Shown here: in pieces, positions 1 to 64,000 of the stretch
Position numbering within the stretch: the first letter of the stretch is position 1
Layout of the letters: the number at the start of each line of letters is the position of its first letter
Sequence record: LC727698.1
Length of the DNA stretch: 64,000 bases
Strand: one strand, 5' to 3'
The notes under the pieces: model-generated
The model's database searches: none
What the model saw: the letters and a program-made list of their open reading frames with translations, nothing else
What the model was told of the DNA's origin: nothing
Program-made: the position numbers and the translations under genes

Positions 1-1
1 T

Positions 2-1003
2 AGAGTTACACTCGGTAATGACGCAACAGTACAGTATTCGAACGAACAAGGAGAGGTTTTAGATTTGCCTAATGTTATACGTCCTTTTGTGGGCGAAAAT
101 AATAATAATAATGTTCCTGCATCTAGTCGCGGTACAGTGTATGAAGGCACTGCAATAGAAATTGACTACGAAAAGCAATACCAACAACTAGAATCCGAAA
201 ACGATGCAATGAATCGTATCAAACGGACCTTTGAGATTGTAAATGAACTAACAGAGGCAGCCGCAGCAGGCGAAATCCGTTCTATGATCATTTCTGGTCC
301 TCCCGGAATCGGAAAAAGTTTCGGTGTAGAAGAAACACTAAACAGGTGTTTCTTGTTGGATAAAATTAAAGATAATAAAGAACCGTTTGAGATCGTAAAG
401 GGCGCTGCAAGTGCAATTGGTGTTTACCAAAAGCTTTACGAATTTAAAGATAAAGGTAAAATCCTTATTTTCGATGATTGCGACCGCGTACTATTTGACG
501 AAGATAGTCTAAATCTCCTTAAAGGTGCATTAGATACTACTAAGCGTAGAACTATTTACTGGCTTAGTGAGTCCCGTGTTTTAAAAGAAAATGATATTCC
601 ACCTAAATTCGATTTCGAAGGTAGTGTAATTTTCCTTACTAACCTTAACTTCGAGGATACAAAGTCCCGAATCGGAAGGCACCTAGAAGCAATTATGTCC
701 CGGTGTCATTATTTAGACATGGAAATTAGTAGTACGAGAGACCAGATCCTTCGTATTAAACAAGTTGTGCGCGACGGGATGCTTAGTAAATATGAATTTA
801 ATAACGGAGAAGATGAAGAAATCCTAGAATATATTATCGATAATCAGAATGATCTGCGAGAACTTAGCTTGCGTATGGTAATTAAAATTGCCGATCTGAT
901 TAAATTCAAAAAAGATGGTTGGCGAGAATATGCAGAGACAACTGTACTGAAACGGAATGCAAAATTCCGGCGGCTGTATAACGAAAAGTACAGTGATATT
1001 TAA
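2..1003 (+). CDS. AAA+ P-loop ATPase, 5'-truncated by window edge
   Basis: Walker A GPPGIGKS, Walker B ILIFDDCD, sensor-1 FLTN, Arg-finger-like SRC. The frame is open from position 2 (RVTLGNDATVQY...), so the TTG at 65 is probably not the true start. Confidence 0.85.
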   Translation, partial: RVTLGNDATVQYSNEQGEVLDLPNVIRPFVGENNNNNVPASSRGTVYEGTAIEIDYEKQYQQLESENDAMNRIKRTFEIVNELTEAAAAGEIRSMIISGPPGIGKSFGVEETLNRCFLLDKIKDNKEPFEIVKGAASAIGVYQKLYEFKDKGKILIFDDCDRVLFDEDSLNLLKGALDTTKRRTIYWLSESRVLKENDIPPKFDFEGSVIFLTNLNFEDTKSRIGRHLEAIMSRCHYLDMEISSTRDQILRIKQVVRDGMLSKYEFNNGEDEEILEYIIDNQNDLRELSLRMVIKIADLIKFKKDGWREYAETTVLKRNAKFRRLYNEKYSDI

Positions 1004-1011
1004 TACACAAT

Positions 1012-1033
1012 AAAGTAGCAAGGATGCTACTTT
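1012..1033 (+). terminator. Hairpin after ATPase gene (terminator-like; AGGA loop)
   Basis: AAAGTAGCA-AGGA-TGCTACTTT, perfect 9-bp stem. Confidence 0.55.
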
Positions 1034-1046
1034 CCGGAGATACGGT

Positions 1047-1604
1047 ATGAATCATTGTGTTAGGTTTGCTTTTTTAGATAGAAATATAAAAAGTTCTATA
1101 ACAACGTTTATAGTTATACCTTTAATTCTTACGTCTGTAATATATTTCCTTTTTTCAGAACAAAATGTGTGGCCAGCGTGTTTTTATTTTGTCACTATGC
1201 TTATAATTTTGTTTATTGCAGAACTAGCAGCGTGTTCATCTGGAAATTTTTTTAATTGTGCTTTAAGTATATTCTCTATTTTTAGAAATATTGGTCACTT
1301 TGATACAACTTGGAAAATAACAAATGATGGTTTTATTTATTCTTTAAAAGATAACGAAACTATACACATCTTTGTAAATAAAAACGGTGTATATTTACAT
1401 AATAATGGAAAATTTATTTATGTAGATAATGTTAAAAATACTAAAATAGATTTATCTAAACTGTCTCACCCGGTATTTATATTAATAACATTTTACCTAA
1501 AACATAAACTCAAAGAAGATATGATACTGGCAGATTTATACGGATCAGTAAGTTCTAGTGTATTCATGAATGATGAAGATTTTCAAAAATTATACAGACG
1601 CTAA
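1047..1604 (+). CDS. Hypothetical membrane protein
   Basis: 185-aa ORF, GGAG RBS, two to three N-terminal hydrophobic segments. Confidence 0.6.
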   Translation: MNHCVRFAFLDRNIKSSITTFIVIPLILTSVIYFLFSEQNVWPACFYFVTMLIILFIAELAACSSGNFFNCALSIFSIFRNIGHFDTTWKITNDGFIYSLKDNETIHIFVNKNGVYLHNNGKFIYVDNVKNTKIDLSKLSHPVFILITFYLKHKLKEDMILADLYGSVSSSVFMNDEDFQKLYRR

Positions 1605-1980
1605 AAAATATCTAAATACGTTTGTTTCTTGTAAACCAGAACAAACAGATATGCATAGTGTATTAAATGGATATCAAAATTATTGTATATTCTCGTGTTT
1701 AATAGATTCTGCACAAAATTTAATAACAACTAAATTTTCTGATACTAATACTAATTCATACGAATGGATTATTTCGTACAAAGAAAATAATAAAAATATA
1801 ACATATTCTGTTGAAAACAAACCAGACATCCTAAAGAATAACGGGTTGTCTGTTGCCTTTATTGTATGTAGGGCAAAAATAGTGTATACTAATAAATTAA
1901 CAGAATTTGGTAAAACTAAATTAAAAGAAAAAAGAAATATTCTGTTAATAGACAGAGATAAAGAAAAACTAAAAATATAA
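1570..1980 (+). CDS. Hypothetical protein
   Basis: 136-aa ORF in a tightly packed operon. Confidence 0.55.
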   Translation: MMKIFKNYTDAKKYLNTFVSCKPEQTDMHSVLNGYQNYCIFSCLIDSAQNLITTKFSDTNTNSYEWIISYKENNKNITYSVENKPDILKNNGLSVAFIVCRAKIVYTNKLTEFGKTKLKEKRNILLIDRDKEKLKI

Positions 1981-1982
1981 CC

Positions 1983-2849
1983 ATGAATAGTATAATTATA
2001 AAAACAAAAAAAGATCTTTTATACGAAACAACACTGTCGAATTTAGGATTTATAACAACTACTATACAAGTAGGTGATATAGTAGAGTTCGATAAAATAG
2101 AAGAAGAACTTAATTCTAAAGATTTCTTTACTGCTTTTGTACGTACATCTACTCATTTTCAATACGAAATAGCAAAACGTTGTGCTTCGAGATGTAAAAT
2201 TGTTTTCATAGACATAAATGGTTTTAGATCGGCACAAGAATGGGAAGATATTAAAAAAGAATTTCCGTATACTAGATTTATTTTATTAAAAAATAATATG
2301 TGGAATTCTAATATTTCTGATTTTAAAAAATTAATACCAGATACAAAAGCAATTAATATAAAATGTCTTAATAAAAACAAATTAAATTCTTTAGATTACT
2401 GGAACACAATTAAGGGTTTTTCGTTCGGCGGAACAAGCAGAGATATATTGCCTCATTTACTAAGTATATTTGTTTCATTAAATGATGATTTTGCAGAATC
2501 TGTAGCAACAGAGACAATATTAAAACGTAATTTGTCATTATCAGATATAAAAAAATATATACCGGGTCCTGGTTTAATTTATGATGTAGACGATTATTTT
2601 AATGTGTCGTATCAATCTAAAATAATATGTAATTTAGAAGCTGACTGGAAAAGTAATAAAACTGATGTAAAAAATATAGAATTCATTTTAAATGACGATA
2701 CTAGTAGTTTATTCGATATAGATTATAATGAAGAATCATCATATTCTCGGATGATATCTAACTGTGTACAAAATTTAAGTAACGAAGGATTTTGGAGTTA
2801 TCATTATTTAATAGATGAATGGATACTTAAACAAATAGAGAATTTATAA
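1983..2849 (+). CDS. Gfo/Idh/MocA-like oxidoreductase (degenerate)
   Basis: FGGTSRDILPHLLS resembles the GGxLxDxGxH motif; TAFVRTSTHFQYEIAKRCASRCKIVFIDING aligns by eye with the family segment ending in EKP, which is here DIN. Confidence 0.55.
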   Translation: MNSIIIKTKKDLLYETTLSNLGFITTTIQVGDIVEFDKIEEELNSKDFFTAFVRTSTHFQYEIAKRCASRCKIVFIDINGFRSAQEWEDIKKEFPYTRFILLKNNMWNSNISDFKKLIPDTKAINIKCLNKNKLNSLDYWNTIKGFSFGGTSRDILPHLLSIFVSLNDDFAESVATETILKRNLSLSDIKKYIPGPGLIYDVDDYFNVSYQSKIICNLEADWKSNKTDVKNIEFILNDDTSSLFDIDYNEESSYSRMISNCVQNLSNEGFWSYHYLIDEWILKQIENL

Positions 2850-3751
2850 TGAAGGTCCGTTATTTTCATCCCATAAACAATGTATTCGAAGAAACAGTAT
2901 GGGATAAGCCCGATATAAAAAATACAGAAATTGAAGTTAAAACAAAATATGTAGGTGTTTCCAATAATGATTTAAATGTAATTTATAACCAAACACCTTA
3001 TGCTAGTAACAAATATGGTTGTGAAAGTGTAGGTATAGTAACAAAAGTTGGATCTAAAATTACTGATGTAAAAGTGGGAGATTTTGTAGCCACAACTACG
3101 AATCATTTATATTCAGATTTTTATAATTGTAAAACAGAAGAATATGTAAAAATTCCTAAATGTTCTCCTAGATATATTTTAGAACCAATTGCTCGATCAT
3201 TAAATTTAATAACACAAAATTGGAACAAATTTGTAGAGTTAAATAGAAACGAAGGTAAAATACTTATTCTAGGATCTGGTTTTGTTGCATCTGTACTGTA
3301 TACTGTCTTAACAAAAGAACACGATGTTGATCCTAATAGAATATATGTTGTTGGATCTCATAATAAATCTATCTTTAATAAATCGTTGTATAATACTCTA
3401 CCGATTCACTTGTATGACATAGTGTTTGATCTGCAGGGCATGAACACACCCTTAACAAATAATATATTGAATACGAATTCCTTATTAATAATAGGTGCCG
3501 CAGGTAAACCGACTTTAATAGATTTAAATCTATTAGCACATAAATCTGTTACAATAAATTTCCCTAGTCCCGATAATAATAAATTTTACGAATCATTAAA
3601 TGATGCATGTAGAATAGTAGAAACTAAAATCTTTGATCCTAATAAATTTTGGACTAAGGGATATAAAAGAGACACTGAATGGAAAAGTGCATTCAGTACA
3701 GGGATTAATCGCCCGAAACATTATAATTATGGTTATATTATTTGGAACTAA
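2849..3751 (+). CDS. Medium-chain dehydrogenase/reductase (Zn-ADH/GroES-like) family protein
   Basis: YGCESVGIVTKVGSKITDVKVGDFV matches the GHExxGxVxxVGxxVxxxKxGDxV pattern (His replaced by Cys); Rossmann-like ILILGSGFVA. Confidence 0.75.
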   Translation: MKVRYFHPINNVFEETVWDKPDIKNTEIEVKTKYVGVSNNDLNVIYNQTPYASNKYGCESVGIVTKVGSKITDVKVGDFVATTTNHLYSDFYNCKTEEYVKIPKCSPRYILEPIARSLNLITQNWNKFVELNRNEGKILILGSGFVASVLYTVLTKEHDVDPNRIYVVGSHNKSIFNKSLYNTLPIHLYDIVFDLQGMNTPLTNNILNTNSLLIIGAAGKPTLIDLNLLAHKSVTINFPSPDNNKFYESLNDACRIVETKIFDPNKFWTKGYKRDTEWKSAFSTGINRPKHYNYGYIIWN

Positions 3752-4260
3752 CAATGGATAGAAAAGAAGTAATTTATTTTATAGGAACAGAAGTCGAACA
3801 TACTCCAGTATACGGTGAAAAAACACTTTTTGTTGCTGGTCCCCAAGACGGCGACGAAGTAGTAAGTAATGCATTGAAACATAACTGTAAACATATATAT
3901 TTCGGTGCTAATCAAAGTTTCCCTCTACACAAAATAGATATAACAGAAGTAATTAAATGGAAACAAATGATACTGCATTGCTTAAATAAAGGATTTTGGT
4001 GTACTTTAGATTTCGATATATGCAATTCTTCTGTAATTTTAGAAATGGATTTATCTAAGTATGATAAATTTATTCCTATTATAAGTGCAAAAATACCAAA
4101 TATATCCGAATACAATAAAAACACTATAATAAAGATAGATGATATAGGTTTTAATGAAACTAACGAAGGAGTATGGTGTCATAAGTTAAACGATTTAAAA
4201 GATAATACCGTACGTACTAGCTGGGACAAATATACAGGAGATATTTCAATTGACGAATAA
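3742..4260 (+). CDS. Conserved-looking phage hypothetical protein
   Basis: FIGTEVEHTPVYGEKTLFV and HIYFGANQSF segments resemble a recurrent large-phage protein (recall); start may be 3754. Confidence 0.55.
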   Translation: MELTMDRKEVIYFIGTEVEHTPVYGEKTLFVAGPQDGDEVVSNALKHNCKHIYFGANQSFPLHKIDITEVIKWKQMILHCLNKGFWCTLDFDICNSSVILEMDLSKYDKFIPIISAKIPNISEYNKNTIIKIDDIGFNETNEGVWCHKLNDLKDNTVRTSWDKYTGDISIDE

Positions 4261-4555
4261 AATTAATTATAGCAAAGTATATGAACCGAAAGGCGCACTA
4301 TATAGAATTCGTCGCATTTCTGACGGTGCATTTAGCACAGGGTCTTCCAGTCCGGTGTTTGTAACTTCTGGTCCAGGAAAAGTATTCAATACCTTAGGTA
4401 AACTTAGGTCTCATCTTACTACTATTCGTAATAACCCGGTTTTACAAGACATATACAACGAATGTGAAATTGTTCAGTATGTAGAAGCTGACCAGTCAAC
4501 ATACACTCTAGCTGAACACACAGAATTACTTATACTTAAAAAGTTAACACAATAA
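4250..4555 (+). CDS. Hypothetical protein
   Basis: 101-aa ORF; YRIRRISDGAFSTG...GKVF motif typical of small phage proteins. Confidence 0.6.
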   Translation: MTNKINYSKVYEPKGALYRIRRISDGAFSTGSSSPVFVTSGPGKVFNTLGKLRSHLTTIRNNPVLQDIYNECEIVQYVEADQSTYTLAEHTELLILKKLTQ

Positions 4556-4560
4556 CGCGC

Positions 4561-4589
4561 TTTACTGCGCGTTAATTTGCGCGTATGCT
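4561..4589 (+). promoter_or_regulatory. Sigma70-type promoter inside a GA/GG-free island
   Basis: TTTACT-N17-TATGCT. Confidence 0.55.
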
Positions 4590-4624
4590 GCAAAAACACG
4601 TAACACTAGAGCTTATATACGCTT

Positions 4625-5095
4625 ATGCTTAAAAAGCTGTATAACGCAATTTATGCGTTCCTTAACGAACTTGCTTATATAAAATATATAAGATTCTATG
4701 TCTTCTTTAAATGTGTTCATAAGCATCATTTATCGGAAATACTTCTGTTAAGTAATTTAGCAGGTACAACTATAGGAGCATATAGATTCGAACGTCTCTT
4801 AAGCATGGATTATTGTACTATATCAATTGACATGCCACTCGACGACGATTATTTTATTGCCTGTAATACAAAAGGAATTATTTCTGTAGCAAAATGTGAT
4901 CTCATATCAATGAATTTTTATGATTTTGGTACACAATTATCAAATTATTACTTTTTTAAATACAACAATACACCGAATGGTTCGTTTTTTGTGTATCCAT
5001 CTAAAAATTATTTAGTACATCCAGAAGTAATATCTTATATAAAGAAATATAATAATGAGAGTTTATATAAAAGAACAACGTATTTGCCGGGGTAA
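4625..5095 (+). CDS. Hypothetical protein
   Basis: 156-aa ORF downstream of the promoter. Confidence 0.5.
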   Translation: MLKKLYNAIYAFLNELAYIKYIRFYVFFKCVHKHHLSEILLLSNLAGTTIGAYRFERLLSMDYCTISIDMPLDDDYFIACNTKGIISVAKCDLISMNFYDFGTQLSNYYFFKYNNTPNGSFFVYPSKNYLVHPEVISYIKKYNNESLYKRTTYLPG

Positions 5096-5294
5096 TGCCG
5101 AAATATACGATATAGTTATCAGACAGGAAGGTTATTTAGAATTTCTAGAAGAAACAGAAACAGAATACACAGGATTTCTAAATGTTGTTAAAATATACAA
5201 ATGCACTGATGGGTATCAAAAACGAATTCATACAACAAAACAGAAGTTTTCTTTTCCGAAAGATTCTGACGAAATACTTATAATAGAATTATAG
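5055..5294 (+). CDS. Hypothetical protein
   Basis: 79-aa ORF, overlapping operon arrangement. Confidence 0.5.
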   Translation: MRVYIKEQRICRGNAEIYDIVIRQEGYLEFLEETETEYTGFLNVVKIYKCTDGYQKRIHTTKQKFSFPKDSDEILIIEL

Positions 5295-5304
5295 GAATTT
5301 CTGC

Positions 5305-5871
5305 ATGACTACAACTGAGGCAACTCTACTTAGTCTCGCTATCGCTGCAAGTTGTATGGTAGCAGACATAATGTATTCTAAAGAATTTGAATACATTACT
5401 AACCTTAAAATAAAAGAAGAAAAACTAAAAGAAGAATTTGCTATAAATGATGAAGATAAAATAAAATCATACATAGCATTGTGTAAAAGAAGAAAGAATT
5501 GCAGGGCAATAGCAGAAGCAATATATTATGAAGCGCGTAGTGAATCTAGGATCGGAATGCAAGGTGTAGCATTTACGATATTAAATAGAGCCATGAATCC
5601 TACTAGATGGCCCAACACTCCGTACAGTGTAGTTTACTATAAATGCCAATTTAGTTATACCTGCGACGGCAGTAGAAAACAAGGTTTTAAAGAAAAAGAT
5701 AAATGGGATTTAGCTAATATAGTGGCATATAGGGCTATAAATAGACTATCTAGCGATCCCACCAACGGCGCTGATCATTATTATGCACCGCACAGAGTAA
5801 GCAAACCGTATTGGGCAAAGAAAATGAGAAAAACTGCCAAATTAGGTAATCATGTGTTTTATAAATCGTAA
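5305..5871 (+). CDS. Cell-wall hydrolase, SleB/Hydrolase_2 family
   Basis: AEAIYYEARSE...VAFTILNR...WPNT...VVY..CQFS...TNGADHYY...PYW...LGNHVFY; N-terminal hydrophobic anchor. Confidence 0.9.
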   Translation: MTTTEATLLSLAIAASCMVADIMYSKEFEYITNLKIKEEKLKEEFAINDEDKIKSYIALCKRRKNCRAIAEAIYYEARSESRIGMQGVAFTILNRAMNPTRWPNTPYSVVYYKCQFSYTCDGSRKQGFKEKDKWDLANIVAYRAINRLSSDPTNGADHYYAPHRVSKPYWAKKMRKTAKLGNHVFYKS

Positions 5872-6115
5872 TGAGGATTATACTATGGTATGTAAAACAA
5901 TAACAAAAGAAATGTTTGAAATGCAATATAATATAAGAAACTATTCTACTGTTGCTCATATATATATTAGCACAAGAGCAAATATAATAGAAATATATTA
6001 TAGAACCCCGTTTAACCAGGGCATAGTATTGCAAAATTATTACGTTAACGAAGAATGCGACCAATATATACAGTCTTGTAGATTATATAGGGAATATGAA
6101 AAAAATAGAATATAA
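5852..6115 (+). CDS. Hypothetical protein
   Basis: ORF; probable start at ATG 5886 after GAGG. Confidence 0.45.
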   Translation: MCFINRNEDYTMVCKTITKEMFEMQYNIRNYSTVAHIYISTRANIIEIYYRTPFNQGIVLQNYYVNEECDQYIQSCRLYREYEKNRI

Positions 6116-6395
6116 AATAAATCTTTTAATCGAAGAAATAAAAGAGTTTAAAAGAACAAAAAAAGAACTCAATGAAGATCTAATGCAACATTATACAAAG
6201 TTCTATTCAGAACAAGTTAAAGATGTTTATTTTAGATCTTTAAATTTTAGACGAAATTCTGTAAAACAGCTTATTAAACAATTGCATACAGTATGTAAAC
6301 AAGCTAAAATAAAATTACTTTATATTAAAGCTAAGTCTTCAACTAAACAGCAGAGGCAAAAATGTAATAAAGTAAACGTAACTAGACGAACATAA
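6096..6395 (+). CDS. Hypothetical basic coiled-coil protein
   Basis: 99-aa Lys-rich ORF. Confidence 0.5.
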   Translation: MKKIEYKINLLIEEIKEFKRTKKELNEDLMQHYTKFYSEQVKDVYFRSLNFRRNSVKQLIKQLHTVCKQAKIKLLYIKAKSSTKQQRQKCNKVNVTRRT

Positions 6396-6411
6396 TATTT
6401 TGCGCTATACT
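6383..6411 (+). promoter_or_regulatory. Sigma70-type promoter
   Basis: TAGACG-N17-TATACT upstream of a stand-alone GC-rich gene. Confidence 0.6.
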
Positions 6412-6469
6412 GTATATCAAGCTAAGAAGCTTAACAAACAACATTAATACAACCGAGAGGTAATTTGCA

Positions 6470-6829
6470 ATGGCAAAAAGCTACGAAGAAGCATGGGCAC
6501 TGGCAGAATTTCCCGAGCACTCGAAGGTCGTCGATGGTCAAGTCGGCGGCGTAACCGAATACGTTCTCCAGGAAATCGACTCCTACTGCATCGTCGACAA
6601 GGACGGCAACAAGGTGTGGCTGAACATTCAGGGCAACATGCACCGCTTGCTCGGTCCGGCCACCCACATCAACGGGAAGAAGAAAAACGCATGGGCAGTG
6701 GACGGTGACATCATCCGCACTTGGGATGAATACGAAAAAGCCGTCGGCGACCGCGTGCCGAAAGAGCACATTATGATGCTCAAGCTTCAACACGGCGACG
6801 ATCAGTTCGAGTTCGACACCGACGACTAA
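6470..6829 (+). CDS. Host-codon-optimised acidic protein with one 'WxNGxxHRxxGPA' phage repeat unit
   Basis: GAGAGG RBS; GC-rich C-ending codons; GNKVWLNIQGNMHRLLGPA motif; own promoter and terminator. Confidence 0.85.
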   Translation: MAKSYEEAWALAEFPEHSKVVDGQVGGVTEYVLQEIDSYCIVDKDGNKVWLNIQGNMHRLLGPATHINGKKKNAWAVDGDIIRTWDEYEKAVGDRVPKEHIMMLKLQHGDDQFEFDTDD

Positions 6830-6855
6830 ACCGGCGACGAGTGCGCTAGGTTTAT

Positions 6856-6888
6856 ATAAAATAAGGGACTTTATGTCCCTTATTTTAT
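6856..6888. terminator. Intrinsic (bidirectional-type) terminator
   Basis: ATAAAATAAGGGAC-TTTAT-GTCCCTTATTTTAT, perfect 14-bp stem. Confidence 0.8.
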
Positions 6889-7016
6889 GTAAGAAATAAA
6901 CAATATAACGACATTTTTAGTTGAATGTTGCTTGCAATCATGTATTTTTGAATATAATAATTAATGTAAAATATTAGTCGTTTCTGTAATTATATTTTCA
7001 TAATAGGATATATAGT

Positions 7017-7625
7017 GTGTTCAAAAATGAATGTTTATTAGTAGGTGTGACTGAAGTTATTGCGAATATATTTTTATTTTCTAAATGTGTTTCTGAATGC
7101 AAACCAGCTGGCACATATGTAAGTAATCAATCTATAATCTTACGATGGTACTCAACTGGTATAGTAAGTGAAGTTATATATAATATCAAAATAGTGCCTT
7201 CTGTAAATAATAAATTATTTTTAAATACGATAACATGGTCTGATGGTCATTATGCCTACCAAGACATTAAAAAACAGACCAAAGTATCAGATGTATTACA
7301 TACTAATAAATATGAAACTTCGTTTGCTATCCATTTTAAAAACATATCGTTTGATATGTTTATTCCTTTTATAGTAAAGGAAGTAAGAGAATGTCAATTT
7401 ACAATACACGATCTACGGTACATAACAACGATTCCCATAGGATCGCGAAATACCAATTATAAAATAATATCGTATGTAAATGATACAGATTTATGTAATG
7501 TACATTTTAGTGCCAGGAATTACCTGTACTTTTCATTGACCACATATAATTATAATACTATATATAAACACACATTCAAAATATCAGAACAGTTTAGTAT
7601 ATGGGATATTGATGAAATATGTTAA
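7017..7625 (+). CDS. Hypothetical protein
   Basis: 202-aa ORF, GTG start. Confidence 0.55.
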   Translation: MFKNECLLVGVTEVIANIFLFSKCVSECKPAGTYVSNQSIILRWYSTGIVSEVIYNIKIVPSVNNKLFLNTITWSDGHYAYQDIKKQTKVSDVLHTNKYETSFAIHFKNISFDMFIPFIVKEVRECQFTIHDLRYITTIPIGSRNTNYKIISYVNDTDLCNVHFSARNYLYFSLTTYNYNTIYKHTFKISEQFSIWDIDEIC

Positions 7626-8227
7626 ATTTAAAAGAAATAGGAAAGTCTGAATACGGGAATATATTTGGAGTTAGCTATCTTATATATAACTGCAGACTTT
7701 CTAATTTCAATGTAGTTCGAAATTCATGCATAATATGTTTTGAGAGCAATTTTTATAATTGTATAATTCATTCGTGCGAATTGGATTTATTTTATTATAA
7801 ATATGGATCTTTAAATGACGATCCGGAAAATAATATTTATCCCACTGAAATTAAATTATTAAATTCAAACAAATTAAAGAAGAATAGAATTTTTTATTCT
7901 TATATATCTATAATATCCAAAGCAAATGAGTTATACAAATATATTCCCTATATACTATCTAGGATTGCATCCAATTCTATCGTACTTCATAATTACAAAA
8001 ACTTGAATATAGGTGATTACGGCGGTTTTATACGTGTATGGACATACTGGACTAATTCACACATACTCGGAGGACCTAATGTAAGTGTAAATAATTCGGC
8101 TATAACTGTTATATTTCCTAAGATCAATAAAACAGAATACAGCATACCTGTAATAGAATCCTATAATTTGGTATTAGAAATAGATAAAAACTCTAATATA
8201 ATTTTTCCGGTATTAATAAATGAATGA
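7619..8227 (+). CDS. Hypothetical protein
   Basis: 202-aa ORF overlapping the previous stop. Confidence 0.55.
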   Translation: MLNLKEIGKSEYGNIFGVSYLIYNCRLSNFNVVRNSCIICFESNFYNCIIHSCELDLFYYKYGSLNDDPENNIYPTEIKLLNSNKLKKNRIFYSYISIISKANELYKYIPYILSRIASNSIVLHNYKNLNIGDYGGFIRVWTYWTNSHILGGPNVSVNNSAITVIFPKINKTEYSIPVIESYNLVLEIDKNSNIIFPVLINE

Positions 8228-8699
8228 AACCATACAATCTCTCCGAAGAGAAATAGAATTATTAAAAGATCAAGGTCTAAAATTAAGACATATAAAAAAT
8301 CCTTGTAAAAAATGTATGGGTTACGGAATTATTTGTTATGGATCTACTGCTATGTGGAACAGAGGTGCAGTCGGAGGGAATGCAATAACACCCGGCCGGT
8401 GCGATTCTTGCTGGGGTTCTGGTGATGAAGATAACCCGTGGGAAAATTTATTAGAATTAACAATTCAAAAAAGAACAATAGATACAATCTACAACTCTCT
8501 TAAATTGGACGGTTGGATAGAAGTAACGTCCGATACTGTGTTTTTTAAAGGAAGTAACCGAGTTGTTACTAAATCTGGAAATATTTTATATGGATATAGA
8601 AGTTATTATAATGACAAACAATTAATCTGCTACATCGAAGAACCTAATACTTCAATTAATTTAAAAATAACTAGTTGTGTTTTTATACAAAAGTGTTAA
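8220..8699 (+). CDS. Protein with DnaJ-type CxxCxGxG zinc finger
   Basis: CKKCMGYG and CDSCWGSG after an N-terminal coiled coil. Confidence 0.65.
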   Translation: MNETIQSLRREIELLKDQGLKLRHIKNPCKKCMGYGIICYGSTAMWNRGAVGGNAITPGRCDSCWGSGDEDNPWENLLELTIQKRTIDTIYNSLKLDGWIEVTSDTVFFKGSNRVVTKSGNILYGYRSYYNDKQLICYIEEPNTSINLKITSCVFIQKC

Positions 8700-8721
8700 A
8701 ATGTAATATATTTAAAAACTT

Positions 8722-9111
8722 TTGAGATTACCAATGTATAATTTCGAAAAGTTTATAACCGAGTATCTGTATAATAAAAAAGAGACAGAGCATTACGGGT
8801 ATTTTTCTATATATAATTCTATTATTTTAAAGTGTATTTCTGGATGTTCAGATGAGCACTACGAATTTATTTCTAATTCTTTTATATCATATAAATGTAA
8901 AAAGAAATTAATAATAGAATTTTCTGTTAAATCGAAAGATAACATATACCATTCCATTAAACTTGCAGCAAAATATCACTCTAAAACAAAAGAAAAGTTA
9001 GACACTATTACTAATGTGGATAATTTATTTTTGTTTGAAACAAAAATAGGAATTATAGGTAATAATTTGTCTGTATACGTAGATTTAGGCGAAGTGGAAT
9101 ATATTGTATGA
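8722..9111 (+). CDS. Hypothetical protein
   Basis: ORF; likely start at internal ATG. Confidence 0.5.
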   Translation: MRLPMYNFEKFITEYLYNKKETEHYGYFSIYNSIILKCISGCSDEHYEFISNSFISYKCKKKLIIEFSVKSKDNIYHSIKLAAKYHSKTKEKLDTITNVDNLFLFETKIGIIGNNLSVYVDLGEVEYIV

Positions 9112-9734
9112 TATACAGTTCGCATGCAAACATATTTAGGTCTGTTGCAAATTCTCTTATTTTAGAAATTTATAAAATAAACATCTCTTTAGAAAAAATG
9201 ATAGACGATGGACACGGCGACATATTAGATAGACAAGTAGTTTGCAGGAAAGGAACTTGGTTTTCTAAAAACTATTATATAATTTCTTCTTCTGCAAAAG
9301 AATTAGTTTCTCTTTCGCCTGCATTTATAGAAATATCAAACATTACTGTATCTGCATATACTTCCGGCGCATTAAAAAATAACCCTTTATCTAAAATGAA
9401 GGGATTCGACAAATATATGCATAATGTAGGTGATGCACTAACTGCAATTAATTCGTCTAAGCTTGCAAACAAACTATTTAAATCTATAGAAGAACAAAAT
9501 ATAATTGTTGATAAAGGCAGGGAAGAATATGCGTTATCGCAAAGTTTAATAAAAGAAAATTGTCATACAAACAAAGGAATGCAATATAAACAATTAGAAG
9601 AAATAATTAATACCTATATACGTCAATTACCAGAACACTTACAACACGAAGCAAGAAACAGAATAAGAAAATCCGATAAGAAACTTAAATCTTTAATTAG
9701 TTACGCACAAGAACATAACATAACTTTTATATAG
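9108..9734 (+). CDS. Hypothetical protein
   Basis: 208-aa ORF, ATGA overlap with previous gene. Confidence 0.6.
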   Translation: MIYSSHANIFRSVANSLILEIYKINISLEKMIDDGHGDILDRQVVCRKGTWFSKNYYIISSSAKELVSLSPAFIEISNITVSAYTSGALKNNPLSKMKGFDKYMHNVGDALTAINSSKLANKLFKSIEEQNIIVDKGREEYALSQSLIKENCHTNKGMQYKQLEEIINTYIRQLPEHLQHEARNRIRKSDKKLKSLISYAQEHNITFI

Positions 9735-9744
9735 TGGAAATATA

Positions 9745-10074
9745 ATGAAAAATAGAATTAAACATATTTTGGATTTTTATAACGGATTTTCTTATATAGT
9801 CCTATCAAATGTTATATTTCTTTTTAGTTGTATAGTAACTACAGTATTCCTGTGTTATGTGTCTAAATTAAATAATATACAAAATTTAGTATCCGATACG
9901 GTTTATACAATTATAGTAGTTTTGTATTGTATTATAGGTCTTCTGTGTGGATTAAAAAGTAGTGAAATAGTAGAATTGATAAAACCGGAGAAAAATATTG
10001 CAACTACTGTAGGTGTTATAACCGGCATCACTGTAGTGTTAGTTGCTATGTTGGGATGGATATATGCGGCGTAA
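9745..10074 (+). CDS. Membrane protein (about 3 TM)
   Basis: Three hydrophobic segments. Confidence 0.6.
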   Translation: MKNRIKHILDFYNGFSYIVLSNVIFLFSCIVTTVFLCYVSKLNNIQNLVSDTVYTIIVVLYCIIGLLCGLKSSEIVELIKPEKNIATTVGVITGITVVLVAMLGWIYAA

Positions 10075-11491
10075 TAGAAATCTTTCATCTTATAATAGAT
10101 TGATATCAAAAGTAGCCGTTAAGATTAAAATTCCCCATATGATGAGCGGGAAATTAAATGGAGCATTTGATCACTATTTTAGTAAGAATATAATAGCAGA
10201 GGATGTTGCTATCAGTAGCTGGGCAGGAGATAGCAGACATGCAGGAAGATCATCAATATATTCTGACGATATACCGCGTCAATTAATACGCAACACTGCA
10301 GGAAATACTTCAGGTTGCACGTCTTACACTAACAAAGTTATTATGAATTATAAAGAGGATGCCGGAATGACTCAAGTTAACAGAACTTACACACGTAATA
10401 GCAACGATATTGAGTTTTCTCTGGAAGAAGAATTCTCTAATGTCTTTAATGAATCGCCTATAAGAAAAACGTGGGTAGCATTTATAGATTGTAACACAAA
10501 GGCAGTAGAAGAAGCATTTAAAACTTGTCTAAGTAAAGAATCGTTTGATATAATCTCTAAAAAATATACAAATATAACTTCTTATTCGTCATCCGATGCG
10601 GAGCGAGATGCAGATGTTGCATCTGAGGAAATTTGGGTAATAGGAAACGAAAAAGCAGCTATTTCTAGAATTACAGATATTTACGATAGTGTACGATTTA
10701 TGGTAATTTCTGCAAATGATAGTTGCAATGTAGCTAGGTTTGTAGAAGAATTTGGAAAAGTATATGCAAATGCATATCCTAAAGTAAAAGAAGAAAAACC
10801 GGAAATTAATATTATTGTAGCCGATTCCCACGGCTATGATTTGGAGTCGTTTGACATGACTCCTTTGCAAAACGTAGATGTCTTTATTGAAGAAAATTAT
10901 AACGATGATTTTAAAGACATATCTGAATATATAGTAGAAAAAATTATTAGTTCTAGTAAAGGTATAACACTCCTTCACGGCGAACGAGGAACTGGTAAAA
11001 CTAATTTCATCCGATACATTGCAAATAAAGCTAAAAAGAAAAAACTCATATATGTTCCTTCTGATATGGCTCCGGAGTTAGCTAGACCTCAGTTTGTCTC
11101 GTTTGTTATGAACAACAAAGATAGTGTGTTTATAGTAGAAGACGCAGAAAACATTCTCCGTCCTCGAGAAGGCGGCGGCAGTTCGGCAGTGTCTAATCTT
11201 CTTAACATGAGTGATGGTATTCTAGGTGATGCTATTCGGTGTCAGTTTATTTGTACGTTTAACTGTAAAATTACAGAAATTGACAGTGCATTGACTCGTA
11301 AAGGTCGGTTAAATGCAGAGTACGAATTTAACAAATTAACAAAAGAAAAATCCCAAAATCTTTTAGATAAAAAATACGGAACAGGAACATATGTAGCAAA
11401 AGGCGAAATGACGCTAGCAGACATTTACAATATGGATAATCCTGACTTTAAAGTCCAGCTTAAGAAACAAAAAATTGGATTCGGGAACTAA
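10043..11491 (+). CDS. AAA+ ATPase (BCS1/classic AAA-like C-terminal domain)
   Basis: LLHGERGTGKT, FIVEDAE, SNLLNMSDGILG, IDSALTRKGRL; C-terminal KIGF tail; start uncertain. Confidence 0.9.
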   Translation: MLCWDGYMRRNRNLSSYNRLISKVAVKIKIPHMMSGKLNGAFDHYFSKNIIAEDVAISSWAGDSRHAGRSSIYSDDIPRQLIRNTAGNTSGCTSYTNKVIMNYKEDAGMTQVNRTYTRNSNDIEFSLEEEFSNVFNESPIRKTWVAFIDCNTKAVEEAFKTCLSKESFDIISKKYTNITSYSSSDAERDADVASEEIWVIGNEKAAISRITDIYDSVRFMVISANDSCNVARFVEEFGKVYANAYPKVKEEKPEINIIVADSHGYDLESFDMTPLQNVDVFIEENYNDDFKDISEYIVEKIISSSKGITLLHGERGTGKTNFIRYIANKAKKKKLIYVPSDMAPELARPQFVSFVMNNKDSVFIVEDAENILRPREGGGSSAVSNLLNMSDGILGDAIRCQFICTFNCKITEIDSALTRKGRLNAEYEFNKLTKEKSQNLLDKKYGTGTYVAKGEMTLADIYNMDNPDFKVQLKKQKIGFGN

Positions 11492-11496
11492 ACATT

Positions 11497-11739
11497 ATGC
11501 GTAGATATTTCATTGCATATTTTTCACTAGTATTTGTATTAGCTATATCCGGAATTATATATGCGTTAATATATGGATTTGTATTTGCCGGAAAAGAAAA
11601 CTCTCCTGGATATTCTAATAGTAGGGATAATCTTATTAAAAATATGAATGAATTATTAGAACAACAAAAAGCACTAAATTTAGAAATAAAGGAATTAAAC
11701 AAAGAAATTAATTCTACTCAACAAAATTACAAAATGTAG
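11497..11739 (+). CDS. Small membrane-anchored coiled-coil protein
   Basis: N-terminal TM helix followed by heptad-like segment. Confidence 0.6.
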   Translation: MRRYFIAYFSLVFVLAISGIIYALIYGFVFAGKENSPGYSNSRDNLIKNMNELLEQQKALNLEIKELNKEINSTQQNYKM

Positions 11740-11762
11740 ACACCTAACAGTAGTTTCTATAT

Positions 11763-11795
11763 AATAAAACAGGAGCATTAGGCTCCTGTTTTATT
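11763..11795. terminator. Bidirectional terminator between convergent operons
   Basis: AATAAAACAGGAGC-ATTAG-GCTCCTGTTTTATT. Confidence 0.85.
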
Positions 11796-12530
11796 TTTTG
11801 AAATTTTAGTCATTATAGTATTATATAAATCATAAGCACGTTTGATTATACGTTTATATGCTCTGGGGTTTTCATTTTTAAGAAACATAATATAATTTAT
11901 GTGTGCATTTTCTATAAATGCATTTATAAATTCTTCTTTTGTTAAGACAGTTCCTTTTTTGTATAAAAAACTAAATTGATCTACAGTTTGTTCTAAAGCT
12001 TGACTTATTCTTGCATTTATTTCGTATGATTGTCTATAATATGTATCTGAAGATGCCGGATCGTATCTTTTTATTTTTTCATTCTTAAACGGTTGTCCTT
12101 TATTTTTATCTAGTGCATGCCTTAACTCATGTACTATAGTTGAAACTACACTCTTGTTATTACTAAAAGAATTACCATAATAATGAGTATAAACATATAT
12201 AGTATTAGATACTAAGTTGTATTCTCCTTTCTTTGCACCGTGTTGTCCGGAAATGTCAAACACTACCTGTATATCTTTAAATTCATTGTATAGATCATCG
12301 AATATATCATCAGGAATTATATTTTTTAAAACAACAGTATAGGTACTTAACATTAATTGTACAGTCGGCCAATCGTAGTTTTTCAACAACAATTGATCTT
12401 CTATTTCTTCTCTGTGTTGCTTTAAATTGTTGAAATATGATATAGCGTTTGCTACACACATTTTCGCAATATTTTGAATAATCAGTTCTTCGTCTGAAGT
12501 TTCGATTAAATTAATTTCGTTTAGTCGCAC
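11778..12530 (-). CDS. HExxH metallopeptidase-like protein, putative internal head protein (paralog A)
   Basis: VHELRHALD...YEINARI; leader MRLNEINLIE; GTG start. Confidence 0.7.
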   Translation of the reverse strand: MRLNEINLIETSDEELIIQNIAKMCVANAISYFNNLKQHREEIEDQLLLKNYDWPTVQLMLSTYTVVLKNIIPDDIFDDLYNEFKDIQVVFDISGQHGAKKGEYNLVSNTIYVYTHYYGNSFSNNKSVVSTIVHELRHALDKNKGQPFKNEKIKRYDPASSDTYYRQSYEINARISQALEQTVDQFSFLYKKGTVLTKEEFINAFIENAHINYIMFLKNENPRAYKRIIKRAYDLYNTIMTKISKNKTGA

Positions 12531-13200
12531 GATTTTCTGCCCTTTTCTTTAATGTAACATACAATTCGTAACATCTAGATACTATTCGTTTCCATACTTT
12601 TGGATTTTCTTTCTTTAAGTATGTAAGCTGATGACCTTTTGCGAATTTTTCTATATTATCTAGAAACCATTCTTTGGATGGTATTTCTTTTGAAGATCCC
12701 CAATACTGCAAAAATATAACCTTAAGATCATTTAATAATTCGGCTATTCTTGCATTTATTTCGTATTTTTGATTTAAATATTCTTTATGTTTATCTGAAT
12801 TGTTTGTATGTTTATATAATAACGGATTACCCTTAGAACTATCTAATGCATGTTGTAATTCATGAACTAAGGTATTTGTGTATGTTATATTATTTTTATA
12901 TGAATCTGGACCTATATCAAAAAGTGCTATGAGATTTTTGCCATCGGTTCTTTGAATAAAAGCACCGTTGTATTGTTCTGGATGCTCATTCGCATACGGA
13001 CGTATTATTAAATCGGAAATGTTATTTAAAACAGGATACTTATCGAAATATTCTTGTTTTATTAAATCTTTTAGTTTGTATGAATTGTATATTTTATTTT
13101 CTGCATTCTTTTCTATAACAAACCATATTATTTTTGCAATAGTAGATAATATTATACTTTCGCTTGCCTTTTCCGTTAGATTAAATTCTAAAATTTTCAT
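12511..13200 (-). CDS. HExxH metallopeptidase-like protein, putative internal head protein (paralog B)
   Basis: VHELQHALD...YEINARI; C-terminal YLKKENPKVWKRIV parallels FLKNENPRAYKRII of paralog A; leader MKILEFNLTE. Confidence 0.7.
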   Translation of the reverse strand: MKILEFNLTEKASESIILSTIAKIIWFVIEKNAENKIYNSYKLKDLIKQEYFDKYPVLNNISDLIIRPYANEHPEQYNGAFIQRTDGKNLIALFDIGPDSYKNNITYTNTLVHELQHALDSSKGNPLLYKHTNNSDKHKEYLNQKYEINARIAELLNDLKVIFLQYWGSSKEIPSKEWFLDNIEKFAKGHQLTYLKKENPKVWKRIVSRCYELYVTLKKRAENRATKRN

Positions 13201-13206
13201 TATATC

Positions 13207-13401
13207 CTATCCGTTATGTTTCCAATACTGGATAGATTTTTCTTGTTTAGAAACCCAGTCTTTAGAAGGTTTTCCTTTACCCTCATAATATCTAAGGGGC
13301 TTCCCTGTCTTTTTAGAAACAAGTGCCCATTTTCCATTTATATGTTTTAATTCTTCGTCTAATTCTGACGATTCTAGTATGCATATTTCGGAAAGTTTCA
13401 T
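13207..13401 (-). CDS. Small basic putative virion/internal protein
   Basis: Leader MKLSEICILE; KWALVSKKTGKPL...IQYWKH resembles a recurrent large-phage small protein (recall). Confidence 0.65.
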   Translation of the reverse strand: MKLSEICILESSELDEELKHINGKWALVSKKTGKPLRYYEGKGKPSKDWVSKQEKSIQYWKHNG

Positions 13402-13432
13402 AATCTTTAATCCTGTATTATATGTATATGCT

Positions 13433-13458
13433 TATTTATCGCATTATATAACTAAATA
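13433..13458. promoter_or_regulatory. Divergent T4-like late promoters
   Basis: ATAAATA on the minus strand (13433-13439) and ACTAAATA on the plus strand (13451-13458); T4 late consensus is TATAAATA. Confidence 0.55.
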
Positions 13459-13486
13459 GTGTTATCTTGTAAAGGAGGAGTTTTCC

Positions 13487-14467
13487 ATGGGAAGACCTAT
13501 TAAAAGCGATTGGTTTGGTGAAAGCGAAACGGGCCAACCTAAGTTAAGCATATATGCTAAGTTACCTGGTATGACTAATGCTGCCGAGGGTTTTATAGTA
13601 GCACAAAAAGGTACTCGTAAATATAAAGTAAACGTTAACGACACTATAGGCGATGTCTTTCTAGTTAATTCTAAATTAGCTGATTTAAACGAAGGCGAAG
13701 GGGTTATATTCGTAGGCGAAGTAGATAGTGACATAACTGTTTCTAAAATACAACAATACGGATTAGTAGCAGTTAATTCCACTGGCGAAATTCAATTCGG
13801 CGGACAAACACAATGGGTAGTAGACGAAGAAACAGGATTACAACCTGATACTAGTTCTGTCCCGCAACCAAGTAATCAAACGTTGCTTGCAAATGCCAGT
13901 ACTGCATTTAAGAAAGAAAACGGAACATTATGGACTGGTTCGGGAATACCGGCATCAGGAATGTTAGTATCTAAAAATAATATAATTGAACTTGCATTGT
14001 CTGCACACTTGCGCGGTTCTGTTATTAACAGAAAAATAAACGACGACGGTTCGTATGATATATCTCTAACTTCTTCAACACAAGATTGGGCGTTTGACTA
14101 TTGTGTAGGTATTGTATCGCCGGCAGTAACAGATATAACTACAGAATACGACGTTGTTCTTACTGCATATTGCAATTCAGAAGGTAAAGAACAAAACCCA
14201 GCTGTATTTACTTTAGCAAAAGAAGATACATATGTATGGAAAAATACAGTTCTAGACGGAGATATTACTGACAGTGCATCCGATCCCGATAATCGGTGTG
14301 TTCAAAATACTCTTAGATATACGTTCTTTAAAGATAATGTTGTGCCTCCAGTAGGTGAAGAAGATCCTATAGTAGGTACATTTATTATCAAATTAGAAGC
14401 AACCCATAAAACTAACTTTAATACTGTTAGTGCAAAAATGATAGTTCGTGTAACAAAAGATTTTTAA
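13487..14467 (+). CDS. Putative virion structural protein
   Basis: Strong GGAGGAG RBS, late promoter, N-terminal MGRPIKxxWFG motif recalled from jumbo-phage structural proteins, beta-rich C-terminus. Confidence 0.65.
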   Translation: MGRPIKSDWFGESETGQPKLSIYAKLPGMTNAAEGFIVAQKGTRKYKVNVNDTIGDVFLVNSKLADLNEGEGVIFVGEVDSDITVSKIQQYGLVAVNSTGEIQFGGQTQWVVDEETGLQPDTSSVPQPSNQTLLANASTAFKKENGTLWTGSGIPASGMLVSKNNIIELALSAHLRGSVINRKINDDGSYDISLTSSTQDWAFDYCVGIVSPAVTDITTEYDVVLTAYCNSEGKEQNPAVFTLAKEDTYVWKNTVLDGDITDSASDPDNRCVQNTLRYTFFKDNVVPPVGEEDPIVGTFIIKLEATHKTNFNTVSAKMIVRVTKDF

Positions 14468-14479
14468 TAAAATCTAAAC

Positions 14480-14511
14480 AAAGAAAAGCGCTTTTATATG
14501 CGCTTTTCTTT
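14480..14511 (+). terminator. Intrinsic terminator
   Basis: AAAGAAAAGCGC-N8-GCGCTTTTCTTT. Confidence 0.8.
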
Positions 14512-14539
14512 TGACACAGTTACTGTTTAATTGTATTAT
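14511..14539 (+). promoter_or_regulatory. Sigma70 promoter
   Basis: TTGACA-N17-TATTAT. Confidence 0.75.
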
Positions 14540-14570
14540 GCAACAACAAACCGTACAGTAGGATACTATC

Positions 14571-14813
14571 ATGCAAGAAATTATAGTGTACAGAAATCCG
14601 GTAGAAGCAGCGTTTTGGTCGAGCATGCAAGACGGAAATATTGTACTTTTTCTTGTGACATTTATGATTATGGCAGTATCATTAGTGGTAATGTTAGTAG
14701 CTCTGTATAACACATTTGTTGTTAATAAACGGGTTCGCAATAAATGGATTTATGTTCCTGTTGTGTTAGGAATTTTAATTTCTATGATAATATGCTACAA
14801 TCTATTTTTGTAG
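14571..14813 (+). CDS. Small membrane protein (2 TM)
   Basis: Own promoter and terminator; IIVYRNP.EA..W N-terminus; two hydrophobic helices. Confidence 0.7.
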   Translation: MQEIIVYRNPVEAAFWSSMQDGNIVLFLVTFMIMAVSLVVMLVALYNTFVVNKRVRNKWIYVPVVLGILISMIICYNLFL

Positions 14814-14823
14814 AACGAAAATT

Positions 14824-14852
14824 AATAAAAAGGGCTTAAAGCCCTTTTTATT
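14824..14852. terminator. Intrinsic terminator
   Basis: AATAAAAAGGGC-TTAAA-GCCCTTTTTATT. Confidence 0.8.
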
Positions 14853-14929
14853 TGTCTACACATACCTTTAGCACAAAAATATTGTTTTATGCTACAATGT
14901 CCTTACTATAATGTATTGAGAATATATCT

Positions 14930-16015
14930 ATGAATATTAATATATGGTATACTAACGTAGAACTACAAACAAAAACAAAGAAACAAGTACAGATTTGGCC
15001 TAAAAAAATTACTAGTCCCGAACCTTCCTACAGTTTTACAAATTGTGTAAGAAATATACAAAACGTATTTGACGAAATACATATTTTAAAGGATATATCT
15101 ATTAGACACGGAAGTGCGAAAGTAATGCAAGCAGCAATATATATAAAAGAGATAGATATGTATGGCAGATTTGATCTGAGGGCAGAATCTCTTGTAGAAC
15201 TTTTACATACAAAAAACATTTCTGTTTCGGAAGGTGTAATTAAAGGTAAGTTTTCATTTGATTTTAGTTCTAGTAGTTATAGAATTATTCCAGCAGATAA
15301 TGTAATTTCTGCCAGTGCAAAGAAAACTGCAAAAGAACTAATTCCATTTAGGGCATATAAAGATAAAGTAGGAAATTCCGTTATATACCTAGGGAAGGCA
15401 TCAACTGAATGTGGCAAACAATTATTTTTGACAATCGACTTGCCTAATCATCAAGAAGAAAAAGGTCTAGCAAAAATGGCAGTAGATCTTGTAGGCGGAA
15501 GATATGCATGGTATATAAATTCTGATCATAATGTGTATAAGAACGAATTTGAAAAACTAAAATCATATGACGAAGACATGTACAATGTTATACTAAAATT
15601 AAAACAATTAGATGTAGGTGATCTATCAAGTATATATGAAAAGTATTTCTTAAAGGCGTTTTATTATTGCACAAAAGAAGGACATCGTGTATTTGACCGC
15701 AGATTTGATGTAGCAACCGGGCGGACGCTAGGCACCGGAAGTTATCTATATAGACTGCAATATACAGTAGGTGTTCCTCCGTTGTATCAAGAAATTGACG
15801 ATATTAGCGAAATGTTTGTTAGTAGCGGAATTCCCGGAACATATGTAGCTATTCCCAAGAAATGGCTATCTTACAAATATATCAGTGCTAGCAACGCATT
15901 ACCCTTATACGTAGACTTTAAAAATAAAATCGTCCGTAAAACAACTGTAACTGACGAAATTAACCCGTATGAATATGATGATGGTTTTATAAATGAAGTA
16001 TTAAATCATATATAA
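14930..16015 (+). CDS. Hypothetical protein
   Basis: 361-aa ORF, no motif recognised. Confidence 0.7.
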   Translation: MNINIWYTNVELQTKTKKQVQIWPKKITSPEPSYSFTNCVRNIQNVFDEIHILKDISIRHGSAKVMQAAIYIKEIDMYGRFDLRAESLVELLHTKNISVSEGVIKGKFSFDFSSSSYRIIPADNVISASAKKTAKELIPFRAYKDKVGNSVIYLGKASTECGKQLFLTIDLPNHQEEKGLAKMAVDLVGGRYAWYINSDHNVYKNEFEKLKSYDEDMYNVILKLKQLDVGDLSSIYEKYFLKAFYYCTKEGHRVFDRRFDVATGRTLGTGSYLYRLQYTVGVPPLYQEIDDISEMFVSSGIPGTYVAIPKKWLSYKYISASNALPLYVDFKNKIVRKTTVTDEINPYEYDDGFINEVLNHI

Positions 16016-16457
16016 TTTATTTAATACGATACTAGACTATATATGGTATTCTTTTGTATGATATACAACGACAGTTGGGAATTTAAATGCTTTTTACAGT
16101 TGCTGCAAAGCATGCAAAATAACGCATACGTAAACAGCACAAAACACGCGCATAATGCGTTGTTTGTGTGCTTTGTGTATACTGCACTACTATGCAAACT
16201 AGCATGCAAAATAACGCATTTTTGCAGCTATAACGCTAGGGGTACGTATTCTTACAAATATAATAATTCGCTAGAATAATGTATATTTTTAAATTCTAAA
16301 TTTAACCTATCTTATAATATACATTACGGAAATGTTACAATTAAAAATTTATTATCTCAGACTTTATGCACATTCAATCTTATAATACTATATTAAATAC
16401 AAGTAAAAATATATTTATTGATTTGCAAGTAACATTTAACAAACGGAGTATATTTTA

Positions 16458-16781
16458 ATGGTCTCTGTTAATATACCGTTAATTGTATCTAATAAAATAT
16501 ATAAAATGGAATTTGAATATAGCAAGGATGATGTGTTATATTTGTGTATGTATAGTGACAATAATACATATCTACATAATATAATAGTCAATACAGAATT
16601 CTCTATGCTTTTTGTTCAATGTATGGGTAAAACTATACCACTAGAATCAATATTATATATCCAGTCAAATATAAAAACAATAAGTGTGACTGATGACTAT
16701 GGCTGTATAACCCTACATAACGATACATTTTGTTTATGTACTGGATATTTTCAGGAAAAAGTTAAATTTTTTGCAGATTAA
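16458..16781 (+). CDS. Small paralog-array protein (divergent)
   Basis: Internal ILYIQSNIKTI motif. Confidence 0.5.
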   Translation: MVSVNIPLIVSNKIYKMEFEYSKDDVLYLCMYSDNNTYLHNIIVNTEFSMLFVQCMGKTIPLESILYIQSNIKTISVTDDYGCITLHNDTFCLCTGYFQEKVKFFAD

Positions 16782-16783
16782 AT

Positions 16784-17110
16784 ATGAATGAACAAATTAT
16801 ATTATGTTTCCAAGCATGCGTTAATAAATTTGTCTACTTAGGAAACCCAAAAATAAGATTATTTGGAATCGGTAAAAGTGTCAAGATATCTGCACGGAAT
16901 TATAACAATATGGATATAGGTTCGTTTAGCAGTAATTTGAAATTTTTATTATATATCGATAGTATCCAAGATGTTGGAATATATGATGAAAATTTTATAT
17001 TTTATATATCAATAAATTCAGACGAAATATCATTTTTGGGTTCTACAGGTACAGCACAAGTAGATACTGAACTTGGAATTACTATATTCTTTACCCGCAC
17101 CAAAACATAA
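16784..17110 (+). CDS. Small paralog-array protein (divergent)
   Basis: MNEQIILCFQACV... and LLYIDSIQD units. Confidence 0.45.
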   Translation: MNEQIILCFQACVNKFVYLGNPKIRLFGIGKSVKISARNYNNMDIGSFSSNLKFLLYIDSIQDVGIYDENFIFYISINSDEISFLGSTGTAQVDTELGITIFFTRTKT

Positions 17111-17119
17111 TCTTAAATT

Positions 17120-17377
17120 ATGATATTCATTGCACAGCGACTGTTACATAAAATAACATATAATAAAAATGCAATACTGTTCGGTTGTTTTAACAGTGGA
17201 TATTTTTTAATTAATAGAAAAAGTGGTATTGGATTCTTATTTACAGATATATGTATGAAACGAATAAAATGCATTTATTTCATATTATATATTTCGCGTA
17301 ATACTAATACTATAGGCAAAGATGCAATCTATATTAAAGATTTAGAACTATTAAGAGCAATGCACATACTTCGATGA
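17120..17377 (+). CDS. Small paralog-array protein (divergent)
   Basis: MIFIAQRLLHKI and ILYISRNTNTI units. Confidence 0.5.
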   Translation: MIFIAQRLLHKITYNKNAILFGCFNSGYFLINRKSGIGFLFTDICMKRIKCIYFILYISRNTNTIGKDAIYIKDLELLRAMHILR

Positions 17378-17682
17378 ATATAAATTTAATACTGATACTT
17401 CAAAGATGTACGTCTGTAATAGGAGGATTCCAGCGCGCCGGCGCAACACTTATTCATATTTATAGTGATTCTAATTTATCTGCTATAATGACGTTACACA
17501 AAAGAAGATGCAAATGCATTGTATTTACTGACATTTTGTTTAACGACATTAAAGACGGTTCTATAGATATCATTATCTATATAAGTAAGAATGCAAACCG
17601 AATACCCTATAACTTTGCCTACATAGAAACATCTGTTACAGATGAATCTTCTGTTCCTTTACACGATATGACAGGAATATGA
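17374..17682 (+). CDS. Small paralog-array protein (divergent)
   Basis: LILILQRCTSVI and IIYISKNANRI units. Confidence 0.5.
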   Translation: MNINLILILQRCTSVIGGFQRAGATLIHIYSDSNLSAIMTLHKRRCKCIVFTDILFNDIKDGSIDIIIYISKNANRIPYNFAYIETSVTDESSVPLHDMTGI

Positions 17683-18164
17683 ATAATCCTATATATAATT
17701 TTATACTTGCAAGACGAATATGCAAACGGTATAGAATAAAATTCAATCCATTTGTAAAATTAGATACAGGAAGTTTACAAATAGATAACGTAGGTAAAAT
17801 AACAGTTAACGTAAATGTATTTAATAGTAATTTTATACCTATATTTTGGCACGAAATAGGGCATTATATTCATCATACATTAGTTAATTATAAAATTTAT
17901 TTAGATTACTATGCTCCTATTTGTCCTACACACGGGTATCTTTTATATAATAAGACACAAGATTTTTATAAATGTCTTTATTCCGAAATGTTTGCTAGTA
18001 GATTTGCACTAAAGGTGTGCGGAGCAAAACATAAGAACTACCTCATAAAATGTTTTCACACATACACTTCTGCTGCATTTAAAACCAACATCGCCAGCCA
18101 ATCTAAATTTACAAGATTTGTAGATTTTGTAGAAAAACTTTCTAGAAAATTAGATAGATATTAA
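17679..18164 (+). CDS. HExxH metallopeptidase-like protein (IrrE/ImmA-like)
   Basis: FWHEIGHYIH and downstream EMFASRFA. Confidence 0.6.
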   Translation: MNNPIYNFILARRICKRYRIKFNPFVKLDTGSLQIDNVGKITVNVNVFNSNFIPIFWHEIGHYIHHTLVNYKIYLDYYAPICPTHGYLLYNKTQDFYKCLYSEMFASRFALKVCGAKHKNYLIKCFHTYTSAAFKTNIASQSKFTRFVDFVEKLSRKLDRY

Positions 18165-18499
18165 TATATGAACACTTATGATTATATAAGACAGAATAAC
18201 GACAAAATAGTTACATTTGAAACTATATTACATATAAGCAGTAGAAGTAGAGTAATAAGACTGCATTACAATTTTAGTTATATTTTACAACGAATGTCTC
18301 TAATTCTACCAGATAAACGTGGGAACCTGGTAATTAAATACTTTTATTACCGAAGTGTATGAAATATATTTCGTGTATATTATATAACTTTCTGTTCACT
18401 ACTTATATAAAAGTACATTCCAAAAATATTGTAAATATAGTATAGTTTTCATATAAAAGTATGCGTATAATTTGCACATATAACGCAATAACGCAGCAA

Positions 18500-18636
18500 C
18501 AAACAAAACGTAATAAAAAAAATGTTGCAATAGCTTAAAAGTTTTAGTATAATAAGCACATAACAACGCAATACAGTTTACAAACAAAACGTAATAAAAA
18601 ATGTTGCAATAGCTTAAAAGTTTTAGTATAATAAGC
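18500..18636 (+). promoter_or_regulatory. Tandemly duplicated sigma70 promoter with A-tract UP element driving the tRNA cluster
   Basis: Two near-identical copies of CAAACAAAACGTAATAAAAAA(A)ATG-TTGCAA-N17-TATAAT-AAGC (-35 at 18525 and 18604; -10 at 18548 and 18627). Confidence 0.85.
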
Positions 18637-18667
18637 GTATAATGCAGCATAGATAACAAGTTAAAAC

Positions 18668-18744
18668 CCCTCGGTAGCTCAGTTGGTTAGAGCGCGCGAC
18701 TCATAATCGCTAGGTCACTGGTTCGAATCCAGTTCGAGGGACCA
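18668..18744 (+). tRNA. tRNA-Ile2(CAT), lysidine-type
   Basis: Cloverleaf with encoded CCA; GCGA-CTCATAA-TCGC anticodon arm as in E. coli ileX; A73. Confidence 0.85.
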
Positions 18745-18766
18745 ATTTTAAGATGTTGTGCTTTTA

Positions 18767-18851
18767 GCCCGAGTGGTGAAATTGGTAGACACAGGAGACT
18801 TAAAATCTCCCGCTTCACAGCGTACCGGTTCGAGTCCGGTCTCGGGTACCA
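18767..18851 (+). tRNA. tRNA-Leu(TAA)
   Basis: Long variable arm, GGAGA-CTTAAAA-TCTCC, CCA. Confidence 0.95.
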
Positions 18852-18901
18852 AACAAAAGATATAAATACTTAACAAGATAGGAAACTATTCTAAAATTAA
18901 A

Positions 18902-18977
18902 TGGCTAGTAGCTCAGTTGGTAGAGCAAATGACTGTTAATCATTGGGTCGTAGGTTCGAGTCCTACCTAGCCAGCCA
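18902..18977 (+). tRNA. tRNA-Asn(GTT)
   Basis: AATGA-CTGTTAA-TCATT, G73, CCA. Confidence 0.95.
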
Positions 18978-19003
18978 ATTACACTTTGTTGTATATTCAA
19001 TAT

Positions 19004-19079
<76 letters not shown>

Positions 19080-19148
19080 ATTTTAAATAACAGTTGTATC
19101 TAAAGAGATACAATAGTCTAAATAAAATATTCATATAATGTTTCAAAC

Positions 19149-19225
19149 GGGACTTTAGCTCAGTTGGTTAGAGCGCGCGACTCATAATCGCTAGGTCACT
19201 GGTTCGAATCCAGTAAGTCCCACCA
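19149..19225 (+). tRNA. tRNA-Ile2(CAT), second copy with different acceptor stem
   Basis: D, anticodon and T arms identical to 18668-18744; acceptor GGGACTT/AAGTCCC; CCA. Confidence 0.85.
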
Positions 19226-19275
19226 ATTTTTATATACAAATCAAACTATACTTAAACTATATAATGAATGAATAT

Positions 19276-19360
19276 GCCCGGTTGGTGAAATCGGTAGACA
19301 CAGGAGACTTAAAATCTCCCGACGAAAGTCGTGCCAGTTCGAGTCTGGCACCGGGCACCA
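19276..19360 (+). tRNA. tRNA-Leu(TAA), second copy
   Basis: Same anticodon arm as 18767; different acceptor, variable and T arms; CCA. Confidence 0.95.
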
Positions 19361-19369
19361 AACTCCTAC

Positions 19370-19399
19370 AAAAGGAACATATTATAGTATGTTCCTTTT
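19370..19399 (+). terminator. Terminator after first tRNA cluster
   Basis: AAAAGGAACATA-TTATAG-TATGTTCCTTTT. Confidence 0.75.
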
Positions 19400-19586
19400 T
19401 TATTATGATATTTTTATTATGAATGAAATAATGCATATATCTGCCAACACATACGTAATAGAATATCGCGTATTAAACAAGTTAGTAGTCACTATAAAAA
19501 ATAATAGATCTTTTACATTATGGGTACATTTTGATATCGGTACATTTTCTATGGCATGGAAATACAATGCAATATAGAATTAAAAA

Positions 19587-19748
19587 ATGAAATACATTAT
19601 TAATTTACAATACTCAACAGAAGTAATATATATGCCGTGTTTCAACATAATATCGTTATGCGATAATAGATCTGTTACTATCCTTTCTATTACTATGATA
19701 TTTAAGATAAGATACTATTTGCATCCGATGTTCCGTTATATTCTATAA
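19587..19748 (+). CDS. Single-unit member of small paralog array (53 aa, below ORF-track cutoff)
   Basis: MKYIINLQYSTEVI N-terminus (hand translation). Confidence 0.4.
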   Translation: MKYIINLQYSTEVIYMPCFNIISLCDNRSVTILSITMIFKIRYYLHPMFRYIL

Positions 19749-20224
19749 TACATAATATTTTTATTGTAACAAATACCAGAAGTTCTTAGATAATATATAG
19801 CAATTCTGTTTATTATCGATATTGCGGTATACTTAGTATTTCTTATTAACCGTATTACATAGAATAAAGAATGGAAAAAATTTTAACTATTTCACATAAA
19901 ACATTAATATGTGAACTGTCGTTATTAAAATGGTCGAAATCCATAGTTTGTGCATATTCTGGCGAAATAATATGGTATGTTCGGTTGCATAAGAAATGTT
20001 ATGTAGTACAGCTAAGATGATAATGAACTGTATTTTTTCCTATTCGTACTATTTAGAACGCATCGTATGTCATGCAAAAATCTACAAAGGGTTTGTAGTC
20101 AGTAAAAATACTTTTTGTGAGAAATCCGTAATAGCTTTATACTTAATAAATAGTGGTAGTTATTTTCATAAATGTTACGTCGATCATTACTTAATTGTAT
20201 AGATATATATTTTAATAAAAATAG

Positions 20225-20253
20225 TTGACCAAACGCACAAAACAGTATATAAT
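20225..20253 (+). promoter_or_regulatory. Sigma70 promoter upstream of tRNA-Arg
   Basis: TTGACC-N17-TATAAT. Confidence 0.8.
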
Positions 20254-20304
20254 GTTACGCATACAAAGCATTATTACAAAGCTATCATTAGTTGCACAAG
20301 ATAT

Positions 20305-20381
20305 GCGCTCGTAGCTCAGCTGGATAGAGCATCCGCCTTCTAAGCGGATGGTCGGGGGTTCGAATCCCTCCGGGCGCGCCA
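20305..20381 (+). tRNA. tRNA-Arg(TCT)
   Basis: TCCGC-CTTCTAA-GCGGA, CCA. Confidence 0.95.
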
Positions 20382-20402
20382 ATTTTTAAAGAGTGTTGTG
20401 TT

Positions 20403-20636
20403 ATGCAAACAATAAGATTTGACATAAGACTTCTCGATTATAGTAAGAAACAAGGCTTTTGCTGTATAGGTAAAGATATATTCGAAGTGTGCAGAAAAAC
20501 TCGGATCAGTCCAGGACAGTTAAACTTACGAAAAGATTATATAGGACGAGTATTAGTATGGATTGATTCGAACTATAATCTGCACAATACCTGTTTAGTA
20601 GGCTGGACTCGGTATAAAAAATTTATTCATAATTAA
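20403..20636 (+). CDS. Hypothetical protein
   Basis: 77-aa ORF directly after tRNA-Arg. Confidence 0.5.
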   Translation: MQTIRFDIRLLDYSKKQGFCCIGKDIFEVCRKTRISPGQLNLRKDYIGRVLVWIDSNYNLHNTCLVGWTRYKKFIHN

Positions 20637-20640
20637 TAAT

Positions 20641-20883
20641 ATGAATAGATGCAAAGAACATCTACAATACAGAACAATCAAAAAGCATACATTAACTTGT
20701 AGGAAATGCAAAGAGTTATCGTTACAAATAAAATTATTTTGGCTTCAACAACAAGCATTCAGTATTAGAACTGATACTAGCGGAATATACATATTCGATA
20801 ATAAATATAATTCTATTTACGTATACTCTGTGGCTTGGTATAATACAGAATTATACGGTAAAGGGACAATAATTTTAGAATAA
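20641..20883 (+). CDS. Hypothetical protein
   Basis: 80-aa ORF with a CxxC. Confidence 0.4.
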   Translation: MNRCKEHLQYRTIKKHTLTCRKCKELSLQIKLFWLQQQAFSIRTDTSGIYIFDNKYNSIYVYSVAWYNTELYGKGTIILE

Positions 20884-20911
20884 ACATGTATATATAAGAG
20901 TACCTCAATTA

Positions 20912-21244
20912 ATGAATAATTATTCTAATGATACAGATATTCTAAAATGGATAAAGCGTAACAATAGAAAAAATGCACGTCTAATTTCATATATAGACGG
21001 AATATATAATATTGTTTATTTCGATGGCGGAAAAGCAAGAGTTGGCATAGTAAAAGACAATATGCACTGCAGATACGGAATACATAGTCGTGGATCTATG
21101 TATTCGAAAGATATAATGAGCCTGTGGCAATCTAGTACAGGTTCGTGTTCGCCTGATGATGTAAAGATTATGCAAGATTATCTAGACGATAAATGTATGC
21201 TTCCGGAATTTGATTTTTCTCAGATTAAAAATTTAAAATGGTAA
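20912..21244 (+). CDS. Hypothetical protein
   Basis: 110-aa ORF with normal protein-like composition. Confidence 0.6.
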   Translation: MNNYSNDTDILKWIKRNNRKNARLISYIDGIYNIVYFDGGKARVGIVKDNMHCRYGIHSRGSMYSKDIMSLWQSSTGSCSPDDVKIMQDYLDDKCMLPEFDFSQIKNLKW

Positions 21245-21267
21245 ATAATATAACAATATAGTTTTAT

Positions 21268-21344
21268 CGCAGGGTATGCAAGAGGTCTAAGCAGAAAGGC
21301 TCATAACCTTTTTATCGTGGGTTCGAATCCCACCCCTGCAACCA
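21268..21344 (+). tRNA. tRNA-fMet(CAT) (initiator-like)
   Basis: C1:A72 mismatch, CGCAGGG/CCCTGCA-A-CCA ends like bacterial fMet; anticodon stem AAAGG/CCTTT has only two of the three G-C pairs. Confidence 0.8.
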
Positions 21345-21353
21345 GTTTTATAT

Positions 21354-21430
21354 CTAGGCATAGCTCAAGTAGGTAGAGCACTTGCTTTGGGAGCAAGAGG
21401 TTGGGGATTCGAGGTCTCCTGCCTAGACCA
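21354..21430 (+). tRNA. tRNA-Pro(TGG)
   Basis: CTTGC-TTTGGGA-GCAAG, CCA. Confidence 0.9.
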
Positions 21431-21439
21431 ATTTACTAT

Positions 21440-21512
21440 GCAGTCCTAGCTCAATTGGTAGAGCACTGTCCTTCCAAGTCAGATGTTACGGGTTCGAGTC
21501 CCGTGGGCTGCT
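21440..21512 (+). tRNA. tRNA-Gly(TCC), CCA not encoded
   Basis: CTGTC-CTTCCAA-GTCAG, U73; followed by CAA. Confidence 0.9.
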
Positions 21513-22269
21513 CAATATTCTAATATAATTGATTAGTATATCTAATCGATGGTTAGTGTAGTGGATGCATATGGAAATATAGAAGTATTAGTTATGCCAT
21601 CTAACATAACGGTACTAGAATTACAGGCATATACAACAGAGCTATTGTATGTAAGAAAATCTCATTGTTTATGTTTATACCTTCCTGATATAGGAAATTA
21701 TGCTTTATGGTTTTTTTAGACAGATAGGATAAAAATATAAATTGATATTATTCTGTTTAAGGAACTAGAATTAAATGGCAGGTTGCTTATTTAGACTAGA
21801 TTTGTCTATTTTTCGTGAAAATGTATATAGTATTTCTAGTTTGTCTTATACAAAATCTATATGCATTTCAATAAAAACTAAACCGACAAGCAATAGAAAA
21901 CAATTAGAAATATATGTTGTAGATAAAACAACTGATTTTTTAGTTGCATGCAAGTATTTTTAGCTTATCTATTTTGACTTGCCTTTAAAATAAATAACCA
22001 TTATATATTTGATATAACAACTATTCTAAATAGAAATAAAACCATAAATACACATAATAACGGTGTGGATTTATGGAAAACATATTTAGGATATCTATTA
22101 ATGCTAACGAAGGTATTATACGAATATCCCCTACTTACTTTTTTAATGGTGTTTTTTATTCAAAGCATTTGAATATTTTTATAATAGATCCCGACGGATA
22201 TCTAATAAGAAAAATATATACTTGTAGTACATTCTTATGATGATTTCTTTTAAATATACAAAATAACAT

Positions 22270-22298
22270 TTGACAAAAGTATAATTATTTCGTATAAT
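22270..22298 (+). promoter_or_regulatory. Consensus sigma70 promoter
   Basis: TTGACA-N17-TATAAT upstream of ORF 22330 and the Ser tRNAs. Confidence 0.85.
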
Positions 22299-22329
22299 AA
22301 GTGTATAAAATAACAAAAGAGAATTTTAA

Positions 22330-22689
22330 ATGATTTCCAAAATTCAAATTGTATACGGAATATATCTTCCTACTGCCGATGCAAAAATTATATACGAAGA
22401 CTCAGAATACGAATCTAATAAAATAAATAAAAATATTAGATTATTTGCAAATGATGATTATTTAGAAGATAAGATTTTAGAAAATAAGGAATTCGAAGAT
22501 AATCCCTATGTTCCGCACTTTTATGGTATCTTTTGTAAAGAATTCGATAATGACCAAAGTGCATACTTATATAATGTTCCTAAATCTTTTATAGATGAAT
22601 ATAATAATGTAGCTCCAGCTATTTTAGCTAGACTCGGTTATTTATATAGAGTTGCAGGAAAACAACCTTGTAGAATAATTTACGAATAG
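22330..22689 (+). CDS. Hypothetical acidic protein
   Basis: 119-aa ORF between promoter and tRNA-Ser. Confidence 0.65.
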   Translation: MISKIQIVYGIYLPTADAKIIYEDSEYESNKINKNIRLFANDDYLEDKILENKEFEDNPYVPHFYGIFCKEFDNDQSAYLYNVPKSFIDEYNNVAPAILARLGYLYRVAGKQPCRIIYE

Positions 22690-22703
22690 AATTAACTAGT
22701 TTT

Positions 22704-22793
22704 GGAGAGGTGATAGAGTCTGGTTTATTATACTAGTCTTGAAAACTAGCGGATCGAAAGGTCCCGTGGGTTCGAATCCCACCCTCTCCGCCA
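22704..22793 (+). tRNA. tRNA-Ser(TGA)
   Basis: Long variable arm, CTAGT-CTTGAAA-ACTAG, G73, CCA. Confidence 0.95.
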
Positions 22794-22798
22794 AATAT

Positions 22799-22888
22799 AG
22801 ATACTTGACCGAGTGGCTTAAGGTGCTTCCCTGCTAAGGAAGTGAGTTTGAAAAAGCTCCGTAGGTTCGAATCCTACAGTATCTGCCA
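22799..22888 (+). tRNA. tRNA-Ser(GCT)
   Basis: Long variable arm, CTTCC-CTGCTAA-GGAAG, G73, CCA. Confidence 0.95.
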
Positions 22889-22894
22889 ACACAC

Positions 22895-22919
22895 AAGCGG
22901 AACAATTGTTCCGCTTTTT
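22895..22919 (+). terminator. Terminator after Ser tRNAs
   Basis: Palindrome AAGCGGAACAATTGTTCCGCTT plus T-tract. Confidence 0.8.
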
Positions 22920-23224
22920 ATTAACCTAATAAATGTTGTTTTATAATGAGTAACATTATAAAACATATCTTTCGAAATTTCTAAAATAATTTGCAATAAT
23001 ATTTGTTTTAGTTATTATATAGAAAAAGATTACTAGACAAAGTATTATTGCAGATGTCAAATGCAATCAACTAATATTATTATCTAATTTAGCAAAATCA
23101 GAAAATACTCATTTAAATCAGTATAGTATTACATTCTGGTATTTTCCATTAAAACAATAAATTTACAATTTTATTAATACACCGAGTATAGTATATTAAA
23201 TATAAATCACACGAGGTCACAGTT

Positions 23225-23440
23225 ATGAACAAACATTTCGATATAATTGCCGAACTCGAATATCCTACTTATACTGTACAAGTAAGGAAATATCGCGACG
23301 ATGGTAGATATGAGGTTGGCCAACAACCTAACGAGGGCGAGTATGTTGCACGCCACGAAAATTGCACTGCCGACGACGCAATCCGCGTACTATCTCACTA
23401 CTGCACAGCAGCCCTTTATAAAATAAAGAAACAATACTAA
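23225..23440 (+). CDS. Hypothetical protein
   Basis: GAGG RBS, 71 aa, moderately GC-rich codons. Confidence 0.7.
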   Translation: MNKHFDIIAELEYPTYTVQVRKYRDDGRYEVGQQPNEGEYVARHENCTADDAIRVLSHYCTAALYKIKKQY

Positions 23441-23444
23441 TTAA

Positions 23445-23663
23445 ATGAGAATATTTGTTATGTGTACAGATGCCGGTCCTTCGCCGGCATTTTGGCAAGA
23501 ACCAAACTGTGGAATAACCTATGACACTAAAGATGCGTATGGCGATTTCAGTGTTAATGACATATTCAATGTATTAGTAAACAAAGTAAACATAGTGTTA
23601 TGTGCGAATGTGTCCAACTACGAGATATTAAGCTATTCTAGGTTCTTAAAATCATGCACATAA
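23445..23663 (+). CDS. Hypothetical protein
   Basis: 72-aa ORF in operon. Confidence 0.5.
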   Translation: MRIFVMCTDAGPSPAFWQEPNCGITYDTKDAYGDFSVNDIFNVLVNKVNIVLCANVSNYEILSYSRFLKSCT

Positions 23664-23917
23664 TTAAACTATGTTCCATGTATCAATATCTCGAAATCAT
23701 CATAGAAAATCTGCAGGACAAAACAACATCAATTATAATTAGATTCGAAGTACCGACAGAGTATGGTAGTATTTCATCTTTCATATTTCATTTTAAAATA
23801 CATAAGAAAACAACTAAAATAACTAATAATCTAAATGATTATTCTATTAGAATAAATTATTTACATAACAGTTATATCAGATGGATTAATAACCCAAGAA
23901 TGAAACTTTATAAATGA
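23654..23917 (+). CDS. Hypothetical protein
   Basis: 87-aa ORF; MHIIKLCS start resembles the array family. Confidence 0.4.
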   Translation: MHIIKLCSMYQYLEIIIENLQDKTTSIIIRFEVPTEYGSISSFIFHFKIHKKTTKITNNLNDYSIRINYLHNSYIRWINNPRMKLYK

Positions 23918-24074
23918 TAAACATATTTAAAATACAGATGCACTTAGCACATATGATATATTATCATTTATCTATATATACTATAGATTCATCGTCATCA
24001 CCCATCGTTTTTATTAATTTAAATAATCCTAAACCCATATGGAACAGTCATTATGAAATTAAAGAGTATAATGA

Positions 24075-24425
24075 ATGAACTTTGAGTATGTATTTAAATT
24101 AATCAATCTACTAAAAGTTTCTAGTTCGATAGAATGTATTTCGTTATCTAAATTTTATAACGACTATGGCGTATATATAGAATACAAAAATAATAAAAAA
24201 CTGCATCGCTTGTTAGACCATAACATTACTAGCCCAATCAACATTATAGAAGAAGAACTAGAACGCATAATTAGAATTTCTGCATCTAATGTGAAAATAT
24301 CACCAGTGTACAATCGTGCTACCCAGAAAGAAATATTAAATATGTGGATAAATTATACATTAATTTGGCGAAGAACATTTTATTCTAGTGCATATACAAT
24401 GCAACCGTATTTGAAGGTAAAATAA
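24075..24425 (+). CDS. Hypothetical protein (array-like N-terminus)
   Basis: MNFEYVFKLI... and IIRISASNVKI units. Confidence 0.45.
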   Translation: MNFEYVFKLINLLKVSSSIECISLSKFYNDYGVYIEYKNNKKLHRLLDHNITSPINIIEEELERIIRISASNVKISPVYNRATQKEILNMWINYTLIWRRTFYSSAYTMQPYLKVK

Positions 24426-24605
24426 ATGACAATAGACGAATTTCTAGAACAATTAGACTGTGCATGTACTGATGGCAATTGCATATTTCGCCCATCGCAT
24501 CGGAAAGGAATGGTAACTAACGGCGGTTGTAAGTGTCTGTCAGACAGAAATAAACACACTAATGTACTGAGGTATATTAATTTCTTAAAATCTAAAATAA
24601 AATGA
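24426..24605 (+). CDS. Small Cys-rich protein (59 aa, missed by ORF track)
   Basis: MTIDEFLEQLDCACTDGNCIF...GMVTNGGCKCLS (hand translation); the GMxTNGGCxC motif recurs in phages (recall). Confidence 0.6.
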   Translation: MTIDEFLEQLDCACTDGNCIFRPSHRKGMVTNGGCKCLSDRNKHTNVLRYINFLKSKIK

Positions 24606-24820
24606 TAGATTACATCTTTAAATTAAGTTCCTATTGTTTAATTTTTATAGATTCATCACGCCATTATGGTGTACACTACGATCTGGCAGAATATTTTTCA
24701 GACGGTTCTATATGGTATAAATGGTCTTACGAGACTACTTCGCACAACGATACTCAGTATAATAAAGGAAAATACACAAAAAGTTTTATATACTTAATGG
24801 AAGGAAAATATTCAGCATGA
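24602..24820 (+). CDS. Hypothetical protein (array-like N-terminus)
   Basis: MIDYIFKLSSYC, similar to MIDWVFKLSASC at 43547. Confidence 0.45.
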   Translation: MIDYIFKLSSYCLIFIDSSRHYGVHYDLAEYFSDGSIWYKWSYETTSHNDTQYNKGKYTKSFIYLMEGKYSA

Positions 24821-25335
24821 AAGGGTATGATTTAATTAAAGAATATTATGGTACCCGGGTTGCTAAACGTTCCGGGATTCCGTTAATGAACCATATAGAT
24901 GAAGGTCTAAAAATTTTAGATACAATAAATTCTTCATACGAAGTAAAAGAAGCATTTTGTTTACATCCTTTGCTCCAAAATAACGAAGAATTTGAAAATA
25001 ACTATGATTTAGTAGTAAGCACAGGCGGTCTGGTAACAAAAAGTATTCTTCTTGCAATGGAATATAGACATAAAGCAAATACATATTTGTGTAAAAAAGA
25101 AACAGATCATTGGACAGTTGAATATGCATCTAAAAAAATAGGTCATATTATTCATCCTGTAAAAGAAATGCTAATAGCAGATAAGGTTCAAAATTTCAAA
25201 GATTTTAAAATATATCATAAAGACACCCACAAAAGATCTCATCAGTTATCTAAATATTTTAAAAATTGGTTAACAATCTTAGAAATATCCGACGTCGACG
25301 CTAAAGATTTAGAACAAGTGTGTTATAAAGATTAA
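24817..25335 (+). CDS. HD-domain-like putative phosphohydrolase
   Basis: RSGIPLMNH...AFCLHP...MLIADKVQN pattern parallels RelA/SpoT-Mesh1 hydrolase motifs (RxSGxPYxxH, LHD, KLADRxxN); the HD Asp is replaced by Pro. Confidence 0.5.
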   Translation: MKGYDLIKEYYGTRVAKRSGIPLMNHIDEGLKILDTINSSYEVKEAFCLHPLLQNNEEFENNYDLVVSTGGLVTKSILLAMEYRHKANTYLCKKETDHWTVEYASKKIGHIIHPVKEMLIADKVQNFKDFKIYHKDTHKRSHQLSKYFKNWLTILEISDVDAKDLEQVCYKD

Positions 25336-25363
25336 CACGCATTAGATTTATAAATGCAATGCC

Positions 25364-25371
25364 ACTAAATA
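25364..25371 (+). promoter_or_regulatory. T4-like late promoter
   Basis: ACTAAATA, identical to 13451-13458, 26 nt upstream of the SGNH gene. Confidence 0.5.
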
Positions 25372-25396
25372 TCTTTAATTATGTAGGAGATATATT

Positions 25397-26035
25397 ATGT
25401 GGCAACAGCGTTGGGCATTAGTTGGAGACTCTATCCAGGCATGGGTATTAGAAAATAGTAATAGTGGTATTATTCCGAGGGCAGATAAACTCACTGCATC
25501 TATGATACCGTTTAAAGTAAACGCATCTATACAGAACGTGTCTGTCCCGGGTATGCGTTTAGCAAAAGGAACTGATCCTAGTGATCCGTTTGATATTACT
25601 TCATTAAGCAAATTACATGGATTTTTCGGGTTAAACGGAGTTGTGTGTACATTAGGTACAAACGACTACGGAAGTCCATACGTAACTACAGTCGATTATT
25701 TTTATGCTTTAACTGATTTTTTGAATGCAGCAATATCGTTAACTATACCTGTTGTAATTGTTTCGCCTATATGGCGACAAGATAAGGATACATCTGTATT
25801 AAAATACGACGGAACGACTAATGTACTTGCAGATTTTCAAAATACAGCACAATGGGTTACTTCACTTGTTTCTGCTAATAATAGTAATGTCTATTTTATA
25901 GATGGGAAACAAGCACCTGTCCAAAATGCAACATATTTTGGCGATGGATTGCATTTAAATGCTGCCGGTCATGCTAAATTTTGCACATGGTTAGTAAATG
26001 AAATGAAATCCAAAAATCTTTGGCAACAATATTAA
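25397..26035 (+). CDS. SGNH/GDSL-family esterase
   Basis: Block I LVGDS, block II NVSVPG, block III LGTND, block V DGLHLN. Confidence 0.9.
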   Translation: MWQQRWALVGDSIQAWVLENSNSGIIPRADKLTASMIPFKVNASIQNVSVPGMRLAKGTDPSDPFDITSLSKLHGFFGLNGVVCTLGTNDYGSPYVTTVDYFYALTDFLNAAISLTIPVVIVSPIWRQDKDTSVLKYDGTTNVLADFQNTAQWVTSLVSANNSNVYFIDGKQAPVQNATYFGDGLHLNAAGHAKFCTWLVNEMKSKNLWQQY

Positions 26036-26071
26036 TAAAACATTGCCCGCATTAGCGGGCAATGTTTTATT
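26034..26071. terminator. Terminator
   Basis: 17-bp perfect stem AATAAAACATTGCCCGC-ATTA-GCGGGCAATGTTTTATT. Confidence 0.85.
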
Positions 26072-26141
26072 GTATTTTTATTTTTCTTATGCTATTATAC
26101 AAATAATAAATAATGGACGTTTAATAACAAGGAAATGTTTT

Positions 26142-26372
26142 ATGAGTTCAGAATTTGATATAGATGACAGCGGACTTGCTGAAACCCACGAACAAATTGT
26201 AGAAAAAGCTGTAAGTAAAATACGAAAAGAAATGGCAAGAAATTCTGGCTATACCGAATGTATAGATTGCGGAGAAGAAATAGGAGAAGAAAGAAAACGT
26301 ATACTGCCAAGCGCAACAAAATGTGTGGAATGCCAGTCGTTGTTTGATCTGAGAAATAAGTTATACAAATGA
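26142..26372 (+). CDS. TraR/DksA C4-type zinc-finger protein
   Basis: ECIDCGEEIGEERKRILPSATKCVECQ; acidic N-terminal FDIDD; start moved to ATG 26142. Confidence 0.85.
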   Translation: MSSEFDIDDSGLAETHEQIVEKAVSKIRKEMARNSGYTECIDCGEEIGEERKRILPSATKCVECQSLFDLRNKLYK

Positions 26373-27196
26373 ATCTATCATTATTATGTAAATTATCTAG
26401 AGTAGTTAGAAATAGTACAATCGTTGTTGTTTCTATTAAATATTCTAATTTTTTTATTTCCATTTTTAATAAAATATATAGTTTAATAAGAATTGATATT
26501 GCTTCTAATTTAGTTACATGTTGCTTATCACCGACTGTTATAAACCTATTATCGTTTTGTATAGAAGAAAGAAATGAAAATAAATCTAAAAAAGATAATA
26601 ACACTAAACAAACTTAGTTGAACATTATAAGATTATATTTAGAAAACAAATATAACCCGAATGTCTCTGAATTACATTATAACGTATTAATAGATATAAT
26701 ATATTAAGAATCTAAGCAATAAATATTTGCATATAAGAAGGATTCTAATATGTCATATAATCCAAATTTCAATACCTCTATTATAGGATTATCGTATAAT
26801 TCTATAAAATTACATATAGTAGAACATGTACAAAAAGACATAAAAGGTAATACAGTTTACATTATATCATTTGTAAATGATTTTGGATTTATTTTTGCTA
26901 AGGTAAAAACTAAATATGATCCTAAAACTGTCTTATAATGCACGCCAAATATGCATAGAACCAAGTACCATATATACATGTGTATGGGTCCGGGGAGAAA
27001 AAGGGATAGTTTTGTATAGACGTATGATTTATGATACAAAATCGATGAGTATAGGTAATTATGATTATACAACTTATATTTCGCACGAAATAGGAGGCCT
27101 AGGCTGGACCAGTTATAAGAATTTAAAAAAATGCTAGATTTCGTTGCTGTAAAACAGTATACTAAACACTCAACACATTAACTAGCAGAGGTAAAC

Positions 27197-27346
27197 GTGG
27201 ATAATATCAAATCGTGCAAATGCGCACATGATTTCCAGGACAGTGTGTACGGCAAAGGTAATCGTGTGCATAACGTGTTTACTAAGGGCTATCGTTGCAC
27301 TGTTTGCGGTAAAGAAATTATTACTTCTTCCACCGGCAAGAAGTAA
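27197..27346 (+). CDS. Small zinc-ribbon-like protein (49 aa, missed by ORF track)
   Basis: GAGG RBS plus GTG; CKC.HDFQDSVYGKGNRVHN...YRCTVCG; promoter TAGATT-N17-TATACT at 27135-27163 and terminator downstream. Confidence 0.75.
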   Translation: MDNIKSCKCAHDFQDSVYGKGNRVHNVFTKGYRCTVCGKEIITSSTGKK

Positions 27347-27351
27347 AATAT

Positions 27352-27378
27352 AAAAAAGGGCACACTGTGCCCTTTTTT
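27352..27378 (+). terminator. Terminator
   Basis: AAAAAAGGGCAC-ACT-GTGCCCTTTTTT. Confidence 0.8.
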
Positions 27379-27468
27379 AATAGTAAGAAACAAAGTAAGT
27401 CATGCATTCAACTATCTATAATATACACTGTGCATTCTAATACACAGTGTATTGTTGCGAGTAATTAA

Positions 27469-27690
27469 ATGTCAACAACGCCTAGGGGAAAGAAAACTAA
27501 AATAACATGCAATAATATAGAATGTAATAATGTATTCGAAGTAAGAATTGCCGATGTTAAAAGAGGTTGGGGACTATATTGTTCTAAGTCTTGTAAACAA
27601 ACTGCACAAGAGCAGCAACGGCAAATGATAAAAAAATTATCCGGAGAACATTTGTTACCGAAGAATAAACGAAGGAAAAAGTATTGGTAA
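27469..27690 (+). CDS. TRASH/MYM-like zinc-finger protein
   Basis: CNNIEC...F.VRIADVKRGWGLYCSKSC. Confidence 0.7.
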   Translation: MSTTPRGKKTKITCNNIECNNVFEVRIADVKRGWGLYCSKSCKQTAQEQQRQMIKKLSGEHLLPKNKRRKKYW

Positions 27691-27864
27691 GAGGTATAGT
27701 ATGAGTTTAATACTAAACTATTCAATTTGTGCAAATACTACAACCATAACTTTTTATATTTTCGGATTAAACATTAAAAAGGCATGGGTATACGTTACAA
27801 AGTCAGATAAGTATGGTAGGTATTTGTACGTATCTCAAGACGGATGTATGGGTGTCTTTCCTGA

Positions 27865-28161
27865 ATGGCAAATATAATTAAAATGAAACCGATATTGTAT
27901 TATGTAGGTGATAATCCCGAAGGGGCATTTTTGTGCGAAATTTATGGCAAGGAATACCCATTTATCAATAATGAAACTAGATTTATTAAAGTTAATTCTA
28001 TTTTTTATATATCTTTTATATCTGTTAAGTATACATATATAAAATTTCTAGTTAGATATAGATTTGTTGTATGGAGGTTATACGACACTGACATTTATAT
28101 TTCCTTTAGTAGAGCTATGACATCTGTTGAGCGAGAAATTAATAAAATAAGAGGAATTTAA
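27865..28161 (+). CDS. Hypothetical protein
   Basis: 98-aa ORF. Confidence 0.4.
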   Translation: MANIIKMKPILYYVGDNPEGAFLCEIYGKEYPFINNETRFIKVNSIFYISFISVKYTYIKFLVRYRFVVWRLYDTDIYISFSRAMTSVEREINKIRGI

Positions 28162-28204
28162 AAAATGCGTTATTTTGCACGTTTGCATTATGCTATACGC
28201 AAGT

Positions 28205-28233
28205 TTGCAATAACGTGCAAACGCATGTATAAC
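28205..28233 (+). promoter_or_regulatory. Sigma70-type promoter in GA/GG-free island upstream of tilS
   Basis: TTGCAA-N17-TATAAC. Confidence 0.5.
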
Positions 28234-28466
28234 GCTAATACAGCTAACAATACAGTGCATAAAAACATGTACAGCATACTAGCGTTACAACGCATATCGT
28301 TGAACTATAAATGTATATATATCTGGAGCAATATGGTATTCTTGTCAGTTACTACTGATGATACCTTAACTACATATCATATATATAGAAAAAGTTTAAG
28401 AACTGGTTTAGAATCGTGTAATTTTTCTTATGTACTTGGATTAGTTATGAAGGAAGGATATTAGGT

Positions 28467-29078
28467 TTGATTAAGTTAGTAAAACCCATTGCATATTATG
28501 GACAGAAATTTGGTATCGCTGTTTCGGGCGGTATTGATTCTATGGTTGCATTGTCCTTCTTAAAGAAATATCCACAAAATAACTTCGATGTCTTTCATGT
28601 AAACCACGGATCGGAGTATGATATCAAAGCAGAGCAATTTGTGAGAGATTATTGTAGCGACAATAAAATAAATTGCCATGTATACTGCATTAACACAAAA
28701 AAACCAAAAGGTTGTAGTTGGGAAGAACATTGGCGAAACGAACGATATAAATTTCTGCACTCTCATGAATTAGAAATCATGACTGCACATACACTAGACG
28801 ACAATGTAGAGACGTGGTTGTTTTATAGTATGCACGGTTCGCCACGTATCATTCCGTATCGGAAAAAAAATGTCATTCGACCGTTTATGCTTACTACAAA
28901 AAATGAATTTAAAAAATATGCGAAAAGTAATGGCGTACAATGGTTAGAAGATCCTAGTAACCGAGACACTAATTTTAATAGAAATCAAATTCGACATAAT
29001 ATAATTCCTCAAGCACTTAAAGTAAATCCAGGATTGTTTAAAGTGATTGCAAAAAAAGTAAGAGAAGAGAATGGCTAA
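28467..29078 (+). CDS. tilS: tRNA(Ile2)-lysidine synthetase, catalytic PP-loop domain only
   Basis: AVSGGIDS (PP loop), HVNHG, RNERY, TAHTLDDNVET, IRPF, EDPSN, RNQIRH; 203 aa, lacks the C-terminal domains. Confidence 0.9.
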   Translation: MIKLVKPIAYYGQKFGIAVSGGIDSMVALSFLKKYPQNNFDVFHVNHGSEYDIKAEQFVRDYCSDNKINCHVYCINTKKPKGCSWEEHWRNERYKFLHSHELEIMTAHTLDDNVETWLFYSMHGSPRIIPYRKKNVIRPFMLTTKNEFKKYAKSNGVQWLEDPSNRDTNFNRNQIRHNIIPQALKVNPGLFKVIAKKVREENG

Positions 29079-29186
29079 ACACTCACTTCTAACAATGTTT
29101 GTTATTTCTATTCAAGCAAGGAATTATCATATAATACCGTATGTCGGTGTTAAACATAAACTTGTGTTTATTTTATCTAGTAGCAA

Positions 29187-29534
29187 ATGAATACTATAAT
29201 AACGCTAAGTGCTTTGCAGGAAACAATACAACCAGAGGACCGGTCATACCGCTATAATTTTATTATCAAAGATAGACGTGGTAATAATATATTTTATTGT
29301 GTAGAAATTGAAAATTCATTACAGTCGTGGTTTGTAGACTATACATATAACAATAGTTTGATATACTTAGATATATTTAAGATTCAGCTATTAACACAAA
29401 AAATATCATCTTATATTTTTAACAGAATAACAGTAGTATTGTCAGACAGTAACTCAAGTACAATTTTATACAATGAAATAGCAAATGATAGTATTAGTAG
29501 TAAAAATTATTCATCTAAAATAGTATTAGCATAA
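29187..29534 (+). CDS. Small paralog-array protein (divergent)
   Basis: MNTIITLSALQETI and IVLSDSNSSTI. Confidence 0.45.
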   Translation: MNTIITLSALQETIQPEDRSYRYNFIIKDRRGNNIFYCVEIENSLQSWFVDYTYNNSLIYLDIFKIQLLTQKISSYIFNRITVVLSDSNSSTILYNEIANDSISSKNYSSKIVLA

Positions 29535-29745
29535 ATGAATGTATTTCGGTATAAGACCATAACGCACTATTTGCATTAAATTCCAAACTAAAAATGTAAC
29601 TTCTTTATGTATATTCTTATTATTGCAATTCTAGTAAAATCTGTACAACTATTACTGAGTTAGATGTACAGGACAAAGAACCATAAAATGCTTGACTATC
29701 CATTCGTGTTAGGTTAATTTAACAAAATTATATAAGGTATTTTAA

Positions 29746-30078
29746 GTGTTTATCATTAAATTACAAAGCAATTGTAACAAAATAGAAATAGATAACTCAA
29801 AATACAATTACGGGTTTTTTATTGTTAACTCAGAAAACATGAAAGTATTCCATTACAGTAACAAAGAATCGTCTTTGTATTCTATGTTTGCAAAAAATCT
29901 ACATATCAATGTATTTTTGGTGTCTACCTTGTGTTGTATTATATGTTTCGACTATCCTACTTTATACTTAGAAATGGAATCAAACCGTGCAGTGACATTA
30001 GGTATAAATCCATGTTTCTTAAATATAGATATACAAGGTTCTCGGTTCCATAATTGGGATCCGGTGTGTTTTGTATAA
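29746..30078 (+). CDS. Small paralog-array protein (divergent)
   Basis: MFIIKLQSNCNKI. Confidence 0.5.
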   Translation: MFIIKLQSNCNKIEIDNSKYNYGFFIVNSENMKVFHYSNKESSLYSMFAKNLHINVFLVSTLCCIICFDYPTLYLEMESNRAVTLGINPCFLNIDIQGSRFHNWDPVCFV

Positions 30079-30126
30079 ACATGTGATATAATTTATGTTT
30101 AGTTATTTCTTAAATAAGGTATTGAA

Positions 30127-30468
30127 ATGAAGGAAAACAATATACTAGAAATGCAAGCAGGATGCTCAAACGTAACTGTTATAGGTAACTGTGTTATAAG
30201 TATAGAAGGATTATATGACAAACCTACAAAAACATTAAACTTTTTTGTAAGATATAATTTAAACCATGATTCAGAATACTTATCATACATTTACACATTT
30301 AAAAATGATATATGTGTACTGTCTTTATCTAGTAAATGTTTTATGATTAAAATGGCCTCAGAGATGTATTATAAAACTAGATCTGTATGTATTATTAATA
30401 ATAAAGGAAACGGATTGTTATATAGTTACAAAAATCACACATGGGCTCGGACATGCATTCTAATATAG
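30127..30468 (+). CDS. Small paralog-array protein (divergent)
   Basis: ILEMQAGCSNV and VLSLSSKCFMI. Confidence 0.45.
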   Translation: MKENNILEMQAGCSNVTVIGNCVISIEGLYDKPTKTLNFFVRYNLNHDSEYLSYIYTFKNDICVLSLSSKCFMIKMASEMYYKTRSVCIINNKGNGLLYSYKNHTWARTCILI

Positions 30469-30800
30469 AAAAAATTTATTATATTTCTAAAAATACACGA
30501 AGTATAAAGGTAATGGACCATACAATCACTATATGGTCGTTATATATTTCACCTAATATTACTATAATTTTATGGGCAACTAATTTAACTACAGGATTAT
30601 GTACCTTAAAATATAAAAATGAATTCAAAATAGATTTATTTAAATTAGTCAATACAGTGTATTCTATAAAAAACAGATATAGAAACAGTACATATGTATT
30701 AGATGATATAATGCACAATACTATATGCTCTGTGGGTATATTAAGACCCCGTATTGCAGATGAAGTATATTGCAGATATAGAATATCGTATGTCAGCTAG
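30441..30800 (+). CDS. Hypothetical protein (array-like)
   Basis: IYYISKNTRSI unit. Confidence 0.4.
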   Translation: MGSDMHSNIEKIYYISKNTRSIKVMDHTITIWSLYISPNITIILWATNLTTGLCTLKYKNEFKIDLFKLVNTVYSIKNRYRNSTYVLDDIMHNTICSVGILRPRIADEVYCRYRISYVS

Positions 30801-30949
30801 CATTACATATATTGTATCAATTACTGCTAGATGCACATCTATATATGAAGATGCGTATAGTGATTTCGTTATATTTTGTATAGCAGATGTATTTGGTAGT
30901 TATATAATTCAATATATGACAGAACGCAACAATAGGTTTATAGCTGTAT

Positions 30950-31273
30950 ATGAATATACATTTTCTACAATATGATATGTCTGATTCAAGTATATTATGC
31001 AATATAACAAGATATTCGTATACAATAAGACTGAGTAATTATACATCGTTTCATTTTGTTATATCCGGAATGGGTAGGCCTATAACAAAAGTTGTATCCA
31101 GTATACTGTGTACTCCTATTCATATAATAGATGTGTGTAATGTTTCGCATCGTGCAAGAGATACGATTTTTTCGTACAATGACACCCAATTACGCAGTTC
31201 TTTGCATTTGTTTTCTATATCATTTTGGAAGTTAAAAGCATATACTATGATAAACGTATCCTACATAATATGA
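30950..31273 (+). CDS. Hypothetical protein (array-like)
   Basis: MNIHFLQYDM start. Confidence 0.35.
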   Translation: MNIHFLQYDMSDSSILCNITRYSYTIRLSNYTSFHFVISGMGRPITKVVSSILCTPIHIIDVCNVSHRARDTIFSYNDTQLRSSLHLFSISFWKLKAYTMINVSYII

Positions 31274-31764
31274 TATTTCAAAAACCATTTATAGAATTAA
31301 ATAGTATCCCAGATTACACTCATCCGGGCGGATTTGCATACCAACGAAAAAATCATATACACGAAGGCGTAGACCTTTATTGTAAAAATAAAGAACCTGT
31401 GTTTACAATGTTATCGGGTAAAGTAGTTAATATAATAAAAGATTTTACAGGACCGGGCTGCGGAACACCTTGGTGGAATAAAACAAGTGCAATAGTAATA
31501 GAAGACGTATTCGGTGTATGGGTATACGGCGAAATATTAGTAGGAAATTGGATTAACATAGGAGATACTGTACCAGCTGGAACATGTATCGGCAGAGTAG
31601 AACAAGTGTTAAAAAAGAACAAAGGACGTCCTATGTCTATGCTTCACGTAGAACGATATACAAAAGGAACTACAAATTCTATTGGATTATGGCAATTAAA
31701 TACTAGCAGACCTGAAAATTTATTAGATCCAACACCTTTGTTACGGCGTATCATAAATGAATAA
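31270..31764 (+). CDS. M23-family peptidase
   Basis: HEGVDLY (HxxxD), V.aGd.IG-like IGDTVPAGTCIGRV, LHVE, LLDPT; start set at ATG 31270. Confidence 0.8.
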   Translation: MIFQKPFIELNSIPDYTHPGGFAYQRKNHIHEGVDLYCKNKEPVFTMLSGKVVNIIKDFTGPGCGTPWWNKTSAIVIEDVFGVWVYGEILVGNWINIGDTVPAGTCIGRVEQVLKKNKGRPMSMLHVERYTKGTTNSIGLWQLNTSRPENLLDPTPLLRRIINE

Positions 31765-32098
31765 TATATTATATATTCAGAATTTTATAAGAAGTAGAAA
31801 ATTAGAAGCAGAATACGGATGTATAGTTACCATTAATAATAATACAGGAGCTAGAGAATTTACAGCATATCATCTCAAAAACTGGCATAATTGTTCATTT
31901 ATATCCTATAATAATTGCAGTATAGATATTATTGCATTATGTAACCATACACACACGATAGCATATGGAGCAGATAATGCAAGTTTTATAATAAAAAATA
32001 ATAACAGAAATATACTACTGTCAGTAGTTGATACGAATATGACATATTCGTCTTGTTATTCATCTTCTGTAATTATAAATATTTCTGTTTTATTATAA
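31757..32098 (+). CDS. Small paralog-array protein
   Basis: MNNILYIQNF and IIALCNHTHTI. Confidence 0.5.
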   Translation: MNNILYIQNFIRSRKLEAEYGCIVTINNNTGAREFTAYHLKNWHNCSFISYNNCSIDIIALCNHTHTIAYGADNASFIIKNNNRNILLSVVDTNMTYSSCYSSSVIINISVLL

Positions 32099-32099
32099 A

Positions 32100-32423
32100 A
32101 TGAATTTAATATTTTGTATAGCTAGCATTGATAATATACAAATAGGTATAGACCGGTCAATCGGACATATAAACAATATAATATATATCCGAACTAGCCC
32201 CTCTAATGATATAATCAAATATATAACAGAAGTAAAATATGGTAAAACAGTATCACTTATGTTAAATCTCGATATATCAATATTTAAAGAATTATTTATT
32301 TTTATTTTGTCATGTAAATGTAAACACATCACTGAACTAAGAATATACAATAAAGTAGTATTTTATTTTTATTCTGATAACAGAAGATCTTTAACAGATT
32401 TGTTATATTACATAGGTCAGTAA
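32100..32423 (+). CDS. Small paralog-array protein
   Basis: MNLIFCIAS and IFILSCKCKHI. Confidence 0.5.
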   Translation: MNLIFCIASIDNIQIGIDRSIGHINNIIYIRTSPSNDIIKYITEVKYGKTVSLMLNLDISIFKELFIFILSCKCKHITELRIYNKVVFYFYSDNRRSLTDLLYYIGQ

Positions 32424-32535
32424 CAGTACATTTACAGAAAAATATAATATCTTATGTATTATTCATTATAAAAACTCTGTTGTGTTATTAAGTATTGTAT
32501 GTTAGCGTACAAGTTAATTAAATGCGGAACACTAA

Positions 32536-32829
32536 ATGGATATTATTCTTTTTATATCAAATAATACATACTATATAACATCAACGAGTAATAGCACATT
32601 CTTATTATACAGATTTGATCAAAAATGTATCTATGTTGTAACAAAAAATCTTAATTCACATCCGGTAGTGATAGACGACGGAAGTAATGGCTGGGGGACA
32701 ATATATGAGATTCCCGCATTAGTTCAGTTTTACACAGATATTTTTAAATTTTCTGTGCATCACGAGTTAATTCAAATATATGTGCTCACAAAAGTAGGTC
32801 AATTTTTCTCTAAGATTGTTACTTACTAA
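32536..32829 (+). CDS. Small paralog-array protein
   Basis: MDIILFISNNTYYI. Confidence 0.55.
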   Translation: MDIILFISNNTYYITSTSNSTFLLYRFDQKCIYVVTKNLNSHPVVIDDGSNGWGTIYEIPALVQFYTDIFKFSVHHELIQIYVLTKVGQFFSKIVTY

Positions 32830-33151
32830 TACAATTGTACAATACATAGGTAATTTGATGGACAATATATTTTATATTTCGTACGAGATAGCTGTCCAGT
32901 GTTCTAATATAACTACATTTTATTTAATTAATAAACACAATAGAGTATTTTATGCAATACGTTCAGCCGCAGGACACCCAATCGACATTTTCGATTTTGA
33001 TTGGAAACAAAAAATCTTACTAACGTCTAAATATTGTAATAAGCTTTTATTTATTATTAGTAGAGAAAAGATACAGGTAACTACTACTAAGTTAAAGATA
33101 TTTTATTGTCTTAGTAACGTATCTGCTAAATCGGATCAAGTTACACTATGA
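32816..33151 (+). CDS. Small paralog-array protein
   Basis: Internal MDNIFYISYEIAV and ILLTSKYCNKL. Confidence 0.45.
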   Translation: MLLTNTIVQYIGNLMDNIFYISYEIAVQCSNITTFYLINKHNRVFYAIRSAAGHPIDIFDFDWKQKILLTSKYCNKLLFIISREKIQVTTTKLKIFYCLSNVSAKSDQVTL

Positions 33152-33372
33152 ATATCATACCATTAATTTTAATTAGTGTATACTAGTTATTGTGACACTA
33201 TTAAATATGTCAATTAGATAAAATAAATTATTAATGAAAAATCTATTTCCTACCGGATGCATATTTAATATATTGGTATTATCTTATCACACAGATACAA
33301 TATATGCTGCATGTTACTCAGATTGTCGTGTTATTGCACTAAACAGTTATTATACATACTATATACCTTTAA

Positions 33373-33633
33373 ATGACTAAATTAATACTTACAATTTCTA
33401 TTAATACCAAACAGATAGCATTATTAAACGATGTTGTGCATTTTCGAAATTATAATAAAGCGGTATACTTTATAAATTTTTTATCTAAATCTAAGTCATT
33501 AATTATTGTGGACGAGTTAATAACAGATAGTTTTATTATCTTTTATATAAGTGAAAATTGTTCCGAAATTTATGTCACCCCTAGATATGCTTTTATATGT
33601 AATTTCAATGGGGTTGGGTTTTTTAGATCATAA
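33373..33633 (+). CDS. Small paralog-array protein
   Basis: MTKLILTISINTKQI and IFYISENCSEI. Confidence 0.55.
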   Translation: MTKLILTISINTKQIALLNDVVHFRNYNKAVYFINFLSKSKSLIIVDELITDSFIIFYISENCSEIYVTPRYAFICNFNGVGFFRS

Positions 33634-33664
33634 CTAGTTGTGTTAATTAGGATAACTATACTTA

Positions 33665-33958
33665 ATGAAATATGATTTTATATTACATATGAGTAATAAC
33701 ACAAATTGTATTATATTCGACACAAGTATTACCTTTGTTGACAACAAAGGTATATTCTTTTATAAAATAATACCAATACACTTGCATGGTATGTGTAATT
33801 TTCCTTATATAGATAAAAGTTGGTCAAACTATATTTCATTACCTATAATTATACAATATTATACAAATAAACTGGTATATTTACCGTCTATTATACTTTT
33901 TCGTCAAAATAAATCTAATATATCAGCAGATACTGTATTTCGTACAAATATGTTATGA
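33665..33958 (+). CDS. Small paralog-array protein
   Basis: FILHMSNNTNCI and IIIQYYTNKL. Confidence 0.55.
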   Translation: MKYDFILHMSNNTNCIIFDTSITFVDNKGIFFYKIIPIHLHGMCNFPYIDKSWSNYISLPIIIQYYTNKLVYLPSIILFRQNKSNISADTVFRTNML

Positions 33959-34236
33959 ACGATGAATTAATACTATTGTTAAGTAAAGAGACTTATATAA
34001 CTTCATTTTCTCATAACTGTGTAGACTTGTTCAGCGCTGCTGGAATTATATTTTATAGCATATCTATACCATACATGGGTTCCCGTGCTGCTAGCAGAAT
34101 ACATCATTTATATTTGTGTGTGTTTACACTATCTCCTTTCATAATACAATCATTTTGCCGTGTAATATTCGATAATAAGTATACAATTTGCATATCATAT
34201 AACGGTACACTTATATGGAAAGGTCTTTACCAATAA
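33955..34236 (+). CDS. Small paralog-array protein
   Basis: LILLLSKETYI and FIIQSFCRVI. Confidence 0.55.
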   Translation: MNDELILLLSKETYITSFSHNCVDLFSAAGIIFYSISIPYMGSRAASRIHHLYLCVFTLSPFIIQSFCRVIFDNKYTICISYNGTLIWKGLYQ

Positions 34237-34304
34237 CTTTTTCAGTTGCTATAATATGCACAATGTGCAATAATAAAAACAATGTGCAATTGTGAATAAA
34301 ATAT

Positions 34305-34604
34305 ATGAATATTATTATTAACATTCAAGAATCGACATCCGAAATCTTCTTTGACACATACTACATCACGTTAACGTCAAGTTTAGGCGGTCATGTTCTT
34401 TCGATAAACCGAAGAACAGGAAAAGGCGCAATTATACTTCATAATATAAAGTTAGATCACATCTATCCTATTATACTATTACAGAACGCAACTGTATCAC
34501 TTGTTGTATGGGGTGCTGTAGACATTAAAGTATCATTTAAAGATATATACGATGAATACATCTTCCTTGCTATAGGTAGAAGGCATTATTCTGATTATGC
34601 ATAA
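34305..34604 (+). CDS. Small paralog-array protein
   Basis: MNIIINIQESTSEI and IILLQNATVSL. Confidence 0.6.
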   Translation: MNIIINIQESTSEIFFDTYYITLTSSLGGHVLSINRRTGKGAIILHNIKLDHIYPIILLQNATVSLVVWGAVDIKVSFKDIYDEYIFLAIGRRHYSDYA

Positions 34605-34860
34605 AATTTATTATGACGAAATTTTAGAAATATCTAAAAAAGCTAGATTAATTGTAAATTACTCTGGCATCGTTTCTATATACACAAAATCTTCTAATTA
34701 TTATAATATAAATTATAATTTTTATAGTAATCCATTTAATCAGTGGAATAGGGCAATATTTATAGCATCTAAACAATGTGGACACATAGCATTTTCTAGT
34801 AACCGGATGCGTATATTAACTGATAAAAATATATTGTGGTATTATAGTACTCTTCTATAA
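34597..34860 (+). CDS. Small paralog-array protein
   Basis: ILEISKKARLI and IFIASKQCGHI. Confidence 0.5.
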   Translation: MHKIYYDEILEISKKARLIVNYSGIVSIYTKSSNYYNINYNFYSNPFNQWNRAIFIASKQCGHIAFSSNRMRILTDKNILWYYSTLL

Positions 34861-34875
34861 GGTATAGATCGAAAA

Positions 34876-35178
34876 ATGGAAATACCTAATGACAAGTGTA
34901 TGTTGTTAATATTTCTGAGTAGTGTCTCCGATACTATACACATAGAAATCAGTTTTAGAAAAAGAATTAGAAAATATTTGCACACACTAAAAATATACAA
35001 AGAAGATAACATTTGCATATTTATAAATGGCATACTACTATTTAAAAAAGATATATGTAACGATATAATAATTCCTATTTTGATACAATCGAACACAAGA
35101 TCTATATCACTGCATAACAACTTCTTAGAAATATTTTCTAACAGATATTATTTGATGTTATTTAGAAAAATGTCTTAA
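34876..35178 (+). CDS. Small paralog-array protein
   Basis: LIFLSSVSDTI and ILIQSNTRSI. Confidence 0.55.
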   Translation: MEIPNDKCMLLIFLSSVSDTIHIEISFRKRIRKYLHTLKIYKEDNICIFINGILLFKKDICNDIIIPILIQSNTRSISLHNNFLEIFSNRYYLMLFRKMS

Positions 35179-35192
35179 ATAGGAAAAAATGC

Positions 35193-35444
35193 ATGATTGT
35201 TATACTTCTTTCACACTTTACACGTGAACTAAATGCAGAATTTAATGAATTAGAACTTACTGTGTATGGTAATAGATTAGCGCAAATATATCCAACAGCA
35301 TTTATAGATACTAACATTCTATGGCATTATATGAGTGAATCTGATTTCTTACTATTTTATATTTCTAATAATGCAAAAACGATAAAATTAAACCATTCAC
35401 ACCGAATATTATTATATAACTCTCCCATACCGCACTATATTTAA
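35193..35444 (+). CDS. Small paralog-array protein
   Basis: MIVILLSHFTREL and LFYISNNAKTI. Confidence 0.55.
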   Translation: MIVILLSHFTRELNAEFNELELTVYGNRLAQIYPTAFIDTNILWHYMSESDFLLFYISNNAKTIKLNHSHRILLYNSPIPHYI

Positions 35445-35476
35445 AGAGATAAGTATGTGAACTATCATTTAAATAG

Positions 35477-35845
35477 TTGTTGTACAGAAACTACATTATT
35501 AAACTCTTTTTTAATAAGCAGGTTAATGTCCGTCTAAACCCTATGTGCAACCTACCATTTATTATATCAAATAATTCCTACACACTAACCTATGGACCAG
35601 ATAGAACGATGACAGGAGCAGGCATATACATTGCTAATATATACGGATTTGTGTTTCTATACTCAGTTGTTACTATTTCTAATTTTCAAATATGTTTTAG
35701 TATGCTTAACGAAATAGATCCTTTGTATTTGCAATACGAATGCGATTCAATAAAAACAATAAACACAAAAATGTATTATAGACTAAATGTCAATTCATTA
35801 CTTAATACAATGATATGTAAAGAATATTATGAATTTAATATTTGA
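35477..35845 (+). CDS. Small paralog-array protein
   Basis: FIISNNSYTL and LYLQYECDSI. Confidence 0.5.
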   Translation: MLYRNYIIKLFFNKQVNVRLNPMCNLPFIISNNSYTLTYGPDRTMTGAGIYIANIYGFVFLYSVVTISNFQICFSMLNEIDPLYLQYECDSIKTINTKMYYRLNVNSLLNTMICKEYYEFNI

Positions 35846-36113
35846 ATTATTAAGAAACACTAGTAAAATCATACCGTATGATGGTCTGAATGCTGTTAGA
35901 TTTATTCTTGTAAATACTGATTATATAAAAGTAGCATCTTTTTGTTTATCATTTTCTACATGGACCTGCCGTACATTTTTAAGTATAAACCAGTTTCAAA
36001 TGTCAGAATCTACGTTAGTTATCATATCTAATAAAATAAAGAAGATCAAAAGAGTAAAAAAATCATACGCTTTAGTTTTTGACGAATCATATATTCTGTT
36101 GAAAATCAAATGA
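35829..36113 (+). CDS. Small paralog-array protein
   Basis: MNLIFELLRNTSKI and LVIISNKIKKI. Confidence 0.55.
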   Translation: MNLIFELLRNTSKIIPYDGLNAVRFILVNTDYIKVASFCLSFSTWTCRTFLSINQFQMSESTLVIISNKIKKIKRVKKSYALVFDESYILLKIK

Positions 36114-36364
36114 TAATACATATCTCACATTTAACACATATAATAAATGCATATTCTAAATATATAATCGTCACTAATAAAGCTAATGAAATTATACTTT
36201 GCAATTACATATATAACCAAACTAAAATTTACATTAACAAAGTATTACCAAGTATCGACTTAATCTGTTATATTCAACATAACACAAAAACAATTAGTTA
36301 TCCCATTGTAAATAGCCATTTTCTATTATATCCATATCTTTGCAATAATGCCTTGGTTGTATAA
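36110..36364 (+). CDS. Small paralog-array protein
   Basis: MIIHISHLTHII and ICYIQHNTKTI. Confidence 0.6.
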   Translation: MIIHISHLTHIINAYSKYIIVTNKANEIILCNYIYNQTKIYINKVLPSIDLICYIQHNTKTISYPIVNSHFLLYPYLCNNALVV

Positions 36365-36366
36365 TT

Positions 36367-36648
36367 ATGGATTTTATTTTCCTACTACAACATAACACTT
36401 CTATTATATTATATCGTAATAGTATTATAGAATTATACACAGAAGACGAAATGCCAGTAATAGACATAGATATAACAAATTCTATGTTCATATATCTAGA
36501 TATTTTTAATGACAAAACTGCAATACTCTATCTACAACAAAATACACACAGTATAGGTATAGAATCATCAAATTCTTATTATATGATAAGAATGAGAAAT
36601 ATGTACCATAGAAACGTTTATTATATTATAACACATGGACTATATTAA
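36367..36648 (+). CDS. Small paralog-array protein (canonical)
   Basis: MDFIFLLQHNTSII and ILYLQQNTHSI. Confidence 0.7.
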   Translation: MDFIFLLQHNTSIILYRNSIIELYTEDEMPVIDIDITNSMFIYLDIFNDKTAILYLQQNTHSIGIESSNSYYMIRMRNMYHRNVYYIITHGLY

Positions 36649-36919
36649 ACTTATCTCCGCAGAAGTAAATCAAATTAAAAAATCCACCCATTCCGGCGGC
36701 ACCCGTCACGGCTTAACACTATATAACGTAGATGACCAACCTATAATAGAAATAAAGATCCAAAAAATAATATCCCGTGCATATGTGCGTGCAAACTACG
36801 ATAAGTTGTGTAATGAAATCTGCATTCTTTATATACAAAGCCAAACAACTTTAATATCTACCACACGGAACTCACTAGTAATCTTTACTTCCCACTATAT
36901 AGTTCACTCTATCATATGA
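36635..36919 (+). CDS. Small paralog-array protein (canonical)
   Basis: MDYIKLISAEVNQI and ILYIQSQTTLI. Confidence 0.7.
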   Translation: MDYIKLISAEVNQIKKSTHSGGTRHGLTLYNVDDQPIIEIKIQKIISRAYVRANYDKLCNEICILYIQSQTTLISTTRNSLVIFTSHYIVHSII

Positions 36920-37194
36920 ACCTAATATATGCACTGCAACGTAAAACTAGATATATATCCCAATTTGATACTACTTATCGTTTAATTAACTCAGATAGAA
37001 AATGCTTTTATCTTATAACACGCAAGAACAAAAAGACCATAGTAGACATAGACTATAATGTCTTTAATGATATTTTCGGTATATTACATTTACAGTCTAA
37101 AACACATATACTACAACGTTCATACTACCTAATAAAAATATATGATGTATGTACGGATTTAATATTTTTTATATACCACCATAACCATAAATGA
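36916..37194 (+). CDS. Small paralog-array protein (canonical)
   Basis: MNLIYALQRKTRYI and ILHLQSKTHIL. Confidence 0.7.
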   Translation: MNLIYALQRKTRYISQFDTTYRLINSDRKCFYLITRKNKKTIVDIDYNVFNDIFGILHLQSKTHILQRSYYLIKIYDVCTDLIFFIYHHNHK

Positions 37195-37472
37195 AATTTA
37201 TTATAACATTACAATCATACACAACTACAATACAGTTTCTAACTAATGATTTTATATTATATTCTGATAGAAATAAATTATTAGAATTAGGTATATACAA
37301 TAACAAATTCAACTGTTACATACATATCAATAATTTTAATAATAACAATATAATCATGTGTTATCTTCAGCATATAATTTATACAATACACATTCATCCC
37401 TTTGTTTTATCTATGTGTAATAGTAATTGGTTATCAGTTAATACAAAATGTTATTCAAGAAGACTTTATTAA
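37191..37472 (+). CDS. Small paralog-array protein (canonical)
   Basis: MKFIITLQSYTTTI and MCYLQHIIYTI. Confidence 0.7.
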   Translation: MKFIITLQSYTTTIQFLTNDFILYSDRNKLLELGIYNNKFNCYIHINNFNNNNIIMCYLQHIIYTIHIHPFVLSMCNSNWLSVNTKCYSRRLY

Positions 37473-37512
37473 AGTAATGAAGATGAATGATAGAAATCAC
37501 TACACTATAACT

Positions 37513-37793
37513 AATGAGTGATAATACTCTAATAGATAGAAACTATAGTGTAACAACCAATGAGTGATAATACTAATACTGATAGATATAGCTATAGTAT
37601 ACCAATAATGAGTGATACTAATAGAAGCTATAGTGTACAAATAATGAGTGAATTATGTAGTACATATTTCGGTGAATACTGATATAATACCAATAGATAG
37701 TGATACTAATAGATATCAATACTAATACTAATATTGATAGATAGCTATAGTGTACAAATAATGAGTGAAATAGGTAGTACATATTTCGGTGAA
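37513..37793. repeat. Imperfect iteron-like direct repeats (putative origin)
   Basis: AATGAGTGA at 37513, 37559, 37607, 37643, 37760; CTATAGT four times; a ~50-nt unit GCTATAGTGTACAAATAATGAGTGAA..GTAGTACATATTTCGGTGAA at 37627-37676 and 37744-37793. Confidence 0.85.
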
Positions 37794-38180
37794 CCCTAAC
37801 ATCACCAAAGAAAGAAGGACCAAAATTTTGGAAATCTTGCTCTATAGGTCCCATTCATTTTCTTCCCAGTTACTTTTATATTCTTTCAGTTTCTAGCCAT
37901 TTCTAACCATTTTTATAGATTTTTTTTGGAAAAATCCGTTTTCTGCTATATAGGGACCTTCTTATAAAATATAAGTTCTTTTTCAATAAAAAATATTTTT
38001 TTTGAAAATTTCCAATTCTTGCTATATAGGCCGGTTTCATTATATATCCCCATTTGCATAACATATACGGAATATAGTATGCTATACGTATATAAACCGT
38101 GACTCTAGACAACTCACTTACTGTACGCTTGTTAATATAATTCCATTTCGTAGTATAACGTATATATAGGAAAACTAGTT

Positions 38181-38450
38181 ATGGATCTGATACTATTTCT
38201 TCAACATAATACTGTAGAGATGGACTATAGTGAATGGTACGTTCGTCTTAACAACAAGAATGAAAAGCATATAGCTATGATTACAGGTAACGGTCTTAGA
38301 CTGTATTATAGAAATATCAATAGCTTACTTGGTATTCTTCATTTACAATACTGTAATTATAATTTTTTCATGCATACGGACAATTATATTTCTTTTACTT
38401 TTGCTAATAATAATAGGTTTGTACATGAAATACATGTTGATTTGAAATAA
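38181..38450 (+). CDS. Small paralog-array protein (canonical)
   Basis: MDLILFLQHNTVEM and ILHLQYCNYNF. Confidence 0.7.
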   Translation: MDLILFLQHNTVEMDYSEWYVRLNNKNEKHIAMITGNGLRLYYRNINSLLGILHLQYCNYNFFMHTDNYISFTFANNNRFVHEIHVDLK

Positions 38451-38453
38451 TAT

Positions 38454-38777
38454 ATGGATTTCATACTATTACTTCAATCTCAATGTCATGAGATTGTATA
38501 TACCAAACAAATGATTGATATGCTTAATGCGCATGATAATAGGCAGTTCGTATATGGAATTACGTTGCCTATGGGGAGAAAACATGTGTCATATAGGGCA
38601 TATTGTTTGTATAATAATATATGTGATGTGATAGGTTTATTACATATGCAATCCATTACATCATTAATAGAAGTTAACCATTTTAAATCAGTTTTTGGTA
38701 AAAAAGATATTATTGTTAATATGAGGTTTGTTAACGGTTATCTTCAATATGTTATAGTATCTAATATATGGACTTAA
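38454..38777 (+). CDS. Small paralog-array protein (canonical)
   Basis: MDFILLLQSQCHEI and LLHMQSITSLI. Confidence 0.7.
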   Translation: MDFILLLQSQCHEIVYTKQMIDMLNAHDNRQFVYGITLPMGRKHVSYRAYCLYNNICDVIGLLHMQSITSLIEVNHFKSVFGKKDIIVNMRFVNGYLQYVIVSNIWT

Positions 38778-39052
38778 TATTATTATTTCAGTCTCGTTGT
38801 TATAAGATTTGGTATTCAGATTATATTATAGATATGATCGACTATAGTGATTATACTATAGTATCATTACTACGCCCGCCGAATGGGCGTATGTATGCCT
38901 ATTGTTCGTGTAACAATATAAACAACGAAATTAGTATAATGCATTTGCAGAATAGCATACATTCATTACAAATAAGTTATAGTACCCGTTCTATAATGTG
39001 TCGTATGACTAATGTGTATGAAGATCTAATTCAATATATTTGTATACTTTAG
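38768..39052 (+). CDS. Small paralog-array protein (canonical)
   Basis: MDLILLFQSRCYKI and IMHLQNSIHSL. Confidence 0.7.
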   Translation: MDLILLFQSRCYKIWYSDYIIDMIDYSDYTIVSLLRPPNGRMYAYCSCNNINNEISIMHLQNSIHSLQISYSTRSIMCRMTNVYEDLIQYICIL

Positions 39053-39330
39053 TAATGTATTTTATCTTGTTTATACAGAAATTGTGTTGTTCGATTAGAA
39101 GGGCTTCGCATGGATTCGATATTTTTGATACAAATGAAGTAGCATATTCATTAATAGATCATCATGGTTTCAGTATGAAACATTTTGTTTCATACTCTGT
39201 TATAAATGATGTAATAGGAATTATACATTTACAAGTGCATACAAATAAGTTTTATTTTCTTAATGAAAAACATCAAATGGATATGATTTGTTTTCTAGAT
39301 AGTAAAGGCGGTCATTTTTTTAGTTTATAG
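39040..39330 (+). CDS. Small paralog-array protein (canonical)
   Basis: MYFILFIQKLCCSI and IIHLQVHTNKF. Confidence 0.65.
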   Translation: MYTLVMYFILFIQKLCCSIRRASHGFDIFDTNEVAYSLIDHHGFSMKHFVSYSVINDVIGIIHLQVHTNKFYFLNEKHQMDMICFLDSKGGHFFSL

Positions 39331-39342
39331 AGGACGGAATTT

Positions 39343-39606
39343 GTGTTATTAATATTAATGCTTCAGCGTAATGTCGAATGGATTCTTTATACTGATTGTG
39401 AAATTCGACTTGTTCTGCCCGATTATAACACGTTATATCGTTTTCTAAATCAGATACAGAAAATTAATGGGTATCTAAATTGCCATGCTAGTAATGACAT
39501 TGTAGGTATGTTTTATTTACAGTACAATTGTGATACTATATCATTTAATAGATTTGATGAATTTATGATACTAAACCACAATGGCGTAATAATTTTTGGC
39601 TGGTGA
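39343..39606 (+). CDS. Small paralog-array protein (canonical)
   Basis: MLLILMLQRNVEWI and MFYLQYNCDTI. Confidence 0.65.
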   Translation: MLLILMLQRNVEWILYTDCEIRLVLPDYNTLYRFLNQIQKINGYLNCHASNDIVGMFYLQYNCDTISFNRFDEFMILNHNGVIIFGW

Positions 39607-39902
39607 CTAGTATGGATATTATATTGATCCTTAGCAGTGAAGTTATAAGAATACAAGGTTGTTTTTATGATATAGAAACTTTACAAATAAGGTTCTTCAA
39701 TAAATACGACTCAATATATTTTTGTAATAAAATGGGAGGATTTGTTAACTATAAAACATTTCCCAATGAACTATTAAGTATAATTCATTTGCAGCAGAAT
39801 ACACATAGGTTGATAACACACAGTAAATGTATATTTTTTGATAGTGTAGATTTTATTTCTATTCACTGGGAGACTTTGTTTGACACAAACGAATATGTAT
39901 AA
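39603..39902 (+). CDS. Small paralog-array protein (canonical)
   Basis: MDIILILSSEVIRI and IIHLQQNTHRL. Confidence 0.65.
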   Translation: MTSMDIILILSSEVIRIQGCFYDIETLQIRFFNKYDSIYFCNKMGGFVNYKTFPNELLSIIHLQQNTHRLITHSKCIFFDSVDFISIHWETLFDTNEYV

Positions 39903-40146
39903 TGATATAAATTATATATTACTAATTAGTAACCAGTCTAAATATATTTCGTTGAAGGCACTTGGATTAACTGTAAAAACACGTGAACCAAGGTTAACTC
40001 ATTATATTATATTTTAAATATGAACGAAGAATATGATATATTATATTTGTCTAACAATACTATGCAAATAACATTTCGTTTTTCAGTATATTGTTTTTAT
40101 GATAAAACTCGTAGTATTATATATTGTCAATAAGACAGAAATATAA

Positions 40147-40461
40147 ATGGATTTAATATTAACACTTCAGCATAAAACTGTGCTAATATCACAGTTTAGT
40201 GCATTATTTGTATTTCAAAATATAAACAGTGATACTATATTTTGTTTGGATATAAGTAGACATGTATATTATTTCGAAATAATATTCAGGTTATATAATA
40301 ATAAGAATGGCATGGTGTATTTGCAACATGCCATTAATTCTATTAAGTTTACCTTTAGTTTACAATATCATACAATTCGTGGATATTCTAGTATACCATC
40401 TATATATATGTATGATAAAAAATATGCTATTGTACACGTACCATATGTTAGGAATATTTAA
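40147..40461 (+). CDS. Small paralog-array protein (canonical)
   Basis: MDLILTLQHKTVLI and MVYLQHAINSI. Confidence 0.7.
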   Translation: MDLILTLQHKTVLISQFSALFVFQNINSDTIFCLDISRHVYYFEIIFRLYNNKNGMVYLQHAINSIKFTFSLQYHTIRGYSSIPSIYMYDKKYAIVHVPYVRNI

Positions 40462-40760
40462 TGGATCTTATATTATACATTCAGTACAGTGCTCATAGAA
40501 TAGAAACTGTTTATAAATCATATCTATTATATAATAAACATTCGCTTTATTACAGACTGTCTGTATATAAGAGATTATTAATACCATCAGGTAGTAAATC
40601 ATATGCAAGGGCTTCGGCTGAATATTCTGCTATTACAGACAAAATAGGAATTATACACTTACAATCGAAAACACACGCAATATTATTTGTTATGGATGGT
40701 TGTATGTGCATTCACGACAAATCGTATCAAACACTCCATTATATTATACCAAAGTCATAA
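40461..40760 (+). CDS. Small paralog-array protein (canonical)
   Basis: MDLILYIQYSAHRI and IIHLQSKTHAI. Confidence 0.7.
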   Translation: MDLILYIQYSAHRIETVYKSYLLYNKHSLYYRLSVYKRLLIPSGSKSYARASAEYSAITDKIGIIHLQSKTHAILFVMDGCMCIHDKSYQTLHYIIPKS

Positions 40761-42131
40761 TGTTCATAAGTTTTATTCCGCCTGTTGCAATGTTGATACG
40801 ACTACAATCAAATCTACATATTATCTGTTTTGATTCTATTTATGATAGTATAGTGTTTTGTGATAAAGACTACGACGAAATACATTGCTGCTTATGGTAG
40901 CGTGTTTGCATTTAACGCAAAAACATGTTATACAGTATTGTTTGTTGAGTATTTTGACATTGTTGTTTCTAAAAATCTTTTATATAAAGGATTAATATGC
41001 ATAATATATTTAAATTATCATATTGTACAAATATGTTTAAATTTAAAATATTATGGGATCAAAAAGTATACCTATGCTCGTTTATGTCATTGCGGTATAC
41101 TACCCTATATATTTCTGCAGGTCGTATCAGATAAATGGTAACAAATATATTAGAATTAATGTATGTATGTCACCATACATATAATATAACAACTGACAGC
41201 TACTATAACATTTTCTTCTTAAATAAAAATAATAAAATTATCTTTGTTGTGTATTAAAACAAATGGGAATATTTCTCTTATCACGCAATACTTGCTATAT
41301 TTGTGTTATACATGTCAGACGTATTGTATACAAGATTAAGATGTATGACAGACACGGCAATTATGTGTTTACAATTAATGTTATCTAAGAACATATTAAA
41401 TTATATAGAATTTGGTTGTATGTAATACAGTTTAATAATGGCAACAGATATTGATAAAATAACATACATTTCATTTAACTCATGCTATATATCAGTTAAT
41501 CGTTTTAGTGTTATTATATATTATGAGTACGGTAGATTGATTTTATATGATGATACCCCCGGGCTTATATAAGAACGTATTCTACATACAGTATAATGTG
41601 CGTCATATAAGCATATATTATTTTGATGCATGCGAATGTAATATATTACAGGTAGAATGCAATAATTTTCTTACTCTAACATATAAATTAAATGAAAAAA
41701 CCAATAAGTAATATAGTTGAATTATCGCTTAATACGCACCGGTTTAATACCAATTATATAACTAGTGCTCATTGTTTAGTATTTTATAATGCGTCGTCAT
41801 ATCCTATACATTATGTTCGTTTACACACAAACAAGCGTTAACACTTATGTCGCCGGTATCAATTCATAATATAGTTTGTATTCAACACTATCTTAATAGA
41901 TGGTATACTAGAATATCCCCAACAGGGATTAATGTGTATTCAGATTCATATGTTAGAATTAGAATAAATGTTCATAAATAAAAATATTATAAATCACGAT
42001 ATACATTATGATATGTTGCAGGTATCTTCGTGCGCACATACAATAGATTCATCGCTATGTAGTACATATCTATTGGCATGCATTTATAATAGTAATGAAA
42101 AAATTATTATAATTAGTGTTGCATATCTAAG

Positions 42132-42290
42132 ATGAATGGTATAAAAGATATAATAGAATTTTCATCGCATGCATACGAAATATGTGCAAATACAGCAAGA
42201 CTTAGAGATATAGTATACTACTCGATACTCATAAAGGCAAAAGACGGTCTTGCATTTTATATGGTAGACTCGTTTGCATATATAACATGA
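42132..42290 (+). CDS. Single-unit array member (52 aa)
   Basis: MNGIKDIIEFSSHAYEI (hand translation). Confidence 0.4.
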   Translation: MNGIKDIIEFSSHAYEICANTARLRDIVYYSILIKAKDGLAFYMVDSFAYIT

Positions 42291-43546
42291 CCAGTATCCT
42301 TGAATGTTCTTACAATACTTCTAATATTATGTTTCGTTTTTGTAAAAACATTAACCTTTTAGTTGTGAACTTTCTAAACAAAAATGCTAACATACATTTC
42401 ATTGTAATAGTTATATACAATTACTAATACATAGGAGAGTAATAAATGAATAGAGCAGCAAAGAAAAATGTTTCTATATTTGTTATTCAGAATCATACTT
42501 TTAGAGTTCATGTTGTGCGATATGATTCTGCGAGAATTTCAATATATCTCTCACTTGTACATAATTGCGTTGCATCTTAAGAACTATATCTGCATAATGT
42601 AGGTTACATTTGCATGTATAGGATTATCTTTCATATAATATATGCTTATTAACTATACGACATGTATTGAATTACTTTATAGTATTGTATGATTCGTAAA
42701 AATATAGTTCTAATATCACACAACACGTCAAAAATAATATTAGAAAGAAGAACAAGTAAAGTATTACGTGTTTCTATGTTTAAATCAATCGGAAAATACT
42801 ACTACCATTATTATACGGCGTGTGGAAATATATAATGCAAGATCATCATTTCACTACACTGTTGTATATGTCTAATCGTGCAGATAGAATAAAGATTTTC
42901 CGACAGCCTTCCTGTCTTATTGTATATATTAAGTCAGGTATGTTATATATTAATAAACAATTCTTAAAATGTTAGAATATATAGATACTCTCAAATATAA
43001 TTACATTTTAACTGTATGCAGCGGTGTAGAGTCTATATCATTTGAATCATTTACTAGATCAGTAATATCAGTTTCCATAATATATAATAATATTACTATC
43101 TTTCCGTACCAAACTACACGAACTATACTGTATGGTGTATAATCTTATTTTTATTTCTTTTAATGTTTCTTTAATTAGTTTTTCTATTTTTAATAAAACA
43201 TTTGAAGTTTATATTTATGGAAAAATGTTATTGGTAATTTATTATACAGGACTGCATATATGTTAGATATATTGCTACGGTTCCAACGCAGAGTGGATAC
43301 AATTAAGGTGGAGTTAATATGGCGTCACTTGCATTTTTATGAAAAAGCCGGCGAGGAGTTAGAGTTATTTCATATTATATTTCTGCCGCCCGATCACCGA
43401 AGTATTAATTAACAAAAACAAGTTGTATTTTTCGGCATAAAAATTTATGAATAAAGATACAAACAAAGAATCACCTATTATTAAAGAATTATATTTTATA
43501 TTAAGATTGTAAGTAAAATAAAATACTTTTAGAATCTAAAACTAAA

Positions 43547-43696
43547 ATGATCGATTGGGTATTTAAATTGTCTGCTAGTTGCTACGAAATAGACGGACAA
43601 CACAGTGAGTCAATAAGAATATATAATTCATATTGTCTTTTAGGAACTATACAATGTTATTGTGCTCAGTTAAAAATAAATTTATATAAATTTTAA
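43547..43696 (+). CDS. Single-unit array member (49 aa)
   Basis: MIDWVFKLSASCYEI (hand translation). Confidence 0.45.
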   Translation: MIDWVFKLSASCYEIDGQHSESIRIYNSYCLLGTIQCYCAQLKINLYKF

Positions 43697-44024
43697 TATT
43701 GTGGGAAGAATTCTTTTAAATAGGCATACACTATATGAATGATCTATTACAATACCAACTCACATTATGTTCCATATCTTTGCAGAAAGCTCGTTTTAAG
43801 TCAGGCAATGTGTATTACATTCTAATTGAACGTAACGACAGCGGTAGGTATTCCCGAGATGTAAAAATACTTAAATGATATGCGTATATTTGTAATATCA
43901 CAAAATTGCATGACTATCAGACTTTTTTATCATACATATTTCATTAAAGATGTAAATTATGATTCAATTTGTGTATTATATAAAACGAATAGCAGAATTG
44001 TAATACATCCGAGTTTTACAGTAG

Positions 44025-44222
44025 ATGAATATATTCGATCTGTCTTATAATTCTTCATCTATTTTGATGAAATCGAATAGAATATACATTAGTAATGATA
44101 CCTATTATAATTATTCTGTAGGCGCTACATATGTATTACCTGCAATAACAAAATATATACATCAAACATTCTATGTAAACGCTGCAATATATAGATTTTT
44201 AGATACAGGTATACTAGTATGA
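44025..44222 (+). CDS. Array-like small protein
   Basis: MNIFDLSYNSSSI. Confidence 0.45.
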   Translation: MNIFDLSYNSSSILMKSNRIYISNDTYYNYSVGATYVLPAITKYIHQTFYVNAAIYRFLDTGILV

Positions 44223-44407
44223 AATTCAATATATTTAAATTGCAAAGAGGATGTCACTTTATAGATTGTCATTTTTATGACATTCTTAGATTTTCAAAAC
44301 CTACATATTTTCGAGATGCTGATAGAATAACTATATTTTCATTAATAGGTACTAATAGTATCAGAATTTACGAGGATATGTATAAAGGATATGCACAAAC
44401 CATATGA
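44219..44407 (+). CDS. Array-like small protein
   Basis: MKFNIFKLQRGCHFI. Confidence 0.5.
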   Translation: MKFNIFKLQRGCHFIDCHFYDILRFSKPTYFRDADRITIFSLIGTNSIRIYEDMYKGYAQTI

Positions 44408-44688
44408 TTGAAATATTAATATTTTCGAGTGCTAGTGATTATATTAGTATAAGACATGATATGGCACGGCTATATAATCTTAATGGTGTTAGTGAATTAA
44501 TATTTGTATCAAAACCATACAAATATATTATATTAACTAATTTAAAAAATCATATAGGTATATTCTGTATTTCAAATATAATAAGTGAAAGGGTGATGGG
44601 AGATATTACTAGTAACGAATGTTGGGCTTATCCTTGGCCTCCAGATACTGGCATAGATGTATATATTGATTTCCTGTATAAAAATTGA
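44404..44688 (+). CDS. Array-like small protein
   Basis: MIEILIFSSASDYI and IFCISNIISE. Confidence 0.5.
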   Translation: MIEILIFSSASDYISIRHDMARLYNLNGVSELIFVSKPYKYIILTNLKNHIGIFCISNIISERVMGDITSNECWAYPWPPDTGIDVYIDFLYKN

Positions 44689-44754
44689 TGAGCTTTCTAC
44701 TAAACACACAATATAACCATAGACAAATAAGTGCATTATGCTAATATATACATG

Positions 44755-45190
44755 CTTACTAAACAGTTACTTGTTAAGTAAGTTAAAAAGTCTGTAACAG
44801 TGATGTTACAGGATACACAGGCAAATACGGTTGGAAGATGCTGTGTAAAGAACAAATATCCAGCTCATTCCTAGGCATTATAGCCTACACATTATATTTG
44901 AATGGGCATAAAAACTTCCAAAGAACCTTCGAAATTTTCTCATAGGATAGTGTATTAGAAGGAATGCACTATCAGGAAGCTGTAGGTGATGGTTGCTATC
45001 CCAGACAGTCCTTTCTAAAATACTTTAATATGATATAAAGTTCTATGCAACCGTATACATGCTGTAAGATATTAGATTACACCATGTATTAAACGTAAAA
45101 GCAAAACCTTCAGTTAGTAATCTCGCAGTGAAGGGGGTAGGTGAGTGCTACCCAAACTCAACAAACAACTAATGGTCTAGAAAAGGTATA
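44755..45190 (+). ncRNA. Long ORF-free structured leader / ncRNA candidate
   Basis: Follows TAGACA-N16-TAATAT (44720-44747); several hairpins such as CTGTAACA-GTGA-TGTTACAG and GATAGTGTATT-AGAAGG-AATGCACTATC. Confidence 0.4.
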
Positions 45191-45196
45191 GTATAC

Positions 45197-45604
45197 ATGC
45201 AACATACTCACATTCGTTTCTACAACGAAGAAACTCAACAGATCGATAACCGCCGTGGCGCTACTGTTGCCTGGGAAACCGCCGGCAACAAGATCCGTAT
45301 TTCCGTAGCAGCATGTTCGGAAATGGATAACTTCAACCGCAAGACCGGACGTGAACATGCTGCTAGCCGACTCGAAAGTGGCGACTACATCGAGTTTAAC
45401 GGCACCGAACTTCTTAATGCACAGATGTCTTCTGTAAGTCATGTGCAGTCTGAAGGTCTCGTTCGTGCTATGTGCTTCTTGCTAGCACAAGGCAAAGGCG
45501 ATCTATATTACCCGGCAAGCGAAGGTCAGCTTCGCAGCGAAGCCGAGTGCAATAGCTACAACGCCCTCGAGTACCTGAAACACCAGATGGGCATTCATCA
45601 GTAA
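45197..45604 (+). CDS. Hypothetical protein, host-type codon usage
   Basis: GATVAW...SVAACSEMDNFNRKTGREHAASRL; GC-rich codons. Confidence 0.8.
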   Translation: MQHTHIRFYNEETQQIDNRRGATVAWETAGNKIRISVAACSEMDNFNRKTGREHAASRLESGDYIEFNGTELLNAQMSSVSHVQSEGLVRAMCFLLAQGKGDLYYPASEGQLRSEAECNSYNALEYLKHQMGIHQ

Positions 45605-45617
45605 GTATTCGGCCATT

Positions 45618-45660
45618 CGGAATTGCGATTTAGGTTTTGGAATTCTAAATCGCAATTCCG
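45618..45660. terminator. Long perfect hairpin after gene
   Basis: CGGAATTGCGATTTAG-N11-CTAAATCGCAATTCCG (16 bp). Confidence 0.65.
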
Positions 45661-45845
45661 GTTTCCAAATTCAATTTTAGGCACAAACTCGGATCCGCAT
45701 TTGCATTTTGCATTTACATTTTGTGTTCTGAGTGTATATGCAAAATGCAATCGCGCATGTTGTCGATGCATTGGCTAATCTTTTATTTTTGATAGTTTAG
45801 AAAAGATTAAGAACAGAAACTATCTGTAAATTAATAAAAATAACA

Positions 45846-45874
45846 TTTACATTACATACACATATGCATATACT
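45846..45874 (+). promoter_or_regulatory. Sigma70 promoter with no ORF downstream
   Basis: TTTACA-N17-TATACT. Confidence 0.7.
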
Positions 45875-45880
45875 ATATAC

Positions 45881-46158
45881 AAGTTATGCGCTGTTGCATA
45901 CGTAAATACCTCCTATGTTGTTTAGATATGTCGATTCTGGTATAACCAGATAGACCTAAGGATGATGCTAGTGATTCCTTAGTATTGTATATTCTAGCTG
46001 AGTATAAAGAGTAAGGGGCTTTATACAAATAACAATTCCCTAGGCAAGATATACCGCTCCGTTGTGCTGACGAGCATAATTTGCCCAGATACAGAGCACG
46101 TGACTGGTCTGAGGAGCATTTATATCAGAAAGGCAGACTTATGTTTGCCTTTCTTTTT
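45881..46158 (+). ncRNA. ~280-nt sRNA candidate
   Basis: Bounded by promoter 45846-45874 and terminator AGAAAGGCAGAC-TTAT-GTTTGCCTTTCT-TTTT (46127-46158); internal hairpins; CCTCCT near the 5' end. Confidence 0.55.
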
Positions 46159-46177
46159 GAGCAGATATTCTCTTATT

Positions 46178-46261
46178 CACTTCCTTATTCATTTCTTTAT
46201 TCATCTCTATTTCGTTTGTCACTTCCTTATTCATTTCTTTATTCATCTCTATTTCATTTGT
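46178..46261. repeat. 42-bp pyrimidine-rich tandem repeat (2 copies)
   Basis: CACTTCCTTATTCATTTCTTTATTCATCTCTATTTC(G/A)TTTGT at 46178 and 46220. Confidence 0.9.
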
Positions 46262-46383
46262 TATTGCAAATAAGACTAATTCTTATTTGCGTTTGTAATT
46301 TCATTTGTTATTGCAAATAAGACTAATTCGTATTTGCATTTGCAACGAAAAAGAATATGCAAATAATAACTAATCTTATTTGC
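46251..46383. promoter_or_regulatory. Cluster of three Fur-box-like 19-bp operators (47-bp tandem duplication)
   Basis: GCA-AATAAGACT-A-ATTCTTATT-TGC at 46266-46290, a near-identical copy 47 nt later, and GCA-AATAATAAC-T-AATCTTATT-TGC at 46359-46383. Confidence 0.55.
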
Positions 46384-46546
46384 ATTTGCACTGCCTATTA
46401 TATGGATTGGTAGCATACTTGGAAATGGATAGTAAATAAGTAGTTGATTTGTTTATAAATTTTAATTCTATATCGTACTGATTGACCTTGCTATATATAG
46501 CTCGCGCGCGTATACAAGATGGTAAAAAATAATTTAAAAATATTTT

Positions 46547-46679
46547 AAAAAATGCTTGACTTTCCATTACTACGACCTTAAAGTGCGAACTGTAGACGCA
46601 GTGTGTAGAGCGCTACATAGTAAGCAACGCAGAAAGTAAACAAAAAATGCTTGACGCAATGCAAACTAGGCTCTACACT
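46547..46679 (+). promoter_or_regulatory. Two tandem sigma70 promoters with shared AAAAAATGC-TTGAC upstream element
   Basis: TTGACT-N17-TAAAGT (46556-46584) and TTGACG-N17-TACACT (46651-46679). Confidence 0.75.
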
Positions 46680-46762
46680 GTATACAAGCTTAAGGGGTAG
46701 GTGCCCCGAAAGTGTAGTAAGTAAACAACATAATCCTTCCATCAGCTACAGAGGTATACAAC

Positions 46763-47467
46763 ATGTCCGTACATATCACTCGTCAACGTACCGACAAACA
46801 ACACGTCCTGGCACTGGCAATCAACGGTGTGGTCATCGGCCAGACTATGGCTACCTACACCACCCCGAGCAAGCGCACCTGGTCGGCGACCGCCGAAGTC
46901 GAACTGGCAGACGGCACCGTCGTACAGTTCGAGCAGAAGGAAGTGTTCAGCGCGATCCGCATTACCCGCGAAATCGAGCAGGCGCTCGACGGCAAGGAAC
47001 TGGCGGCCAAGTACACCCCGGAACCGAAAGTTCCCGGGCAGAAGGGTCCGAAACCGCTCACCGACGAAAGCCGACTCAGCAACGCGATCGCGATCGTCAA
47101 AGCGGCCATCACCCACACCGGCTTCGACGAAGCTACCCTGGTGTTCGACGGGGTCGACAAGGCCAACTTCGAGCAGAACAGCACTTCCGTCGGCAACAAG
47201 CTGCGCCGCCTGGGCTTCGTCTTCGAACTCGGCGCCGGCAAGGCGAACAGCGGCAAGGGCTTCCTGATCAACCGCAAAGCGCAGGCCGAGGCAGAAGCTG
47301 CCGAACGCAAGGCCAAGCGCGATGCCGAGAAGAAGGAACGCGAAGAAAAAGCGGCGGCTGCCAAGCGCGAAGCTGACGAACGTAAGGCCAAGCGCGAAGC
47401 CGAGCGCGCCGAAAAGGTCGCTGAAAAGAACGCAGCGATCGCCGGGGCGGCACAGGAAAGCAAGTAA
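46763..47467 (+). CDS. Early host-codon-optimised protein with A/E/K/R-rich helical C-terminal tail
   Basis: GAGG RBS, about 60% GC, tandem promoters and terminator. Confidence 0.9.
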   Translation: MSVHITRQRTDKQHVLALAINGVVIGQTMATYTTPSKRTWSATAEVELADGTVVQFEQKEVFSAIRITREIEQALDGKELAAKYTPEPKVPGQKGPKPLTDESRLSNAIAIVKAAITHTGFDEATLVFDGVDKANFEQNSTSVGNKLRRLGFVFELGAGKANSGKGFLINRKAQAEAEAAERKAKRDAEKKEREEKAAAAKREADERKAKREAERAEKVAEKNAAIAGAAQESK

Positions 47468-47482
47468 TTGCCCAACTGCGCC

Positions 47483-47509
47483 GAAAGGGGAGCAATTTGC
47501 TCCCCTTTC
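47483..47509 (+). terminator. Terminator
   Basis: GAAAGGGGAGCA-ATT-TGCTCCCCTTTC. Confidence 0.85.
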
Positions 47510-48238
47510 TTCATGACCATATAATCTATATACTACTGTGTCTTTAACTATATTTTCTATATCAGCTAGTTTGTATGCAATAACTTGGTATTCTATGCCA
47601 GCGACACAATGTTGTTATATAGACATAATAACACGCGACGCTGATATTTTTATAACCTATCCATTTTATAATAACATACTTGTATCTAAAATTATTTCTA
47701 ATACAATACCTGTAGGAAGTTATGAACACTATATTAGAGATATGTCGTGGAATAAGAAATGATTATATAACAGTCAATAATTTTACATATGACTACTATC
47801 TAGAGGTAAACACACCTGCGTTTTCTTTAATGATAATTATTCCGACAGTTCCTATATTAGACAATACTTGCATTACTTTTATAAAAAAGTATTAATATGA
47901 ATATATTCTTTATATCAAACAGTCTATCTAATATACTATATCATAAAGCTTATGATATACATATGATAGATATTAAGATTAATAATTCTGCTTCTATTTG
48001 GCTTACATATTCTTTCAATATTACTAAGGTATCATTTAAATATATTATCTAATTCATTTTCTTATTGTATGAGTTGCAATTGCAAATTACTCTTATTTGT
48101 AATTACATATAAACAATCAGTTGCTATTAAAAGTATTTGCTGTTAATATATTATATAACAGTGCAATTGATATTTTAAAATACAGTGTGCAATACATCTT
48201 ACATGTATTAAAATTTGTGTGTTACTTAGTTTGCATTA

Positions 48239-48442
48239 ATGATTAATATACCTCTCTTACAGTACAAAACTAATACTATAGACAATTTGTTCGGGCGACG
48301 GTTCTCAAAATGTATACAAGTGCGAGATGACAATCTAATTATACTTGTTAGTTTCTATATAGAAGGTTCTAAATATAGAAAATTTGTACATAACAAAGAA
48401 TACCTCGAAGGGATTTCAGCATATGCAAACAACAATCGTTAA
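48239..48442 (+). CDS. Array-like small protein
   Basis: MINIPLLQYKTNTI. Confidence 0.4.
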   Translation: MINIPLLQYKTNTIDNLFGRRFSKCIQVRDDNLIILVSFYIEGSKYRKFVHNKEYLEGISAYANNNR

Positions 48443-48689
48443 TGCCCTAAAATCTATTAATGTAAAGTATTCGGATATATTTTACACAAATGGTAATTTG
48501 TGTAATACCGTTACAATACGAAATATTCGCAAAAATGGTAAATTAGATTCGGCAGAACAAATTAATGTAGAATCAGTTGTGAGCAATTATTTGATTCAAA
48601 AAGATTTAAATTTGCCCTTTTCTATTCAGTGGGCAAATAATGATTGTTGCGAAGAGTATACTACACTTATTCTCTTCTTCAGAAAATAG
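48384..48689 (+). CDS. Hypothetical protein
   Basis: Likely start MQTTIV at 48423. Confidence 0.55.
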   Translation: MYITKNTSKGFQHMQTTIVNALKSINVKYSDIFYTNGNLCNTVTIRNIRKNGKLDSAEQINVESVVSNYLIQKDLNLPFSIQWANNDCCEEYTTLILFFRK

Positions 48690-48947
48690 TGTATGATTGT
48701 ATTAAAAAGATATATTCGTTTGCATAGCATATACAGATTGTCTTACTATGCGCACGGCATACATTTTAGCAAAACAAAGAAGATAATGCTTTACGTAGGA
48801 AACGCAGGTCCCGTACCCGTAACATGACAGTATATAGCGTTAAAATGTGCATTTTTTGCACGATTTTGCGGGGTATGCGTTACAAGCAATACACACATAC
48901 TGCTTTTAAAATGCATGCTTACATGCGCTTTGTAGGGGGTTTAAAAC

Positions 48948-49160
48948 ATGCTTAAATTAGTTACCACTGTGCTATACAACGTCTGTGTAGCTTCGTTGAT
49001 AATGATTGTGTTTATATGTGGTATAAATTTAGTAATGTATATAGATAACAATACTGCCAATAATCCAGTTGTTATCTTTATTTCCCTTCTATCGGTTATT
49101 TGGGGCGTTGCGCGGTTAAGCTATATGTTTGTTACTATCCAATTTCAGTCCAAGAAATAA
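48948..49160 (+). CDS. Small membrane protein (2 TM)
   Basis: GGGG RBS; two hydrophobic helices. Confidence 0.55.
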   Translation: MLKLVTTVLYNVCVASLIMIVFICGINLVMYIDNNTANNPVVIFISLLSVIWGVARLSYMFVTIQFQSKK

Positions 49161-49175
49161 AAGTATTGGTAACAT

Positions 49176-49517
49176 ATGATAGATAAAAACGGAAATACAG
49201 AAGACTTTGATTTTGATGATGCATGCACTATAACTGACCTGCCTGTTCCTCTTCAGCAAAAAATACAATCATATAAATTAAATAAAATATTGGTTATGGT
49301 TGCAATCCTTAAATATTCGAACATAAAACAAGAAATTGGATGTTTCGCTATCATATGGGATCATATAATAAAAATAACGGTTGAAGTAAAATGCAACCCG
49401 TATGCAGAAACACACATACTCATGCATGCGCATGTATTTTCTAATTCCGATTCATGTACTCATAGTGTATTGCTGAATTACAGAAACAAATATTTACCCA
49501 CTAATTATTATAATTAA
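49176..49517 (+). CDS. Hypothetical protein
   Basis: 113-aa ORF. Confidence 0.5.
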   Translation: MIDKNGNTEDFDFDDACTITDLPVPLQQKIQSYKLNKILVMVAILKYSNIKQEIGCFAIIWDHIIKITVEVKCNPYAETHILMHAHVFSNSDSCTHSVLLNYRNKYLPTNYYN

Positions 49518-49518
49518 T

Positions 49519-49923
49519 ATGGAAGATATTCTTAAAATTGCCAAACTAATCGGGTACGTAAACATACATGCAAATAAACATTTTCAGTATGGTTTTAACA
49601 AAGATATGGAACATGTATGTGTTAGTGCCAAGACTAGGACAAGTATGAACGGAATAAAATACCTTTATGTAGTAATGAATATATATTATATATATTGCCA
49701 GCAAGAAAGTGTTGCCGTTATATTAAACGAAGTAAACACTGATGAAATGCCTGTATTAGATAATCTTTATGCTAAACTTAATGATTTAGTTACACATAAA
49801 TCTATTATAAAATTTAAATATACAGAAATAACACAAGAACAAATAGATTTGTTGAATAATAGTGAAAGATATATAGTATATTTTGACTCTAATTTAGAAT
49901 ACGGAATAGCTTCGTTTTATTAA
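49519..49923 (+). CDS. Hypothetical protein
   Basis: 134-aa ORF. Confidence 0.5.
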   Translation: MEDILKIAKLIGYVNIHANKHFQYGFNKDMEHVCVSAKTRTSMNGIKYLYVVMNIYYIYCQQESVAVILNEVNTDEMPVLDNLYAKLNDLVTHKSIIKFKYTEITQEQIDLLNNSERYIVYFDSNLEYGIASFY

Positions 49924-49936
49924 TTTTGAGGAATAT

Positions 49937-50134
49937 ATGAAAAAACAAACAGGATTTACAGATTGGCCATTGATTAGTTTGGGTACAATTATTATCTTGT
50001 GTGTATGGGTATTAATTCTACAATACACAGAAATAAATGTACTAGAAGAAAAATGTAACAAAGTAGGTGGTATTTTTAATAACACCGTTTGCATACGGTC
50101 AGATGCAGTTATTAATTTAGATAAGGTAAAATAA
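49937..50134 (+). CDS. Small membrane-anchored protein
   Basis: GAGG RBS; KKQTGF N-terminus, TM helix, C-terminal Cys pair. Confidence 0.65.
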   Translation: MKKQTGFTDWPLISLGTIIILCVWVLILQYTEINVLEEKCNKVGGIFNNTVCIRSDAVINLDKVK

Positions 50135-50135
50135 A

Positions 50136-50393
50136 ATGCCAAAACTTTACGTTAACAAAAAACATGATACCATTTATCTTCAATTAGATCATTTCTCATC
50201 TAATACTGTATCTCCAATTAATTATAACGAAGATGTAGAATATGTAATTGATAGGATCCGTAGTCTGCACAAATCCAGCTTCGGATTTAGTCATATGAAT
50301 ACTCTACAAGAATATCTTACGGCAAGAACAGAACAGGATAAGAAGTTTAAGCTTAAAATAGAAGACTTTGAAGTAGTATCATTTAAGATTTAA
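50136..50393 (+). CDS. Hypothetical protein
   Basis: 85-aa ORF. Confidence 0.55.
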   Translation: MPKLYVNKKHDTIYLQLDHFSSNTVSPINYNEDVEYVIDRIRSLHKSSFGFSHMNTLQEYLTARTEQDKKFKLKIEDFEVVSFKI

Positions 50394-50414
50394 AATTATA
50401 CATAATCAAAGTAT

Positions 50415-50443
50415 TTGACATTTGATGTGTATACTAGTATAAT
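50415..50443 (+). promoter_or_regulatory. Perfect consensus sigma70 promoter
   Basis: TTGACA-N17-TATAAT followed by about 850 nt without an ORF of 60 aa or more. Confidence 0.9.
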
Positions 50444-50449
50444 TTGCTC

Positions 50450-51075
50450 ATGCTGTCGTAACAGCTACTTTGTTCCATTCACAAGCAGCTCTGTTCCATT
50501 ATTGGATATTGGTAGTAGAAACTATCCCCATCGTGCCTACAGTATTGTTCTGTTAGAGACAGATTAAAGCATACAAAAGTAGGTTATTTAAATTATGATT
50601 TTGGGTGCTGAAGTATAGTCGTTAGACAAGGATATGTCTAATGTTGCAAAGGACTATGCGAAACGTATTATATATCTTATCCGATATTAGATATGTAATA
50701 AAAGGATGAAGCTCTGGTAGAAACAGAGTGTAATTCTTGCTTGTATTTCACACGGATATACAAAAGAATATACACACCAACTTCAGCATTGATGTAAATT
50801 TTCTAGCATAGGTATATAACATCGATGTTCCGGGATTCATTGGAAACAATGAGAGAATGATGTAATCTGAGGAAAAAGGTCCCCGCCTCGTCCATATTAC
50901 GAAATGGTTTTGAGTACTTATGCCCTCGTCCTATATTGGCATATGGGTTTTATATTTCTCCCGTAATTACGGGAGAATATAATTTCCTGAACCTACTTGG
51001 AAATGGACGCTTCTGCTGTGCTTCGCACAGCATCTAAGGGCCTTCACCCTTACCGCTAAGAGCAAGAGCAAAAGC
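50450..51075 (+). ncRNA. ~600-nt large structured ncRNA candidate
   Basis: Nested long-range helices 50577-50585/50990-50998 and 50606-50614/50780-50788; GAAA tetraloop hairpin 50837-50852; several local stems. Confidence 0.6.
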
Positions 51076-51309
51076 AATATAATTACAAATAAGAATTAAT
51101 TATTGTTTAGTTTTATCGTAATGAATATGAAGATAAAAACTAAACAATAATTCACATGTAGCGTTAGCTACTGTGAATATCTACTATAGTATTAACCATA
51201 TATGTATACAAGGGCATAATATGGCTGTTACTTGTTGACAATTTGATATATGTGTTACACTGCATAAATCAAATGTACATTACAATGTTTTGATTATTAG
51301 GAACATACT

Positions 51310-51900
51310 ATGTCATTTTCTTTGACTGCTGCTATTAATCGATATACTAGTCTAATAGAAGAAAATTTTAAAATAAGTTATCTGAGGCAATTTAGGTTAG
51401 GATATATCTCGTATAAATTATTAAGAAATAAAACATTATTACATACTGAAATATCACATAGACGTGATCATGTAGCGGTAATTACTTCTTATACATATGT
51501 AGAAAATAATGTCGAATTAAATAAAAAATCATCTTTTGCACATTCATATGTTGTTACTACCGATTGCTCTAAATTTAAAGTAGGAGATATAATACAGTTT
51601 TACGAGCTAATTCCTCGTGGAAATGTTTTTGATATTGAAGAGAATACTCAAATTGGCTGGTCCACCGCCAACATTGGAATTAACGAGAATCCGTTTAATC
51701 TTCAATATATTTCGAACAATAAGTATATTCGATTAGAAACAGGAGATATATTTGTCGGTATTAATGACAGTATGGTAAATGAACTACAAGAACATATGCA
51801 TGTTCATTCTATATGTACTAACGAAACAAAGAAGTTTTATGTAAGAGAAATTGATTTAAACATGCTACATTACAAAAACACATTATGGAATAAAGAATGA
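51310..51900 (+). CDS. Hypothetical protein
   Basis: 196-aa ORF with AGGA RBS. Confidence 0.65.
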   Translation: MSFSLTAAINRYTSLIEENFKISYLRQFRLGYISYKLLRNKTLLHTEISHRRDHVAVITSYTYVENNVELNKKSSFAHSYVVTTDCSKFKVGDIIQFYELIPRGNVFDIEENTQIGWSTANIGINENPFNLQYISNNKYIRLETGDIFVGINDSMVNELQEHMHVHSICTNETKKFYVREIDLNMLHYKNTLWNKE

Positions 51901-52445
51901 ACTACAAAGCATTAGAAGTATTTTATTTCTTTCTAGAACATTACAAGGTAAATCCAGTCGCCGACTTGGAATTTAAATTCGAACCCTCGGGTAGTGATGA
52001 TCAATCTAAGCGCAAGTCATCACTGTCGTTTGTTAAACGCATTGGTGTTCTTACTCCTTCATTTAACGAATTATACGAAGTTCAGAATCGATTCATGACA
52101 GATCTTCGAGAAATGAATGTAGTATATAAGATAGGATTTAATTATAATGCATTCAACGTATTAGCACCTTTGTATGCAAGATATGAAAAGAATGTAAAAG
52201 AATTTCGTCGACTTTTAAAGAAATATTCGAGTTTCAACGAAGTAACAGAATATTACAAAAAAGCCGACAACATGTTACCGGACAATGTATACGAAACAAT
52301 GAAGGAAGATTTTTCATTGTTTAATGACGTTACTACAAAGAGGTTATCTGAAATAAAACTTTGTTATCCTAATTGGCAAGTATGGGATTCTGAACATCCT
52401 AACTGGGAAACAATAAATCAACTTTATAAGAATGCAAAGAAATAA
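51897..52445 (+). CDS. Hypothetical helical protein
   Basis: 182-aa ORF, ATGA overlap. Confidence 0.7.
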   Translation: MNYKALEVFYFFLEHYKVNPVADLEFKFEPSGSDDQSKRKSSLSFVKRIGVLTPSFNELYEVQNRFMTDLREMNVVYKIGFNYNAFNVLAPLYARYEKNVKEFRRLLKKYSSFNEVTEYYKKADNMLPDNVYETMKEDFSLFNDVTTKRLSEIKLCYPNWQVWDSEHPNWETINQLYKNAKK

Positions 52446-52454
52446 TGCATATTT

Positions 52455-52480
52455 AGAAAGGGAATTATAATTCCCTTTCT
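52455..52480. terminator. Palindromic terminator
   Basis: AGAAAGGGAATTATAATTCCCTTTCT. Confidence 0.8.
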
Positions 52481-52496
52481 TTATGGATCTATATTA

Positions 52497-52521
52497 GCAA
52501 ATGCTAATTAATCTTATTTGC
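52497..52521. promoter_or_regulatory. Fur-box-like operator
   Basis: GCA-AATGCTAAT-T-AATCTTATT-TGC. Confidence 0.5.
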
Positions 52522-52573
52522 ACAAATTTAATCCTATTGTGTTTTCTATTTTGAAGTGCTACATTACATGTAG

Positions 52574-53161
52574 TTGCATAAAACTATATACAGGAGAAAT
52601 GATATGTGCTATGCATGGGATATCAAAGACGGGGATGATATCGAAGTCGAAGCAGTTATGGATGAACGAAGCTATGAGTGGACCGGCAAGTTACGTATCA
52701 TCCAGTATCGGACCCTTCAATCAGCTCAGTGGCGTGTTATTATCAATATAGTAGAATTTTGGAGTCATTCTACTGAAAGTATACTGAAAGAACTTGGTAT
52801 AGAAGCTAAACACATCACTAAAGGATATGCTACACTTAGTATGGTTCGTTTCCCGGAAGTTGATTACCTATTTGGTGTAACACCCGATAATGCAGATTAT
52901 GTAACTGTTAACCACAGTGCAGTAGATATTTCTGACAGTTGGTTTGTTGCAAAAAACATAAAAGCAGTTATGTATCATCTGGGATCTGAAATTCAGATCA
53001 CTCCGTGGTTTGTGCGTAAAGGTAATAACGAGTCAAACTTCGATTGTATTGATCGATTAGTAGCTCTAGTAAAAGAGAATACTGATGTTGACACGTATCA
53101 GTACATCAAAGTAGGTTGTCCTGAGGACAAGTCATTTTACTTTGCGTGGATAGACAAATAA
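52574..53161 (+). CDS. Hypothetical protein
   Basis: ORF; likely start at ATG 52604 after GGAG. Confidence 0.7.
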   Translation: MHKTIYRRNDMCYAWDIKDGDDIEVEAVMDERSYEWTGKLRIIQYRTLQSAQWRVIINIVEFWSHSTESILKELGIEAKHITKGYATLSMVRFPEVDYLFGVTPDNADYVTVNHSAVDISDSWFVAKNIKAVMYHLGSEIQITPWFVRKGNNESNFDCIDRLVALVKENTDVDTYQYIKVGCPEDKSFYFAWIDK

Positions 53162-53237
53162 TTCGTTTGCTATACGTACTAATACGTTGTATACTGTTAG
53201 TACGTATAGTAGAAGTAGCACATAACGTTTTGATTTA

Positions 53238-53501
53238 ATGGAGCCTAACATGAAAAAAGAATTTGAATCGTGGGTTCGGACTCGTTCTTCGGCACCGCTT
53301 GCGTATAATGCAGTTGACGACTTGTACCTCAACCCGCATGTTCAGGCACGCTACGAGGCTTGGAAAGCCAGTCGTGTGGCACTAAGGGTAGTGTTGCCGA
53401 AATCTCACATGGCGTCGGAATACGCGCCCAAAACAAAAGTTTTCAATACAACCGATATGGAACTGGCCCTCCAAGAAGCCGGTATCGAGGTAGTGAAATG
53501 A
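53238..53501 (+). CDS. Prophage-type hypothetical protein
   Basis: EFESW...Y....VQARYEAWKASR.AL.V.LP pattern recalled from Pseudomonas/enteric prophage ORFs. Confidence 0.7.
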   Translation: MEPNMKKEFESWVRTRSSAPLAYNAVDDLYLNPHVQARYEAWKASRVALRVVLPKSHMASEYAPKTKVFNTTDMELALQEAGIEVVK

Positions 53502-53764
53502 GCAGACTGACCGCTGAGCAAGCCCGTGACATAGCGCGAGCGAAAGACGATGTCGATGCCATCCTCAACGACATCGCCAAAGCAGCCGCAGAAGGAAAGT
53601 ACGTGTACACTACCCGCGCATATGGGTTCGGCATCGGCACCTCGCGGCGCAGCGAAGCGATCCTCAAAGTGTTGCGTAGCCTCGGCTACGACTGTGCGGT
53701 GCATGCCGAAGGACGCCAGTCTGTTGACCTGTGGCTCGAAGTAAAATGGGGAGACAAGCCATGA
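53498..53764 (+). CDS. Prophage-type hypothetical protein
   Basis: GC-rich; start MSRLTAEQARD at 53498 (ATGA overlap). Confidence 0.75.
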   Translation: MSRLTAEQARDIARAKDDVDAILNDIAKAAAEGKYVYTTRAYGFGIGTSRRSEAILKVLRSLGYDCAVHAEGRQSVDLWLEVKWGDKP

Positions 53765-54492
53765 CTGACACCAACAAAATAAAAAAGCTAGCAAAACTGG
53801 CTACGCCGGGTCCGTGGTATGCAACTTGGGAGGAAGGCGATGACATTGCATGGTCGAATCTGTTTCCTGTAATCCGAGCGGACAATGGCGAAGTCGTGAT
53901 CGGTAACGAAGGCTTTTACAGCGATTTGGAGCAGGACAAGGCTAACGCCACTTTCTGTGCTGCCGCCAACCCCCGAGCCGTCCTCGACTTGCTAGACGAG
54001 ATCGACAGGCTCAGGGCAGAGCGAGACGCCGCCCTGGCCAGGGTCGTAGAGCTGGAACGCGGCAAGGTCTACGTCGAAGCCCGGCAATGCGACGAGTGCC
54101 AGCATGTCGGGATCAACGATTCCGCCACGGTCGTGGCTGCCTGCCACGAATGCGATTGGACCGGACCAGAGCCAGAAGAGGATAAGTGCCCCGGTTGCCA
54201 GAGGGAGAATTGCATGGCCGCAGCCTGCCCGCAGTGTGGCGCCCGATATGTCCTTGTTGCCAGCGAAGAGATAGCCGCCCCTGTAGCCCAGGCTCAGCAC
54301 AGCGTGCCAGAGGAATGGCACTGCATGCTAGCGAATCTTCAGTGGCACTACGAGCCGTATGACGATCACTACCACCGTGACCAGGGCTTCTATTGCCCGG
54401 TCTGTGGCGGTGAGAAGGACGAAGGGCACAAGCAGGGTTGCAACCTGGCCAAGTTGATCGCCACTGCCGACCTCAAAGAAGACAAGAAATAA
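53761..54492 (+). CDS. Ead/Ea22-like protein with CxxC zinc-ribbon modules
   Basis: LAKLATPGPW...ANATFCAAANPRAVLDLLDEIDRL (ea22/ead signature); multiple CxxC; about 60% GC. Confidence 0.75.
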   Translation: MTDTNKIKKLAKLATPGPWYATWEEGDDIAWSNLFPVIRADNGEVVIGNEGFYSDLEQDKANATFCAAANPRAVLDLLDEIDRLRAERDAALARVVELERGKVYVEARQCDECQHVGINDSATVVAACHECDWTGPEPEEDKCPGCQRENCMAAACPQCGARYVLVASEEIAAPVAQAQHSVPEEWHCMLANLQWHYEPYDDHYHRDQGFYCPVCGGEKDEGHKQGCNLAKLIATADLKEDKK

Positions 54493-54533
54493 AATTCTAA
54501 ATTACTCGAACAAACATAATGGGAGCAGCATAC

Positions 54534-54764
54534 ATGAGCCTCAAATATAACGGATATGTCTTTAACATCGGTATCCTTGGCCAAAACGAAGCTATCAGTG
54601 AATACGCCTATCCCACCGATGATCCCGAAAGTGATAAAAAGAAAGCTTTTTTGACTGCAATGGCAAAATTCGTCGAATCAGATGATTTCGAGAAATTTAC
54701 TAATCAAATGTATAACAATTTCTCGATTAATGTTCAAGCACTAGTTTCTACGTCTACAGAGTAA
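54534..54764 (+). CDS. Hypothetical protein
   Basis: GGAG RBS before MSLKY. Confidence 0.65.
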   Translation: MSLKYNGYVFNIGILGQNEAISEYAYPTDDPESDKKKAFLTAMAKFVESDDFEKFTNQMYNNFSINVQALVSTSTE

Positions 54765-54769
54765 ATTAT

Positions 54770-54823
54770 CAGTATTGATGCTGATATAGACTATTACAGC
54801 TTCTTGTATCAGCATCAATACTG
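54770..54823. repeat. 17-bp perfect inverted repeat with 20-nt spacer
   Basis: CAGTATTGATGCTGATA ... TATCAGCATCAATACTG. Confidence 0.85.
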
Positions 54824-54976
54824 CAAAAAATAAAGAATAATTAATTCCAGTTCTTTGTTCCTGTATTAAGTGACAATAAAGAAGGCATAACTACTTTGTC
54901 TTTGATGATAAGTAGTAATTATCCTTACGATAACTACAAGAATATCGACTAGCTATTATGATAGAGGCAAAAATAA

Positions 54977-55153
54977 ATGAACATTTTAAAACATATATAT
55001 TGGGCTGTGCGTTATGGTGATTGGAATATAGGATGGGATCCGACTTGGGGTAGCAAACCTGATGAACCTTTTATTTGGTGTAAGCCGATATATTATGACG
55101 GACATCATTGCTACCTGCGAGTAGGCTACTTTTGGATAGGAGTAACATACTAA
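54977..55153 (+). CDS. Small Trp-rich protein (58 aa, missed by ORF track)
   Basis: GAGG RBS; MNILKHIYWAVRYGDWNIGWDPTWG...YYDGHHCYLRVGYFWIGVTY (hand translation). Confidence 0.65.
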   Translation: MNILKHIYWAVRYGDWNIGWDPTWGSKPDEPFIWCKPIYYDGHHCYLRVGYFWIGVTY

Positions 55154-55203
55154 CATTTACAATATATCTATAAAAGAATATATCAGTAACACAGTTGTTA
55201 AAT

Positions 55204-55228
55204 TGCAAACACTAATTAATCTTATTTG
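55204..55228. promoter_or_regulatory. Fur-box-like operator
   Basis: GCA-AACACTAAT-T-AATCTTATT-TGC. Confidence 0.5.
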
Positions 55229-55394
55229 CATTTGCTATCTTGTATAATAGAAACGACTTCTAAACATGGATATGAGATGGAAAACTTAGATAGGATCTCT
55301 GTTACAAATTTTTGAGTTACAATACATAGTAGTTTTGCTATTATGTGTTTATAGAAGTTTAATAACAGAACTAAAACATAAAGGATTGTCTGTC

Positions 55395-55736
55395 ATGAAA
55401 AGTTACGCAAAGTTTTATGTAGGGAAAAACATATATGATGCTGAAGTGCCGGATTTGGACATAAACATGTCAGATGCAGAACTTTTCGAAGTAGCACTGC
55501 ATCAAATGGCAGTACAGTGGTCTAGCACTGCCGGGCATCCGCATCACAAGGATGCAATGCGTAAAGACGGCAAGGTAGCCCGGAGTAAAGAACGGGTGTA
55601 TATTCGCGGCAACGGCTGGTCCGTTTCGTTACATAGTCCTGAATTTGTAGAAAAACATTCGGCATACCTTGCCGCAGCGGAGTGGAAACTACTAACAGAT
55701 TTGCTTGTGTTTGACACTTGCTGGAACGCTAATTAG
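55395..55736 (+). CDS. Hypothetical protein
   Basis: AAGGA RBS before MKSYAK. Confidence 0.7.
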   Translation: MKSYAKFYVGKNIYDAEVPDLDINMSDAELFEVALHQMAVQWSSTAGHPHHKDAMRKDGKVARSKERVYIRGNGWSVSLHSPEFVEKHSAYLAAAEWKLLTDLLVFDTCWNAN

Positions 55737-55763
55737 TAATTCTCTCTACACAGGAGAACGGCA

Positions 55764-56096
55764 ATGAATACTATAAGTGTAAGAAATATGCGTTATATTG
55801 TACGCGGTTTGGTTACTCATGCAATTGCCCGGGGTTATTCAGTTTCCGTTTATGAAGGGGGCGACTGGGCGATCGAGAAGAGTACTTCTGTAAAAGATAT
55901 TATGAATTCTATCATGTCTACTGACAGTGATACATTCTGTATCTATAATGCAGAGAAAGTGAAGGTAGGTCATGTATATTGCATTTATTGCAATAGTGAT
56001 TACGAAGTTATTGCAGATTACACCGATTCACCTCTTATGCAATCGATTCTCGTCGAAGCTCTACGCAGAGCAAATCGAATAGAAGAACTGAGCTGA
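55764..56096 (+). CDS. Hypothetical protein
   Basis: AGGAG RBS; GY.VSV.EG...IADY pattern recurrent in phages (recall). Confidence 0.8.
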   Translation: MNTISVRNMRYIVRGLVTHAIARGYSVSVYEGGDWAIEKSTSVKDIMNSIMSTDSDTFCIYNAEKVKVGHVYCIYCNSDYEVIADYTDSPLMQSILVEALRRANRIEELS

Positions 56097-56098
56097 GA

Positions 56099-56129
56099 AA
56101 AAGAAGCAGGAATTATTCCTGCTTCTTTT
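56099..56129. terminator. Palindromic terminator
   Basis: AAAAGAAGCAGGAAT-T-ATTCCTGCTTCTTTT. Confidence 0.85.
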
Positions 56130-56141
56130 GTATGTTACAAG

Positions 56142-56166
56142 TTAAACAAGATTAATTTGCATTTGC
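56142..56166 (-). promoter_or_regulatory. Fur-box-like operator (minus orientation)
   Basis: Reverse complement reads GCA-AATGCAAAT-T-AATCTTGTT-TAA. Confidence 0.45.
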
Positions 56167-56201
56167 TATGTAATAATATTTTCTATTGAATTAAATATTA
56201 C

Positions 56202-56438
56202 ATGTGTTACTATATGCACAATGCTGTTAAACAAAGCGATAAATTAATAATTATGGCAAATAAATTACATATCATCTGTGCAAAATGTAGTAGCACTCTT
56301 ATAAACATAAAAATACCAAAGGTATGTGCAGATGATCCATTAAATGTAGTATATTTTTCGTGCGAAAACTGTAAGGAACTTACAGGCATATACGAATGGG
56401 CAGAAACAAATAATCGCAAAGTAGTTGACGATAGGTAA
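56202..56438 (+). CDS. Small zinc-ribbon protein
   Basis: CAKC ... CENC; likely start MANKL. Confidence 0.6.
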   Translation: MCYYMHNAVKQSDKLIIMANKLHIICAKCSSTLINIKIPKVCADDPLNVVYFSCENCKELTGIYEWAETNNRKVVDDR

Positions 56439-56445
56439 GAAGTAA

Positions 56446-56751
56446 ATGGAAGCATATACAGATTGCCCTATCCTACTGATCGGTGATGCTCCGCACGAAG
56501 AAGCACCTATAAGAAAAATAATTATAAAAGGTTATGATTTTAAATATATCTGGGCAGTATACCATTATATGGATTTAATTCCTATAAGGGTTCAGATAAA
56601 ACGCTGTTATGTGTACGAAACTCCGGGTAGAGTAGGTTATGTAAAATCTATTAGGGAAGAAGTATTAAGAAAACGCAAAAAGAAACAACGTGACATATGT
56701 GAATACGATACATATCAAGATGAAGACGATTTTTGGAAAGGAATGTATTAA
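56446..56751 (+). CDS. Hypothetical protein
   Basis: MEAYTDCPI.L.GD.P..EAPIR...YDFKY motif recurrent in phages (recall). Confidence 0.7.
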   Translation: MEAYTDCPILLIGDAPHEEAPIRKIIIKGYDFKYIWAVYHYMDLIPIRVQIKRCYVYETPGRVGYVKSIREEVLRKRKKKQRDICEYDTYQDEDDFWKGMY

Positions 56752-56752
56752 A

Positions 56753-57046
56753 ATGCATAATACTCGTATTGTTGTTCGACTCAATGTTATCACTCCTATT
56801 TCAACTGCCAATGGCGTTGTAGTTGATTCGGTAGTCCGCGGGCATCGAGCAGGCATTAAGCAAGGCAAGCAAATGTATCATGTTTATTCTATTCAAACAG
56901 GCGAGTATCTCGGTTTGAAATCAGAAGACGACGTAAGCGAAATTAAACCGTCTTCGTATGAAGAATTTCTTACTCCGAGAACAATTACTTCAAACGAAGT
57001 AGAACAAATTAAATCTTCTTTCGAATGGTACGAAGCTAACGTTTGA
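56753..57046 (+). CDS. Hypothetical protein
   Basis: AAGGA RBS before MHNTRI. Confidence 0.65.
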   Translation: MHNTRIVVRLNVITPISTANGVVVDSVVRGHRAGIKQGKQMYHVYSIQTGEYLGLKSEDDVSEIKPSSYEEFLTPRTITSNEVEQIKSSFEWYEANV

Positions 57047-57047
57047 T

Positions 57048-57075
57048 AATAAAGGGGGAATTATCCCCCTTTATT
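57048..57075. terminator. Terminator
   Basis: AATAAAGGGGGA-ATTA-TCCCCCTTTATT. Confidence 0.85.
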
Positions 57076-57281
57076 TTTCTTTTATAAACATAAATAATTC
57101 GCATTTGCACTGAAGATGCTTTATAACGCATAAATTTACATAGCTAATACACACATATTGCTAACGTTAAAAAGCGCGTTATATAGCTTATAATTGCATA
57201 TTGTGCAATGCATTTGTTGGTGTTATATTAAACATGCGCAACAATCAACTATACAAAAACATTTATTATGGAGATACAACA

Positions 57282-57572
57282 ATGAAAAATACACTGTGTC
57301 TCGTTGCATTTTTGGGTCTCACAGTAATAGCTCATACTTATGCAGCAGATTCTGCAAATAAAGACGTGAGCACCCTGACTATGGAACAGGATCTAGAAAC
57401 ATATCTAAACGAAGAGTTTGGATTAACAGGGAAAGTTAATTGCAATAATGCTGTTAACGGAATGTTCGAATGTGTCATGCACGACGGACAAAAGAAATAC
57501 ATGTTTGCATGTAATGCAGAAGACAGTGTATGCATAGTAGTATCTGTCCCGATTAAAGGAATTCGGTTATGA
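57282..57572 (+). CDS. Secreted/periplasmic small Cys-containing protein
   Basis: GGAG RBS; signal peptide MKNTLCLVAFLGLTVIAHTYA-ADS. Confidence 0.7.
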   Translation: MKNTLCLVAFLGLTVIAHTYAADSANKDVSTLTMEQDLETYLNEEFGLTGKVNCNNAVNGMFECVMHDGQKKYMFACNAEDSVCIVVSVPIKGIRL

Positions 57573-57757
57573 AAAAAGCTCTTTCAAGTGTAATAGGCAT
57601 CATTGTTCTGTTACTAGGCGTATTTATGGTAGATAATCCTACAATAGGATTAATGCTAGGAGGGTTAGTAGGTAGTTATATTTTCAGCATAGGCGGAGTA
57701 ATTCTATGTGTTATATCGTTTATGATATTTGCACTTGCCTTTGTTGAGATGAAATGA
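57569..57757 (+). CDS. Small membrane protein
   Basis: Almost entirely hydrophobic, Gly-rich. Confidence 0.6.
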   Translation: MKKALSSVIGIIVLLLGVFMVDNPTIGLMLGGLVGSYIFSIGGVILCVISFMIFALAFVEMK

Positions 57758-57955
57758 ATGATTTATTTAAGTATTTGGACATTTGTATCTATAATAGTAT
57801 CGATATATCATAATATTTTAACTATAAAAATGCATAAACAGGTACTGTTGTATAAAGATTATACTTTTTATAAGGAAAGATTAGATTTTGTCTGTAATAG
57901 TTATATATTTTTCAATGTAATATTCTTCATTTTCATTGCATGCGTTACAAAATAG
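57758..57955 (+). CDS. Small membrane protein
   Basis: Two hydrophobic segments. Confidence 0.45.
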   Translation: MIYLSIWTFVSIIVSIYHNILTIKMHKQVLLYKDYTFYKERLDFVCNSYIFFNVIFFIFIACVTK

Positions 57956-57979
57956 ATCACAAAAAGTTTTAAAATTCAG

Positions 57980-58008
57980 TTTACAGCATGCATAGTTTTA
58001 CGTATTAT
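57980..58008 (+). promoter_or_regulatory. Sigma70 promoter in GA/GG-free island
   Basis: TTTACA-N17-TATTAT. Confidence 0.7.
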
Positions 58009-58054
58009 AAACACACAAAGCAATACAGCATAACGCATTGTAAGCAACACTAAA

Positions 58055-58280
58055 CGGGAGACACCGTCCCGCAAGCAGCCCGCCCGCGATGTTCGCGGGC
58101 TGCGGCAAACAGGTGTACAAGGTCTAGTAACGTGGAAGGCGCAGCATACCTTTCCCTAAATCGGAAATTGGTCAATGACGTACCTGCCCCTGGACACTGC
58201 TAGACCTTGCTGCTACAGGCGGGACAGCTACAAAGGTACACTGTATGTATCTATGCTTTACCCCGCTTTGTAGCAGGTCT
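58055..58280 (+). ncRNA. GC-rich multi-helix structured ncRNA candidate (~225 nt)
   Basis: Perfect helices 58066-72/58219-25, 58075-83/58095-103, 58118-27/58200-09, 58227-35/58266-74; no ORF; own promoter. Confidence 0.7.
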
Positions 58281-58512
58281 TAAAACGGTCTACTGGCATA
58301 TGCCTTAGTGCTAGTAGGAATCATTAACCTAAAACTATTATATGCTTCCTGGAGGTGAAGAGTATGCCGCCGCAGCATTAAATATACATTATGATGATGA
58401 TAATTATGAATGCCGAAACACCGCTTCGATTCGTTTAAAAGACAAATGTCTGAATCGAATGTTTTTGGGCAAAAAGGTCCCTTAGATGGGATTTTTTTGC
58501 GGCTGCTAACTA

Positions 58513-58537
58513 GCAAACGCGAATTAATCTTATTTGC
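58513..58537. promoter_or_regulatory. Fur-box-like operator just upstream of promoter TTGACT-N17-TACATT (58557-58585)
   Basis: GCA-AACGCGAAT-T-AATCTTATT-TGC. Confidence 0.5.
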
Positions 58538-58614
58538 AATTTAAGAAAAATACCAGTTGACTGTAGCTTGTTAACATAGTACATTTAACTCATAAATCCG
58601 CAGGAGTAGCAGTT

Positions 58615-58782
58615 ATGTCGCTGAAAAAGAAACTTTTAAATTCTGTGCAGATTAAATATTTCGGCAACATTTATACTTACATTTATGATGCCGTTCATGA
58701 CGTTATTTATTTCGATAACCAGCAAATGTCTTATGCTGAATTTGAAGAGGCAGTAGACTGTAAGCTAGGAGAAGTTCTGTGA
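58615..58782 (+). CDS. Hypothetical protein (55 aa, missed by ORF track)
   Basis: AGGAG RBS; MSLKKKLLNSVQIKYFG... (hand translation). Confidence 0.7.
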   Translation: MSLKKKLLNSVQIKYFGNIYTYIYDAVHDVIYFDNQQMSYAEFEEAVDCKLGEVL

Positions 58783-59054
58783 ATGAATATGTTGATACAC
58801 ACAGAGCTAAAAGAATACTAATAATTTCTTCTATATGTTTTTTTGTAACTGGCATTCTGATAGGATACAGCCTAGCGTCGAATTCTGAGTCTGCTTCGTT
58901 ATATATGCAGTATAAAGAACTTGTAAAGTCTTGCGAAGCAGAATTGCCAAGAAATGAAAATTGCCAAGTAATCGTATATGCTATACCAACACCCGAAGTA
59001 GAAGAAGAGAAACTAGAAATACAAACAATTCTTAAAGGGGTCGAAATAAAATGA
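58779..59054 (+). CDS. Membrane-anchored hypothetical protein
   Basis: TM helix; CE.ELPRN.NC motif. Confidence 0.7.
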   Translation: MNEYVDTHRAKRILIISSICFFVTGILIGYSLASNSESASLYMQYKELVKSCEAELPRNENCQVIVYAIPTPEVEEEKLEIQTILKGVEIK

Positions 59055-59287
59055 GCGTATACTGTAATTGCATAGCATGCGGTGGAGATGATCCGTATGC
59101 TGTATGTGAAAATGTGTTAATGGATATCCAAAAGCACAAATATAATACTGGTCCCAGCTGGGGGCTGGTAGTTGCGGCAGTATTGTGTTTAGTAGGAATG
59201 GGATTAGCAGGTAACGCAGCACTATCTGATAAAAAAGAAACACCGTGCGAAACTACACAACAAAAACAAGAGGTGTATAATGAGTAA
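59051..59287 (+). CDS. Small Cys-rich membrane protein
   Basis: CNCIAC, C-terminal TM helix. Confidence 0.6.
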   Translation: MSVYCNCIACGGDDPYAVCENVLMDIQKHKYNTGPSWGLVVAAVLCLVGMGLAGNAALSDKKETPCETTQQKQEVYNE

Positions 59288-59486
59288 CAAAACAACAGAC
59301 ATGCTGGTAGATGAATTTCTGTGCGAGCGTGCATCTTTTTCTCCGTTTAGCGAAGGTGTTCATGCAGCTAAACTAGGGCAGAAATATACAGACTGCCCGT
59401 ATACCAAAAATGAGCCGTATGAACGTAACGAATGGATTCGAGGACATCAAATGTGGCATGATTATTCTGTTCAACAATACAAATAA
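59280..59486 (+). CDS. Rmf/CrpP-fold small protein
   Basis: FSEGVHAAKLG....DCPY......RNEWIRGH parallels RMF RGYQAGIAG....CPY...RSQWLGGW. Confidence 0.6.
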   Translation: MSNKTTDMLVDEFLCERASFSPFSEGVHAAKLGQKYTDCPYTKNEPYERNEWIRGHQMWHDYSVQQYK

Positions 59487-59501
59487 TATTCAGAGGATAT
59501 T

Positions 59502-59705
59502 ATGAAGAAACTATCTATGTGCGATTTTGCCAAATGGAAGGCAAACTATTACAGCACTAATAAATCCGGTCAGCCACTCCGGCTAGGACAAGCATTTATT
59601 AACGAATTTTCCGAACAGGGTGATATGCCTCAGCCAAATCTATATTATGAAGAAGATAATGCAACTGCTGAGCTTATCATTCTAGAAAAATACATTATAT
59701 ACTAA
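59502..59705 (+). CDS. Hypothetical protein
   Basis: GAGG RBS; RLGQAF.N....LYYE motif common in phages (recall). Confidence 0.75.
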   Translation: MKKLSMCDFAKWKANYYSTNKSGQPLRLGQAFINEFSEQGDMPQPNLYYEEDNATAELIILEKYIIY

Positions 59706-59715
59706 GGAAGTAGTA

Positions 59716-59910
59716 ATGTATCTTGCACACCTATTCGCTTTGGTCCCGTCTATGTTTGCAGTATTAATTAATGCTATCTTTATTAAATACGGTTTGGGAC
59801 CTGCTTCTATAATAGTATTTATGGCCTTAGTTGTAACTGTAACAGGAATTGGGTCTGTAATAGATATGATGCGTGCATTGTCTGAAGTAGACAATATTAT
59901 TGATAGATAG
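59716..59910 (+). CDS. Small membrane protein (2 TM)
   Basis: AAGGA RBS; hydrophobic. Confidence 0.65.
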   Translation: MYLAHLFALVPSMFAVLINAIFIKYGLGPASIIVFMALVVTVTGIGSVIDMMRALSEVDNIIDR

Positions 59911-59935
59911 TATTTATGTATGCATAAGAGAACTT

Positions 59936-60235
59936 ATGAAACTCAACGAAGTTACTACAATTTCTGATCTAGACAATATTCCTGTCACTGACAAATTTAT
60001 AGTTGTCGGCGAAGATATGGTAGGTCTTGCTTTTATCGATAACGATGGAAAGTTAAATGATGGATTCTTTTTTGAGTGTACTTATACTCAGAATAAGGAA
60101 CAAATATTTAAAGCTGTTCAACATTTAAAAAAACAAGTAGATGAATTAAATAATTGTAATAAAGAGAAAGTTATAGCACATATCATGCGAGCTCCTGAGT
60201 TTGCATATGTTTGGGTATACTTTGAACAAAAATAA
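59936..60235 (+). CDS. Hypothetical protein
   Basis: Start set at MKLNEV. Confidence 0.6.
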   Translation: MKLNEVTTISDLDNIPVTDKFIVVGEDMVGLAFIDNDGKLNDGFFFECTYTQNKEQIFKAVQHLKKQVDELNNCNKEKVIAHIMRAPEFAYVWVYFEQK

Positions 60236-60258
60236 TAGTTCTATATTTTTTGATATAT

Positions 60259-60283
60259 GCAAACGCAAATAATTAGAATTTGC
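60259..60283. promoter_or_regulatory. Fur-box-like operator (divergent)
   Basis: GCA-AACGCAAAT-A-ATTAGAATT-TGC. Confidence 0.4.
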
Positions 60284-60517
60284 AGAACCTGTTACAAACT
60301 TTCTGTTTATATAAAATACAATCATGCTATAATAGTTTATAATAAAACTGTAAGCATATAGCACCAAAAGAACAAAGATGAAGTTCATTCTTTGTCTAAA
60401 GATTAAGTTTGCTGAGAATTTTGATAAGAAACTTCAACTGCTAGATATTATATCAATAGTGCATTTATCATGCATTGAACAGAAAAGAAGTACTCTTTTA
60501 TCTACGAGGAAAAGCAA

Positions 60518-60733
60518 ATGAAATACAAAATCATTCTTCAAAACCGTAGCAATGATGTTGTCGCTGAATTTTCGGTAGATAACGAAATTAACCCCGAGAT
60601 CATGGATACTTCTATTATTGTTCATGAAAGGACATCGTATATGTACACTGGCTCAGGCGGTTCTTACTACGATACCATTTATTTTAGTGAAATATATAAG
60701 ACCACTAACACGACAGACTTGTCGTTGCTATAA
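60518..60733 (+). CDS. Hypothetical protein
   Basis: GAGGA RBS. Confidence 0.7.
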   Translation: MKYKIILQNRSNDVVAEFSVDNEINPEIMDTSIIVHERTSYMYTGSGGSYYDTIYFSEIYKTTNTTDLSLL

Positions 60734-60806
60734 CAGAAAACGCTTTACAATAGCTCTAAATGTGCTATTATGTAGTTGTACATAAAACAACGCAGGAGAT
60801 TATATC

Positions 60807-61004
60807 ATGCGTAGCACACTCGGAGTAGAACATGCATCGAGAGAAATTCTTTCTGCATGGGTCGATGTAATGCAGCAACTCAACTGTGAGCATTTCTATA
60901 GCGAACTGAAAGACAATGCAGTTCGCTTAGATTTACAGGAATATATGTATACTGAACGTCTCGTTCAATATTATACAGATCTTCCAGTCACTAATGCTGT
61001 TTGA
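60807..61004 (+). CDS. Hypothetical protein
   Basis: AGGAG RBS; promoter TTTACA-N16-TATTAT at 60744-60771. Confidence 0.7.
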   Translation: MRSTLGVEHASREILSAWVDVMQQLNCEHFYSELKDNAVRLDLQEYMYTERLVQYYTDLPVTNAV

Positions 61005-61025
61005 TGCCTTCGTCGGGCGTGAACT

Positions 61026-61060
61026 ACATTCAAAAGGAAAGGACCTTTCCTTTTGAATGT
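61026..61060. terminator. Palindromic terminator
   Basis: 17-bp arms ACATTCAAAAGGAAAGG-A-CCTTTCCTTTTGAATGT. Confidence 0.85.
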
Positions 61061-61173
61061 TAAGTGTAAGTGCAAATTAATCTTATTTACTTGTTACAAT
61101 TTAGTTCTTGAATTCACACATAATAGTATGTATAGTTTTAATATATAAGATACCAACATGCGAGGTTGTAAAA

Positions 61174-61626
61174 ATGAAACTTCATAATATGAATGGTAAT
61201 ATTTTTATTCGGTTTGAAGTAGATACTTCGTCGGATAATTTTGTAGAAAAAGTTTACGAAGAAATTATGCAGCTTCCTGCAAAATTGTATTTCGAAAAGA
61301 TAGAACGTAGAACTTGGTTCTGTAGCTTTTACACAGGCTACGACGAATTGGTAGAATTCGTTAATGAAATAAAAGACAGAGTTAGTTCAGAAGGTGTTTT
61401 CTTTGACAGACCATTGCAGCTAACTCTTATCAATTCGGGTGGGGTAGAAGTAAATATTTCCGATATAGAACCAGATCTTCACTATCTCTTTGATAACGAT
61501 ATTACAACTACAAAACTCATCACTATGGAAGGATCTTGCAATATGGTAGATTTGCTCATGTGCGAATGGGTACCTATTAGCATCCGAACTTCCATTGCTA
61601 AGGCATTTACTGACAAATTTTTGTAA
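61174..61626 (+). CDS. Hypothetical acidic protein
   Basis: GAGG RBS before MKLHN. Confidence 0.7.
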   Translation: MKLHNMNGNIFIRFEVDTSSDNFVEKVYEEIMQLPAKLYFEKIERRTWFCSFYTGYDELVEFVNEIKDRVSSEGVFFDRPLQLTLINSGGVEVNISDIEPDLHYLFDNDITTTKLITMEGSCNMVDLLMCEWVPISIRTSIAKAFTDKFL

Positions 61627-61718
61627 TAAAATACCTGTTGACGCATATAGCAATATGCGCAATAATATGCACGAAAGCAAGAACAGATCCAAATAACCTT
61701 TTTATAAGAGATTATATT

Positions 61719-62366
61719 ATGTCTAAGTATCTTTCTTTTAGCGTAAACGTAGACATGGACAACGCTGGTCTGCTGAAATGGTTGCGTCCTACCACCGGAC
61801 GGCTAGATGGATTCGAAGAGAGTGTTAAAAACTTCGTTTCTTCTTTCCGCTCAATTGAGTCTAGCCCCACAGTGTTTCAAGTTTACGACGATGATAATCA
61901 GCCGTTGCAAGTAAGCAACATGAGCTGCTTCTTCCGGTACTATCCGGTGTATGGTATGTGCCTTGCACCGGGTTCGATGGTTAAGGAACAATATCGTCGG
62001 GAGATCCTCGACTACACTACTGACGAGTTCTGTTCATTCAGTAACTACTTCAGCGACGGCAAGGCAATCCGCGGCGGGGCAGTCTTGTGGTGGGATGTAG
62101 AGAAAGACTTAGTATGGTCTGTTAGTCCCGAATTGATTCGCCTTGTATATGCCCGCTTGCAAAGCGATATGGATATCGGATGGTATCATCTCGGGCAAGA
62201 AGTTATGGCTGTTGTTCCCCTTCGTTCGTATCCCAATGATGTTGCCCGATGGAAATATGTACAGGGTAATATCTGCGGCATCGATGATCAAGTAAGCATT
62301 CGCAGCAATGTCGACGGTCGAGTCACCCGGCTTAACTGGGAATACATCGTAACCCAAGGAGGCTGA
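61719..62366 (+). CDS. Hypothetical protein, partly host-type codons
   Basis: Start set at MSKYLSF. Confidence 0.75.
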   Translation: MSKYLSFSVNVDMDNAGLLKWLRPTTGRLDGFEESVKNFVSSFRSIESSPTVFQVYDDDNQPLQVSNMSCFFRYYPVYGMCLAPGSMVKEQYRREILDYTTDEFCSFSNYFSDGKAIRGGAVLWWDVEKDLVWSVSPELIRLVYARLQSDMDIGWYHLGQEVMAVVPLRSYPNDVARWKYVQGNICGIDDQVSIRSNVDGRVTRLNWEYIVTQGG

Positions 62367-62367
62367 T

Positions 62368-62595
62368 ATGGGCGGTCTTGCTAATATAATTGCATGCATA
62401 GCTTCTATTGTTGCAATTGTTACTGGAAATATCTGGTATTTTATTGCACTATTGCTATGCACAGCATTTATGTCTCCCGAACGAAAAGGATCATTAATTG
62501 ATGTATTTTCGTTCATTGTAGGGATTGTTGCTATATTTAACGGAGACATTGCATGGGGCATAGTGTTCATAGCATTAGTGACAATAGTTAAATAG
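62368..62595 (+). CDS. Small membrane protein with internal duplication
   Basis: GGAGG RBS; ASIVAIVTGNIWYFIALLL repeated as VGIVAIFNGDIAWGIVFI. Confidence 0.7.
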   Translation: MGGLANIIACIASIVAIVTGNIWYFIALLLCTAFMSPERKGSLIDVFSFIVGIVAIFNGDIAWGIVFIALVTIVK

Positions 62596-62624
62596 AAAGG
62601 AAGGGGTTTAACCCCTTCCTTTCT
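62594..62624. terminator. Palindromic terminator
   Basis: AGAAAGGAAGGGGTT-T-AACCCCTTCCTTTCT. Confidence 0.85.
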
Positions 62625-63029
62625 TTGCAGGTGTTAAATGTCATCGATTTTTTATCTTAGCGAATTAACAGAATACATAGAAATTTTAAACAATAAAAGA
62701 ATAAAAATAAGTTCCAAGACATATTCTATAGGATATGTATCACTAGAAACACCTCGGCGCACATTTTACTGGACACTTTTTGGATGAAATACAATAATCA
62801 TATCTAAATAGCTACCTACCTTTATATCAAAAACCATTCTATGAAATATATTTCCTAAATCATATTACAAAAGTTATATTTGAATTTTGGATTCTTATCT
62901 CAACCTTGCATTGCAATATAAAATGCGAATATGAGTGTGCTATATATATTTGCATACGCATGTACATATGCATAAGCGTATTGAGAAAAACAATTTATTT
63001 TATTCTATACGATTATCTTTAATACCTAT

Positions 63030-63374
63030 ATGTTGTTTGATAATAAAAGTATAATAAGTAAAAGACATTATCCATTGTATAATGGTTTTAATATATTTCG
63101 CTGTAGTGTCGGATGTATATATTTTTCATATGATAAAATGTCATTTATTCACGACATATTCATGCAAACCATTTCGTTGTTCCTTACGACGTTATTATTG
63201 TTTTTACTTATAACTCCTTTATATTATATAGGATTGAAAAATCCAGTCAATATAACTACATTTGTTTCGTGTTTAATAATAACCATTCTTATAACAAGTT
63301 ATTATTTTATGTCAGTTTTGACTTATATATTCTGTATTACTGTTCAGTCAAAAATTTATAAAAGAAAGAAATAA
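63030..63374 (+). CDS. Hypothetical membrane protein
   Basis: Two C-terminal hydrophobic helices; weak RBS. Confidence 0.35.
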   Translation: MLFDNKSIISKRHYPLYNGFNIFRCSVGCIYFSYDKMSFIHDIFMQTISLFLTTLLLFLLITPLYYIGLKNPVNITTFVSCLIITILITSYYFMSVLTYIFCITVQSKIYKRKK

Positions 63375-63381
63375 TTTAGTT

Positions 63382-63435
63382 TCTTTTTCAATATCTTTTT
63401 CTTTTTCAATATCTTTTTCTTTTTCAATATCTTTT
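63382..63435. repeat. 18-bp pyrimidine-rich tandem repeat (3 copies)
   Basis: TCTTTTTCAATATCTTTT at 63382, 63400, 63418. Confidence 0.9.
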
Positions 63436-63459
63436 TCTTTATCTTTTATCATTGCAAAT

Positions 63460-63570
63460 ACAAATAATAATTATTCTTATTTGCATTTAGTGATGTAAAT
63501 AATTCTTATTTGTATTTGCGATTAATTCTTATTTGCTACAATAGATAGAATAAGAATAATTCACATTTGC
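63460..63570. promoter_or_regulatory. Cluster of four Fur-box-like operators
   Basis: AATAATAAT-T-ATTCTTATT (63463-81), GATGTAAAT-A-ATTCTTATT (63492-510), TTTGCGATT-A-ATTCTTATT (63515-33), AATAAGAAT-A-ATTCACATT (63549-67). Confidence 0.55.
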
Positions 63571-63857
63571 AATGCCGCTAAAAGCGCTGTAAGCGCTGTA
63601 TGTTGCGTAGTAGTGCTAAGCAATGCGTTAGTACAGCTACGCGCACAAACGCTGTTATGCGCGCTTGTAGCGCGTTTTAGGGCCCATGCGCATGCGTATA
63701 CCTGTAGCTTTACATAGTAAAATGCAGAAAAGACGTCGTCTATTAACGTGCCTGTCTTAATAGAAATATACAATTGTACAATACCAGCGAAATCCTACAC
63801 ACTACAGACATGCAAACAAGCAACGTGCTTGCAAGCATAAAAGTTTTTAAAAAGTAG

Positions 63858-63886
63858 TAGACACAGTGTAGCATCCCTAGTAAGCT
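63858..63886 (+). promoter_or_regulatory. Sigma70-type promoter
   Basis: TAGACA-N17-TAAGCT. Confidence 0.6.
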
Positions 63887-63918
63887 ACACACATAAACAA
63901 CACAACGGAGTACAAGCT

Positions 63919-64000
63919 ATGTCTAATGTAAGCATCCCTGCTGTAACGGTAGAGAACATCAGCACCCTGCGCATCGTGCGCACCGCTAACAAAGAGGTCG
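63919..64000 (+). CDS. GC-rich early gene, 3'-truncated by window edge
   Basis: GGAG RBS; MSNVSIPAVTVENISTLRIVRTANKEV... Confidence 0.7.
   Translation, partial: MSNVSIPAVTVENISTLRIVRTANKEV

Follow-up and report, generated by a model that had tools for sequence, protein, structure and literature searches.

The question raised by this locus is what a perfect-consensus promoter in a jumbo phage genome transcribes when the DNA that follows it is free of genes. The locus lies in the final 64 kb of the record of Pseudomonas phage 30-3 (LC727698), a PA5oct-like jumbo phage (Wroclawvirus); this whole stretch is the window analyzed here, and positions refer to it unless stated otherwise. PA5oct-like phages serve as model jumbo phages and are candidates for phage therapy, and most of their genes have no known function. 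A first-pass annotation, made from the sequence alone, proposed a large structured non-coding RNA (ncRNA) of about 600 nt at 50415-51075, and the promoter, gap, and hairpin features that it listed are all present in the sequence where it placed them. The best explanation of the data below, which is held to be likely, is that the product, RNA A, is a ncRNA of about 0.5 kb belonging to a new family of structured phage RNAs and, we infer, acting in trans.

Genomic Setting of the Locus

The gap between annotated genes measures 916 nt (50394-51309), and the genes flanking it are complete and separate. It holds no CDS in the records of PA5oct, 30-3, 30-2, MIJ3, and Callisto; in other records, four or five tiny ORFs of 30-55 codons are annotated over it on both strands, and these differ between records. 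The 1.1 kb around the locus is 100% identical to positions 270,844-271,944 of LC727698 (Pseudomonas phage sp. 30-3) and 98-99% identical in ten other Wroclawvirus records, those compared including PA5oct, MIJ3, Callisto, Paride, Ettore, Deifobo, Cassandra, PAC2, and 30-2. When this region was compared by blastn to 50,697 phage records, nothing matched except 11 Wroclawvirus records, and no relatives of the flanking proteins were found in IMG/VR. In PA5oct the locus is at 12.8-13.7 kb, within the 39-kb terminal repeat.

Transcription and Extent of RNA A

The first-pass annotation described the promoter as a perfect-consensus one, and all 12 positions of the sigma-70 consensus do match (Table 1). 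It is the only TTGACA-N17-TATAAT site in a 4-kb scan and one of 11 in the 284.5-kb genome when both strands are counted. We conclude that RNA A is transcribed from this perfect consensus promoter by the host sigma-70 RNA polymerase, with a predicted start at A50450 based on spacing (7 bases past the -10 element).

Expression was assessed in four RNA-seq runs (X1-X4) of one 2020 study, with contigs aligned to 49400-52400; as these data are assembled contigs, they carry no strand information and depth is the assembler's word depth, a rough measure. In run X3, this depth was 94,000, 447,000, 91,000, 100,000, and 175,000 in the five 100-nt bins of 50410-50914, with the bins at 50484-50612 inflated by blocks common to paralogues B and C (described below), against 1,244 upstream, 7,475 in 50915-51015, and 1,368 farther downstream; the depth over ~50,450-50,914 is 70-350 times that of the flanks. 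Run X2 reached a depth of up to 75,000 versus 1,019, and runs X1 and X4 had a modest excess of 3-10 times the flanks. RNA-seq coverage, proposed at the outset as a check, is favorable, the stretch being highly represented in the assemblies and far above its flanks in X3 and X2. Two observations make + the probable strand of RNA A: the direction of its promoter, and the annotation of paralogue C, itself delimited by RNA-seq, on the + strand.

The depth climbs inside the bin 50410-50510, fitting a start near 50450. It falls from bin 50814-50914 to bin 50915-51015, consistent with transcripts that stop at the small hairpin followed by UUUU, a part of them continuing as far as the strong hairpin at 50956-50977. 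The primary 3' end is likely located after this strong hairpin, the length of RNA A being put at about 465-535 nt with its most abundant part at ~50450-50912. The originally proposed end at 51075 is probably too far downstream, as depth and hairpins place the stop of RNA A near 50912-50985. Paralogues B and C and a more distant member, D, end at analogous GC-rich hairpins, and the RNA-seq-defined end of C is directly past its own. Farther downstream, the separate hairpin at 51015-51031 has a variable loop and a compensatory change (C51016A with G51030T) that Deifobo shares with the strain of runs X1/X2. The AT-rich hairpin at 51098-51152 has long counterparts at the same relative position in B and C, with a common apex. 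Four ncRNAs of PA5oct have been defined by RNA-seq, and the RNA A locus is not among them (Lood et al., PMC7318152).

Table 1. Coordinates of RNA A and of the elements in and around it, with the basis for each.
Feature	Position	Strand	Basis or remark
Sigma-70 promoter TTGACA-N17-TATAAT	50415..50443	+	12/12 consensus match
RNA A, non-coding transcript	50450..50985	+	RNA-seq depth, promoter, paralogue C annotation
5'-terminal hairpin GCUGU-CGUA-ACAGC	50452..50465	+	Sequence, MFE fold; copy A only
Conserved core, four-way junction, ~125 nt	50485..50611	+	RNAalifold on A-C, covariation
P1, closing helix	50485-89/50607-11	+	Core
H1 hairpin	50495-98/50503-06	+	Core
H2 hairpin	50511-16/50521-26	+	Core
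Inter-block stem	50527-34 with 50595-98 and 50602-05	+	Core
Ha	50535-40/50579-84	+	Core
Hc	50542-45/50571-74	+	Core
Hb	50550-53/50559-62	+	Core
P2 5' arm, TGCTGAAGT	50606..50614	+	10 bp in A
Hairpin P2a UUAGACA-AGGAUA-UGUCUAA, GGA in loop	50622..50641	+	Stem covariation
Block III AAAGGAUG-AA-GCUCUG-GUAGAAA-CAGAGU, motif and hairpin	50701..50729	+	All five members
Hairpin UUCUU..UUGUAU-loop-AUACAA..AAGAA	50734..50768	+	Strain variation in loop
P2 3' arm, ACTTCAGCA	50780..50788	+	Paralogue comparison
Hairpin between P2 3' arm and block IV	50788..50826	+	Copy A-specific insertion
Block IV GUUCCGGGA	50827..50835	+	Identical in B
Hairpin UCAUUG-GAAA-CAAUGA, GNRA-type tetraloop	50837..50852	+	Sequence
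3' motif UGAGG...CCCCGCCUC	50868..50890	+	Counterparts in B, C, E; by eye, weaker
Small hairpin CCAU-loop-AUGG then UUUU, candidate 3' end of abundant species	50892..50911	+	Depth drop; inferred
GC-rich hairpin UUCUCCCGU-AAUU-ACGGGAGAA, weak U-rich tail, terminator-like	50956..50985	+	Terminator scan
AACCTACTT, 3' arm of rejected outer helix	50990..50998	+	Judged outside structure
Separate downstream hairpin GCUGUGC-UUC-GCACAGC	51015..51031	+	Strain compensatory change
Long AT-rich hairpin 3' of RNA A	51098..51152	+	Self-BLAST

Helices and Fold Energy Against Chance

The first-pass annotation based its structural proposal on helices found in the single sequence. The exact 9-bp complements are AAGTAGGTT/AACCTACTT (50577/50990), TGCTGAAGT/ACTTCAGCA (50606/50780), and the AATT-loop hairpin TTCTCCCGT/ACGGGAGAA (50956/50969), and the local hairpins TCATTG-GAAA-CAATGA and TTAGACA-AGGATA-TGTCTAA are present as well. 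Inverted 9-mer pairs in such numbers are not significant, with 3 observed versus 1.24 +/- 1.48 in dinucleotide shuffles (P = 0.15), nor are the long-range pairs among them (2 versus 0.80 in shuffles, P = 0.19). Folding of the + strand gives an MFE z-score of -5.0 and that of the - strand one of -4.9, and random 300-nt windows of the 30-3 genome have a mean z of -1.1 (sd 1.6) with 13% below -3; stability is moderately above this background for A and C, and for most of B not at all. Fold energy was dropped as evidence, given the similar scores of the two strands and the wide spread of the genome background. As the 9-bp helices and the fold energy lie within chance on their own, the case must rest on other evidence.

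The outer long-range helix (50577/50990) stands as an exact complement in the sequence, and its proposed role of enclosing the structure was rejected: it has no counterpart in B or C, its 3' arm is past the terminator-like hairpin, and its 5' arm belongs to Ha as the 3' strand, pairing locally with 50536-50540 with covariation.

Paralogues and Distant Members

Paralogue B was found via a loose end in the RNA-seq contigs and is located at 30-3 positions 47,411-48,411 (~965 nt), unannotated, in a gene-free gap of 1.5 kb next to the gene for a RusA-like resolvase. It has a perfect TTGACA-N17-TATAAT promoter of its own, a canonical terminator, and identical blocks of 38 and 30 nt in common with A; as these exceed the assembler word size, all assemblies break at window position 50508. 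Paralogue C is at 217,754-218,384 of 30-3 (~620 nt), in a 1.87-kb gap 2.7 kb left of the window, and is the PA5oct 'ncRNA004' (EST35_0353), a 'putative lncRNA' of 619 nt that was delimited by RNA-seq and contributes 0.02-0.08% of phage reads (PMC7318152). No structure, family, or link to other loci was given for it by Lood et al. (2020; PMC7318152), and A and B were left unannotated. ncRNA004 is a true homologue of RNA A, having the same core domain, block III, promoter type, and GC-rich end hairpin; the two differ in locus and in abundance, RNA A being very abundant in some runs against the low read share of ncRNA004.

In searching the whole genome by BLAST, nhmmer, and a covariance model, exactly three copies are seen, all on the + strand, with nhmmer E-values of 1e-51 (1.5e-51 for A), 1e-49, and 2e-43; no fourth copy was found in the genome by the covariance model. 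Two more distant members, D and E, come from uncultured-phage contigs, in which a gene-free gap beside resolvase homologues (70% and 64% identity) is matched by the core profile on the expected strand (nhmmer E = 3e-6 and 3e-10). With the covariance model, for which only A-C served as input, A, B, C, D, and E score 162.6, 156, 135, 62, and 60 bits, respectively, and no member was found beside resolvase relatives at 50-53% identity. Exact scans with the invariant blocks of IMG/VR, JGI metagenomes, and GTDB genomes returned only chance matches inside coding DNA. All five members have their own promoter with TTGACA-N17 (-10 elements TATAAT, TATAAT, and TAAACT in A-C, TATACT and TATAGT in D and E), the core domain, and block III, and four of the five have the hairpin with GGA in its loop. 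The proteins neighboring the A, B, and C loci belong to no common family and have no Pfam matches. In all, A-E is a previously unrecognized family of large structured phage RNAs.

Conservation and Coding Potential

Across 12 genomes and contigs, RNA A has 12 variable sites in the 466 nt of 50450-50915 and none at 50797-50954. By comparison, the genes upstream have 24 variable sites in 440 nt, and the downstream gene has about 50 within its first 270 nt. In two Logan contigs the downstream protein is 82-83% identical and the RNA stretch ~99% identical. A similar pattern is seen for B, with 8 variable sites in 966 nt versus 14 in ~525 nt of adjacent coding DNA, and with 484 consecutive nt that do not vary. 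By these counts RNA A is far better conserved than its neighboring genes and is under purifying selection.

Such conservation raises the alternative that the locus encodes a small protein or serves as a long 5' leader of the downstream gene, as could be supposed from the tiny ORFs annotated in some GenBank records and from an AUG in block II. The gap was described as having no ORF of 60 aa or more, and indeed the largest is 50 aa, with a TTG start within the promoter. No ORF is conserved among A, B, and C, so the possible translation of small ORFs, named by the first-pass annotation as a point of refutation, gains no support from B or C. The annotated ORFs of 30-55 codons occur on both strands and depend on the record, none is kept in B or C, and a stop codon in B interrupts the 50-aa frame annotated over A in some records. 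The AUG of block II, the only one common to A, B, and C, opens frames of 7, 50, and 14 codons without a Shine-Dalgarno sequence, and substitutions are compensatory in stems and not synonymous. Against a 5' leader, the downstream gene has a promoter-like site of its own at 51235-51261, 3' of the terminator-like hairpins. The tiny ORFs that some records place over A and B are probably spurious, and a messenger or leader role is considered extremely improbable.

The Core Four-Way Junction

The part of the molecule with the clearest evolutionary record is the core, in which two invariant blocks pair mutually in the inter-block stem (CCCA/UGGG, UCGU/AUGA), and Ha prolongs this stem into a variable tip made of Hc and Hb. 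In the RNAalifold alignment of A-C, 98.6% of cells are paired and 10 pairs have changed on both sides, versus 0-2 in slid controls. With five members, 163 of 170 cells are paired and 13 pairs are compensatory. A whole-paralogue MAFFT alignment is unreliable past the core; therefore, anchored coordinates and a model-based alignment were used. The latter comprises 8 sequences and represents 5 lineages; pairing is kept in 97.5% of its cells, compensatory changes occur in 17 of its 37 pairs, versus 0-3 in slid controls, and its covariation score of 0.389 is reached by none of 500 shuffles (0.151 +/- 0.021), slid controls being at most 0.059; the structural comparison covers only these five independent lineages.

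As H1, H2, and the inter-block stem are invariant in A-C, members D and E provide a genuine out-of-sample test, and they confirm helices that were predicted from A-C alone. In D and E, H1 becomes GAUG/CAUC and UCUG/CAGA with both sides changed, one G-U pair of H2 becomes U-A, and CCCA/UGGG of the inter-block stem becomes CACG/CGUG; P1 now has four complementary versions with D and E counted. Among strains, sites 50538 and 50581 change together from U-A to C-G. The covariation among homologues that the first-pass annotation named as a check is thus found for the core fold, with compensatory changes across five members.

Elements Outside the Core

The core and the shared motifs are surrounded by peripheral hairpins whose sizes are very different between members. 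The inner long-range helix of the first-pass annotation (P2, 50606/50780) is retained, as analogues of 6-7 bp with compensatory changes are present in B, C, and E, with none convincing in D; P2 and the 3' motif were matched by eye across members. The 5' arm of P2 overlaps the 3' arm of P1 (GCUG segment), making the two pairings mutually exclusive, and constrained folds place the P1 state at -142.4 and the P2 state at -140.5 kcal/mol (~2 kcal/mol apart). Since P1 and P2 vie for one segment and both co-vary with it, a conformational switch of the core between two states is possible on the basis of these modeled folds.

Block III is found in five of five members at 84-93% identity. The loop of the hairpin at 50734-50768 holds 4 of the 12 strain-variable sites (50747, 50750, 50752, and 50755), and B has the same UUGUA/UACAA stem with ACGGAUAU. 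The hairpin at 50788-50826 is absent from B, in which P2 leads directly into block IV, whose variants are AUUCCGGCA in C, GUUCCAGGU in D, and GGUUCCGAC in E. The GAAA hairpin at 50837-50852 does not vary among the 12 genomes and is not alignable in the paralogues.

The AGGATA hairpin of the first-pass annotation (P2a) is also kept with compensatory changes in the paralogues. Among A-D its stem is fully rewritten, A and B differing by compensatory changes at 6 of its 7 pairs, and the GGA of the loop is always kept, which is an argument for a sponge that titrates a GGA-binding host regulator of the CsrA family (RsmA/RsmN) and so reprograms translation. Further points in its favor are an AAGGAUG within block III in five of five members and a marginal excess of GGAU[A/G], of which A, B, and C have 4 copies apiece where 1.4 would be expected (P ~0.05 each). 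Like CsrB, RsmY, and RsmZ, these are abundant ncRNAs with GGA in hairpin loops, although here one such loop is conserved, in 4 of 5 members, E lacking it. The known sponges RsmY, RsmZ, and CsrB carry about one GGA per 16-17 nt, and the density here is about one per 55-75 nt and at background, with 9, 13, and 10 GGA observed in A, B, and C versus 6.9, 11.1, and 7.7 expected (P = 0.2-0.3); the likeness of the loop to a CsrA/RsmA site, as pointed out in the first-pass annotation, therefore gains no support from motif density. The Csr and Rsm families are also unmatched in Rfam, and a sponge leaves unexplained the large invariant junction core, which carries the strongest constraint and which sponges lack. 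As Rfam gives no match, ORFs are not conserved, and GGA is not enriched, the CsrA/RsmA sponge is unsupported and is regarded as very unlikely.

Comparison with Known RNA Systems

Rfam was searched with the whole window at the gathering score and with A, B, and C at E-values up to 10, giving only tRNAs and noise; the cmscan-type check suggested for the locus thus yields no Rfam family for A, B, or C. Known ribozymes and group I/II introns were rejected, having no Rfam match, with the flanking genes complete and separate. No description of the family was found in a literature search. The wording 'new or divergent large ncRNA' used in the first-pass annotation is well matched by an RNA that is abundant in RNA-seq, has no conserved ORF and no Rfam match, and belongs to a covarying family of at least five diverged members.

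The first-pass annotation cited GOLLD and ROOL as phage-associated RNAs of this size range, and Rfam includes models of both; RNA A is not a relative of either, as neither is matched by A, B, or C at E-values up to 10. The likeness is one of kind: large (0.5-1 kb), multi-helix, phage-associated, and highly expressed RNAs. The A-E family differs in having no sequence or structure homology to them, in its Pseudomonas jumbo phage hosts, and in occurring as three diverged paralogues per Wroclawvirus genome. GOLLD and ROOL often adjoin tRNA genes in phage or prophage DNA, whereas RNA A is ~28 kb from the tRNA cluster at 18668-22885. GOLLD, ROOL, and OLE form homo-oligomers (PMC12286853), and a self-assembling RNA-only particle of this type, in which the core mediates homo- or hetero-oligomers of A, B, and C, would agree with the similar size class, the phage-borne location, and the abundance, as well as with a core common to three paralogues that could allow mixed assemblies. 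The missing model match and the distance from the tRNA cluster speak against it, as does the palindrome AUUUAAAU in an unpaired part of the core, which was rejected as a driver of dimerization since it is not conserved in D or E; such a particle is judged highly improbable.

The main rival holds that the transcripts belong to origins of replication, being pre-primer RNAs that form R-loops and prime DNA synthesis, with the three copies marking three origins. Like ColE1 RNA II and the T4 origin transcripts, these are structured non-coding transcripts of ~0.5 kb with a strong promoter in a gene-free region. ColE1 RNA II is ~550 nt and requires a defined fold, so the covariation described above is compatible with an origin. 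AT-rich DNA with a long hairpin is present 3' of each locus; B, D, and E are among recombination and replication genes (RusA-like resolvase, SbcCD-like nuclease); and the phage encodes an RNase H-like protein. B and C also lie at strand switches near recombination genes, in divergent regions that are local minima of cumulative GC skew, although GC skew was dropped as a test of origins since it follows gene orientation. A is not at a strand switch, however, and the RNAs end at terminator-like hairpins. A accumulates to a very high steady-state level, at least 100-fold above neighboring mRNAs, which is unlike a transient primer. The strongest conservation is moreover in the compact 5' junction domain and not at the 3' RNA-DNA transition point. 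An origin role is therefore seen as rather improbable.

Proposed Mode of Action

In the explanation preferred here, RNA A is made from the sigma-70 promoter and accumulates far above the neighboring mRNAs in some infection samples. It would act in trans, with the invariant core serving to bind a common partner, either another RNA or a protein of the phage or host, and the variable periphery giving stability and copy-specific properties. An invariant junction core with a freely varying periphery is typical of a partner-bound core or of a tertiary active center, for which reason the scaffold is favored; as a mechanism, a trans-acting binding scaffold is put forward tentatively, as a plausible possibility short of a probable one. 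With E. coli genomes standing in for conserved stable RNAs, no long stretch of complementarity to the core was found.

The same pattern could alternatively reflect an active center, the core then belonging to a new RNA machine (a ribozyme, or an RNA-protein or RNA-only hub) that jumbo phages would make in three size variants and need for host takeover, with P1/P2 as a built-in switch. Paride, a PA5oct-like phage, kills dormant P. aeruginosa, and an RNA machine may be linked to the replication of the Paride group in dormant cells. This reading is thought unlikely.

Significance

What is new is the RNA A locus and the family, with its distribution and fold; paralogue C had already been flagged as a lncRNA in 2020. 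With the family in place, the annotation can be corrected, as ncRNA004 is no orphan. The identical blocks of 30-38 nt also cause short-read assemblies of PA5oct-like phages to break at these loci. For RNA structural biology, the family offers a covariation-supported fold that is absent from databases, in targets of 125 to ~1,000 nt. For the biology of these phages, one of the most abundant transcripts of the PA5oct-like group is a member of a conserved RNA family, and the three loci, open to deletion and complementation, provide a handle on it.

Annotations and hairpins around RNA A and its paralogues

Tiny CDSs have been annotated over RNA A, the large structured ncRNA, and analogous ones lie over its diverged paralogue B in PA5oct and other records; both sets are probably spurious, as they are unconserved in the paralogues and overlap with covarying helices. 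The short hairpin 3' of RNA A carries a C-G to A-U compensatory change in two strains and a single-sided intermediate, G51030T alone, in two other strains, while its 3-nt loop is hypervariable (TTC, TTT, AAA or GAA). The hairpin could represent a terminator or else a small element in its own right.

Beyond B and C, long hairpins lie ~100–170 nt past the respective terminators; their apex, AUGAGUUGUAGUUUACGAAAACGAAU, is the same in both and occurs only twice in the genome, but the stems are unlike. The long hairpin at the equivalent position relative to RNA A is AT-rich and differs from these two. The 1.1 kb of DNA 3' of paralogue C is gene-free and extremely AT-rich, and it contains several repeats as well as a terminator-like hairpin.

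Coordinates of the features (window positions unless stated; L015 and L032 are the sequences holding the B and C loci, respectively)
Feature	Position	Remarks
Tiny CDSs over RNA A	50415-50567, 50677-50849, 50803-50895, 50967-51077	Ettore, Cassandra, Paride, Deifobo, PAC2
Hairpin 3' of RNA A	51015-51031	
Long AT-rich hairpin, RNA A	51098-51152	
Long hairpin after B	L015 ~3405-3470	
Long hairpin after C	L032 ~18420-18480	
Gene-free gap around C	L032 17630-19494	30-3 genome 217,630-219,494
Terminator-like hairpin past C	L032 ~18739-18760	
196-aa gene directly 3' of RNA A	51310-51900	
ncRNA001 counterpart	~45847-46082	PA5oct 8263-8498; placed by coordinate offset
ncRNA002 counterpart	~59535-59985	PA5oct 21951-22401; placed by coordinate offset
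TGCAAAT...(A/T-rich)...ATTTGCA, recurrent hairpin-like motif	46251-46344, 52476-52522, 58492-58538, 60238-60284, 63439-63526	
75-nt direct repeat, intragenic	47285-47404	GC-rich
tRNA cluster, 12 genes	18668-22885	+ strand

Other features of the window

The window also holds counterparts of PA5oct ncRNA001 and ncRNA002, which are highly expressed in that phage at 2–5% of phage reads (Lood et al. 2020, PMC7318152); no relation between these two and the A/B/C family was found by BLAST, nhmmer or the covariance model. Tandem repeats at 46166-46344 adjoin the ncRNA001 locus. For the recurrent TGCAAAT...ATTTGCA motif, the word TTATTTGCA has 18 (+)-strand and 16 (-)-strand occurrences in the genome; the motif is likely to be a phage-specific element, either regulatory or a terminator. 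The tRNA genes match the 12 reported for PA5oct. Conspicuous against a genome GC content of 31.6%, the GC-rich direct repeat codes for Ala/Glu/Lys/Arg-rich repeats and, placed by offset, sits in PA5oct gene 9167-9871, annotated as a structural protein.

The gene that follows RNA A is hypervariable, with ~50 variable sites in 270 nt when close strains are compared, and its product, in which no Pfam domain was found, is 82–83% identical in contigs where RNA A is ~99% identical; this gene may be under diversifying selection.

Follow-up and report, generated by a model that had tools for sequence, protein, structure and literature searches.

The window analyzed here, a stretch of 64,000 nucleotides from sequence record LC727698.1, is DNA of a Wroclawvirus (family Arenbergviridae), a PA5oct-like jumbo phage of Pseudomonas aeruginosa, and the segment of interest lies at positions 58055-58280. 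A sequence-only reading had described this segment as a GC-rich island free of open reading frames (ORFs) inside AT-rich DNA, and the description is borne out: GC content is 62% at 58050-58149 and 48-52% from there to 58300, against 21-29% in the 300 nt upstream, and no ORF of more than 41 codons overlaps 58050-58300 on either strand. A megablast search with 57900-58600 matched 11 phage records, all of them P. aeruginosa Wroclawvirus jumbo phages; phage 30-3 is 100% identical, seven further isolates are at least 99% identical, and PA5oct, represented by two records, is 94.8% identical. The window also carries 12 tRNAs, the same set as that listed for PA5oct (PMC7318152), all of them outside the segment. 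Other GC-rich islands, at 45197-45604 (135 aa), 46763-47467 (234 aa), and 53238-54492 (87-253 aa), with 50-64% GC, are ordinary ORFs that look horizontally acquired.

In PA5oct the locus is known to be transcribed. Lood et al. 2020 (PMC7318152) described four transcribed regions of this phage that are devoid of ORFs, and record MK797984 annotates one of them, at 21951-22401 (+), as [quoted passage not shown]. With shared end anchors, these bounds map to 58027-58481 of the window. Based on strand-specific RNA-seq, ncRNA002 is among the most abundant transcripts of PA5oct, contributing 4.65%, 5.04%, and 1.23% of the phage reads at 5, 15, and 25 min, respectively; it was placed within the long terminal repeat and found to have no similarity to any other GenBank entry (PMC7318152). 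The same paper has no nucleotide-resolution mapping of its boundaries, and no structure or function is given there, in its 2018 preprint, or in the later papers searched. The unit in the window is 92.5% identical to that of PA5oct and shares its flanking genes; across the genus, the unit is orthologous over its full length and in the same genomic context, at 92.5-100% identity. Its presence as an abundant + strand RNA has been observed for the PA5oct orthologue only, and the absence of an ORF is an observation on the window. We regard it as virtually certain that the flagged segment belongs to the orthologue of ncRNA002, a stand-alone non-coding RNA gene of which it forms the GC-rich 5' domain. 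The feature has been known as a transcript since 2020. That its orthologue is an abundant RNA-seq transcript supports the proposal, made from the letters of the window, of a non-coding, independently promoted, structured RNA.

The best sigma-70-like site of the region, TTTACA-17-TATTAT at 57980-58008 (+), is the promoter that had been proposed to lie upstream of the segment. Ten of its 12 positions match, its predicted start is near 58015, and it is unchanged in all 10 phage genomes. An A/T-rich tract at 57956-57979 (+), directly 5' of the -35 hexamer, resembles an UP element and may act as one. PA5oct requires the host RNA polymerase, and the promoters mapped in this phage follow the pattern TTGAC / TATAATA (PMC7318152). 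The published RNA-seq 5' boundary of ncRNA002 corresponds to about 58027 in the window, and the A/C-rich leader at 58015-58054 (+) is predicted to be weakly structured. At the other end, a hairpin of 8 + 4 bp (H7) followed by a run of five Ts forms a first terminator-like element at 58425-58466 (+), and a hairpin with a run of seven Ts forms a second one at 58469-58500 (+), inside which the published 3' boundary falls. A consensus terminator scan listed neither; the role of terminator is assigned to both from the shape of the hairpins and from the published 3' boundary. The whole predicted transcription unit therefore spans 58015-58500 (+), or 486 nt. The span 58055-58280 of the sequence-only reading is real, but it is only the front half of an RNA that is about twice as long and ends at about 58500.

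The four perfect helices quoted in that reading are all present in the sequence of the + strand: an outer helix, P1, of GTCCCGC/GCGGGAC (58066-58072 / 58219-58225); P2, GCAGCCCGC/GCGGGCTGC (58075-58083 / 58095-58103); P3, CAAGGTCTAG/CTAGACCTTG (58118-58127 / 58200-58209); and a last helix, GCTACAAAG/CTTTGTAGC (58227-58235 / 58266-58274). The nested topology drawn from them holds in part. P2 and P3 are robust. P2 is a hairpin with a 9-bp GC stem at 58075-58103 (+) and a pair probability of about 0.65-0.69. P3 is an irregular hairpin of 92 nt and 33 pairs at 58118-58209 (+), with a pair probability of about 1.0, a predicted closing stem of 12 bp, and an apical loop of 7 nt at 58156-58162. P1 and the last hairpin, on the other hand, have pairing probabilities near zero because an alternative 14-bp helix, 58210-58223 with 58261-58276, takes the same strands; the fold that contains it is more stable by about 4.6-6.9 kcal/mol. 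In the minimum-energy fold this helix belongs to a P4 module of 24 pairs at 58210-58276 (+). The P4 module and the quoted pair of P1 and last hairpin are mutually exclusive arrangements. The quoted arrangement could form first during transcription, and thus a switch is conceivable. Overall, the 5' half is predicted to consist of three helical modules, namely P2, P3, and the P4 module.

The 3' half is predicted to be built differently, as four hairpins along AU-rich single-stranded linkers. The first of them, H5, is a hairpin of 10 bp with an 8-nt loop at 58290-58317 (+). The second, H6, at 58342-58378 (+), is predicted to pair a Shine-Dalgarno-like GGAGGTGA (8 nt, 58351-58358) with the first codons of a 5-codon mini-ORF, MPPQH, at 58364-58381 (+), the AUG of which starts at 58364, 5 nt after the Shine-Dalgarno match. 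The layout of a minigene, that is, a strong ribosome-binding site, an AUG, 2-6 codons, and a stop, is thus found at 58351-58381, and it is invariant except for the identity of the stop. An AU-rich linker follows at 58380-58410 (+), and the two terminator-like hairpins complete the half. A long-range pairing between P2 and the mini-ORF hairpin, considered as a basis for their co-variation, was rejected because the complementarity is no better than that of shuffles; shuffled P2 sequences pair equally well or better.

How unusual is this fold? The 486-nt unit has a predicted energy of -166.7 kcal/mol, with a z-score of -5.3 against dinucleotide shuffles, and none of 100 shuffles is as stable. Against dinucleotide shuffles, the z-score is -3.9 for 58040-58300 (+) and -4.2 for the core, 58055-58290 (+), where 1 of 400 shuffles is as stable. 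On the - strand the fold of the core is just as good (z -4.5), whereas the 3' half prefers the + strand (z -4.0 vs -2.3 on the - strand). The background is itself shifted: 198 overlapping windows of 240 nt across 40-63.7 kb have a mean z of -1.3 with a standard deviation of 1.67, and the locus ranks 8th among them. The locus is therefore less unusual than the raw z-score suggests, and its z is not exceptional for this genome. Two more extreme background windows that were folded each contain a long near-perfect terminator hairpin, and two others of comparable z are GC-rich coding windows at 45280 and 45520. The hairpins in the two folded windows, which are the most extreme of the scan, at 61026-61060 and about 62590-62625, have 16 and 14 predicted pairs, and each is terminator-like, followed by a T-run or a T-rich tract.

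Comparison among alleles adds a second line of evidence. The set comprises 10 distinct phage genomes plus 7 contigs from metagenomes or the SRA, the latter gathered through exact look-up of two flanking small proteins; together they represent 15 distinct alleles, five of them new from the contigs. ncRNA002 is present in all 10 genomes and all 7 contigs, and identity is about 91% or higher for every allele that the contigs added. The allele in the window is the commoner one. The PA5oct-type allele, which also occurs in one SRA contig, differs by wholesale replacement of the P2 sequence and of the AU-rich linker, the latter with a 1-nt length difference, and its P2 hairpin is weaker (-14.6 vs -21.0 kcal/mol). 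Outside these two patches there are 24 variable sites, of which 8 are paired, as compared with 47% of bases paired. Five of the eight keep their pair by a one-sided G-C/G-U/A-U change that is workable in + strand RNA only, and three break it; neither proportion is statistically convincing. In P3, 31 of the 33 pairs are invariant; of the other two, one becomes G-U instead of G-C and one is disrupted in just one metagenome contig. In P4, G58218A, found in five alleles, turns a G-U into an A-U pair. Variation in H5 is confined to the loop, which is 10 nt long in three metagenome alleles; in H7, C58456T of PA5oct gives a G-U pair; and the second terminator hairpin has two one-sided pair-keeping changes, in phage 30-2 and in one SRA contig.

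H6 is invariant in all alleles, while both of its flanks vary. The mini-ORF is intact in all 15 alleles; its stop, TAA in the window and TGA in PA5oct, is the exact point at which the two sequences begin to diverge. No double-sided compensatory change was found among the pairs examined in the 15 alleles. Conservation of the locus does not exceed that of the neighboring coding genes. Taken together, the variation appears compatible with a + strand RNA fold and is not proof of it. As a separate observation, a contig of SRR8668314 has 81 nt less than the window between the 62-aa and 55-aa genes; the difference is in the small-ORF region upstream of the promoter (upstream of 57900), outside the RNA.

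The view that the RNA belongs to no recognized family is upheld by a check against Rfam, which returned no family for the segment either at gathering thresholds or at E<=10. This negative takes in 6S RNA, ribozymes, introns, RNase P, riboswitches, Rsm/Csr RNAs, CRISPR repeats, and tmRNA. A scan for tRNA and tmRNA detected none at the segment, and a tRNA, tmRNA, or tRNA-like element was accordingly rejected; no tandem repeats were found at ncRNA002. The sequence-only reading had allowed that the segment might instead be a fragment of an acquired coding gene. No such fragment was found: Pfam and PHROGs gave no match to nine stop-free frames, tblastn of the segment matched only the same phages, and the idea of a coding remnant was dropped for want of residual coding similarity in any frame. 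Longer frames in the 3' half were also set aside. A 47-codon ORF at 58342 is judged spurious because its frame changes in PA5oct, as are a 44-codon ORF at 58410 (+) and, because the published transcript is of the + strand, small CDSs that automatic annotation put on the - strand of Ettore, Paride, and PAC2. Small hypothetical CDSs lie within the RNA gene in some deposited genomes (Ettore, Paride, PAC2, Cassandra, and Deifobo), at 58050-58175 (-), 58280-58378 (-), and 58410-58544 (+), and these are probable gene-caller artefacts.

Searches for homologues were equally negative beyond the genus. A covariance model of 58112-58280 found no paralogue elsewhere in the window or in the other three ncRNA loci of PA5oct. 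Low-stringency blastn against 50,697 phage records gave, outside the genus, only 46-nt chance matches in mycobacteriophage tail genes. In IMG/VR, neither a 20-mer nor two neighboring proteins had a match, and five contigs retrieved with a two-arm pattern were rejected as an unrelated coding region. A plasmid search returned noise only; JGI metagenomes and GTDB genomes, each probed with two patterns, had no match; and HMMER with the upstream 96-aa protein against 1.84 billion representatives found only the protein itself and unrelated repeat proteins. Judged by these sequence searches, ncRNA002 is an orphan RNA of one genus, Wroclawvirus, and hence its fold has no comparative support from more distant relatives.

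Two features downstream of the RNA deserve mention in their own right. About 800 nt 3' of it, a 68-aa ORF at 59280-59486 (+) has a weak match to ribosome modulation factor (Pfam PF04957, E 2.5e-5, 24.7 bits, under the cut-off of 27.9), and the same weak flag is on all metagenome copies of the ORF; its presence is intriguing beside an RNA with a very strong ribosome-binding site. The other, noted at 58511-58540 and also at 46371, 52509, 55217, and 63472, is a 14-nt motif, TAATCTTATTTGCA, with exactly four perfect copies on the + strand and, at up to 2 mismatches, 12 matches where 3.1 are expected. The motif falls within an intergenic inverted repeat, roughly 30 nt in all, made up of GCAAA, a stretch of about 15 nt, and TTTGC. 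One of the copies is separated by 25 nt from the ncRNA002 terminator on its 5' side and by 20 nt from the promoter-like site that follows, and on account of this placement the repeat may be an operator or a phage-specific promoter element.

How ncRNA002 acts can be approached from the features above. In the mechanism that we propose, host sigma-70 RNA polymerase would initiate at TTTACA-17-TATTAT, transcribe about 470-485 nt of the + strand, and stop at the two tandem hairpin and T-run terminators. The compact fold would make the RNA long-lived, so that it accumulates early and persists. In its 3' half, H6 would conceal a very strong ribosome-binding site together with the 5-codon mini-ORF. 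The RNA would then work in trans and, as a decoy or scaffold, keep a host RNA-binding component occupied. As a guess, this component may be the 30S subunit, reached through the Shine-Dalgarno site, or Hfq or RNase E, reached through the AU-rich linkers and the 3' U-tail; no result indicates a partner protein, target, or ligand. The proposal is based on the early, high, and persistent abundance of the transcript, on its own strong promoter and double terminator, and on the combination of a compact GC-rich domain with a 3' half whose layout is that of a protein- or ribosome-binding RNA. We hold the role of long-lived trans-acting decoy or scaffold only tentatively, as possible but doubtful. The explanation as a whole, in which this role is blended with the far firmer identity of the RNA, comes a little short of an even chance. 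As for the sequence-only reading, the structured stand-alone non-coding RNA at its center stands, and the specific functions that it offered are not supported; of these functions, a protein sponge is possible.

Other readings of the locus have to be weighed against the decoy or scaffold. The RNA may be an inert by-product of transcription, a foreign or decayed GC-rich patch caught between a strong early promoter and terminators, the abundance of which would be due only to the resistance of GC-rich hairpins to decay. Several observations fit such a patch: the other GC-rich islands of this genome of about 30% GC are acquired-looking coding genes, P2 and the AU linker are replaced patchwise with no excess conservation, the 15 alleles lack covariation, the core folds as well on the - strand, and z-scores at 45280 and 45520 are similar. 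A decayed gene, however, should be set against the lack of residual coding similarity in any frame and of any DNA match in plasmids, GTDB genomes, IMG/VR, and JGI metagenomes. The unit also has a strong promoter and two terminators to itself, no known Wroclawvirus genome or metagenome contig lacks it, and H6 with its ribosome-binding site is invariant between two variable flanks. We consider an inert by-product unlikely. A leader acting in cis, either by attenuation of the downstream early genes (58615 onward) at the two terminators or by a put-type modification of the polymerase, is less probable again. The position directly 3' of an early promoter and 5' of a string of genes on the same strand, the tandem terminators, and the switch-like exclusion between P1 plus the last hairpin and the P4 module would all suit a leader. 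Yet the alternative helices involve neither terminator, no known riboswitch or leader family matches, and what follows the domain is instead a 5-codon ORF and two terminators. The downstream genes have a promoter-like site of their own at 58557-58585, and the PA5oct authors treated ncRNA002 as a separate, highly covered feature that ends before the next gene (PMC7318152).

The mini-ORF suggests that the RNA might work as a minigene, in which MPPQH is translated and acts by peptidyl-tRNA drop-off or ribosome capture, as the bar minigenes of lambda do, or through the pentapeptide product. An 8-nt Shine-Dalgarno match 5 nt before the AUG, the preservation of ORF and stop in every allele with TAA and TGA exchanged exactly where divergence starts, and the weak ribosome-modulation-factor-like gene 800 nt downstream speak for it. 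But in the predicted H6 the ribosome-binding site pairs with codons of the mini-ORF itself, the conservation boundary fits the end of H6 equally well, and the GC-rich 5' domain is left unexplained; this reading is improbable. We place in the same low range an anti-defence RNA, the fold of which would mimic or sequester a component of host immunity such as an RNA-guided nuclease, a toxin, or a signaling nucleotide. Early abundant expression in PA5oct, a setting among small accessory genes of the early region within the terminal repeat, and a lineage-restricted, patchwise variable sequence would be expected of it, but nothing speaks positively in its favor. There are no tandem repeats of the type III antitoxin kind and no recognizable neighboring toxin, which led to rejection of a ToxI-like RNA; no Rfam CRISPR-repeat or antitoxin family matches, and no adjacent partner gene has a recognizable domain. 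A 6S-like decoy of RNA polymerase or a self-cleaving ribozyme, both suggested in the sequence-only reading, is the least credible. It is true that the phage relies on the host polymerase and that the RNA is structured and abundant. Nevertheless, no 6S, ribozyme, intron, or RNase P model matches at E<=10, the predicted fold is a set of branched hairpins with a largest unpaired stretch of 9 nt and not a rod with a large central bubble, and the annotated transcript is continuous.

Beyond the choice among these functions, ncRNA002 may be the founding member of a new class of structured phage RNAs. It is an orphan with abundant expression and a transcription unit of its own, found in all known genomes of the genus, and it is from these properties that the notion is drawn. 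Its GC-rich, three-module 5' domain would then bind a host or phage protein, or the ribosome, specifically and with high affinity, and its early use would lie in the takeover of translation or RNA turnover, or in the blunting of a defence system. This reading as a whole is rather unlikely.

About one in twenty early phage reads of PA5oct come from this RNA, and phages of the PA5oct type are of practical interest: they are among the candidates for use in phage therapy, and one of them, Paride, kills P. aeruginosa in its dormant state. New beyond the annotation of 2020 are the promoter, the module boundaries, the competing helices, the hidden ribosome-binding site, and the double terminator, as well as the list of excluded families, the restriction to one genus, and a variation too low for covariation. 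The last two make function a matter for probing and partner identification rather than for comparative genomics. The case also indicates that, in a phage genome rich in AT, a scan for GC islands can find a true RNA gene with the sequence as its only input.

The closest counterpart of the locus is ncRNA002 of PA5oct itself, which has the same neighbors, promoter, helices, mini-ORF hairpin, and terminators. The other three PA5oct RNAs, ncRNA001, ncRNA003, and ncRNA004, are likewise ORF-free transcripts defined by RNA-seq, but they have no sequence or covariance-model similarity to ncRNA002, which alone among the four has a GC-rich domain (63% maximum). ncRNA001 also follows a TTTACA-17-TATnnT site and is as abundant as ncRNA002. 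Its orthologue in the window, at 45901-46136 (+), is 99% identical to that of PA5oct, with a promoter-like TTTACA-17-TATACT at 45846-45874; it is AT-rich, unrelated to ncRNA002, and not unusual in fold (z -0.9), and it is followed by direct and inverted repeats at 46160-46384. Among other phages, ncRNA1/2 of PAK_P3 and the candidates of phiKZ are abundant, genus-restricted non-coding RNAs found by transcriptomics, of unknown function, and many such RNAs are derived from UTRs, either processed from a 3' UTR or left by premature termination within a 5' UTR (PMC10914365). In contrast to the RNAs of PAK_P3 and phiKZ, ncRNA002 has its own promoter and terminators, is longer, and is GC-rich. It resembles 6S RNA (RF00013) as an abundant, structured RNA in a system that depends on the sigma-70 holoenzyme, but it has no model match, is branched, has no central bubble, and is about 2.5 times longer. 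With the Pseudomonas sponge RNAs RsmY/RsmZ and CrcZ it shares high abundance and a 3' half of hairpins on linkers, although it has no Rfam match; a sponge of the Rsm/Csr type was rejected, as no family model matches and GGA motifs are not enriched, the eight GGA triplets being about the chance number and, read against the predicted fold, mostly in or across stems. The bar minigene transcripts of lambda are early phage transcripts in which a strong ribosome-binding site and an AUG open a very short ORF. In ncRNA002 the site is predicted to be sequestered within a 480-nt structured RNA and its translation is putative, but the same three elements are present there as well.
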